From Eledone cirrhosa (taxonomy: Eukaryota): a DNA stretch of 64,000 nt. Of this stretch, positions 1 through 64,000 are shown piece after piece. Under the pieces are notes generated by a model. The model was given only the letters and a program-made list of their open reading frames with translations, did not search any database and was not told where the DNA came from. Position 1 is the first letter of the stretch, and the number at the start of each line of letters is the position of its first letter. Where the stretch lies: NCBI GenBank assembly GCA_964016885.1, contig OZ024757.1, positions 38,874,001-38,938,000 of the forward strand, given 5' to 3'. The position numbers and the translations under genes are program-made.

Positions 1-15928: not shown

Positions 15929-16924
15929 AAAATTGAAATAATTATTTTCTTTTAATCTTGAATAATGATAGATCTGGTGCATGGCCTGTACAAACCAGAA
16001 TGGGAACTGTGCCGTGGTCTCATCAGACTGAACACAAATTCATTTCATGTGTAGTTTATTATATCCAAAAATCTAAGGTTCAACATTTACGTTGATATTT
16101 TTGTTATTTAATCGCATACCAATTCTCACTAATCATACTTATTATCTGAAGATATACATTGTATACTGTCGCGATATTTTCAACAACACATCAGTACAAC
16201 GTATTTTTGTGGGGCAAACGTGTGGCTAATCAACACTCGCAGACTAATGTTTAGGGTAACGCCCGATCTTAATGTCGGTTAAGTCCATTACATCGATATG
16301 TGTACTTGACTGGTATTTATTTTATCGCTCGTTGAGAACTATGTTACTAAGTGTTTTACTAAAACAAACACAAAAAAAGAAACAAAACCCCAAAATAATA
16401 AAAATCTGCTTCGGTACACAGCTAAGTACCTCGAACCATATTGAAGCTAATTCACTCTGCACTTGAATTACACAATGAAGATCATTTACTGAAGCATAAA
16501 CAACTGCAAATATAATTGCACACTCACCCTATAAAATACATTTCTTCAGTTGCATGCAAGAATGTATTATTGACAATTTAAGGCGATGGCGGGCGGGAGA
16601 AGAAATGTTAGCGGCACCTGTCTGACTTAAGTGAAGTATTTAGGACAGAAGGAATTAACACAATGCTGCGATAACTGCACGAGAACTTAAATTAATCAAT
16701 ATTCTACTTGTGTTGAAAAGTGTTAAATATTGAAATAACACACTCTAATCTGCAAAAGCAAAGCAGAAACAACAATAATAAATATTTCTTTAAATATAAA
16801 TAATGTTCTGTTAACACCATAAAATTGTGTATTAACTCTTAACATCCTGTTAGGATTTGGTAGAACATGTCTAAAAACAGTTTTGTCAATTCAAATGTTT
16901 AGAATATTATAGCATGATTTGGAC

Positions 16925-17510
16925 GTTTGAACCATTACTAGATACGTTTAAATGTCAGTTAGAATTCTTTACGATATTACTTCCAGGTCACTGTGCTCTG
17001 AGTTCGAATGCCACCGAGGTCAAGTTTACCATTATTGCCTTAGATGCCGATAAAACAGGTACCAGTCAGCTACTGGGCTAGTTTCTTTCTCTATATATCG
17101 ATTTCTTTCTTCACTCTTGTTGCTGGCAAAGGGCAGTGAATTGGCAGGATCGTTATAGCGTCTGACGTCATGCTTTCCAGCATAGTTACGTCCCTTTATG
17201 TTCTGAGTTCAAATCCCGCCGAGATTAACTTTTCCTTTCATCCTTTTCGGGGTCGGTAAAATAAAGTACCAGTAATGTACTGGTTTAATTACTGGCCTTG
17301 TGCCAAAAGTAGAAACAATTATTTTCCCCTGGATCAGTCAGTAGAACGTCGGACAACATGCTGATTTCTAATCAAGGCAATGTTAACTGTGCCTTTCTTC
17401 CTTACGTGGTCGATAAAATAAAGTACCAGTAATGCAGTGGGGTGCATTTAATCGAATTCCTCCTCCCCTAAAACCGCTAGCCTTGTGCCTAAATCAGAAA
17501 CCATTATTTC
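16925..17510 (+). mobile_element. Three tandem SINE copies (~16925-17080 degenerate, 17131-17323, ~17330-17510)
   Basis: Repeated GAGTTC(G/A)AAT B-box and GTCG(A/G)TAAAATAAAGTACCAG cores. Confidence 0.85.
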
Positions 17511-17995
17511 TCTCTGGAAGACAGAATAAATAATCTATTTTCAGACTTGGAGAGAGGCGGGCTTCAACGCATTTAAAATGCACAAGACACACATAATTTA
17601 TGTTTAACGTATTTTCTATCGAATTTTACTCTGCTTCAAACCTACTAAGGATACACATATTTTATCTCTAAATTCTCCTATAACCATCAGTAATGTACTG
17701 AAATAGCTTCAATTGATTTCTTCACTTCTGTACTTCAAAACAATGTGAATTCTTTTTATATTGTTTTGTCAAAAGCAATAGATACTATAAGGCTAGTGGC
17801 TGTTTTTGTTTTTTTTTTTTGCGATTGATCTAACTTTCTAACAAATCATCTTCAGAATATCCTCTGACTTTACGTTGAAGGTAAAATGGATCGGATAATG
17901 TTAAAAACATAAACATATATGAATACATATACACACATACATATACATACATACATATACACACACATACATACATACATACATACATACATACA

Positions 17996-18027
<32 letters not shown>

Positions 18028-18185
18028 CACACATATATATACATACATATACACACATATATATACATACATATATATACACAAACATACGCATATACAT
18101 ATACACACATACATATACACACATACGCACTTATATCTCTCACACTCTGTCTCTCAATTTCTCTCTGTCTTTCTCTTTCATATAT

Positions 18186-18233
<48 letters not shown>

Positions 18234-18562
18234 ATATATATTTATTTAATTTTTTTTCATGTCAACAGATATTATCTGTACATAACACTTCGGCTATTTC
18301 TTCAAACCTTGTTTCCTTTTTTCATATCATATTGAAACACAACTTCTTTATATATATATATACTCACATTCTTATATAATTTAAACATATACACACTATT
18401 TCTGCTGCTGCTGCTACAACTACTTTCAGTGTAAACAACTTCCAACTGAGTCAACCGTCATATCACCATTTTTCTCAATTTCACTTTTAAATGTGTGCGT
18501 GACTGTGATTACAGATGCGGACGTGTGAATATGTGTGTGTATGTGAGATAAAGAGAGTGAGA

Positions 18563-18622
<60 letters not shown>

Positions 18623-19139
18623 CAGAGAGAGAGAAGAGTTTGTGCATATTTGCTCATGTGTTATGTTGAACTAAATTTCATCTTTTTTTTTAAAACCCGG
18701 GTGGGTGAGTTTGTTCAGAAAATGTTAAATCTTCCAATGAATGAACGACTGAATTTTCTGATAGACCTGTGTAATACGAGAGAAAGAGATTCAATCGATA
18801 CGTCTGTCGCCATATCGATATAGAAGAACAGAGGAAATATATATGACGTCATCTATCTTTTTTAAAGACACAAGAAAGAAAGAAAACTAAAGATAAAAAT
18901 TAAAACGAACACAAAAGCGGGAGCTAAACTTATCTGTAAAAATGTCTTTTAACACAAGAAAGAAAGATGGCTGCTAGTTTTATCCAGATTAGTTTAGTGG
19001 AGTTATGTAAAAGTAGAGTCAGTTATTGAAGTTTGTAACGAGACCTTTTGGGTCTTATATATTTCTACCCCCCTACCACCCGTCTTTCGAATAACTGACT
19101 TCTCCTCTTCACCTTTTATTGACATTAAAGAAAACATAC

Positions 19140-19790
19140 TATTTTTCCTTATTTTTCTTCTTCTTTCGTGTTTTTTTTCATTTTCTTTTTCTTTCTGCTT
19201 CTTCTCTTTTTTCCATTTTCTTCTTTTCATCTTTCTTATTTCTTCTTCTTTTCTTCTCTCTTCTTCTTCTCTTCTCTCTTCTTCTTCTCTCTTCTTCTTC
19301 TCTCTTCTTCTTCTCTCTTCTTCTCTCTTTTTCTTCTCGAGTTCGTCTTCTCTTTTTTATCTTTTTTTCGTCTTTTTGTCTCTTTTTCGTTTTTTATCGT
19401 CTTTTTTCGTATCTGTTTTGCTTTTTTTTCGTCTTTTTCGTCCTTTTTATCTATATTTCATGTATTTTCATCTTTTTTTCGTCTTTTTTTCGTCATTTAT
19501 TCGTCTTTTATTTCAAATGTTTTCGTCTTTTTTTCCGTCATTTTCTCGTGTTTTTTCGTCTTTTATTCGTCTTTTTTTCTTTTATTTTTTCGCCGTTTTT
19601 TTCGTCTTTTTCTTCGTCTTTTTCTTCGTCTTTTTCTTCGTCTTTTTCTTCGTCTTTTTTCTTCGTCTTTTTTCTTCGTCTTTTTTCTTCGTCTTTTTTC
19701 TTCGTCTTTTTTCTTCGTCTTTTTTCTTCGTCTTTTTTTCGTCTTTTTTTCTTTTTTTTTTCGTCTTTTTTTCATTCTCTAGTTCTTTTT
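19140..19790. repeat. Pyrimidine-rich low-complexity array, (CTTCGTCTTTTT)n-like
   Basis: TTCGTC motif separated by T runs, 12-13 bp period near 19610-19745. Confidence 0.9.
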
Positions 19791-20084
19791 CTCTACTTGC
19801 TTAGGTTCTTCTCCCTCGTCCTACCTCTTATTTAACCTAAATGTGCAGACTTTTATTCAGAGGTATTTCATCTGTCAAAATGGTGTCCGTTCCCAAGACT
19901 TGTTATTTTAATTAATTAATCAATTATTTTTGAAGCATATGATTGCTTCAAACAATACAACTTTCATTTTATATTACGGTTGATTGAATTAAAGATTAAA
20001 GAAGCGGTGCAGGTACCAATTAAAGAGGCATATCGAGCGAGCAAGCTGGAAAACATTTATTTTTGTAAAATCCTAAACATGCTC

Positions 20085-20340
20085 CAACTATATCTATCCT
20101 GCCGCCTAACTCCAGTCTCGTATTCGGACTTGTACGAGTATGTCTATATGCGATGAGATTATCCAGATTTCACATATGCCCCACCTCTATCTATCCTCTC
20201 AACTGTCTCGTATTCGAACTTGTACGATCATGTCAATGTGTGATAACAATATACAACATTCTAAATATACCACCACAACCATATCTATTCACTCTCCTGT
20301 CTCTTGTTCGGAGCTGTGCGAGTATGTCTGAGATAACATT
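20085..20340. repeat. Diverged ~90-95-bp tandem trimer
   Basis: GTCTCGTATTCGGACTTGTACGA (~20115), GTCTCGTATTCGAACTTGTACGA (~20205), GTCTCTTGTTCGGAGCTGTGCGA (~20299). Confidence 0.7.
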
Positions 20341-20404
20341 ATCTAAAGGATGGTAGGGAATAATTTGACCTAGATATATCTGCTCATTATAACACGTCAA
20401 AAAA

Positions 20405-20875
20405 GGGTGGTGTACTGGCAGTGATCGGTTGAGCGTCGGAGACCATGCTTTGTGATATAGAGTTATGGCCTTTTACGGTCTGAGTTTAGATCTCACCAAG
20501 GATAGCTTAGCATTTTATCCTTACGGTATCGATAAAATAAATCGAAGCACCAGTAATGCATTGGGCTCGATTTAGTCGACTTTCCCCTCTGTCCTAAAAT
20601 TGTTGACCTTGCACCTAAATAATAATCCCTTATATCACGTAAAAAAAAGGCAGTGAATCCGCAGTAATCAGTAGAGCGTCTCATACCATGATTTGCGGCA
20701 TGTAGGTACGGTTCTTCACGGTCTGATTTCAAATCTCGCTGAGGATATCTTTACTTTTCATCTTACGGGATCGATAAAATAAATGAAAGCACTAGTAATG
20801 CACTGGAGTGGATTTCATCGACTTTCCCCACTTCCCTAAAATTGTTGGCCTTGTGTCTAAATCATAAACCATTGT
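20405..20875 (+). mobile_element. Two tandem SINE copies (long-tail variant)
   Basis: Each has a head, ATCGATAAAATAAAT.GAAGCAC.AGTAATGCA and a TCGACTTTCCCC...CCTAAAATTGTTG tail. Confidence 0.8.
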
Positions 20876-21043
20876 AACATCTCAAATCAATCACCCACTT
20901 CGATACTCCCACGTCTTTTCTCGTCCGTTGAAATATGAGCCGCGTGTTCCATCTCAGTCAGAAGTAATTTTACTTAAATTACACCACTAAAGTGAATGTG
21001 AAAATATGAAATATTCTTTTGTGATTGTGCTTCTTCTTTTCTC

Positions 21044-21091
<48 letters not shown>

Positions 21092-22185
21092 CTGTTGTTG
21101 ATTTTATTTGTAATTATCTTTCTCTTTGTTCAGTTTTATTGTTCTTTCTCCATCTATACGGAGTCTTTCTGGCTAGCAATGTAGAAATCGATAGTATGTT
21201 TACTGTAGGTAAGTGTTGGCTTAAAACCGAGGCTATTCATGCTAATGAGGTTAACTGAGTTTTTATTTGACACCAATAACCTTTGGCACCGTGCTATGTA
21301 TGTCATACATGATCTTTCATACTATACATCACTTAGCATATCTTCTACCTTCAACATATCATATTGATTGATTTCTAAGACAATATGTATGTATGTATGT
21401 ATGTATGCATGTATGTATCTATGTATGTGTGTATATATAATATGTGTGTATGGGGCGGCTGCATATATATGTGTGTGTGGTGAATGTGTTTGCATGTATA
21501 TATGTGTGTATATATACACAGAGAGAGGTGCATATTTATTATATATTTATATTCGTTGGGGGGGGGGGGAACTATTATGTATTTTGAAAAATGATTTAGA
21601 ATTATTATTTTTATTTGAATTTTATTTAAATCGTGTTTTTAATATATTATTTTTTATGTGTTTTGTTTTAGTAACTAGACTGATATTGAACATTGAATAT
21701 TAATTAAGAACTATATCGATGGGGGTTAATTGAAGTTACGTTTTTTTTCTTGTTTAAAATCGTGGACTGATTATAATGTCTCTCATCTTTTACAAACGAT
21801 GAATTGATTCTAATAATTGATTAAATTTATTTTTTAATCATAAATTGATTATTTTTATAATATAATATAATTTGTTTTTTCTGAATTTTAAAAAGGAAAA
21901 TTTAAGCTAGTGCATTTGGACACCGTTGGGTCAAGCGTGTTGTGGAACGTAATAGAAATGCTGGATAAGACGGGAAAAAGTACATCCAGTTGACTGATAA
22001 ATTTACTAGAACGAGTAGCTATATTCCCGCCTAATCGAGCCCTGTTTGTAGATAACTGAAGGTGTGGTTTACGGGATTTAAGGATCTTGTAAAAGAATTA
22101 ATCAGAGAGGAGAGAGACTGACACACCCTGAAAGATTTAAAAGAAAAGAATTCCTAGTTGCAGCAACAAACACTGGCACAAACTT

Positions 22186-23390
22186 TCTTTTTCTCTTCTC
22201 GCTTCTCTTTTCCCTCTCTTATCTCCTCTCTTATTTCTTCTCTGCTACCCTCTCTCATCTCACGTCTGTCCCCCTCTCCTTTCTCCCCTCTCCCCCTCCT
22301 CTCTCCCCCTCTCCTTTCTCCTCTCTCCCCCTCTCCTTTCCCCATTCTCTTCTCTCCATTCTCTTCTCTCCATTCTCTTCTCTCCATTCTCTTCTCTCCA
22401 TTCTCCATTCTCCTTTCTCCATTCTCCTCTCTCTTTTCTCCATTCTCCTCTCTCTTTTCTCCATTCTCCTCTCTCTTTTCTCCATTCTCCTCTCTCATCT
22501 CTCTCCATTCTCCTCTCTCATCTCTCTCGCATCTCTCTCTCGCATCTCTCTCTCGCATCTCTCTCTCGCATCTCACGTATCTCTCTCTCGCATCTCTCGC
22601 ATCTCTCTCTCAAGTCTTTCTCAAGTCTTTCTCAAGTCTTTCTCAAGTCTTTCTCAAGTCTTTCTCAAGTCTTTCTCAAGTCTTTCTCAAGTCTTTCTCA
22701 AGTCTTTCTCAAGTCTTTCTCAAGTCTTTCTCAAGTCTTTCTCAAGTCTTTCTCAAGTCTTTCTCAAGTCTTTCTCAAGTCTTTCTCAAGTCTTTCTCAA
22801 GTCTTTCTCAAGTCTTTCTCAAGTCTTTCTCAAGTCTTTCTCAAGTCTTTCTCAAGTCTTTCTCAAGTCTTTCTCAAGTCTTTCTCAAGTCTTTCTCAAG
22901 TCTTTCTCAAGTCTCTCTCTCAAGTCTCTTTCTCATTTCTCATCTCTCATCTCTCATCTCTCATTTCTCATCTCTCATCTCTCATCTCTCATTTCTCATT
23001 TCTCATCTCTCATCTCTCATTTCTCATCTCTCATTTCTCATCTCTCATCTCTCATCTCTCATTTCTCATCTCTCATCTCTCCTTTCTCATCTCTCATCTC
23101 TCCTTTCTCATCTCTCATCTCTCCTTTCTCATCTCTCATCTCTCCTTTCTCATCTCTCCTTTCTCATCACTCCTCTATCCTCTCCTCTCTCATCTTCCCT
23201 CTCCTCTCTCATCTTCCCTCTCCTCTCCTCTCTCCCCACTCATCCTCCCCCTCCTCTCTCGCACCTCCTCTCTCCTCTCTCCCCTCTTCCCTCCCACCAC
23301 CCTCTCGTTTCCCTCTTCCCTCCCTCTCGTCCTCCCTCTCGTCCCCCCTCTCTCTCTTCCATACACACAATTTTACCCTCTTCACTACTC
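22186..23390. repeat. Polypyrimidine tract containing an 11-bp minisatellite (TCTCAAGTCTT)~29 at ~22608-22927
   Basis: Direct inspection; flanked by CTCCATT, CTCGCAT and TCTCATC motif blocks. Confidence 0.95.
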
Positions 23391-23917
23391 CTACCAAAAC
23401 CCTATACAACATGAATGACAGACCTTTTCACGACATTTACAACAACTTTAATATCATAAATAATCCATTTTAACTGTCAAAAGTAATATTACAATACCAT
23501 ATACGGCGGCGGCGCACTAGTCTAGGTTCCTCTTTGAAATAATACTTTAGTTTAACACTTCCCATCTCTTCACAATATATAGAATCTAATAGACACTTGG
23601 AGAAATAATTATGTCAGCAAGTATTGGATAATAATATCCATAGCCTGGAATATATCCTGCAATATCAGACTTGATATCATAGTCAATAAATAGGATAATA
23701 TATACGCGGCTAGGAGCAGCAAGATATTTGCTTTGAAATGTTAACCTTATGATCCTAAGTCTGCGAACTCTGACATAGTGCGGCAGTCTATGAAGACACA
23801 GGCGCCCTCTACTTCTATAAACACACATATACACACGTGCACTTACTAACAAAGGCATATGTATATATATATACACACATACACACTGCTTACACACGCA
23901 CACATACATACCCTTAC

Positions 23918-24005
23918 ATAGAAGCCATTTCTATATTTAAAATGTATACTCTGATATGTATTGGGTACCTTACTTATGGTTCACCCCGATTGAACCCGGG
24001 ATACA
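23918..24005 (+). mobile_element. Family A 3' portion (tail) without palindrome
   Basis: TAGAAGCCATTTCTATATT...TATACTCTGATATGTATTGGGTACCTTACTTATGGTTCACCCCGATTGAACCCGGGATAC, similar to 41410-41496. Confidence 0.7.
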
Positions 24006-24084
24006 CATACGCACAGGCACATATATATATCTGAGTGAGTTTCTTGGTCAGTGTTCAAGTCTCAGACCCGTACAGCACAGACTC

Positions 24085-24481
24085 CACTACAGCAATGAAG
24101 AGGCGGATTTTCAGGTCTTTTCTATGGTGGATGGGTGCTACACGAGAATGTTGAGGATGGCTCTGAACATTAATCAGTATACACTGAGGATGAAGAACGC
24201 AGAGCTGTATGGGAGCCTCCCCAAAGTCAGCTCATAATTGACACAGAGGAGACTGAGGTTAGCTGGACATGCTCACCGACATCCACAGTTCACATTGCAC
24301 TCAGTGCTCCTGTGGGAGCCCCTGCATGGACGCACTGGAAGAGGAAGACCAAGGTTAACGTATGTTGATGCCCTGAGGACAGACACTGGTCTGTTGGAGA
24401 CGCAGGACATGGCAGCGATAATGAGGGACAGAGACCGCTGGAGAGAACTCGTCCATGGATCTCGGGAATTTTACCCGCCCT

Positions 24482-24483
<2 letters not shown>
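24085..24483 (+). pseudogene. RTE-clade LINE ORF C-terminus (second family), one in-frame stop at 24235-24237
   Basis: DGCYTRMLRMALNI...ELYGSLPKVSS*LTQRRLRLAGH..RH....LLWEPLHGRTGRGRPRLTYVDALRTDTGL....MRDRDRWRELV; the stop codon is followed directly by (AT)n. Confidence 0.85.
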
Positions 24484-24538
<55 letters not shown>

Positions 24539-24719
24539 CATTTCCTGATATCGAAGTACACAAACACGTTTAGTTAACTGTTAAATAATTAAGGTTTGCA
24601 TTTAAAATATTATACCTACGATCCATTGCTGTCTACAACTAAATACAGAAGCATGTCTGCTATTAAAAAAACCTCGGTGAGAACATGCATCTGAGAAAGT
24701 CTTGTAGGATTGTGTGATG

Positions 24720-24783
<64 letters not shown>

Positions 24784-25254
24784 ATGAATGTTAGAGGGAG
24801 ATAGATGCAGACATAAAAATGCATGTACATGCATATTTACATATATATATATATACATATACACCCACATACATCATGTATATTATATATATGTGTTGGG
24901 TGTATACACATAATATATGCAACAGTACAATACGCTTCAGCGAGCTCTGTGATTAAACTACATCTGATTCCCTTGTCTTCGAACAAATTCCCCGGTAATT
25001 CCTTCTGTTCCTCTTCTTACATAATCTCAACATTAATGCTTGCAATTATTATCTACAGAATAAACAACAAACAAAACTAATGCAGAATAAAAGAACAACA
25101 GAATAACATAGAGAATAATAGAAAAATACTCTAAAATAACATAGAATGAATGTAGTGGAATGATGGAATGATACAAAAATATATAAAGACTATATATATA
25201 TAAAGATATAAAATCAAAAAATAAATCAATAGAAATTACGAAATCTCTGTATGT

Positions 25255-27612
<2,358 letters not shown>

Positions 27613-28702
27613 ATTTGTTTGTGTACTGTTCATTTTATTGTGTATATTTCTTCATTGTTAAGCCCCAACCAATTTTTAGACTTTGATGTCAATTTCTTTC
27701 GTGATCGACCAGTAATTTATTGGCAATTTTATCTGAATTTCCCGTGAGATATCCTATATAATGATGCTGAAATCTTTATTATCAGATACTATAAATATCT
27801 AATGGGGTTTGGTGAGTGGAAGAAGAATTGAACGCTGGAAATATAGTTTTTTTTTCTCTTTATGTGTTACGTGTGTTCCATATATTTCTCTCTCTCCCTC
27901 TCTCTCTCTCTGCATGTACATATGTATATTCAGATACACACACACACATATATATATAAATATATATATAAATTTATATATATATATATGCAGACACATC
28001 TCTCTCCCTCTCCCCCCTCTCTATCCTTCCCTCTCCTCCCTCTCTATCCTTCTCTATCCCTCCCTCTCCCTCCCTCTTCCTCTCCCTATCCCCCCTCTCT
28101 CTCTGCATGTGTGTATACGTGTAGGCAATTGTTTTTTCTATGTGTATGTATGTACGCTACGATGCATGTGTGTCTCACATTTGCAATTTGTTTCACAACC
28201 TATGCGTGGTGCTCAATGAGACGTATACAAATAGATAGATAGTTGGATAAATAAATAGATAGATATCTATATCTATATATATATATATATCCTATATACA
28301 AATAAATAAACATGGATATATTATAGATTGATAGGTAGAGAGATAGAGGTAGAGATGTTTTGTGGAGAGAGAATTTTGAAATCCAGTTAGATAAGGTGAG
28401 TTTATTGGAGTGTTTAAAAGCTTTTTCTGCCTGTATGATGAACAGAGAAGCTACGTATATTTATGTGTGAATATATCACTGTGTGCCTTTTGTGTGCAAA
28501 ACTCTGTGGTCTGTGGCAAGTGCTCAAACGATTAACTTTATAATCCAAGCGGGAATACTTGTTATTTTATATAACCCACTAAAGCATTACTTATTTCTGT
28601 TTACGACCTTATTACTACTGATAGTTGGGAATCGTGATCAAAGGTGATTTAGCCTTTCATCTTACCGCCTCCTTTGCTCGATACATAGTCTATATTGGAA
28701 TA

Positions 28703-28765
<63 letters not shown>

Positions 28766-28776
28766 CGTTTCGTATT

Positions 28777-29381
28777 TAACCCTTTCATTACCATATCTCT
28801 AATGAATACTACTGCCAATTATTTTGGTATCATTTCGTAAGTAATGAAGAAACTTTAAAGATTTGTAGATAAAATTACGATGGAGCAAATTAAAGTAAAC
28901 ACTTTTACCATCGTTCTTATGACAGACCGGCTATGATTTAAAAAGTAACTTTAAAAGATAATCCCTAATATCAACGGAATTTGTTGTTTAAATAAACTTC
29001 TAATTATTAATATGGTGTCTGGAGCGTAACGTATGTAGTTTATTTTTACCAAAAATCATACAACAATTTTTTTTTAATATAAAGTAAAACCTCCATTCGA
29101 AATGTTCATACACCAAAATTCTTTTATACAGCAAGTGAACCTTTCTTGCTGTTAAACAGTTTGCCAACTGTTGTTCCCAGTTTGCATGTTCCTTACTCAA
29201 GACACCCTTGTACATCGAGACGTTTTATATTGAAGAAAATTGTACCTGAACCAATTTTTCTGTGATCTGAAGCGTTCGTGAATCGAGGTATCACTGTACT
29301 TCAAAATAAGTTGTTTTTTTTTATGTATATAGTAGATCGAAGGTCATATTCAGGGGGTAGAGTTAGTATGAATAGGGTTAA
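28777..29381. mobile_element. Possible TTAA-flanked (piggyBac/Kolobok-like) non-autonomous element
   Basis: TTAACCCTTTCATTAC ... GTATGAATAGGGTTAA imperfect terminal inverted repeats. Confidence 0.4.
29080..29298. mobile_element. pogo/Tigger-like MITE nested in the previous element
   Basis: Right end GAATCGAGGTATCACTG-TA; degenerate left end TA-AAGTAAAACCTCCATTC. Confidence 0.45.
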
Positions 29382-29646
29382 ATTTACATACAGAATAAAG
29401 TTTACCATTTCTAGCAGATTGAATGACCTCTTAGATTGAATGACCTCTTAGCTTTCATGAAAATAATCTAAAACATGTCTTTTCACCATGACCAGATATA
29501 AATTTGGCTGGATACATCTGAGCAGGTCTAGCTAATCAATTGACATTATCGAACTTATGATGTAAACACATCATTACAGACACATACACAGCCACATAAA
29601 CATGCATACATACATACACACACACACAAACACTTAAATATGTACT

Positions 29647-29698
<52 letters not shown>

Positions 29699-29789
29699 AA
29701 ACAACATACTGATACATTCATAAACACATATTCACATACATACACATACACAAACACACACACACACACCTATATATACATATACATGA

Positions 29790-29833
<44 letters not shown>

Positions 29834-29936
29834 TCTTCCGCTGATTTGAAAGAGAAAGGGAGGTGTGAGGAAGAGGTGGGTAAATCGAGATGGGGTTAAA
29901 AGCGTAGTGCATGAATTAGAACCATTGTATATAGAG

Positions 29937-30045
<109 letters not shown>

Positions 30046-31257
30046 ATTCTCGGCAGCTTGATACTTTGGTATTTTCAATGAGTGCCTTTGTACTTCAGCG
30101 TTTGTCCATGAATGAGTGTGTATATGTGTGAATGGATGCATGTGATATTCTGTGTGACTGTTCGTCTCTCTCTCTCTCTCTCTCTCTCAATCTATAATAT
30201 TTGCACATACACACACGCAGATACTATACTTTTATGCATTTATAATTTCCTATCTTAGACATGCTACTGCAATAAGGATATTCCACATTTCCATATTATT
30301 AGGTTTTAACATACATGTGTCCCTGTAACGATAAAGAAAATAAGATTTTCTTCCTGGTAAGATGAGTGCCTGTTTGAATTTATCTTTCCTTTGTAAAGTG
30401 GATGGTGATAGGAATGGAATCCAGCTGTCCAATCCATTACAAACATGGCTAAATCGAGTGTAATCCTCAATTGATTCCGAGGTCACAACGGCCTCTCTAG
30501 CGTTGATGTGACAATAAGACGGACTCAGTTTTATCATAATGTTGTCTTAGGTTAGATGTTATTCATATCACCAGAGAAAACGTACAAAGAATGGAGAAAA
30601 CTTCTCAATTCTATCAGACATGTGACAAACCCTACTCCCCCACTCTCTTTGCTGTCGTCACAGCAATGTATGTAAGTGAGATGCATTCCTCAGCTCGTCT
30701 GAGAGGAGAGGGCGTTCAGCTAAGTATTGTCATGGTCTGTAATATCACATCCAACCATTTGCTAAATGAGAAAACTAATATAAAATGATGACGATGATGA
30801 AATAATGTGATAAACACTCCTTCCAGTTAAATAGATAGCATCTACGGGGTTTGTAATTTACCAAGTATTCCAAGTCTTTACCAAATGCTAGAAATAGCAT
30901 CTAATTCTTCCTCAATTTGCATTCCAATTGTCTTAGCAAAAGCAGAAAAAATTGAATGGCATGACTTTAGAAGCATCCTTTCTGAAGGGAAGAAAGAAGT
31001 TCCTTTGATCGCGGATTCGTTTGATCAGAATTGATCTGGGACTAAGCCAGTACAATATCGCCAGATACACTCTGCACATACATGCACTAAGACGCTTAGA
31101 ATTGCGGTTACTGCTCGAACGAACAATTAAACGGAGATGAATTCAAAATATTTGAGCTGGCATTTCGATACAAAAGTGATACGATCAATTAATTTCTACT
31201 AACACACAATTTCAGAGCTGTAGTGAACATACAATATAGCTGGACGCCTTTGATTTT

Positions 31258-31311
<54 letters not shown>

Positions 31312-31819
31312 CTTAGTTATATATGTATATAGTTTATCAGAGGTCTATCAAACTGTTCAGTTCTATTCAGTTTATTGTCATTGTACACAAATGTCATGAA
31401 AGATTAGCTTGCTTCTCGTGTTGCAATAACAAGCATCAATACACAAGAAATAATGTCAATAACATGCATGTATATCTTTCCATAGAGTATAAGGATTAAT
31501 AATGATTCACTCACCTTATCAGAAGACGACAAATATATTTGTATACGTGACGGGAGAACTGACGAAAGCAATACAAAGGGAAACGATCGTTAGATAGAAC
31601 CAAGGAAACAATATTTCCATTGGTCTTCTCACATGTTGTTATTCTCTGTCGGCCATAGAAGAAAGGAGCTGATTGTCAGTTCTAACTCGAAGAAATAATG
31701 TTTGTGTCTATTGGACATCTTTTCATTGCTGTTGTTGTTACAGCTCACACCTATGCAGGTTTAGCTGGCCTCCTCCAAGATATATCTCGTTGGAGGTGTC
31801 TTGGGTGATTTAATGATAG

Positions 31820-31962
31820 GTACCTCAGTTCTATCATCTCATTTCTACAGCTGAGTAAACTGGAGCAACGTGAAAAAAAGTGTCTTGCTCAAGAAAACAA
31901 CACATCACGCGGTCCGAGAATAGAACTCACAACCTTTCAATTGCAAGCCGAATGCTCTAACT
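31820..31962 (-). mobile_element. Second SINE family (tRNA head + CORE/V-like body)
   Basis: Minus strand: GTTAGAGCATTCGGC...GTGAGTTCTATTC...CTTGAGCAAGACACTTT..CACGTTGCTCCAGTTTACTCAGCTGTAGAAATG; related copy at 34590-34705. Confidence 0.65.
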
Positions 31963-32397
31963 TCTTACCATTGCTGGTAAATTCTAACTATTTACCGCTA
32001 GGAATTCCTGGCAGAAACTAGGCCAAACTCACTCATAAAGTGATAAATTATTCCCCGATACGTTATCGATCCTGGTTAGATAAATAGCAATGAATATCCG
32101 TGTAGGATTTGAAACTGTGTGGTATATAGGTAATTTCCATTGCTGGAAGTCTCTGACTATCTACCGTTCGTAGTTGCTGGCACATTCAGCCACTAGAATT
32201 ACAATAGTTTGTTCAAGAACACCACTCTCACCTTCCCCAGTTAATCATGACTCCAATAACATAATCACTAGGACAAACTTCTTTCATGAAGTTATTGTAT
32301 ACATACATATAATTATTATTTAATAAACAACATAACACAATTCCTTTCCTTTACCCTTCCTGTGCGTTCACAGATTGATTTTTTTTTTTAGTTTCAG

Positions 32398-32523
32398 AAA
32401 GCGATTCTTTTGCTTAAACTTTAATCTGTTATTTTAATAAATATTTGCTCTATGGTTCTTGTATATTATATATTTATCCTTATCAAGCCTTCTTTGGACT
32501 TTAGTCTTCAAATTTATTATTAT

Positions 32524-32530
<7 letters not shown>
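32398..32530 (+). mobile_element. Family E dispersed repeat ending in (TTA)n-(TA)n
   Basis: GCGATTCTTTTGCTTAAACTTTAATCTGT..TTTTAATAAATATT...TTTATTATTATTACTA, shared with 39238-39370. Confidence 0.8.
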
Positions 32531-32565
<35 letters not shown>

Positions 32566-32566
<1 letters not shown>

Positions 32567-32755
32567 TGTCCCGGGTTCAATTAAAGGTAACAAGAGTAAG
32601 TATGATTTTCAATATAGTAGTAGAATGTAAATATGGTTAATAGAGAAACAGCTTCTACAGGACTAGTACTGTTTCTTTGAAACGAAATCACCAGGAAAAG
32701 ATTCCTGATGATTTCTTTTGAATGAAATAATTCTAGTCACGTAGAAGCCTTTCTG
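32566..32755 (-). mobile_element. Family A hairpin+tail element, older diverged copy
   Basis: Tail CCCGGGTTCAATTAAAGGTAAC, then GCTTCTACAGGACTAG...GAAATCACCAGGAA-AAGA-TTCCTGATGATTTC..GAATGAAA..TTCTAGTCACGTAGAAGC. Confidence 0.75.
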
Positions 32756-32777
32756 TTTTGGACATAATATATATATG

Positions 32778-32962
32778 TGTATGTAAAAGGTAAACAGAAA
32801 TAACACAATCGGTACAGTATATGGTAGGGATATATTAGTTTAAGGCTTGATATAGCAGGAAGAGGGTCTTAACGTTTCGGACGCTAGTCCTTCATCAGAG
32901 GAAAGAATGAGAAATAAGATAGCTTGAGGGGACGGGTGGGTTTTAATTGGAAAAATGTCTTT
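32778..32962 (-). mobile_element. Family C pLTR-like element with minimal hammerhead (core 32867-32902)
   Basis: Near-identical to 59962-60149. Minus strand: UCCU-CUGAUGA-A-GGAC-UAGC-GUCC-GAAAC-GUU-AAGA. Confidence 0.85.
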
Positions 32963-33055
32963 AGAGAAAAGATTTGAGATTGGGCATGTTGAAGGTAGTA
33001 GGGTGGGAGGGAAAAATAGACGAGTGAGAAGAAAGTGGTGGTGTAAGGAGAGAGA

Positions 33056-33092
33056 GAGAGACTCCTCTATATATTATATAAGTCCTGCGAAT

Positions 33093-33130
<38 letters not shown>

Positions 33131-33186
33131 TATATATAATATATATATACAATCACAGGACTTATATAAGATATAGAGGAGTCTCT
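33056..33186. repeat. ~33-bp inverted repeat enclosing a (TA)n tract
   Basis: AGAGACTCCTCTATATATTATATAAGTCCTG ... CAGGACTTATATAAGATATAGAGGAGTCTCT. Confidence 0.8.
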
Positions 33187-34099
33187 ATTTCTGTTGATTA
33201 TTATTCTACAAGAGACCTCCACTATATGCAGAAACAGTTGTGGGTGAGCAGTAAATCAACAAAAAAACACCTTTATTGCTTTCGACTGCAGTAACTGAAG
33301 AATTACAGGCAAAGAAAATAGAAAATACAACACAAAACAAAAGAAATCATAAAGAAAGTCATAAATTTTTCCTCCTTTAGCATTCCACACAAACTGCGAT
33401 ACTTTGAACATCGCGAAACAAGGAAATAAAATGCCATTTCTATTCTTCTTTGGGATTTTCTTTTGTTAGTTTATATTTTAAGAATGTATATATATACATA
33501 TGCACACACATATATATGTATATATATATACGCGTTTATTGTATTTAGTTATTGTTTTTTTTTTGGGGGGGGGGGGGGGGGCTAGTTTTGCTGAAACACG
33601 TCCGCAAGCTCATGTGTATGCGTGTGTATGTGTCTGCGTGTATGTGTGTGTTTGTGTGTGTGTTTATCCTCCTAGCATTTGTAGTTTTGCAGATACACGC
33701 CTACGAGCTTACATATATATATATATATATATATACATATGTATTAAATTCTGTACTGCCTTTTTACGTCTTTACGATCAGCGTTGTAGTTAGTTGGCTT
33801 GGAATCAACATATCGATAAATCAAAGAGAAGTACTGAGGATTATATTTCTAAGTTGCGTAACGTTTTTCTTTATCACTTTCCCCTTTACTAGGGTATCGT
33901 ATGTACCGAGGTACTCTTAGTGTATCCCGAGATAAAAAGGAATTGATTTTCTAGAAGGCCTGGAAACTAAGAAAGCTATGTCTTCACGTATTTAGATAAC
34001 TACACACATGTATATATGTATGTGTTCCTGTATGTACACATATGTATATAGGTGTATATATAAACAGCTCTATATATATAAATACATATATATATGTGC

Positions 34100-34165
<66 letters not shown>

Positions 34166-34210
34166 ATATATATGTATACGGACATATATCTTTTTCTTTC
34201 TCTCTCACTC

Positions 34211-34246
<36 letters not shown>

Positions 34247-34589
34247 CATATATGTATACGGACATATCTCTTTCTTTCTCTGTATATATATATACACACG
34301 TAATTTTAAGAAAGATACTTACTTGCTTACTGATTCCTTGTCTAAATGATTGTTTGAATTGCATTGCTTCCTTTACTACACGAATCCTCCAAGAGGTATA
34401 TACTTAATTTGAATAGGTACTAGCGTTTAACGCAACAGTATGTGGTGTTAATTATAGATTGTGAAGCAGTTCCTTACCGAGGCTTACAGCGATTTATGAG
34501 AAATGTTTTAAGTTAAACATGCTTTTGGGTTTATTCATTTCAGTATCCTTAACATCGGCAGTTTAAACATAACCAATGCTTGCGCATGA

Positions 34590-34705
34590 ATCGTTGTGGC
34601 TTACTGGTTAGGGACTTGTGCCTACACTCGCATGGTCGTGGGTTAGATTCTTTGACAGGGCGGCACCTCGAGTTCTTGAGTAAAGCACTTCTTTTCTTGT
34701 TGCTA
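34590..34705 (+). mobile_element. Second SINE family, 5' part
   Basis: TGTGGCTTACTGGTTAGG A-box, GGGTTAGATTC B-box, TTCTTGAGTAAAGCACTT body. Confidence 0.55.
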
Positions 34706-34707
34706 AT

Positions 34708-34833
34708 CATGATAGGGCTGGGGCCATGAAAGGCCTGGTTCCATGATAGGCCTGGTTCCATGATAGGACTGGGGCCATGAAAGGCCTGGTTCCATGATAG
34801 GATTGATGCCATGATAGGACTGGGGCCATGAAA
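34708..34833. repeat. 17-bp minisatellite CATGA(T/A)AGG(CCTGGTT|ACTGGGG)C x~7.5
   Basis: Units in 17-bp register from 34708 to 34827. Confidence 0.9.
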
Positions 34834-34909
34834 GTGCTGGAGATACTTATTGAAACAGCCATGAAATTTGCTATGATACAACTTGGTTGGATGACAGCTA
34901 AACTTGCAA

Positions 34910-35062
34910 GGGTCGGGCAGCATAGTTACGGCCCTTTATGATCTGAGTTCAAATCACCCCGAGGTTAACATTGCCTTTCATCTATACGGGGTCGATAAAA
35001 TAAAGTACCAGTAATGCACTGGAGTAATTGCTGGCCTTGTGCCAAAAGTAGAAACAATTATT
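34910..35062 (+). mobile_element. SINE (main family), 5'-damaged
   Basis: CTGAGTTCAAATC...GGGGTCGATAAAATAAAGTACCAGTAATGCACTGG...AGTAGAAACAATTATT. Confidence 0.9.
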
Positions 35063-35780
35063 GTGAGCTGTAAACTTCCTCTACCGTAAGAGTACATGTG
35101 TCGGACACTTGTCTGTTAATTTCGCTACCACACTGTTCCAATGAGGGATTCAACTGGAAACATGTCTTCAGAAGCGAGCTGTAAATTTCTATTACCTTAA
35201 GGCTGCACTTATAGTTGGAATACTAAACTATCTTTACGTTAATAACCACGAGTAGTTTATTTCATTGATCGAATCAACCAGAAAGTGTGTCGTCGAAACT
35301 GATGGAGAACCAACAACAGCAACAAAACCAATATTTTACATGCATTCGAGCAACGTATTTTTTATTCTGGAAATAATTTGTTCCTCTCTGTCTCCCATGC
35401 CTATTGAAAGACCTGTAAGAGTTCATAGGCGTTGCCCTCCTTCCCCTAACTAAGCAATATTAAAATTAATGTTACAAGGTAGAGATGATTAAGATAACAA
35501 AATGTATGTAATGTACAGAAGGAGAGATACAGGGGTGAGAGAGAGACAGGGGCAGGATAGGGCGTGTAATATACAATGGTGATCAGCATTATATTCTTCA
35601 ATAGGCTGCGGAAAGTCAAAATCATTTGCGGGGGTTGATGTATAAAAACAGAAAAGTAGAGAAAATGACTTAGTTATACACACACACATGCTGTATTTCC
35701 CCTTCTCTCTCCCTCTCTCTCTCTTGCGTATATATATATATGTGTGTGTATATTTATATATGTGTCTGTAAGTGTACATG

Positions 35781-35834
<54 letters not shown>

Positions 35835-35920
35835 GGTATATGTGTGTGGGGGAAATAAAGATTAATTTAAAATAAACTACATTTTTAACTCGTAAACCAC
35901 ACACGCATATATGTGTGTGA

Positions 35921-35966
<46 letters not shown>

Positions 35967-36109
35967 ATAAAAGACTGGGATAATGTTTGTGTATTTGGAG
36001 TATGTGGGGCATAAATTGAATTGGTAGATATGTGGATAAACTAGTAAATAGATATAGGTAGTAAAATTGATCGAAGAATCGATCAATCGATGGATGACTA
36101 GACACAAAG

Positions 36110-36600
36110 TTAAATAAATAAATATATAGTTAGATAATCAGAAAGAGACAAACTAATAGATAGATAGATAGATGTATAGATAGATAGACACATATATAGA
36201 TAATTAGTTAGATAAGTATATATATATAGAGAGAGAGGGTTAGATAGAGAGAGAGACACACACACACATATATAGATATTTATAGAGAAAGAGACACACA
36301 CAGATACATAGATAGAGAGGCAAACACAGAGATAGAGAGAGGCAAATACATAGATAGATAGTGATAGAGAGAGACACAGTAGAGATAGACAGAGAGGTAG
36401 ATACACACACAGATACATAGATAGATAGACACAGAGAGATTGATAGATAGACACACGGCTAGATAGATAGATATATAGAGAGATACACATATATAGATAA
36501 TTAGTTAGATAAGTATATAGATAGACACACAGCTAGATAGATAGGTAGATAGATAGGTAGATATATAGGCAAACAGATAGATGGATAGATCGATACATAC
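36110..36600. repeat. Degenerate (GATA)n/(GA)n tract
   Basis: Direct inspection. Confidence 0.9.
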
Positions 36601-39204
36601 ATAATGTGAAAGAGTTAAGGAGAGTGGAAATGGGAACTACGAAAAGATTAAAAGAGTTAGGCGATTGTGTTGAGCCATACGAACATAATAATAAAAAGTC
36701 CTTTGATCGATCAAGCTAAAATAATCTATTGGATGTTAAATTCAATGATTGTTTTGTGTTGTTTTTGTTATTTTGTTTCTTTTTTTTTTTTGCTTTGTTG
36801 TGCTGTTTTTTTTATTATTTTTATTTTGTGTTGTGATCTTTTGAAAGCCATTATTATTCTTTCTGAGTTCCGACACCATCAACAGGAATAATTCAGCCAG
36901 CAAAAACTCAATTCATTCTAATGGCGAATGTGTGCTCTGTGTTTAGCAAGTATTTGATAACGTTATTTGAGGTTTCAGGTATATGTGCGCCATAGAAGAG
37001 ATTCGCCACGTTAGTTGTGTAATACATTTAACAATAGCGACAGTGGTCAGTTTACGGTAAATTATTATGTAATATAATGATACATGAAAGCGAGAGATGA
37101 ACAAGGTGGCTTGTTCGAATATACAATATATAATATTGAATTTCCTCATCCCTACCTGACACTCACACACATACGTATGTATAAGCACACATATAGATAA
37201 ACAAACACACACACACACACACAAACATATATATATATATATATGTACACACACACGTACATAAATACGTACACGTACGTTCAGACATATATGAACTGGG
37301 TCACCGATGGGAACCTGAGACCTTATCTGTCGCTCACAGGACCACAACCATTTCGAATAAACCCAACCACCAAACCATTCCCAACTTATTAAGCTTTCAA
37401 ACTCTAGTCATGCATCCATGTTTTTCATATTTATTATAGAGACAATTTAATGTCTAAAACATCATTTTCTCTAAAGACGAGAGTGTGTTTTGCTCGAGAG
37501 AGATTTGACTGCTGTTTCTTGCAGTGAGAATTATCATCTCTAGACAATTCTAGTAGATACGACTGGTTTACAATAGTTGTGGAAAGAACAAAGGTTTTTG
37601 TAAATGACTAATAATAAAAATAGTATTCACACCTCTTACCATTATGTCTTAATAGTGTTATTGACACTTAATGCCAGTCGTCTCATGTAATTCGCCTCCC
37701 TGAAATGTTATGGTATATTTCTTAACGAGAATGTGTTACTTGGAGATATAAACACAAATGTAAAAAACTAAATGGAGTGTCAAAATGTTTAACATTCACA
37801 GTCACCTATGTGAAAGTACTTGATATAATATTCTTTCATCTTACGTTCTTTAAATATTTTTTTTTAAATATATTTTTGCAGTAGATTTGTTGTCCCTTTC
37901 AATTGTTTTTTTTTGTTGTTTTTTGTCTCTTCGCATAAATTGTATGTTTTTTTTTGGTAATCTTTTTATGGTGTTGTTTAACACGATTCTTTATCATTCG
38001 TTAACTTTCGTTCGATTTCGTTAACTTTCGTTTCTGTTATTGTATGTAAATCGGTGTATTATAAATGCAATACTTTTCTCAAGTAAAAACCACAACAAAA
38101 AATTACAAAACGGAGTGGAAAAAATGTATTATTTTCTCCTCAATTAAGTAATCCTGACATTGGTGAGAATCTGTTTCAGCTCTACTGTTATTCCCTTTGC
38201 GGTAGGTAGTCCTCTCATGCCAATATAGATGTTGTGGTATTAGTGATGGAATGATGTGCTGGAAAGAAAAAAATACTTTACAATACTTTACGCCAACTTG
38301 ACATATTTCATGCAATTAAATAACGATCTTTCAAATCTAGCACAACTTGTTTTCTCCCGCAACAAGCAGAACCGTGAAATTGTCACTTTTTCCTTCTCAT
38401 TCTGTGCTAGTCATTATTGACTCATTCTAAATTCTGGCATTAACATTAACACTTTCAATCTCTAACACCGTCATTCTTATTCGTAGCAACGTCAGCATTG
38501 CAAACACCACAAATCTCTTTTTACCCGTCTTAAAATGGTGAAAAAATACACGTAAATGGAGAGAAACGGACAATGGAAGTTAGAGCATAAACTACAAAAG
38601 GAGATAGCAAAAGGAAATCTAAATATATTGTGAAAGAAGAAAAATAGAATCTGGGCTACTATTTCTAAGAAAGACCTGATTGGTGACTAACATAAAGACT
38701 TAGATATATTATTAACATACAACCAAATGGCCTGTTATTTTGTGTATGCACCCATACGAAATTCTCTGTATATCGCCCATCCCTTTTATTCTCTAGATCT
38801 CTTCAATCTATCTACCCATTCATCAGTGTGTGTATGATGGACTCTCCCGTCGATATCCTTGAATGTCCAACAAAAGTTCACCTTTCTGGATGGCGGTGTC
38901 TCGTGTGATATTTCAATCCCGCCAAAGACCGGCGGAAATGTGAGAAAGTGAACTGATGTTGAACTATGAACACAGTTTTGTTTTAAGTGGGGAAGGCTTG
39001 TGTAGGACGAACCACACATCTTGGAACTGACGACACATATCTTTGGTGCAAATGTTTGCTACGGAAAATACGACTACCCTCGGAGTGTGTGTGTATATAT
39101 ATATTATATATATATTATATATACATTGAATTTGGGGGTTAAGCACTGGATAGAACGGGTCACTCCGTATAGTTCACCATGATGAAATAGTGGGAAAAGT
39201 ACTT

Positions 39205-39367
39205 ATATATATCAGAAGACCCCGTTAAGGGTGAAAGCAGCGATTCTTTGCTTAAACTTTAATCTGTGATTTTAATAAATATTGGCTCTAGGGTTCTTAT
39301 ATATTTGATACATATTTATCCTTATCGAGCCCTCTTTGGATTTTAGTTTTCACATTTATTATTATTA

Positions 39368-39370
<3 letters not shown>
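39205..39370 (+). mobile_element. Family E repeat, longer copy
   Basis: Homologous to 32398-32530; 5' extension CAGAAGACCCGTTAAGGGTGAAAGC. Confidence 0.75.
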
Positions 39371-39406
<36 letters not shown>

Positions 39407-39936
39407 TTATTTTGAATCCGATGGTCTTATCCACCAGATATACTTTATTTTTGGCTTTTCTTAGAACATTTATTTATGTGTAGGTCATTCGATAATTGCT
39501 TTGTGTTTGTTTCTGGATGTGTATGCTTTCGGATTTGTGTTTTTGATGAACCTACTTGCTTTTTTACACACACACACACACACAGATACACATACATATT
39601 TATATTGTGGAAATATCTTGTGGAAATATCTATTATATTGAACAATCTATTGTTAAATTTCTTTGTCTCCATTCAATAACTTACTTAACGTTTCCCGCCG
39701 GTGAAACCTTCACCATTACTGATAAGTCAACTTGAATGTCTCTATAACGAGAATCATGCATGCACGTGATTGAAAATTTCGATTGAACCATGAGGAGCTC
39801 TGTAGTGATAATTAAATTTGACCAAGTCCGTTCTCTGTCTTCCCCCAGCTGATATCTTTCCAAAGAGAAAGACAGAAATAACAGTCGAAATACTTGACTG
39901 GTATTAAATCTATCGTCTTCGACATGTAAATCGTAG

Positions 39937-39980
<44 letters not shown>

Positions 39981-41031
39981 CTATATATATATATATGCAT
40001 AGAACTGTCCTATTTCAAGCGTGAACCTAATAAGACAATTGTTATCGTATCTCTCTTTTTTTAACTAATATATTTTTTTTTATACGCACATTTACATTTA
40101 TTTATGTGTCTGCGTGTTTGTATTTATGAATGTGCCCATGTATTTATGTGTGTTTGTATCTATGTATATAGGCTGGCTGGGCTGGACGTGATTGATGTCC
40201 ATGAGCAGATATTTACTTATATGTATTTGAAAGGTTTTGTGTATATATTAATATGAATCTATTTATGTTACACACGTATTTATCTATAAAATATGTTTCA
40301 TGTGTTCGTTCGTATTTGTGTTCTTAAAGAATCTTATAAGCTTCTTTTTTGTGTATTTTAGGGCTAGAATAATAAATGTACTGGAATGAATACAATATAG
40401 AAAGATGTCAGATTCTCGTTGTTTTGTTTGTATTTGTTTTTGTATCTGTTTGTATTTGTTTTTATATCTTTGTTTTCCTTGATTTTTCTTTTCGTTGGCG
40501 GTAAATTGCCAGTGTTGGTGGCATGAAAGAGAAATTCCGACACTTGTGGCAAACAATACTGCTGAGTTATTTACGCATGTCACATCTGGATGCCAAAAGT
40601 TATCAATGATGGTCTGATCTTAATATTGAATAAGCAAATGTTATTAACAGATTCAAGTATTGTTCGTGTTGTTCGTCGGACGTGAATTGCTAGTTGAACA
40701 TGTGTATGGGTGTGTGTGTGTCTGTGGGAGTTGTGCTGAAAATGGGTTTTTATATACATACATAGATATATATATATAATAAAATAAAACAAGGACGAAT
40801 GGTTACTCCTTCATTACGTTTAATGGTAGGTGAGGTGCGTTTCGCTATTGATCAGCTCAAGGTTCGATCTGTATCGATTTAGTTCTACCCTGTCAACAAT
40901 GTCCCGTCGGACCTCTGTGGTACTAATGACACAATGAATATACATGGCGTACGAAAAACTCTGTTCATATGCTGGTCAGTAAAAGTTGCTTTGATTGGGG
41001 GGTTAATTACGAGGAATGGATATATAGTGTA

Positions 41032-41076
<45 letters not shown>

Positions 41077-41080
41077 CATT

Positions 41081-41135
41081 TAATATAGAAATGGCTTTAA
41101 CAGGACTCGGACTGTTTCATTTGAAGGAAATCATG
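41081..41135 (-). mobile_element. Family A single-arm fragment
   Basis: TAATATAGAAATGGCTTTAACAGGACTCGGACTGTTTCATTTGAAGGAAATCATGAGG, similar to the family A arm. Confidence 0.65.
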
Positions 41136-41280
41136 AGGCAGCTCATGGATGTTATCCAACCATCTTGCTCAGGGTCTCCCCCTGGGTTTCTTGCCGATTG
41201 ATTTTGTCAGTAAAATTTGTACGACGATTCTTTCCTGAGAGATTCTAACCACATAACCATAGTATCGGAGCTGTGATCTA
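41135..41280 (-). mobile_element. RTE LINE 3' fragment (same family as 3385 and 15345)
   Basis: CTCATGGATGTTATCCAACCATCTT...GATTCTTTCCTGAGAGATTCTAACCACATAACCATAGTATCGGAGCTGTGATCT. Confidence 0.8.
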
Positions 41281-41307
41281 TTATATATATATATATATTT
41301 ATAGATA

Positions 41308-41496
41308 GTTCTAATATAGATGAGATTCTACAGGACTAGAACTGTTTCATTCTTTAGAAATCATCAGGATTCCTGATGATTTCTAAAGAATGAAACAGTT
41401 CTAGTCCTGTAGAATCTCATCTATATTAAAACTTTTATACTCTATGTATTGAGTACCTTACTTACTGTGGTTACCTCCGATTCAACCCGGAATAAC
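41308..41496 (+). mobile_element. Family A hairpin+tail element (perfect 58-bp arms, 1-nt spacer at 41370)
   Basis: 41312-41369 is the exact reverse complement of 41371-41428; the tail ends ...GATTCAACCCGGAATAAC; TA-rich flanks. Confidence 0.92.
41367..41417 (+). ncRNA. Type I hammerhead ribozyme motif (family A)
   Basis: GGAUUC-CUGAUGA-U-UUC-UAAA-GAA-U-GAAACAG-UUCUAGUC-CUGUA-GAAUCU. Stem I GGAUUC/GAAUCU, stem III ACAG/CUGU, GUA triplet. Non-canonical U.U at the base of stem II. Confidence 0.65.
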
Positions 41497-42366
41497 GTAT
41501 ATATATATACATACATATATATATATATATGTCGACAGATAGACATAAGTATAGAGATATGGACGTAGGTATAGAGATAAACATACATATAGACATATAC
41601 ACAGACTTGTATGTGTGTGTGTATGTGTGTGTGTGTATGTATGTGTGTATTTATATAAGTATAATACATATGTGATGGATATTAAGATAATACAAATATA
41701 CGGTCTTGTAATGTAAAATGAATGTCTTGCTTTTACTAGTAAGACGAGGAGGGGGAGTGTATTAGTATAATTTAACATTTCAAACTGAAACTATATATTT
41801 GACAGTTCTGAATATTCACAAATATTAGAAACCTACCATTTCACGAAACACTAATGATAATTATGTCTCTGGAAAATATCTATTAGACTAAATATATACC
41901 TTTAAACGTTCCATTCAAGCCTGAGTTTTGTTGAAAGCAGTTATCACACCGTACTTTGAAATATTGTCGGGAGAAGAGACCTTATGGAATAGAGGAATTT
42001 CTTTTAGGTTTGTATTGGCATCGTTTGAACCCCTACCATCTTTGTTGTTATACTTAACATGCAATTATTGTTTGTCTTGCATAGTGAATCTAAAGCTATA
42101 ATATCAAATGTTTGAGCATCCGTCGCTACTCACGATGAGTGTTCTGGTTGTTCGAAAACATTTAACGTTCTTTTACGAAATTTACGTATTGTGTAAAAGA
42201 TTTACTATTCTTGGGAATTCCAATATGATGTGTACCCTTAATTAAATTATTTGTGATATTTAGTCTGGTACTATATGTCAAGGCTGGCCTCTTAAATGAC
42301 TGACGCGTCGTCCAGAAAACAAAACGAAATAACACAAGAGGCTGGCTTGTAAAAAGTACTGACAGG

Positions 42367-42860
42367 AGGTGACGTAGCTAGAGTGTGTGCCACCCGGGGC
42401 AGCCCTTCAGTTTGTCGTTCCCGGGTCCCCACAAAAAATACATATTGGTCAGTGGCTCACCCTTATATACATATATATATATTTATATATATATATATAT
42501 ATATAAGTTATTCCGGGTTGAATCGGAGGTAACCACAGTAATTAAGGTACTCAATACATAGAGTATAACAGTTTTAATATAGAAGAGCTTCTATAGGACT
42601 AGAACTACATCATTCGTGAGAAATCATCAGGAAGCTCTGATGATTTCTCACGAATGAAACAGTTCTAGTCCTGTAGAAGCTCTTCTATATTAAAAATATA
42701 TATAATATATATATAAACTAGTCTGTACAATGATAATATTAAGCTGCATCATAAGAACGTTTCTAGTCTACAATATTCCCAAAAGTGCCGTCCCCATAAA
42801 TAAGTCACTCGAGGCAGACCAACCCTCCCCTTACTTGGCCCCGCTCTAGCTACGCTACTA
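42367..42860. mobile_element. Non-autonomous DNA transposon with CAGTGGCGTAGC-like TIRs and 8-bp TSD (hAT/P-like)
   Basis: AGGTGACGTAGCTAGAG ... CTCTAGCTACGCTACTA; flanks CTGACAGG / TTGACAGG. Confidence 0.65.
42507..42695 (-). mobile_element. Family A hairpin+tail element nested in a TA tract of the DNA transposon
   Basis: Tail GTTATTCCGGGTTGAATCGGAGGTAACC..., arms 42572-42630 / 42637-42695, spacer GAAGCT. Confidence 0.9.
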
Positions 42861-43779
42861 TTGACAGGTGGACAATACAGACAAATCTAACAATGGACAA
42901 AAGAAAAGGAAAGGGTGACAGATAGACAGAAATAATTTTTTTTTTTTTAATAAATACTTCGAATAAGTTTGTGCAGCCGTTGGCACCGTAAGACAACTAA
43001 AACTAAATTAGCTTTAACTTGAAAATGAATCTACTTGGTTGTCTCAGTTTAAACAAAGTGTTTCAACCTCCCATAGGATGTTAAATTCTCTCACTCATCA
43101 AATATTAATTTGAAGAATGTCATTTTCACTTACTAAACGATATTTGTCACTCTTACTTCTCAAATATTCATTTACCGAATGTTTTTCGCCGCCTATTAAA
43201 CGACGTTTGACTCTGTCATATATCAAATAGTAAATTAGAAGTGAACATTCTTCAATATAACTTTTACATTGTTCAACATCTCTATGAGTAGACTGACTTA
43301 CATAAAGTATATTTCTACGTGGTTAGATTTTCATTAATGATTACTTACAATCATTGTGCTACTTGGAACCACTTGGAAGTCATCATTCAACTGATTATTT
43401 CACTGTTCGTGCTAAAGTATTTACATATATTCGATTAGAATATCGAACAAATTATCCAAAAGTAACAATTTATAAGAATATCACACAATATGAGACGTTG
43501 GAAACGGTAGCGGGTGAGAGAGCAAATTTAGTTGCTCTATGTTCTACACTTAGATTCTATGAGGGGTCACATTTAACACTCTTATAGCAAGTTATTTGTT
43601 TCCCATTCACCTTACAAGGGCGTTTATTTCTCATATCTGAATATCCATCATATATACTAATTCAGTGTCAGCTCTGCTGCCCATCCTAACACTCTCTGGT
43701 GTCAATGCAATTGGAACGGTTCAATATTGGTAACATCTATCTAATCACATGCGTTTTATCCGCGGTAACACCTTTCAAC

Positions 43780-44460
43780 GGTGTCGAATTTTTAGCAGAA
43801 TCGTTAGAATCTCATTTAGAATTATTCGCTATATTCGTTCTGGGTTTCTGCAGTCTGAGCTCAAATTTCTCCAAGGTCAACTACACCTTTCTTCCTTTCG
43901 GGGTCGATAAAAAAAATGTAGTTTAGTACTAGGGTTGTCTTCGCTCTCGTTAATTTCCCTTTCTCTGGCAAAAATCGATACTGGGAATATATCACCAAGA
44001 TATCACTCTATATATATCATTGCGGTTCCCCTACGTCTCCATCAAGGGTTACATAACCGTCAATAAATACAAGAGTTGTTGAAAGGCGGTGAATTGACAA
44101 CCGTTAGGTGGTCGGATGAAGATGTTTTATAGAATATTCTTCCAGGCTCTTTGTTCTCTGTGCTCATATCTGCCACCGTCTAATTTGTTTTAGTTCCAAC
44201 GTCGATAACATAAAATACGAGTCAAGTACTGGGGCGGATATAATAGACTTCCCTATCTCCTCAAAATTGCTGACATCGCGCTTAACTCATAAATCGTTAT
44301 TTAAAAAGAAATTGATAGTGATCGAGATTGACTGAATATTTAGAGCACGGGAGAAATTACTCTGTAGTATTGAGTCCTGTCCATTTGCATTCTAAGTCCA
44401 AATCTCCCTGAGATCAACATGTTTTCCTTTCTTCTGGTGTTGATAAAATAAAACAGATTC
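43780..44460 (+). mobile_element. Three degenerate SINE copies
   Basis: Cores CCTTTCGGGGTCGATAAAA (~43895), GTCGATAACATAAAATACGAG (~44200), GTTGATAAAATAAAAC (~44440). Confidence 0.65.
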
Positions 44461-44990
44461 AAACTCGATACTTTCAGACTTGGAATATTCAACCACATAT
44501 CTGTTAATTTAGATGATCAAACGACTGAATAATATTCTTCGTCGTAACCGACGTGTTATCGATTTTCGTTAAATACTATTATTGAATTTACGAATCATTT
44601 CCTTCGATCTCGATCACCATCTGTAATAATGGCAAGTGCAGTAGTACATTAATTATTTGTGTAAACAGTTGTTAATGAAAGTGAGGCAACCCCTATAAAA
44701 CATTTGCAAACCTAAGCGTGATATTATATCAAGTCAGCAGGAAGAACCGAACTGCTAAAAAAAAAATAAATAAATGAAGAAAGAAATAAACAAAGGCATT
44801 CCTTGAGCTAGTCATTACATTACAAATTTCCACCCAACTGTGATTATAATTTCTTTCTCGTGTTAATTCTACGTGGCGGCCAATGTTGAGTCCCCTTTCT
44901 GTTCGTTTTGCCACTATTTACACACATTTAAACGCTACCAGAAATTACTGTGCTAGAAATAAATACATAAATGAAAAAGTAATTATTATT

Positions 44991-45185
44991 AGGGCGGTGG
45001 ATTGGCAGTATCGGTAGAGGGTCGGACGCCATGCTTTCCAGCATAGCTACGTCCCTTTACGATCTGAGTTCAAATCCTGTCGAGGTTGATTTTGCCTTTC
45101 ATCCTTACGGGGTCGATAAAATAAAGTAACAGTAATGTACTGGGTAATTGCTGGCCTTGTGCCTAAAGTAGAAACAATTATTATT
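44991..45185 (+). mobile_element. Full-length tRNA-derived SINE (reference copy)
   Basis: GGGCGGTGGATTGGCAGTATCGG (A-box), GAGTTCAAATCC (B-box), central core, (ATT)n tail; AATTATTATTAG on both sides. Confidence 0.93.
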
Positions 45186-45199
45186 AGTAGCAACAGGCT

Positions 45200-45412
45200 G
45201 TTTTATTAGCAGTACGTCGGACAACCTGCTTTGCGGTGTAAATTTATGCCTCTTTATGTTCTGAGTTCAAATCCTACCGAGGTTAGCTTTGCCTTTCACC
45301 CTTACGGGGGTCGATAAAACAAGGTACCAGTAATACATTTGGGTCAAATTAATCGACTTTCTCTTTCCCAAAAATTGTTGGCCTTGTGCCTCAATCAGAA
45401 ATCTGTATTATT
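45200..45412 (+). mobile_element. SINE, long-tail variant
   Basis: B-box, core, AATTAATCGACTTTCTCTTTCCCAAAAATTGTTGGCCTTGTGCC tail. Confidence 0.85.
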
Positions 45413-45484
45413 ACTGGGAGCAATAGTGTGTTGCATTGGAAAGCTTCGACCGTATGGTCTGAGGTCAAACCGCTTCTCTAATAA

Positions 45485-45735
45485 TAATTGTTTTTACTTT
45501 TGGCACAAGGCCAGAAATTATCCAGTGCATTACTGGTACTTCATAATGGTTTCTTATATAGGCACAAGGCCATTAATTCTGGGGGAGGGGAAAGTCGATT
45601 AAATCGAAACCAGTGCGTAACTGGTACTTTATTTTATCGACCCCGAAAGGATGAAAGGCAAAGTTAACCTCGGCGGGATTTGAACTCAAAGCATATTGTC
45701 CAACACTCTACCGATTCTGCCAATCCACTTCTCTA
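45485..45735 (-). mobile_element. SINE tail fragment plus a long-tail SINE on the minus strand
   Basis: CTGGTACTTTATTTTATCGACCCCGAAAGGATGAAAGGCAAAGTTAACCTCGGCGGGATTTGAACTC. Confidence 0.9.
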
Positions 45736-46124
45736 ATAATAATAATAATACTAAGCATTTTTTAAAAACATTTTCTTTGCTTCCTTTGGTTCATTTAATT
45801 CTTTTATATTTTCTATTAGCTTAGTTATTTTTTCTTCAGCTCGTACATCGTAAGGTGAGAAACAATTTCACACAGGTTTGTGCTTGACTGAAAATTAACG
45901 CTCCAACTTCTCTTATAATTGTCCTTAGTAATGGTGTAAGAATAAAAAAAATATAAAAAACAACAACAATAACAACAAAATCAACAACATTAATGATGTT
46001 TTCTGCATTCTTTTATTGGTTTCACGCGTAATTATATAATGTTAGTTTGTGCAAATACGTATGGATATTTATATTTAGAAAACATATGATCGCATTCACA
46101 GAGACGTACAAATCCGTGATAATA

Positions 46125-46406
46125 GCAGCAGCAGTAGTAGTGGTGGTAGTGCTGGTTATGGTTGTAGTAGTGGTGGGTGGTGGTAGTAGTAGTAGTGGTG
46201 GTGGTGGGTGGTGGTAGTAGTAGCTGTGGCGGTGGTGGTAGTAGTAGCTGTGGTGGTGGTGGGTGGTGGTAGTAGTAGCTGTGGCGGTGGTGGTAGTAGT
46301 AGCTGTGGTGGTGGTGGTGGTAGTAGTAGCTGTGGTGGTGGTGGTGGTGGTGGTGGTAGTAGTAGCTGTGGTGGTATTAGCGGTGTTGGTGCTGGCGGTA
46401 GTAGTT
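46125..46406. repeat. (GGT)n/(AGT)n compound trinucleotide repeat
   Basis: Direct inspection. Confidence 0.95.
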
Positions 46407-46504
46407 AGATAGAATTCACAATAAATATGCTCCCTCGAAGATATAGATTTCTCGATGTTGATTACTAAAATGACTTCCTTAGTATTGATAGAGATATCAG
46501 TGGA

Positions 46505-46720
46505 ATTTGATTTCTAAACTAGACACAAGGCTTGCAATTTATAGGGAAGAGAGATTAAAGTACTTGGCCCCAGGATATAACGGGTACTTTATTTTATTGT
46601 CCTATGAAGAATGAAAGCTTAAATTGACCATGGCAGAATTTCAAATCAGAATGTAGAAAACCAAGAACAAATAATGACTCAAAGCATTTTATCTGGAGCT
46701 TTCACGATTCTACTGACTTT
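46505..46720 (-). mobile_element. Degenerate SINE (main family)
   Basis: GGTACTTTATTTTATTGTCC..ATGAAAG...GATTCTAC. Confidence 0.6.
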
Positions 46721-46735
46721 GTTAGTGTAGCAATA

Positions 46736-46966
<231 letters not shown>

Positions 46967-47056
46967 TCTATTGTGGGCTCATTGGGTTTCTGTTTAAGAT
47001 TCTATGTTCGCCCGAATATTGTTACCCCTTACTACAAACACACACAAACCTATCTA

Positions 47057-47094
<38 letters not shown>

Positions 47095-48189
47095 TAAATA
47101 CGTTTTTGTGTGTTTATATATGTGTGTGTCTATATATATATGACTATGTATATATGTGTGTGTCTGAGTATATATTTGTGTGTCTGAGTATATACTTATG
47201 CGAGATTCTACAACGTACATAATATATATACATGTATGAAATATGAAGGGAAAACAAAAAGCAAAGCGAAGCCTTCTAAGATACATGCCATAAAAGAACT
47301 TCTGTTAGAAATATATAGACATTCTATGAATATATTGTCTCAGTATTACCGTATGTCTTGAATTTATTAGTTTTTCATATCAATATATTTGTGTTAGAAA
47401 TCAATATAATTATTAACATTATTGTTGAGATAATGTTTCATGTTTCCTATTGATAGATTCTTTGTGTTATTATTGCTAAAGTTATTGTTGTTGCCAAGTA
47501 GAGCTCTCTGCGACTTGGTTTGTGCAGTTCGCTGTTTTTTTCTTCTTCCTGGTGTTGTTTCTTTCGTATAGACAGTACTGGTTATAATAAATATATAATA
47601 CCTCGTAGTACTATTTTCTCTATAGGTCTATGTCCCGCAAATTTGGGTTTATATTTGTCTGTGTGACTTATTAGTTGTGCTGGATTGGCAGAATCGTTAG
47701 AGCATCGAACTAAATTTTACGTGACATATAGCTACTGCCGTTTAAGTTTTTAGTTTAAATTCCGTCGATTTTACCGTCTTTTATCGTTTAGGTGTGAATA
47801 AAATGTAGTAGTATTGTTGATATAATGGGGTTTCTCAATTCACATAATGTTAGCTTTTTACCTCCATCAAAAACTATTATTATTATGGTTCTCGTAGCAA
47901 ACCCGTTCTGAATAATCTCCTAGACGGCACATGTTAACCTCTGCTCTCTATAGAAATTATCTCTAAGCTTCATTTGAAGTCGGTCAACTTTATCTGCAAC
48001 CATCAGAAAGTATCATTGCTTAAAGAGGAAGTGAGCAACAATTCATATATATATATATACACAGTGTGTGTGCTTATGTATATATATTTATGTGTGTGTA
48101 TAAATCCAGTAAAGGAGAAAAATAGAAAGAAGTAAATGTGTATCAGGATATGTAATTATAACAAACGCTCGTATGTTCTTAATTAGAAA

Positions 48190-48233
<44 letters not shown>

Positions 48234-48234
<1 letters not shown>

Positions 48235-48409
48235 GAGGGCATTCCCAAAAGTAAGGTCTCCTTCCGGCATTGCAACGTTTCCGTTAAAATCCTGTGGATG
48301 GTGCTTCGGGAAACCTCAGGAACCAAAATGCAAAGAGCATCCAGAGTGATCCGCCAATCTTTACGCATGTTTTCCTCGGAAGGAGACCTTACTTTTGGGA
48401 TTGCCCTTG
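48234..48409 (-). mobile_element. Mini-mariner: two TIRs around an internal transposase fragment, TA flanks
   Basis: TIRs CGAGGGCATTCCCAAAAGTAAGGTCTCCTTCCG / CGGAAGGAGACCTTACTTTTGGGATTGCCCTTG. The interior encodes RKDWRITLDALC..VPEVSRSTIHRILTETLQCRK (mariner second HTH, upstream of the WVP motif). Confidence 0.85.
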
Positions 48410-48413
48410 TATA

Positions 48414-48609
48414 TAATTACTGCGCGAAATTCGCATTTGGAGGTAACGTTCAGCGGCTGCCAAGCCAAGATTGAGTATCCCAGCGAAGTGCGCGCATGCT
48501 TGTTTGGGAGTGAAGGAAGCACCAATCACAACAGTGTTGCCAACAGCCGTACGAACAGTTTCTCTGCGTCCCCATCGCTTTGGAGACCTTACCTTTGGGA
48601 TTACCCTCG
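48414..48609 (-). mobile_element. 5' end of the same mariner family (TIR, leader, transposase N-terminus)
   Basis: Third TIR at 48582-48609 + TA; the minus strand reads PLNVTSKCEFRAVI, like mariner N-termini. Confidence 0.7.
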
Positions 48610-48956
48610 TATATATATCTTCATGATGGTCTGGCCTCTTAACTCCCTTAAGTTATGGAAGTATTTGTTCATCTGAATGTCTCACACTTAAATCTTCTCT
48701 AACCATTTGTCGAATCATCAAGAGAGGTTGTGAAATATATATATTCAACATATCTGATACATTTTGTAGGCGGGAAGGGCGTCAACCCACTGCGCAGCTC
48801 ATGTGCCCCCGCCCTCGTAACAAACGCCGACCGAGGTGATGATCAGAAACTATTTGAGCCATTTTTTTAGGCTAACAGGAGCCTACCGCCTCTGCCCAGC
48901 TCGGCCATATCGACCATCTGCATCAAGGCCCAGTGTGACCTTGTATATATATATAT

Positions 48957-49160
48957 ATAAGGTGTCCCAAAAAATATATAAACGCACTACAATAGCAAAC
49001 ACAAGTTGTATTAAAATAAAGTCTGTACTATATGCAATAATATTTAAATTATGTAAACATATTTGGATGTTTACATGCGATTGAATTATATCTGTCAATC
49101 ATTTCAATAGTCTGTACAGGTAAAGCGTGTATATATATATATTTGTTGGGACACCCTGTG
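48957..49160. mobile_element. Tc1/mariner-type MITE
   Basis: TA-TAAGGTGTCCCAAAAAATATATA ... TATATATTTGTTGGGACACCCTG-TG inverted termini. Confidence 0.65.
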
Positions 49161-50302
49161 TATATGTACCTATATATATATGGAAAAGAATGAAATGAAA
49201 TGAAATTTCATTTCTCACTCTTTGTACGGCTGATACTTAAATGTAATTATGTATACGTCCATACATATATGTATACAGACGTACAGTAGTATGCATATAT
49301 ATATGTACGTATGTGTTTACCGAACATTTATTATGATGATCGGTTTGTTTGTAAACAAATATATATATATGATGGCTGCAAACTCGAGTTCGAGCATTGC
49401 CATCGCCTGATAAAATGCTAAAGAATATTAGGCAGGAATTTGGCTCTTTAAACTAGCCAAAGATTGGAACCCTCTGGCACATGTATGGCAGTGTTAGGCT
49501 CCTCCAGGACTTTCCATTGCTTTGTTCAGGCTGTGTGTTATCATGTGTCTTCTGAGACCTCACATGCTAACACATTCCTTGCCACATCCTTGCAATTTTT
49601 CAGATCATAATGTCAACTGATATGATATACACACATACATGAGTGTAGAAGATACTGAAAAATGGTTATTGTAATGTATGTTAACCTAATATGTCAAATC
49701 GTTCTAAAGTTATGATCATTTTCTGAATAAGCTATAAAGCGTTGCATATATGACTTCCATAATAACTGGTAGGGGGCAGTTCAAATATCTGAAACTCATT
49801 AGCAAAGATTGAATAAAAAGTAATTAAATAATGTGTATCATGCAAACGGTATTCATTGCTGAGAATACTACAAAAGGTCCATGACTGATAATTAAGTAGC
49901 TGTGCGGATTATAGCTTGTAAGCCTGTATAGAGAAACTGCCTATGTACATGAAGCCTGGTGCCAAATCCTACTCCGTCGCCTCTCAGTTGCAAATTTCTA
50001 AATATATTACGATTTCTTCTCTAGCTATGTTATGTTCCGTTTGTTCCTCTCGTTTATCGTTTTGTAGGGTGGTTGTTAGTATCGATTAAGAGTTTGTTCA
50101 TATCGATTAACTTCGACGCATCATGACATTGGAAACAAACTACCAATTATTAACTAAATCGTGAGAGCTTTAACGTAGCATTAAATGCATTAACTGGCCA
50201 TGCAGTCCTCTCTTCTTCGTGTCGATATATAATGAAGAAAAGTCGAATATATATATATATATATTTGTACGTGTGCATGTGCGGTGTCTGCATGTACATG
50301 TA

Positions 50303-50338
<36 letters not shown>

Positions 50339-52219
50339 GGGGAAATGTTGATAACACGCCATGATTAATCATCATAGTCGTAGGTGTCTCCTTGTATCTG
50401 TCTTCTCCATTAAACCTCTTCCTCTTTCTTTCTATCTTAGTACTAGAGTTGATTTGCATTTAGTTTCTTTATCTTTTTTCTGTTTTATATAGTTTCAATC
50501 ACTGTTTGAGGAGACTAGTTTCGTTTCGTTTAGTTTTGTTTCCTTGATATTTTTTCTGGTTTTACAACTACCATCATTCCAATCGTTTTTCTTAACTCTC
50601 TGTTCTAATAATTCGAGCCGAGTAAATACTTTATATTATATATTTTATTACACATATATACACACAAACACACATATATATCTACACAATCTTATACATA
50701 TATATATATATGTGTGTATGTGTAAGTGTCTGTGTATGTAAATGTATATGTATGTATCTACATGTATATATATATATATATGTAATACGTATGTATTTCT
50801 ATCTATCTATGTATATCTCTCTCTCTCTATATATATATATATAGCTAATACATTTCATGCGTATTTATATATTTTATCAGTAAACAATTAAATCTTCTCA
50901 AACGTTTGGTATGTTTTCATGGTGGTCTCCCCTAGATTTCATTTCAATCTCTCCTTCTTAACATTAACATACCTACCTCTTCTATTAGATCTCTCCTCAT
51001 AACATTTCCATTCGTACCTCTTGTATTAAATCTTGAAAATAAATTTCTTATTTCTTCCTTTGTTGCTTGCCCTCTTTTAATATTATTCGCGTATTCTTTC
51101 TGCCATTCTTGCAACCATACTTTCTTCAATACTACCTTCCTTTCTTCCATCGTCTTTATTTTAGATATATCAGTGCCAATCAATTTGAATTGTATTTTTT
51201 CCTTAGCCTTTTTCTTATTTTTTTTTTCTTTCCCATATGATCAATGTTTATGTATTTATTTATTTATTGTATATTCGGTTCTGTTTTCGAAATTTTCTTA
51301 TCATTAAAAAAGAAAAAATGTTCATTCTTTTTTTTTCTTTTTTTTGTCTTTTAGTATTTGTAGTTTTGACTTTTCTTTACCTAATTTCTAGCAACTTTAG
51401 ATTTCTTAGAGTTTATTTTTTTCTTGTTTTTTTTTGTCAATCAACTTGTAGTGATATAAATCATAGTTCTATTGCTACCTACATCGAGAAAGATTTTTTG
51501 CAATGCCTACATACATCCATCCTTCTATATACACATATATGTAGATATATACGCACACACACACATACACACACACATTTATATTTATATTTTGTTTTTC
51601 TACTTAGCTTATCTTATATTTACAACAATCTAAATCACTCGAACTGGAATCGATGAGATCGTACTAAACAAGTACTTTTTCATCCGACAGGGCAGCCATC
51701 TTGGTACAAACTTTCATAGAATACGCTCACTTATTTCATAGAATACGCTCACTTATTATTTATATTATTACTATCATCATTATTATTATCAATATCATTA
51801 TCTGTATTGTTATTGCTTTTATCAATATCACTATTATTATTATATTATTATTGCTATTATTATTATTAGTATTATTTTTATTAATATTATTATTATTATT
51901 ATTATCATTGCAACTATTAAAGAGTAATTCTTGAGCCGCATGAGATTTGTTTAGATATCTATTATTGTATTATATAGTTATGATTTTATTGTTGTTTCAT
52001 ACGCTGGTCCTTTTTTCATTTTGTCTTCATGTTTCTCACGAAATAGTGATTGATATGTTTATTCCCTTTCTATATATTTTTGTACTTTCTCAAATTGTAA
52101 GTAATGTTTGTTGTCTTTCTCTTGTTTATATGTTTAAATATATTTTTCTGAAATGCTATGTCGTAGAATATATATTTTTATGTAGGTTTGTATGTAAGTA
52201 TGTGTGCCTAGATATATGT

Positions 52220-52370
52220 TTATATATGTATGTGTGTGTAAATATATATATATATATGTGCATATATATATAGATATGTGTTTGTGTGTGTATATATATT
52301 ATATTTACATACACATATATATGTATATGTGTGTATATATATATATATATAATATATATATATATATGTA

Positions 52371-52414
<44 letters not shown>

Positions 52415-52618
52415 TATATATATGTAGTGTATATATATATACATATGTTAGTGAATGTATATATATATATAAAATAAATATATATATAATGTGTGTATGT
52501 ATATATATATATAAAATAAATATATATATAATGTGTGTATGTATATATATATAATATATATAATGTGTGTATATATATAATATATATATATGTATATATA
52601 TATTATATATATATGTGT

Positions 52619-52649
<31 letters not shown>

Positions 52650-53052
52650 GTGTGTATATATATATATAATATATATATATATAATGTGTATATATATATA
52701 TATTATATATATATATGTGTATATATATATAATATATATATATGTGTATATATATATAATATATATATATATAATGTGTATATATATATAATATATATAT
52801 ATATATAATGTGTATATATATATAATATATATATATATATAATGTGTATATATATATAATATATATATATATATAATGTGTATATATATATAATATATAT
52901 ATATATATAATGTGTATATATATATAATATATATATATATAATGTGTATATATATATAATATAAGATATATATATATATATATATAATGTATATATATAT
53001 ATATATATATAATGTGCGTATGTATATATGTATCATATATATATATAATGTG

Positions 53053-53083
<31 letters not shown>

Positions 53084-53124
53084 ATGTGCGTATGTATATA
53101 TGTATCATATATATATATAATGTG

Positions 53125-53155
<31 letters not shown>

Positions 53156-54078
53156 ATGTGCGTATGTATATATGTATCATATATATATATAATGTGCGTA
53201 TGTATATATGTATCATATATATATATAATGTGCGTATGTATATATGTATCATATATATATATAATGTGCGTATGTATATATGTATCATATATATATATAA
53301 TGTGCGTATGTATATATGTATCATATATATATATAATGTGCGTATGTATATATGTATCATATATATATATAATGTGCGTATGTATATATGTATCATATAT
53401 ATATATAATGTGCGTATGTATACATGTACCATATATATATATATGTGTGTATGTATATATATATCATATATATATATGTGTGTATGTATATATATATATA
53501 TCATATATATATATATATGTGTGTATGTATATATATATATCATATATATATGTGTGTATGTATATATATATCATATATATATATGTGTGTATGTATATAT
53601 ATATCATATATATATATGTGTGTGTATGTATATATATATCATATATATATATATGTGTGTATGTATATATATATCATATATATATATGTGTATGTATATA
53701 TATCATATATATATATACATGTGTGAGTATGTATATATATATCATATATATATATGTGTATGTATATATATCATATATATATATACATGTGTGAGTATGT
53801 ATATATATATCATATATATATGTGTGTGTATGTATATATCATATATATATATACATGTGTGAGTATGTATATATATATCATATATATATATGTGTGTATG
53901 CATATATCATATATATATATATATGTGTATGTATATATATATCATATATATAAATATATCATATATATGTATATATATATCATATATATATGTGTATGTA
54001 TATATATATATATATCATATATATGTATATATATATCATACACATATATATATATATATGATATATATATACATACAC

Positions 54079-54110
<32 letters not shown>

Positions 54111-54275
54111 TATATATATATATATGTGTGTGTGTATGTATATGTGTATATATATAATGTGTGTATGCGTATATATATATATATATATGTATGTGTATAT
54201 ATATATATATATGTATGTGTATATATATATATATATGTATGTGTGTATATATATATATATGTATGTGTATATATA

Positions 54276-54316
<41 letters not shown>

Positions 54317-54341
54317 ATGTATATATATATATATATATGTG

Positions 54342-54388
<47 letters not shown>

Positions 54389-54453
54389 ATGTATATGTGT
54401 ATATATATAATGTGTGTATGTATATATATATATATATATATAATGTGTGTATG

Positions 54454-54489
<36 letters not shown>

Positions 54490-54490
54490 A
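52220..54490. repeat. (TA)n-derived array incl. 36-bp unit AATGTGCGTATGTATATATGTATCATATATATATAT (~53155-53425)
   Basis: AATGTGCGTA recurs at 53011, 53083 and 53155 (72-bp period), then every 36 bp. Confidence 0.95.
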
Positions 54491-54909
54491 TGAAAACCTT
54501 AATGTGTATGTCAATGTTATTGTTTTGAGGAAACACAGGAGAACGTTTAGCAGCTAAAATTTCGAAAGTCCATTAGATTTGAAAATTTTATTACTCCTTT
54601 TAATATTTATGGACATAGTAAATATTTATAGATAAATTTATTATACATAGATAAAATGGAAATGATTACACAGGTATTGTTTGTCGGTGACTAATATAAA
54701 CGAGTCTGCCTGCAGTCAATAATTATTAAAATATCTCTGTTAAAAATGGTTTGTTTAAAGAATTCGATTACCCACTCCCGATTAAAACACAAATGCTTCC
54801 ATAAAAAGCTGCAGGATCTAGTGTGAGGTAAATCGAAAATAGTATAGCAATCAATACGACCTAAATGTGTTTTCACACACATCCATATATATACATACAT
54901 AAATTTGCA

Positions 54910-54970
<61 letters not shown>

Positions 54971-55847
54971 TCCCCTGAATATCATAAACATGTATATTAA
55001 CATCACAGAAATAACACTATACATTATTATATACTATGTTATATATTGTGCTATATATATCATTATATATTGTTATATACTGTTATATATTGCGTTATAT
55101 ATTATATTAAAGATTATGGTATACATTGTATTATATATTGTTTTATATATTATGTTATATATTATGTTGTAGTTTATGAAGTATCAAAGGCTTTCATGGT
55201 TTCACTGGTTATTGATAAGGTCGCTGGCTCTGTATTATAATCCGTCAGTAACTTATAGTAACAAAAGACCATCAAAGACTTATTTTAGAAGTTATACTAA
55301 AAACAATATTTCGGGGAAGTAGATAATATAACCAATACCACAACTACTATCATTACCATTTCCACCAAAGCTACCACTACTACTATCAAAAGAACTACTT
55401 GCAAAATCCCTGACACCAACACTCCCATCACTACCACCAATACTAATACTACCATAAATACTGACACTTCTTGTAGTACGAGAATAACCAACAGCGCTAC
55501 TACCAACAAAACTATTACAACCAACGCTACCACGACCACTGAGAGAATAGGATGGCTGTGGTGTTGCTAATTGAGGTTGGTTTAAGAATAAGAAGAAAGG
55601 AAGAACAAGGGGAGGGAGTTCCTCATCAGTTGTCTACTGGGGCTCTCGGATATTTCATATATTTATTTATGTATAAGAACAGATTAACATTTAAGCAAAG
55701 TATCGCTGCTTTCACCCTTAACTAGAGAGAGAGAGAGAGAGAGGACGGTACTCAGCGGGTTTTTTTATCGAAATGGGAAACATTACCTTCCTGGGATGTG
55801 AGTTCAGGTCACAGACATTCGATACGACGTCCTAGCTACTATAGACG

Positions 55848-56210
55848 AATGATGATGATGATGATGATAGTAAAGATGGTGGAGTCAATGAGAATGACGA
55901 GAGCAGTAAATATGATGATGTTGATGATGGTGAGGTTGATGGTGAGGTTCATAGTGATGATGGTGATGATAGTGAGGGTGATGATGGTGTTGACGATGGT
56001 GATGGTTGTAATGAGGGTGATAACGGTAATGATGATGGTGATGGTTGTGATGAGGGTGATGACGGTGATGACGATGGTAGTGATAGTGATGGTTGTGATG
56101 ATGGTAATGATGATGGTGATGCTAATGAATATGATGAGGGTGGTGATGCTTGTTATGATGGGGGTGATGCCGATGATGATGAGGTTGATTGAGGTTGATG
56201 ATGTGTGGTA
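55848..56210. repeat. (GAT)n/(GGT)n degenerate trinucleotide repeat
   Basis: Direct inspection. Confidence 0.93.
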
Positions 56211-56487
56211 GTGAATGAGGAAAATAGGATGTTATATAGAGTGTTGAAAGCGGTAGCACGATGACGTCTATGATTCCATTGCTACAAGATATATTGTCAG
56301 GAGAGAGATGTAAAATACATTTGTATGTAACTCTCAGGTGTTATTTAAAGGTTAGACTGCTTGGCATATAGAGGATCGCCTTTACATGAACGAAAGCCAA
56401 CAGCTATTACGATCAACATTCTATTCAACACCATTATCATCATCATCATCATCATCATCATTCTTTTCAACATTATAATCCACACTT

Positions 56488-56680
56488 GGGCGGTGGATTG
56501 GCAGTATCGGTAGAGGGTCGGTCGCCATGGTTTGATGCATAGTTACGCCCCTTTCCATTCTGAGTTCAAATCCCGCCGAGGTTAACTTTGCCTTTTATCG
56601 TTACGGTGTCGATAAGATAAAGTACCAGTAATAGACTGGGGTAATTGCTGACATTGTGCCAAAAGTAGAGACAATTATTA
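56488..56680 (+). mobile_element. Full-length SINE (main family)
   Basis: Same head, boxes, core and ATT tail as the 44991 copy. Confidence 0.92.
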
Positions 56681-57992
56681 AGTTTTATGGTATAATCATC
56701 GTCAATTTTATCGCCATGTTACTTTTTTTTATTTTCAACCTCATCGTTAACACATCTTGATGTTAATCACCATCTTCAGCGGCTCGTTCTTAGTATATCC
56801 AACACATTCAAAAGTAGATTAAAACGTATCCGATAAAGCAGTTATATTTCGTCAAAACTTTTAATATTGACATTAAAAAAAATGGTTGATAAGAAAAAAT
56901 ATTATATATATCGAAATACATTAGAACTGCAAAATAAATTTTCCATTTCGCCATCAAAACTGTTTGAGGTTCACTTTAAGACATACATAAATTGTAACAA
57001 TATCTGTATTCTATTTGGTAAAGTATGGAGTACTAATTTAAATAATGGATTTACGACTACCATTTTATCTATCTCCCTCTCTATATCGGTTTCAGTCTCT
57101 CTCTCTCTCAATTTCTATCAGCCAGAATCTTAGTCTCTTTCTCTCCCTCCCTCTCCGTTTTATTTCTCTAAATCTGTCTTTCTCTCTCTTTCTCTCTTTC
57201 TCTCTTATATATATATATATATATGTGTGTGTGCGTGTGTAACACATGTGCAAACAACCTCATACTGTTTCACAAGTTTGTAAACATGTCATGTTTTTGT
57301 TTTATCCCTGCCACCTACCGAGTTATACATGAACAATTTTCGTCAGAAAGCAAGAAATATAAATAAATACTAAAACACAAACTTCTTACTAGAAAAAAAA
57401 TAATCGAAAATTTCGCTCAAGAATATGAGTATATTCTACACCAACATTGTTAACAGGGATTATCAAAACAGTACGTCAAAGCCTAGAGGTATCATATAGA
57501 CCAAGAATTTAATATGTAAAATACATGAATGACAAATTCATTGCCTTCTTCCCCCACGTTTCTCTTCTATTGGGATCTAAGAAATGTCAGCAATATATAT
57601 AAAGAAAGTGACAAATCTAATATGTCGTCGGTGTAATTAGCCAACGACCTTGGCGCAGCTCTAGTACCTGTCATATGTGACACACATTCATACACGTGTG
57701 TGCAAATATATAGTCACATATACACACAATCTAAGGAAGACACAGACAAACAAACAATTCACGTTTAACCATTCGTTTGTACCACACACACACACACTCA
57801 CTCACTCACTTATATATATACACATATTCATATATATATATATATATACGGTTTAAATGAGCTGTTCATCCGTCTGAGGGTAAACGAATTGTTCTCGGAA
57901 AAGATGCATTAACTGTTGTGGAAATACTTCTACCAGACTCATCCCACTAGTTGTCTACCAATATGTGTATATATATATACATATATACATAC

Positions 57993-58023
<31 letters not shown>

Positions 58024-58037
58024 GATAGATAGATATA

Positions 58038-58212
58038 TTCCAATTCCAACCCACCCGTCCCTTCAATCTATCTTATTTCTCATTCTTTCTTCTGGTGAAG
58101 AACTAGTGTCCGAAACGTTAAGACCCTATATCAAGCGTTAACCTATATATTCCTTCAATATGCTGTACCGATTATGTTTTTATTTCTGTTTACCTTTTAC
58201 ATACATACATAC
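58038..58212 (+). mobile_element. Family C element with mutated hammerhead (CUGGUGA), (ACAT)n tail
   Basis: TCTT-CTGGTGA-AGAACTAGTGTCC-GAAACGTTAAGA at 58088-58123; reverse complement of the 32778 and 59962 copies. Confidence 0.85.
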
Positions 58213-58420
58213 ATAGGAAAAGAGTCAGAACCCCTACGGCAGAGCTGAAGCCATTTCGACAGCTATTTCTGGACTCAAGAAAAAGCTGTCCGGAAATCGC
58301 TGTCGAAACGGCTTGAGCTCTGCCGTTGAGGTTCTGACTCTTCTATTACACACTCTACTACCCAAAGTATCGAGCACCCTGGTGCGTTATGGTCCACCTG
58401 TTTCCTTACGACACTTCCTT
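58213..58420 (+). mobile_element. Family B hairpin+tail element
   Basis: Arms AGAGTCAGAACCCCTACGGCAGAGCTGAAGCCATTTCGACAGC / GCTGTCGAAACGGCTTGAGCTCTGCCGTTGAGGTTCTGACTCT; tail CACTCTACTACCCAAAGTATCGAGCAC...ATGGTCCACC. Confidence 0.85.
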
Positions 58421-59654
58421 CATTATATATATATAATGTGTGTGTGTGTGTATTTACTTTCCTTCTTATAACTTGCCAAATTATTCACGGCCTTCTCATG
58501 TTTGAAAAGCTTTCAATAATTATATTTTTTCTCAGCTAGACACTTCACAAAATTTATATTGCCAAATCATTTAAAGAATAGTTCAATGATTACTAAAATG
58601 TTGTTTAATTGAATAGAATACGTTTAAGATATATGATTTATTATTCTTGTAGGAGATGTTTTTTGTGTAAAATTATGTAATCTTCACAAAATATTTACTA
58701 ATCAGTCACATCTTCATAAACATTTAATTCTTTTCATATTAAACTTATTTTTAGATATTAATTTCTCTCCTGACTTTATTTTTGATTTTAACTATTTTAT
58801 AGAGACTTCTTTCAAACGTTAAGACATTCTTTGAATAGCGTTTAAATTATACATTTATATTTTTATATATGTTTTCTAAACACTCCAGCCAAAATCTTTT
58901 ACGTTGTAGTCTAAAAAGAGAGAGAAAAAACAACAAACATCTGTGAAATAATTTAATGAGAATGCGAACATAAACAAATACAAACGAAAATCAACGTCCC
59001 TTCTAAAAGACCATAGACAATTTTAAATTGCGTTGAGATTGCTTGCTTAAAATTATGCATAATGATAGGATAAATGAATTACTTAAAATAGTTTTATTTC
59101 TATAGTGCCTAGAACGTTAATAAATAATAAATGTATAGACCAAATTATTATTCAAATATTTCAAAGTTATTGATAAATATAGATAAAATAAAATATACCT
59201 CTTATTCAAAAAGTTTTGATGGAAAAGGAAAGATAAATTTTAATTCCGAACCAGAATCTGCCATTATTATTATGCACTCTATTTAATTTGTTTACTACTT
59301 TAATTTTCAACTTAATAATTGTTGTACGTACACACAAAGACACACACAAGCATACACACACGTTAATAGCTCTTATAGGACCAGTTCTATTTCCCTACTG
59401 TGTAGAATATGTTTGAGAAACATAAGCACTCTGATTTAATCGTTGATTAGATTCCCTGAAGTTGTCGGTTATCTCCCATTTATGTGGGAACATTAACTGA
59501 CTAGCGCCCAAGTACCTAACTAGCGGAACATTTCAAAAAACGCCTCGTATATAATGCTCGTTAAATATCGTGGTGTTTGCAGGATACGATACTTAGCTTT
59601 CAATGAAATTTTGGGTGTACGTGCGTGTATGTATGTATGTATGTATATATATAT

Positions 59655-59932
59655 AGTTAAAACAAAAACAATAACGAAGAGTGCAATACAAAGTGTTGGT
59701 ATTAGGTTCACGATTGAGAGTGGGGTGGGGTATGACGTTTCGGACATAGGCCTTTCATCGGGAGAAAAGTGGGAAGGAAAAGATTTCCGATGGTGTGAGG
59801 GGTAGTGGTGGAACGACATAAAGAAACAAGTTTTGGGAGAGAGTTTTGGGAAAAGTAAAGAGGTTGACCACGGTGAATTGAGTCGGGGTTGAGCCGGTGG
59901 TCGAAATCCTACGGATGAAGACTGGTGGAGAT

Positions 59933-59935
<3 letters not shown>
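59655..59935 (-). mobile_element. Family D pLTR-like element with degenerate hammerhead
   Basis: Between TA tracts; minus strand CCGAUGA-AAGGCCUAUGUCC-GAAAC-GUC at 59734-59761, with a CT-rich leader. Confidence 0.55.
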
Positions 59936-59961
<26 letters not shown>

Positions 59962-59970
<9 letters not shown>

Positions 59971-60149
59971 AAAGGTAAACAGAAATAACACAATCGGTAC
60001 AGTATATGGAAGGGATATATTAGGTTAACGCTTGATATAGCAGGAAGAGTGTCTTAACGTTTCGGACGCTAGTCCTTCATCAGAAGAAAGAATGAGTAAT
60101 GAGATAGATTGATGGGACGGGTGGGTTAGAATTGGAAAAAATGTCTTTA
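59962..60149 (-). mobile_element. Family C pLTR-like element
   Basis: Near-identical to 32778-32962; abuts (TA)n. Confidence 0.88.
60052..60087 (-). ncRNA. Minimal type I hammerhead ribozyme (Penelope-type, palindromic stem III)
   Basis: UCUU-CUGAUGA-A-GGAC-UAGC-GUCC-GAAAC-GUU-AAGA: intact core, 4-bp stems I and II, loopless AACGUU stem III. Confidence 0.8.
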
Positions 60150-60484
60150 CATAAAAATAACAGGTCCATTCAGAGAGAGAAATAAAAAGCAAACTCTCCA
60201 TCAGATATATCTATTTAGGAGGGCTGGTTTTCAGTATCGAGAAAAAGTTGATATATTTGATAAAGTTTCGGCTGAAAGAATCAGCTAGTTTCATAGTCTT
60301 TGCATGAGAAAAACTGTTTTGTTAGTGAAATATTAACATTTGTAAAGTCTCTGCATGCACTGGGATTTTTCAAATATCTGAGCTTATGTTGTTTGAAATA
60401 TTTGAACTCTTGTTGTTTATGCACATAGCAAGACAGCAACACAAAATAGTGAAAAACCCGGGAGAGTTTAGAAAATGTTATTTA

Positions 60485-60690
60485 TGGTAGAACGTTGGAC
60501 ACCGTGCTTCGTTGTATAGAGTTACAGCCCTTCGCGTTCTGAGTTTAAATCCCGCCGAGGTTAGCTTTGCTTTTCATTCTTACGGGGTCAATAAAATAAA
60601 GAATCAATAACGAACTGGGGTGGATTTAATCGACTTACCCGCTTCTCCTAAATGTTTAGCCTTGTGATTAAATAAGAAACCACTATTTAA
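60485..60690 (+). mobile_element. SINE, long-tail variant
   Basis: GAGTTTAAATCCCGCCGAGG...CTTACGGGGTCAATAAAATAAAG...GATTTAATCGAC. Confidence 0.85.
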
Positions 60691-61856
60691 TAACATTCAA
60701 TATGAAAGAAGACTCTATGTTGTGTTAAAATGTGTGTAGTTTTAGCCTGACCATCATTGGTTTTCATAGCAATTACAGTGAGTTATTAGATATATGTCGA
60801 TAGACACGCGTCGATCATTTTAAGTTGGAGTCGAAAAGTGACTACATTTTGATTGTAATGTTCTCTAAGTAAATGCAACTTAAACCGGTAGTTTCTAATG
60901 AGGACACGCTTGCGCACACAAACACTCGCTCCACATACAATACACACAGACTGATACACACACGTGTGTGTATTGTTGATGTCTAAATTCCTTGATTGAG
61001 ACTAAAATTGGAAAGTGCACACATATCAAATCCCAAGCCACAATGTGTGTGAACGTGTGTGAGTACATATATATATATATATATATATGTGTGTGTATGT
61101 TTGTGCGTGTGTGTAATTATGGTTTATATGTACTTACATATCTATATGGGAGCGTTATGTTTGGAAAAACAGAGAAAAGGAGAGACAAAGAGTTGGAAAT
61201 AGAAATATATTGATTCGATGATATTTAATACAAACATTTCAGAAAGTAATAGTTCAATTATTATGGTGTTACCCATGAGAAAGGTACACGGTATATACCA
61301 TTTGATAATTATCTTCATATAACATAATATAGTGGGATGTTATTACGTAGTATAGATCGCAATTTCTAAAGGAAAGGCAAATCGAATAAAACATGATTAC
61401 ATCCTATATTCAGAATATTCCCTTAAGCGGTGTTTTAACCAAATTTCGTGATGATTCACTGAAAGGAAATGAAGATGTTATATTTATTATTGGTTACGTA
61501 AGATTATATAAAATTTATATATATATTTTTAGATATATATTCATACTTCATCACAAACAGACAGTTCTGTACACGAAAAAAGTCAGCATTTCCAAGTATT
61601 TTTGCCAAAGAAAGGAAGGAGCAAAATTGAATAACCCTCGTGAATATAACAGATATTTATGGAATCACATTTTCATTTTCAGTTTTACGTCCTTAAAAAC
61701 ATGGAAAGGAATAAAAAAACTAAACTGATGGGGAAAAAAGACCGCAAATAACATCGAAACTAAACTGGAAAAAATGTGGGAGTCAAAGATAAATGATTTA
61801 TAGGATGTTACATATAAATATAGAAACCTATTTGTATATTCAAACACACACTCACG

Positions 61857-61869
<13 letters not shown>

Positions 61870-61894
<25 letters not shown>

Positions 61895-62012
61895 AATGTA
61901 TATATATATAAATATATTAATATTAATAATAATAAATTTCAAGACTATATATATATATAATATAAATCTATATAAAGACGTATATATATATATATATATT
62001 TTTATTATATAT

Positions 62013-62104
<92 letters not shown>

Positions 62105-62839
62105 ATATATATAAATATATATATATATAGATATATATATATGTACATTATATGTATATATATGTATATATATATTATATGTATATATTATATGTATATT
62201 ATATATATATATATATTCATTGAAGATTGTTTAACCTTTAAATATATATATATATATTTATATTATTTATATATATATATATATTTATGTTATATATATA
62301 TATATTTATGTTATATATATATATATATTTATGTTATATATATATATATTTATATTATATATATATATATTTATATTATATACATATTTATATTATATAT
62401 ATATATTTTATTATATGTATATATATATATATATTTATATTATATATATATTTATATTATATATATATTTATATTATATATATATATGTATATATATATA
62501 TATTTATATTATATATGTATATATATATTTATATTATATATATACATTTATATTATATATATATATTTATATTATATATCTGTATATATATTTATATTAT
62601 ATATATATATTTATATTATATATATACATTTATATTATATTATATATATTTATATATTTATATTATATATATACATTTATATTATATATATATATTTAAA
62701 TATATATATATATATATATATTATATGTATTATATGTATATTTATATATATATATATTTATATTATATATATTTATATATATAATTATTTATATATTTAT
62801 ATATATATATATATTTATATATATATTTATATATATATT

Positions 62840-62871
<32 letters not shown>

Positions 62872-63300
62872 TATATATATATATATATATTTATATTATA
62901 TATATGTTTATATTATATATATATATATTTATATTATATATATGTTTATATTATATATATATATATATGTTTATATTATATATATATATATGTTTATATT
63001 ATGTATATATATATATTTATATTATATATAGATATATTTATATTATATATAGATATATTTATATTATATATATATCTATATATAATATAAATATATATAT
63101 ATATATATAATATAAATATATATTTATATTATATATAGATATATTTATATTATATATAGATATATTTATATTATATATAGATATATTTATATTATATATA
63201 TATATATATTTATATTATATATATATATATATTTATATTATATATATATATATTTATATTATATATATATATATATTTATATTATATATATATATATATT

Positions 63301-63339
<39 letters not shown>

Positions 63340-63340
63340 A
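61870..63340. repeat. (TA)n/TTTATATTATA satellite array
   Basis: Direct inspection. Confidence 0.96.
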
Positions 63341-63348
63341 TGTTTATA

Positions 63349-63514
63349 AGAGGTTCGGACGCCATGCTTTCCAGCGTAGTTACATCCCTTTACGATCTGA
63401 GTTCAAATCCCGCCGAGGTTGACTTTGCCTTTCATCCTTACGGGGTCGATAAAATAAAAGTACCAGTAATGCACTGGGCAATTGCTGGCCTTGTGCCTAA
63501 ATTAGAAATAATTA
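63349..63514 (+). mobile_element. SINE (main family), slightly 5'-truncated
   Basis: CTGAGTTCAAATCCCGCCGAGGTTGACTTTGCCTTTCATCCTTACGGGGTCGATAAAATAAAAGTACCAG. Confidence 0.92.
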
Positions 63515-63533
63515 TATATTTATATATTTATAT

Positions 63534-63571
<38 letters not shown>

Positions 63572-63641
63572 AGTTAAGAACTCAGAGTAGTCTCTTGCAA
63601 TTAATTAGTGCTTACAAGATTTTCTGAGCCGTACAATATAA

Positions 63642-64000
63642 TTGAATAAACAAGAGCGATGAACACTAATATAAATATACATATGTTCGAATCGTAAGGA
63701 CCAAATTTGCTAGGGTGAACAAATTCTAACTACACCAATATGGTTTGTTATCCTTAACTTTAAATATTAAATTAAGAGAAATAACAGACTTATATTGGGC
63801 AAAACGCCTGCTAGTTGTTACCAGGCGTTTTGCCCAATATTGGTATGTTATTGTTATTAAATTTTCTTAATTTAATATTTAAAGTTAAGGATAACAAACC
63901 ATATAGCTGTACTTAGTATTTTTTCACCCTAACAAATTTGGTCCTTACGATTCGAACGCATGTATGTTTATATTAGTGTCCATCACTCTTGTTTATTCAA
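63642..64000. repeat. Long imperfect palindrome (arms >=170 bp, loop 63811-63821) running off the window end
   Basis: ATATTGGGCAAAACGCCTG/CAGGCGTTTTGCCCAATAT at the centre; TTCGAATCGTAAGGACCAAATTTG/CAAATTTGGTCCTTACGATTCGAA; TTGAATAAACAAGAG/CTCTTGTTTATTCAA at the edge. Confidence 0.93.

Follow-up and report, generated by a model that had tools for sequence, protein, structure and literature searches.

Palindrome-plus-tail repeats bearing a hammerhead motif in Eledone cirrhosa are likely stump insertions of the ribozyme-bearing end of a Penelope-like element

Background

The insertion structures closest to those considered here were described in Penelope-like elements (PLEs) by Arkhipova et al. 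(2013, PMC3846280), who, in the available portions of that paper, reported a direct pLTR with an adjacent inverted pLTR and a tail confined to one end. The inverted junction bore palindromes, which were ascribed to self-priming, a model that was left untested. The available text of Craig et al. (2021, PMC8557442) extends the same layout across clades, documents a bias towards (TA)n and calls the function of the hammerhead ribozyme (HHR) unclear. The hammerheads of pLTRs were treated by Cervera and de la Pena (2014, PMC4209133), in the portions drawn on here as mostly solo motifs with a palindromic helix III and a highly conserved G10.1-C11.1 pair, although opposite-strand pairs of hammerheads were sometimes found 100-700 bp apart. 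A later study by Cervera and de la Pena (2020, PMC7229834; available portions) showed that the axolotl hammerhead HHR_Amex2, which has a U.U at the base of helix II, self-cleaves, with 22% cleavage for the monomer and more for the dimer. The accessible part of Li et al. (bioRxiv 10.64898/2026.07.22.740005) traces tandem retrozymes of 51-972 bp to PLEs.

The present analysis concerns a family of short repeats in the window, that is the whole 64,000-nt stretch of Eledone cirrhosa contig OZ024757.1 that was analysed (positions 38,874,001 to 38,938,000; assembly GCA_964016885.1). Each full copy consists of a palindrome with a one-sided tail and carries hammerhead cores, and these repeats are likely to be stump insertions of a Penelope-like element's ribozyme-bearing end.

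Copies within the window

With a G+C content of 30%, the window is crowded with arrays of the (TA)n type. All copies of the family sit in simple repeats, and their flanks, considered for target-site duplications, proved to consist of simple repeats. An earlier note on this DNA had placed three copies, each with a ~120-bp palindrome and a one-sided tail in a TA-rich setting, at 41308-41496 (+), 42507-42695 (-) and 32566-32755 (-), and the positions, strands, layout and setting were all borne out. In copy 1 an unbroken run of 56 bases, starting from 41367/41373, is paired on either side of a 5-nt centre. In copy 2, 55 of 59 positions are paired about a centre of 6 nt (42631-42636), and copy 3 is older and decayed, with arms unlike at 16 of 60 columns and a 10-nt centre (32695-32704) in which each arm seems to retain ~5 nt of the 5' strand of helix I. 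The arms differ from one another by 1, 4 and 16 substitutions in copies 1, 2 and 3 respectively.

Copy 1 begins with an inverted arm (41307-41367) that bears a minus-strand hammerhead core and runs a few bases beyond TATATT to a (TA)n tract. The turn-around point, where an opposite-strand joint 41370/41370 is seen, lies in the centre (41368-41372, +), which is the helix I 5' strand GATTC and belongs to the intact type I hammerhead motif of the tail arm (41368-41417, +), with its predicted cleavage site. An AT-rich linker follows (41418-41436, +), with TATATTAAAA at 41422-31 and a pLTR-like boundary, and then the one-sided tail with two hairpins (41437-41496, +). On the minus strand, copy 2 comprises a tail (42507-42570), a tail arm with a dead core (42571-42630), the centre, and an inverted arm (42637-42695) with an intact core and a broken helix I.

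Two partial copies had also been noted and both exist, one tail-only and one arm-only, although the one placed at 23918 really begins at 23919-23921. The tail-only copy (23921-24003, +) lies in (CA)/(TACA) repeats and starts at the predicted cleavage site, whereas the arm-only copy (41076-41142, -), which is without a tail, has the core CUCAUGA and the triplet GUU and lies between a (TA)n tract and an RTE-like fragment. BLAST of the 41367-41496 unit against the window found copies 2 and 3 and partial matches at 23930-24003 and 41061-41138 (E 1e-49 to 3e-7). A profile of eight arms run with nhmmer recovered all eight at E <= 1.4e-17, these being the same arms that built it, and no further arm in the window below E 0.2. 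An inverted copy beside a direct copy with a tail on one end was the form of three of the five window copies, and joints of this kind occur in two organisms; the palindrome, which the earlier note took for the standard product, stands beside tail-only copies, arm-only copies and other 5' continuations.

The hammerhead motif

In the tail arm of copy 1, CUGAUGA lies at 41373-79 and is followed by helix II (41380-91), which consists of the U.U and 3 bp with the loop at 41384-87, by GAAA at 41392-95, by a 4-bp helix III (41395-98/41407-10) and by the 3' strand of helix I (41412-17). Helix III is ACAG/CUGU with a GUA triplet, as had been described, and the cut is predicted after A41411; the helix III loop has 8 nt and contains the self-complementary CUAG. 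The loop of stem II proved variable between copies, again as claimed. The U.U pair at the base of helix II is present in six of the seven arms with a core, and the G10.1-C11.1 pair is absent; a precedent for such a U.U pair is in print (PMC7229834, available portions). A generic scan of the window for CUGANGA...GAAA gave 14 matches, four of them in this family and two in a second hammerhead family. The full core CUGANGA/GAAA/NUH with three helices and helix I open was found only in the tail arm of copy 1, i.e. in one of the seven arms with a core. That arm is also the only intact one among the six palindrome arms, those of copy 3 being decayed.

Cores do occur on both strands, but in the inverted arms of copies 1 and 2 helix I is broken, because its 5' strand there is merely the reverse complement of the centre: four of five pairs form around a central A.A mismatch in copy 1, and two of six pairs are wobbles in copy 2. 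The covariation of helix I that had been proposed stands in part, since GAUUC/GAAUC in copy 1 corresponds to AGCUUC/GAAGCU in copy 2, but the copy-2 arm concerned has a dead core, with GAUGU in place of GAAAC and AUA in place of GUA. Among these few independent sequences, covariation with a conserved core consists of an A-U to C-G change in helix I between copies 1 and 2. Rfam at its gathering threshold gave no match in the window, the best sub-threshold hammerhead score being 22.6 bits (HH10) against 75. Matches to Rfam miRNA families at low threshold were discarded as merely reflecting the hairpin.

The stability of the monomer is ordinary (folding z 0.29), and its predicted minimum free energy structure (-7.2 kcal/mol) is not the hammerhead fold, for which -3.8 kcal/mol was calculated. 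When two copy-1 arms were cofolded freely, intermolecular helices I and III were predicted at -20.4 kcal/mol, as against -7.2 kcal/mol for the monomer; helix II is out of register in this structure and the canonical dimer comes to -17.6 kcal/mol. The self-complementary loop of helix III would predict dimers, but 12.5% of 840 permutations of the loop pair as well, and its self-pairing is therefore only suggestive. The two back-to-back cores of the earlier description belong to opposite strands, and folding predicts that RNA transcribed through both would collapse into a single long hairpin (-106.6, -97.3 and -52.0 kcal/mol with the whole palindromes of copies 1, 2 and 3). Neither strand's core would fold in such a hairpin, and the mirror half is accordingly predicted by folding to switch the ribozyme off.

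The tail and the copy that starts at the predicted cut

The tail contains a first hairpin (41438-42/41451-55, +) and a terminal hairpin (41476-79/41488-91, +), the outer pair of the latter being T-A in copies 1 and 2 and C-G in the 23921 copy. Both hairpins remain paired despite change (TACTC/GAGTA against TACTC/GGGTA; TCCG/CGGA against CCCG/CGGG), and in copy 3, which is decayed, each is either disrupted or weakened to wobble pairs. Position 41476 is almost always C in the public run X9 (depth 21933 of 21968), and G is the first letter of the loose end that follows 41490, which agrees with kept pairing of the terminal hairpin. The ends of the copies in the window read TAAC, ATAC or ACAC.

The start of the tail-only copy lies no more than 2 nt from the predicted cut, with an ambiguity of 23919-23921, and the two bases before 23921 fit GUA and the flanking repeat equally well. 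The start of this single copy may be taken as a hint of ribozyme cleavage, not as proof.

Abundance and junctions in public sequencing runs

Twelve public runs were listed and nine of these, from five studies, contain part of the stretch. Four runs (X1, X7, X9 and X10) were aligned to 41367-41500 at 80% likeness, which yielded 8860 contigs from X1 (organism A), 4876 from X7 (organism D) and 749 from X9 (organism F), together with 6526 RAD reads from X10 (organism A). With thousands of variant contigs and reads, the family is abundant and common to at least three organisms, although X1 may come from the same source as the window itself. Among differences at 3% or more, the 40 of 83 that were listed are concentrated in loop II, the linker and the tail and at helix I position 41415, and a single one of the 40 (41392) falls in the core.

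Ten of the 15 joints listed (of 28 in total) switch strand, eight leaving at 41369-41374 and two at 41387-41388, in an alignment whose start at 41367 restricts the view of turn-arounds further upstream. The opposite-strand joint 41370/41370 was found in five contigs of X1, five of X7 and 40 reads (two starts) of X10. No joint was among those listed for X9, where the consensus of the loose end closes with CAGCAAGC ahead of 41370, the sequence expected of a palindrome that has AGCT at its centre. A second turn-around lies near 41388. The turn-around had been thought fixed. The direct arm does have such a fixed start (41368-41370), but there are two places, 41369-41374 and 41387-41388, at which the inverted arm picks up again.

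The three classes of X10 loose ends listed at the 5' edge (41368-41370) comprise 1741 reads. The largest listed, with 855, has a different upstream sequence ending in TGATACCCA and includes head-to-tail tandems. A further class of 422 departs ahead of 41369, and its consensus, compared by eye, agrees with the inverted arm 41326-41348 in 19 of 23 letters, which points to a join through the shared ATTC, and the remaining 464 are mixed. Joints from 41430/41436 to 41368 with TGATACCCA-type letters between them (three contigs of X1, 91 reads of X10) establish that head-to-tail units of ~78 bp exist. A further 418 reads leave into (AT)n behind 41433, and together with the tandem joints they indicate that 41430-41436 acts as the end of the repeat unit and that only the last copy has the tail. 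Partial tandems whose upstream repeat has no tail were seen in X1 contigs and X10 reads, and the linker 41418-41436 is where inverted arms recurrently end and tandem junctions start. Tandem joints come from reads and contigs; none lies within the window. As RAD sampling is biased and de Bruijn contigs break at palindromes, these counts do not translate into shares of the forms. In the tandem form the linker reads TGATACCCAG, which is similar to the first letters of the tail (TATACTCTG, window 41437-41445) and could pair with TGGGTA of the tail, which suggests a common origin of the tail and the tandem linker.

Origin of the palindromes

Comparison of copies 1 and 2 showed four columns that sort by copy and none that sorts by side of the arm. 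The mirror arm was therefore likely made at insertion, and the divergence of the arms of copy 3 speaks against their having been homogenised afterwards. From these alignments it appears likely that the mirror arm is built anew at each insertion. A Penelope-type origin, taken by itself, is regarded as highly probable, while the complete route, including fold-back of the new cDNA, is held with only slightly better than even confidence. The proposal in the earlier note of a non-autonomous, ribozyme-bearing Penelope-type family fits the data and the available portions of the literature (PMC3846280, PMC8557442, PMC4209133), apart from the palindrome not being the sole form. The window has 321 non-repetitive frames, and a Pfam search of the 150 longest revealed no RT or GIY-YIG frame, five of them having weak matches below the curated cut-offs. 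Against a Penelope-type origin is the length of the tail, ~60 nt, which exceeds the 30-40 bp in print.

We infer a short RNA that would run from the 5' edge of helix I to the terminal hairpin of the tail, and whose source would most likely be head-to-tail arrays of ~78-nt hammerhead units, where dimers could cleave. By the known biology of the family, the endonuclease of an RT/GIY-YIG enzyme would nick a (TA)n/(CA)n tract, and the tail would be where reverse transcription begins. On reaching the 5' end of the RNA the cDNA would fold back on 1-4 nt of microhomology, either at the centre or at ATTC near 41388, and copy itself. The second strand would then be resolved just past the target-like TATATTAAAA, which would leave the inverted arm without a tail. 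RNA already cleaved by the ribozyme could give rise to tail-only inserts, as the copy at 23921 suggests, and palindromic copies are predicted to be dead ends because their transcript folds as a ~60-bp hairpin. Other origins of the fixed 5' start were considered. A TATA/initiator pair could be formed at the tandem junction, but its spacing of 23-25 nt is short against the usual consensus. A 3' splice site, with TTTTGATACCCAG before ATTC as in D. virilis Penelope (PMC4209133, available portions), has against it that copy 2 keeps the AG.

That copies 1 and 2 each have a single centre is in favour of fold-back, whereas the 10-nt centre of copy 3 has the appearance of an end-to-end union of two arms and fits two cDNAs better. 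If two cDNAs of the same Penelope-type family were joined, each cut target strand would prime one of them, the first at the end of the tail and the second at the TA-rich linker; both would run to the 5' end of the RNA, and their ends would be joined via the near self-complementary helix I strand, with the two RNAs of a hammerhead dimer as possible templates. This is the main rival, though an unlikely one. It would explain why the centre of copy 3 has 5+5 nt, as if the helix I 5' strand had been kept by both arms, and it accords with the antiparallel self-pairing of GAATC and AGCT and with inverted arms that stop 4-8 nt past TATATT, beside (TA)n. Opposite-strand joints from 41369-41374 to 41441-41452 (at least eight contigs in X7 and at least four in X1) likewise have the form of an inversion without duplication, the geometry to which twin priming leads in LINE-1, although joints from 41370 to 41442 may be palindromes with a diverged, unaligned middle. 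Copies 1 and 2, however, keep the centre once, as fold-back gives, and the arms of young copies are identical at loop II, which requires one RNA or one source locus. A related and distinctly doubtful proposal makes the hammerhead itself responsible for the geometry of Penelope-type integration, each palindrome being the footprint of a dimeric ribozyme-RT complex. Tandem retrozyme arrays of ~78 nt would supply RNAs starting at helix I, a hammerhead dimer would hold two of them, and each cut target strand would copy one RNA of the dimer. If this were true, the family would be a functioning link from retrozymes to Penelope-like elements, and its thousands of junctions would reveal the mechanism.

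Explanations outside this framework fare less well. That the palindrome was part of a master element and was copied whole, with identity within copies produced by later conversion between arms, would account for a centre position that recurs in at least two organisms. It is very improbable given centres that differ between copies in length (5, 6 and 10 nt) and make-up, the free divergence of the arms of copy 3 and the frequency of single-arm, tail-only and tandem forms; moreover, long hairpins make poor templates, and with the hammerhead fold destroyed in them selection on the core would be lost. The long inverted repeat, the AT-rich target sites and the small hairpin that lies within a few bases of the tail end are what might be expected of an element mobile at the DNA level that contains the hammerhead-like sequence by chance, be it a MITE bounded by terminal inverted repeats or an element of Helitron type, non-autonomous and with a hairpin at its 3' end. 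The termini are nevertheless asymmetric, with the tail outside the inverted repeat on one side only, and the existence of tail-only and arm-only copies also led to rejection of a cut-and-paste MITE with symmetric terminal inverted repeats. Helitron ends read CTRR, which those in the window do not; RNA-type pairing is kept in helix I and in the tail, head-to-tail units join at the hammerhead and one copy (23921) begins at the predicted RNA cut, leaving a DNA-level origin only a slim chance. Fold-back chimeras can be created in libraries, and the 41370/41370 joint of X10 does rest on two read starts, but three palindromes with distinct flanks and with arms that have diverged to different degrees, and a junction present in contigs from two organisms and different studies, make an artefact of assembly or library preparation scarcely credible. 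The stump insertion of a Penelope-type end remains the preferred reading.

Neighbouring repeats

Several other repeats were observed in the window. A second, unrelated hammerhead-bearing family has copies at 32780-32970 (-), 59952-60156 (-) and 58038-58215 (+) that are 84-93% alike; it is not palindromic, ends in (TA)n/(CA)n, has one copy ~25 bp from copy 3 and is probably another Penelope-type 3' end. At 33051-33192 there is a separate inverted repeat of 142 bp (85%), which has (TA)n as its spacer, lacks a hammerhead core and is either MITE-like or another fold-back insertion. The arm-only copy directly abuts the first of two decayed fragments (41139-41280, -; 15348-15728, -) that are 76% alike; their translation resembles the C-terminus of RTE-type LINE proteins, and neither had a Pfam match. 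A weak 30-bp match to the core region at 2408-2437 (-; E 0.002) is possibly a very old remnant. A dispersed SINE-like repeat of 100-200 bp, with 72-84% identity, occurs at 60486-60688 and ~15 other places.

Comparison with known systems

A pattern scan for the hammerhead found no loci in viral contigs, none under strict and 119 under loose settings in metagenomes, and one in prokaryote genomes. The 120 loci were treated as chance matches, since the two with BLAST matches were matched within the pattern only and none reaches helix III and the tail. Strings of the hammerhead motif had no match in the searched parts of the supplements of PMC8557442 and PMC4209133, and no description of this family was met with in the literature searched, although the hammerhead variant may have been listed earlier.

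As the architecture has already been described, the value of the family is that of a test case and not of a new kind of element. A 190-bp family of very high copy number with readable junctions makes the origin of inverted PLE ends and HHR cutting in vivo testable by counting: inserts that start at the cut site would report cleavage, and centre sequences would separate fold-back from the joining of two cDNAs. If transcribed, the palindromes might also be a large source of ~60-bp double-stranded RNA.

The insertion units of EN+ PLEs, as set out in the available portions of PMC3846280 and PMC8557442, share with the present copies a head-to-head inverted and direct copy with a palindrome at the junction, a tail on one end, partial tandems, simple-repeat targets and a hammerhead in the repeat. 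The present copies differ in having no ORF between or beside the repeats (among the 150 longest frames), in a unit of only ~190 bp, in a tail of ~60 nt where 30-40 are described and in a turn-around at the 5' edge of helix I. With the hammerheads of PLEs (PMC4209133, available portions) they have in common the type I topology, the CUGAUGA/GAAA/NUH core, a self-complementary loop III, U-rich 5' and AU-rich 3' flanks and an occurrence mostly as solo or opposite-strand copies. Helix III is, however, longer here (4 bp and an 8-nt loop) and helix II shorter (3 bp and U.U), and there is neither a G10.1-C11.1 pair nor a bulged base after A9. Non-LTR retrozymes, in the accessible parts of PMC7229834 and 10.64898/2026.07.22.740005, are similar in their head-to-tail repeats, which here too may carry one type I hammerhead per unit, in being non-coding, in the U.U of HHR_Amex2, in a size range of 51-972 bp that includes ~78 bp, and in a proposed PLE origin, whereas the dispersed copies here add a 3' tail and an inverted arm.

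The inverted pLTR with a direct pLTR and tail, the opposite-strand hammerhead pairs and the U.U of helix II are therefore already in print, within the portions of these sources drawn on. What is added is mechanistic, namely the turn-around at the edge of helix I, a copy that starts at the predicted cut and the short tandems. The family works like a minimal PLE insertion unit, of which it is a putative member, and it is well explained by known Penelope biology.

Follow-up and report, generated by a model that had tools for sequence, protein, structure and literature searches.

Arms of short hammerhead-like palindromes in Eledone cirrhosa share the variants of their own copy and are likely derived from non-autonomous Penelope-like insertions

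Five short palindromic insertions of two repeat families (A and B) were identified in a 64,000-nucleotide stretch of Eledone cirrhosa DNA (contig OZ024757.1, positions 38,874,001 to 38,938,000; the window), and the two arms of each palindrome were confirmed to be grouped by locus at informative sites. Probably, both arms were made at insertion from one template. The insertions are short and non-coding, and were likely mobilised by a Penelope-like element (PLE) reverse transcriptase-endonuclease that probably copied both arms from one RNA.

The window looks like animal non-coding DNA, with a GC content of mostly 25-37% that is much lower within arrays, and (TA)n, related microsatellites and short interspersed repeats are dense throughout. 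A plain inverted-repeat search of the whole window was swamped by (TA)n, and repeats were therefore searched by self-BLAST with a complexity filter. Together with profile searches, this assigned three palindromes (41k, 42k, and 32k) and two solo copies (41.1k and 24k) to family A, and two palindromes (10k and 58k) and one truncated copy (13k) to family B (Table 1). Profile search revealed no further clear copies of either family in the 64 kb, two weak family A matches (E 0.045 and 0.45) being excluded from the set, and the exact family A pattern gave no match among the bacterial and archaeal genomes scanned. The palindromes are beyond chance, their hairpin scores being 60, 47, 20, 40, and 37, whereas 40 dinucleotide shuffles of each reached at most 8-11. 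Total insertion length is approximately 190-210 bp, with no ORF inside.

Table 1. Positions of family A and B copies and associated features in the window
Feature	Family	Positions	Strand	Remarks
42k whole insertion	A	42507-42695		paired portion 42570-42695
42k long arm	A	42507-42638	-	hammerhead-like motif, GAAA box broken; helix I 5' strand 42631-42638; unpaired tail of ~63 nt, 42507-42569
42k short arm	A	42637-42695	+	CUGAUGA 42637-42643, GAAA 42656-42659; cleavage predicted from the hammerhead consensus after GUA 42675; end 20 nt beyond, TA-rich repeat
42k arm overlap	A	42637-42638		2 nt
42k spacer GAAGCT	A	42631-42636		part of helix I 5' strand of long arm
42k (TA)n flank		42464-42506
41k long arm	A	41368-41497	+	core letters intact; tail 41434-41497
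41k short arm	A	41307-41369	-	62/63 identity with 41k long arm; youngest copy
32k long arm	A	32566-32697	-	oldest copy, 76% arm identity
32k short arm	A	32695-32765	+	~7 nt further 5' than 32k long arm
41.1k solo short-type arm	A	41070-41146	-	5' end joined to 3'-truncated LINE-like fragment 41140-41279
24k solo with tail	A	23918-24003	+	start within ~3 nt of predicted cleavage site
10k long arm	B	10335-10450	-	GAAAC box mutated; helix III, tail
10k short arm	B	10470-10529	+	junction 10451-10471 AT-rich
58k short arm	B	58214-58279	-	~5-10 nt further 5' than 58k long arm
58k long arm	B	58288-58422	+	tail in longer form
13k truncated copy	B	13878-13968	+	8-nt inverted mini-arm 13878-13885, then tail, then SINE-like fragment

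The original prediction held that each copy carries its own motifs in both of its arms, and an exact string check found the quoted motifs as stated in eight of eight cases. Both 41k arms contain TTTCTAAAGAAT (41380, plus strand; 41349, minus strand) and GATGAGATTCTA (41319, plus; 41410, minus), which are absent from the 42k copy, while both 42k arms contain TTTCTCACGAAT (42644, plus; 42612, minus) and GAAGAGCTTCTA (42582, plus; 42674, minus), which are absent from the 41k copy. In family B, AGGACC/GCTGAGC is found in both 10k arms only and AGAACC/GCAGAGC in both 58k arms only. These diagnostic differences sit in loop II and the helix I 3' strand of the motif described below. The spacers had also been said to differ, and proved to be T (41370) in 41k, GAAGCT in 42k and AAGA in 32k. 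The more general claim, that arms are closest within their copy by raw identity, stood for 41k, 10k, and 58k and failed for the other two palindromes. Within-copy arm identity was 98% for 41k, 92% for 42k, 76% for 32k, 90% for 10k, and 84-89% for 58k depending on the alignment; the 42k short arm matched its own long arm and the 41k long arm equally well (56/61 in each case), and at 32k the order was reversed, the within-copy value of 48/63 (76%) being lower than that of the 32k long arm with the 42k short arm (49/61, 80%).

Quartets of arms from two copies were scored for sites supporting the locus, the long|short and the crossed grouping, respectively. For family A, where the three quartets are non-independent, the counts were 4:0:0 (41k/42k), 8:1:0 (41k/32k), and 5:0:1 (42k/32k). 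The family B quartet gave 9:0:0 in the MAFFT alignment, and when aligned by hand five substitutions and 1-2 gap columns supported grouping by locus against none. A tree of all arms had been suggested as a check, and separate clades of long and short arms were rejected by AU tests both in family A (seven arms, p = 0.00045) and in family B (four arms, p = 0.001), while the unconstrained tree gave strong support only for the 41k pair and the family B pairs. Since the same source variants occur in both arms, one template or one source locus is indicated rather than a random pair of family members.

The original prediction had further argued against simple copying of an old palindrome, and the AU tests agree in both families. 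Copying of a single ancestral palindrome without remaking or conversion is practically untenable, as every copy has a different junction, and what speaks for it is a single site of the 41k/32k quartet that supports the long|short grouping. Fold-back artefacts of sequencing, amplification or assembly are very unlikely: the 98% identity of the 41k arms would fit such an origin, and the case is judged on assembled sequence, but the arms differ by 2-24%, the symmetry ends at the element with only chance matches of 11-20 nt in flank alignments (four loci), and the same element end positions recur over five loci and two families. That the symmetry is absent from the unique flanks and that the 41k and 42k flanks are unrelated argues against both an artefact and a local duplication; an origin of 42k by local inverted duplication of 41k was rejected, as the unique flanks are unrelated and gave no alignment.

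All five palindromes share a common order of microsatellite ((TA)n or related), short arm, head-to-head junction, long arm with tail, and microsatellite. Read in the sense of the ribozyme-like motif, the short arm is antisense and the long arm sense, and the two are joined at their 5' ends. Relative to the predicted cleavage site, with arm boundaries drawn by eye and the 10k short-arm register (41/19) set by hand, the arms start 39-49 nt upstream (10/10 arms) and end 19-22 nt downstream in the short arms (5/5) and 77-95 nt downstream in the long arms (5/5), and this arm-end register is constant across families A and B. Every palindrome has a tail of approximately 55-75 nt on one end only, and the outer ends of the copies are TA-type microsatellites, which makes target-site duplications unreadable. 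On the 5' side, the long arm reaches further in 41k and 42k and the short arm in 32k and 58k, 10k being ambiguous. Because the short arm of 32k and 58k has extra 5' letters and the long arm has the tail, each arm has template that is absent from the other.

The junction sequence is different in every copy. Family A spacers are leftover helix I 5' strand, and in 42k eight letters of the long arm pair with the helix I 3' strand of the same copy. The truncation point of the 13k copy falls just short of the proximal site, and the 8-nt inverted arm of this copy matches the 58k short arm at its outer end; the 7-mer of this mini-arm follows 1 of 1258 TA runs. The grouping by locus, the uniformly different junctions and the inverted arm of its own in 13k support the claim that the second arm is made anew for each insertion. 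At 41.1k, the join of the solo arm to the LINE-like fragment (41070-41279) takes the place of a long arm and passes through a short common stretch, and this fusion may have arisen by template switch between two RNAs or by deletion of the long arm. The tails of families A and B have GTATTGAGTAC in common, with four exact matches that are all in long arms; allowing two mismatches, its count was below chance. Stem-loops can be drawn in the tails, with a stability no greater than that of shuffles. The stretches immediately 5' to the family B short arms (10451-10471 and 58274-58287) are rich in T and terminate in AG, resembling a 3' splice site. In Drosophila Penelope an intron ends at helix I, according to a passage of PMC4209133, and by analogy a link between the T-rich/AG end and the junction position may be imagined, although this is speculative.

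Each family A arm carries a motif resembling a type I hammerhead ribozyme, and family B carries a degenerate form. The order in family A is helix I 5' strand, CUGAUGA, a short helix II with a variable 4-nt loop, and GAAA, followed by a 4-bp helix III, a loop with palindromic CUAG, GUA, and the helix I 3' strand. The pattern CTGANGA-N8-35-GAAAC matched six times in the window compared to 0.18 expected, with three matches in family A arms and two in family E (see below), and the type I fold of family A left 89.6% of 77 cells paired compared to 32-52% in slid controls. Helix covariation in family A was not significant (55/500 shuffles), minimum-energy folds of nine segments showed no stability gain over shuffles, and position 10.1-11.1 is U-U in place of the usual G10.1-C11.1. 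In Rfam, Hammerhead_3 reached 21.6 bits at 41k, below the gathering cut-off of 48.5, and no hammerhead match was obtained at 32k; among the 150 of 322 matches listed for the whole-window scan, all were sub-cut-off microRNA-like hairpins or microsatellites. Because of the U-U at 10.1-11.1, the null results for covariation and free folding and the Rfam score far below cut-off, we term the family A motif hammerhead-like only, and self-cleavage is putative. Family B retains GAAAC, helix III, the palindromic loop and GUH, and lacks the CUGA box, so that only the 3' half of the core is present.

Grouping by locus is predicted equally well if an older palindrome was copied whole and, at each locus, intra-hairpin conversion or quasi-palindrome correction afterwards made its arms alike. 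Under such conversion, converted and private mutations should be equally frequent in the ribozyme core, and they are not. In family A, none of the eight locus-shared columns lies in the core or helices II/III, a class that makes up 26 of the 63 columns, compared to 11 of the 21 within-locus mismatches (Fisher p = 0.012), and the same test in family B gave 0/9 and 3/15, respectively. With a conservative count of six events per family, the combined p was 0.047. Since the structural classes were drawn by hand and one old copy, 32k, supplies 15 of the 21 private mismatches, the class test is moderate evidence. The avoidance of the core is better explained if the copies inherited their variants from different source elements than by hairpin conversion after insertion; a spared core would be predicted if source elements were under selection and their copies then decayed neutrally.

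Used as a clock, the tails gave a mixed result, against conversion at 41k/42k and favouring neither side in the other three pairs. Between the 41k and 42k tails, 2 of 63 sites (3.2%) differ, compared to 8 of 63 between the long arms (p = 0.095), and since this tail difference is lower than the mean within-locus mismatch of the two copies (4.9%), it leaves no room for mismatches erased by conversion. Such tails would need source elements that differ in the ribozyme and hardly in the tail. For 41k/32k and 42k/32k, tail divergence (27% and 30%) matches arm divergence (24% and 27%) and exceeds mean within-locus mismatch (13% and 16%), as conversion would have it. The junctions, however, differ in each copy and stay imperfect, and solo and mini-arm copies are present, and we find later homogenisation unlikely. 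Where the original prediction offered cDNA fold-back, template switch or conversion as the source of the likeness, conversion is disfavoured by the spared core, and fold-back, which corresponds to a proposal from 2013, does not explain 32k and 58k if the long arm alone folds back.

PLE insertions frequently have an inverted 5'-truncated copy at the 5' side, a tail of 30-40 bp on one end and a preference for microsatellites, as described in passages of PMC8557442 and PMC8969392, and the steps that form their tandem and inverted structures are called undefined in the former. Here, a head-to-head inverted 5'-truncated copy was found in the five palindromes and as the 13k mini-arm, the tail on one end only in five of five, though at approximately 55-75 nt against 30-40 bp in print, and an AT-rich/(TA)n target as TA-type microsatellite at the outer ends. 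Of a type I hammerhead, family A shows the core letters and three helices, but with the atypical 10.1-11.1 pair and below the Rfam cut-off, and family B shows the 3' half of the core. PLE repeats are described in parts of PMC4209133 as carrying type I hammerheads with a palindromic loop III that vary greatly among copies, and PLE remnants as having hammerhead pairs on opposite strands 100-700 bp apart. PLEs are reported to be active in Octopus vulgaris (PMC13282606, in part), and retrozymes are considered tandem, likely PLE-derived relatives in the accessible part of 10.64898/2026.07.22.740005. Judged by these structural features, families A and B are likely non-autonomous PLE-type insertions with an inverted pseudo-LTR structure. 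The hammerhead-like motif, the helix I origin of the family A spacers and the PLE-like layout go beyond the original prediction.

Among the 20 of 134 complex window ORFs scanned, no relevant Pfam match to a PLE reverse transcriptase or GIY-YIG domain was found, the single candidate ORF for a PLE protein had no Atlas match, and no ORF of either kind lies inside families A or B. A direct tandem of family A or B (pLTR-ORF-pLTR) was also absent from the window. Membership in the PLEs is therefore structural only, as no PLE protein was found in the window, and in view of the missing tandem the families are filed only as a likely non-autonomous PLE derivative. The lack of a PLE protein in the window would also fit an origin driven by something other than PLEs, i.e., a SINE-like RNA inserted by LINE twin priming, or a DNA transposon of the fold-back/MITE type, as would the LINE-like and SINE-like fragments fused to the 41.1k and 13k copies and the RT-related fragment at 24.2-24.5k. 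In twin priming, however, the inverted part of the RNA is a different one and no segment is covered twice, which counts against a LINE origin. MITEs have symmetric termini, matching inverted repeats and a fixed centre, whereas these palindromes are asymmetric, with unequal arms, no matching terminal inverted repeats, variable centres, and solo arms. Non-LTR retrozymes are defined by head-to-tail tandem units that each carry a type I hammerhead, and no such units were found either. Type I hammerheads with a palindromic loop III are in addition PLE traits (parts of PMC4209133), and a non-PLE origin appears quite unlikely.

The analysis also revealed several neighbouring elements in the window. 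Family E consists of solos of approximately 190-200 bp (32782-32952, minus strand; 58040-58200, plus; 59968-60140, minus) and a related copy (59665-59935, minus), and carries a minimal type I hammerhead with an extra A after A9, G10.1-C11.1, and a palindromic ACGU replacing helix III. Two family E copies have a common 5' end, no inverted arm was seen, and two copies share a microsatellite with a family A or B short arm. Family C, which we take to be SINE-like, is abundant with at least two subtypes (12146-12335, 17130-17508, 20387-20879, 34918-35062, 44991-45743, 56488-56680, 60486-60688, 63349-63520, and 2862-3045), and an inverted pair at 45255-45695 (71%) apparently reflects two separate insertions. 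At 13878-14071, the family B tail with its mini-arm is directly followed by the 3' part of a family C element. A larger palindrome at 63642-64000 (85% over 369 nt, centre near 63820), unrelated to families A and B, exits the window. The element at 48225-48618, presumably mariner-like, is MITE-like with terminal inverted repeats of approximately 37 bp, TA flanks, and a third internal repeat copy (48377-48415). An 86-bp unit repeated 4.5 times at 98% identity (15541-15926) lies inside a fragment of family D, which from its motifs we assume to be LINE-like, an identity that searches did not confirm. Just past the 24k solo, a LINE-like RT C-terminal fragment (24050-24480) has 71% identity with a PF00078-carrying protein. 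Arrays of (TA)n type occupy 7304-10334 (3.0 kb), adjoining the 10k family B tail, and 25268-27608 (2.3 kb), and a direct repeat of 160 bp at 90% identity (32400-32556 and 39239-39399) ends in (TA)n beside the 32k element.

As to how two arms could be copied from one RNA, we tentatively favour a dual-priming version of the insertion mechanism, which we place narrowly ahead of cDNA fold-back. The layout, the sharing of variants by locus and the fixed arm-end registers are observed; the steps are our reconstruction, and the sample of five palindromes is too small to decide the mechanism. First, a short source element corresponding to a PLE pseudo-LTR with its tail would be transcribed, and the PLE protein would nick both strands of a (TA)n target. 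One target strand would prime cDNA at a distal start site, 77-95 nt downstream of the predicted cleavage, to give the long arm, and the other at a proximal start site 19-22 nt after it to give the short arm. Both cDNAs would run to the same RNA 5' end or stall point, 39-49 nt before cleavage at the 5' edge of the ribozyme, and their ends would be joined head-to-head with small overlaps, losses or filler, producing the variable spacers. The arms would be identical at birth, bear the variants of the source element and then decay separately. It is possible, if rather doubtful, that a PLE protein dimer primes both target strands on one RNA at two fixed start sites and that both cDNAs stop at the 5' edge of the hammerhead, with arms born identical in every head-to-head insertion. 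The purified PLE protein has been described, in parts of a 2024 study, to cut AT-rich DNA, extend both strands, use uncleaved RNA as template, and start at two internal RNA sites bounding the tail (PMC11167929).

Dual priming accounts for the two fixed 3' registers, the solo short-type arm, the longer 5' ends of short arms and the varied joins, and would require strand displacement for two cDNAs on one RNA. The joint stops of the arms are more simply explained by self-priming of the same element at the same stage, in which the cDNA would reach the RNA 5' end, make a U-turn, copy itself to the proximal site and join the target. In each of the five palindromes the two arms stop no more than approximately 10 nt apart, and they also stop together at 13k, which is truncated elsewhere. 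Source variants are always common to both arms, and in 41k and 42k the long arm is longer at the 5' side and fold-back registers of 1-2 bp can be drawn. Self-priming on an antisense template was moreover the explanation given in 2013 for head-to-head junction palindromes in PLEs, in passages of PMC3846280. On the other hand, the short arm is 5'-longer in 32k and 58k, short arms run past earlier TATA-like microhomologies to an end of fixed register, and 41.1k is a solo short-type arm, although later deletions could also explain this solo arm and the 32k/58k asymmetry. No stable cDNA hairpin was predicted at the three family A junctions examined, but an enzyme-driven U-turn would need none. Fold-back through helix I was rejected, since it would put one core in the loop and both arms have the core. 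Self-priming in the form described remains doubtful, and we retain dual priming as a tentative reading.

The structure itself was already known, and the main inference of the original prediction is largely a published hypothesis. Among the papers listed in the literature searches, no title or abstract opening reports arms clustering by locus, and supplements of the cited papers may hold such alignments. Minimal insertions of this kind isolate the inverted junction and offer a test bed for the self-priming of 2013 versus the two-strand, two-start-site chemistry of 2024. If every head-to-head insertion is indeed born with identical arms through dual priming at two fixed start sites, arm-to-arm divergence would date each insertion, as with LTR pairs, providing a possible PLE insertion clock, and the many mini-palindromes then expected in the genome would allow the PLE inversion route to be settled from sequence alone.

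Compared to the inverted pseudo-LTRs of endonuclease-bearing PLEs, as far as passages of PMC3846280 and PMC8557442 describe them, the palindromes are alike in the head-to-head 5'-truncated copy, the junction palindrome, the one-end tail, the AT-rich/(TA)n target, and the unreadable target-site duplication. They differ in having no ORF and no direct pLTR, an insertion length of only approximately 190-210 bp, a tail of approximately 55-75 nt, and junctions that cluster at the 5' edge of the ribozyme, and the sharing of variants between arms by locus is not described in these passages. Like the minimal type I hammerheads of PLEs in parts of PMC4209133, the motifs have the CUGAUGA/GAAA core, type I order, palindromic loop III, an extra nucleotide after A9, copy-to-copy variability, and opposite-strand pairs. 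Unlike these, family A combines a helix III of 4 bp and its 8-nt loop with a helix II of 3 bp and U-U at 10.1-11.1, family B is without the CUGA box, and the motifs are spaced by less than 20 bp as compared to 100-700 bp; family E fits the minimal form closely, and more closely than family A. The non-LTR retrozymes in the accessible part of 10.64898/2026.07.22.740005 are likewise short, non-coding elements with type I hammerheads and a supposed origin from PLE pLTRs; they are defined by head-to-tail units, whereas head-to-head pairs or solos were found here. Finally, Poseidon of Anolis carolinensis in vitro, according to parts of PMC11167929, resembles the present insertions in its two RNA start registers downstream of the hammerhead, its AT-rich targets, and its use of uncleaved RNA as template, the whole motif being spanned in 10 of 10 palindrome arms here. 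The main text on Poseidon does not deal with inverted products, and the Poseidon starts lie approximately 85-90 nt and further from the cut, while those suggested by our arm ends lie at approximately 20 and 77-95 nt.
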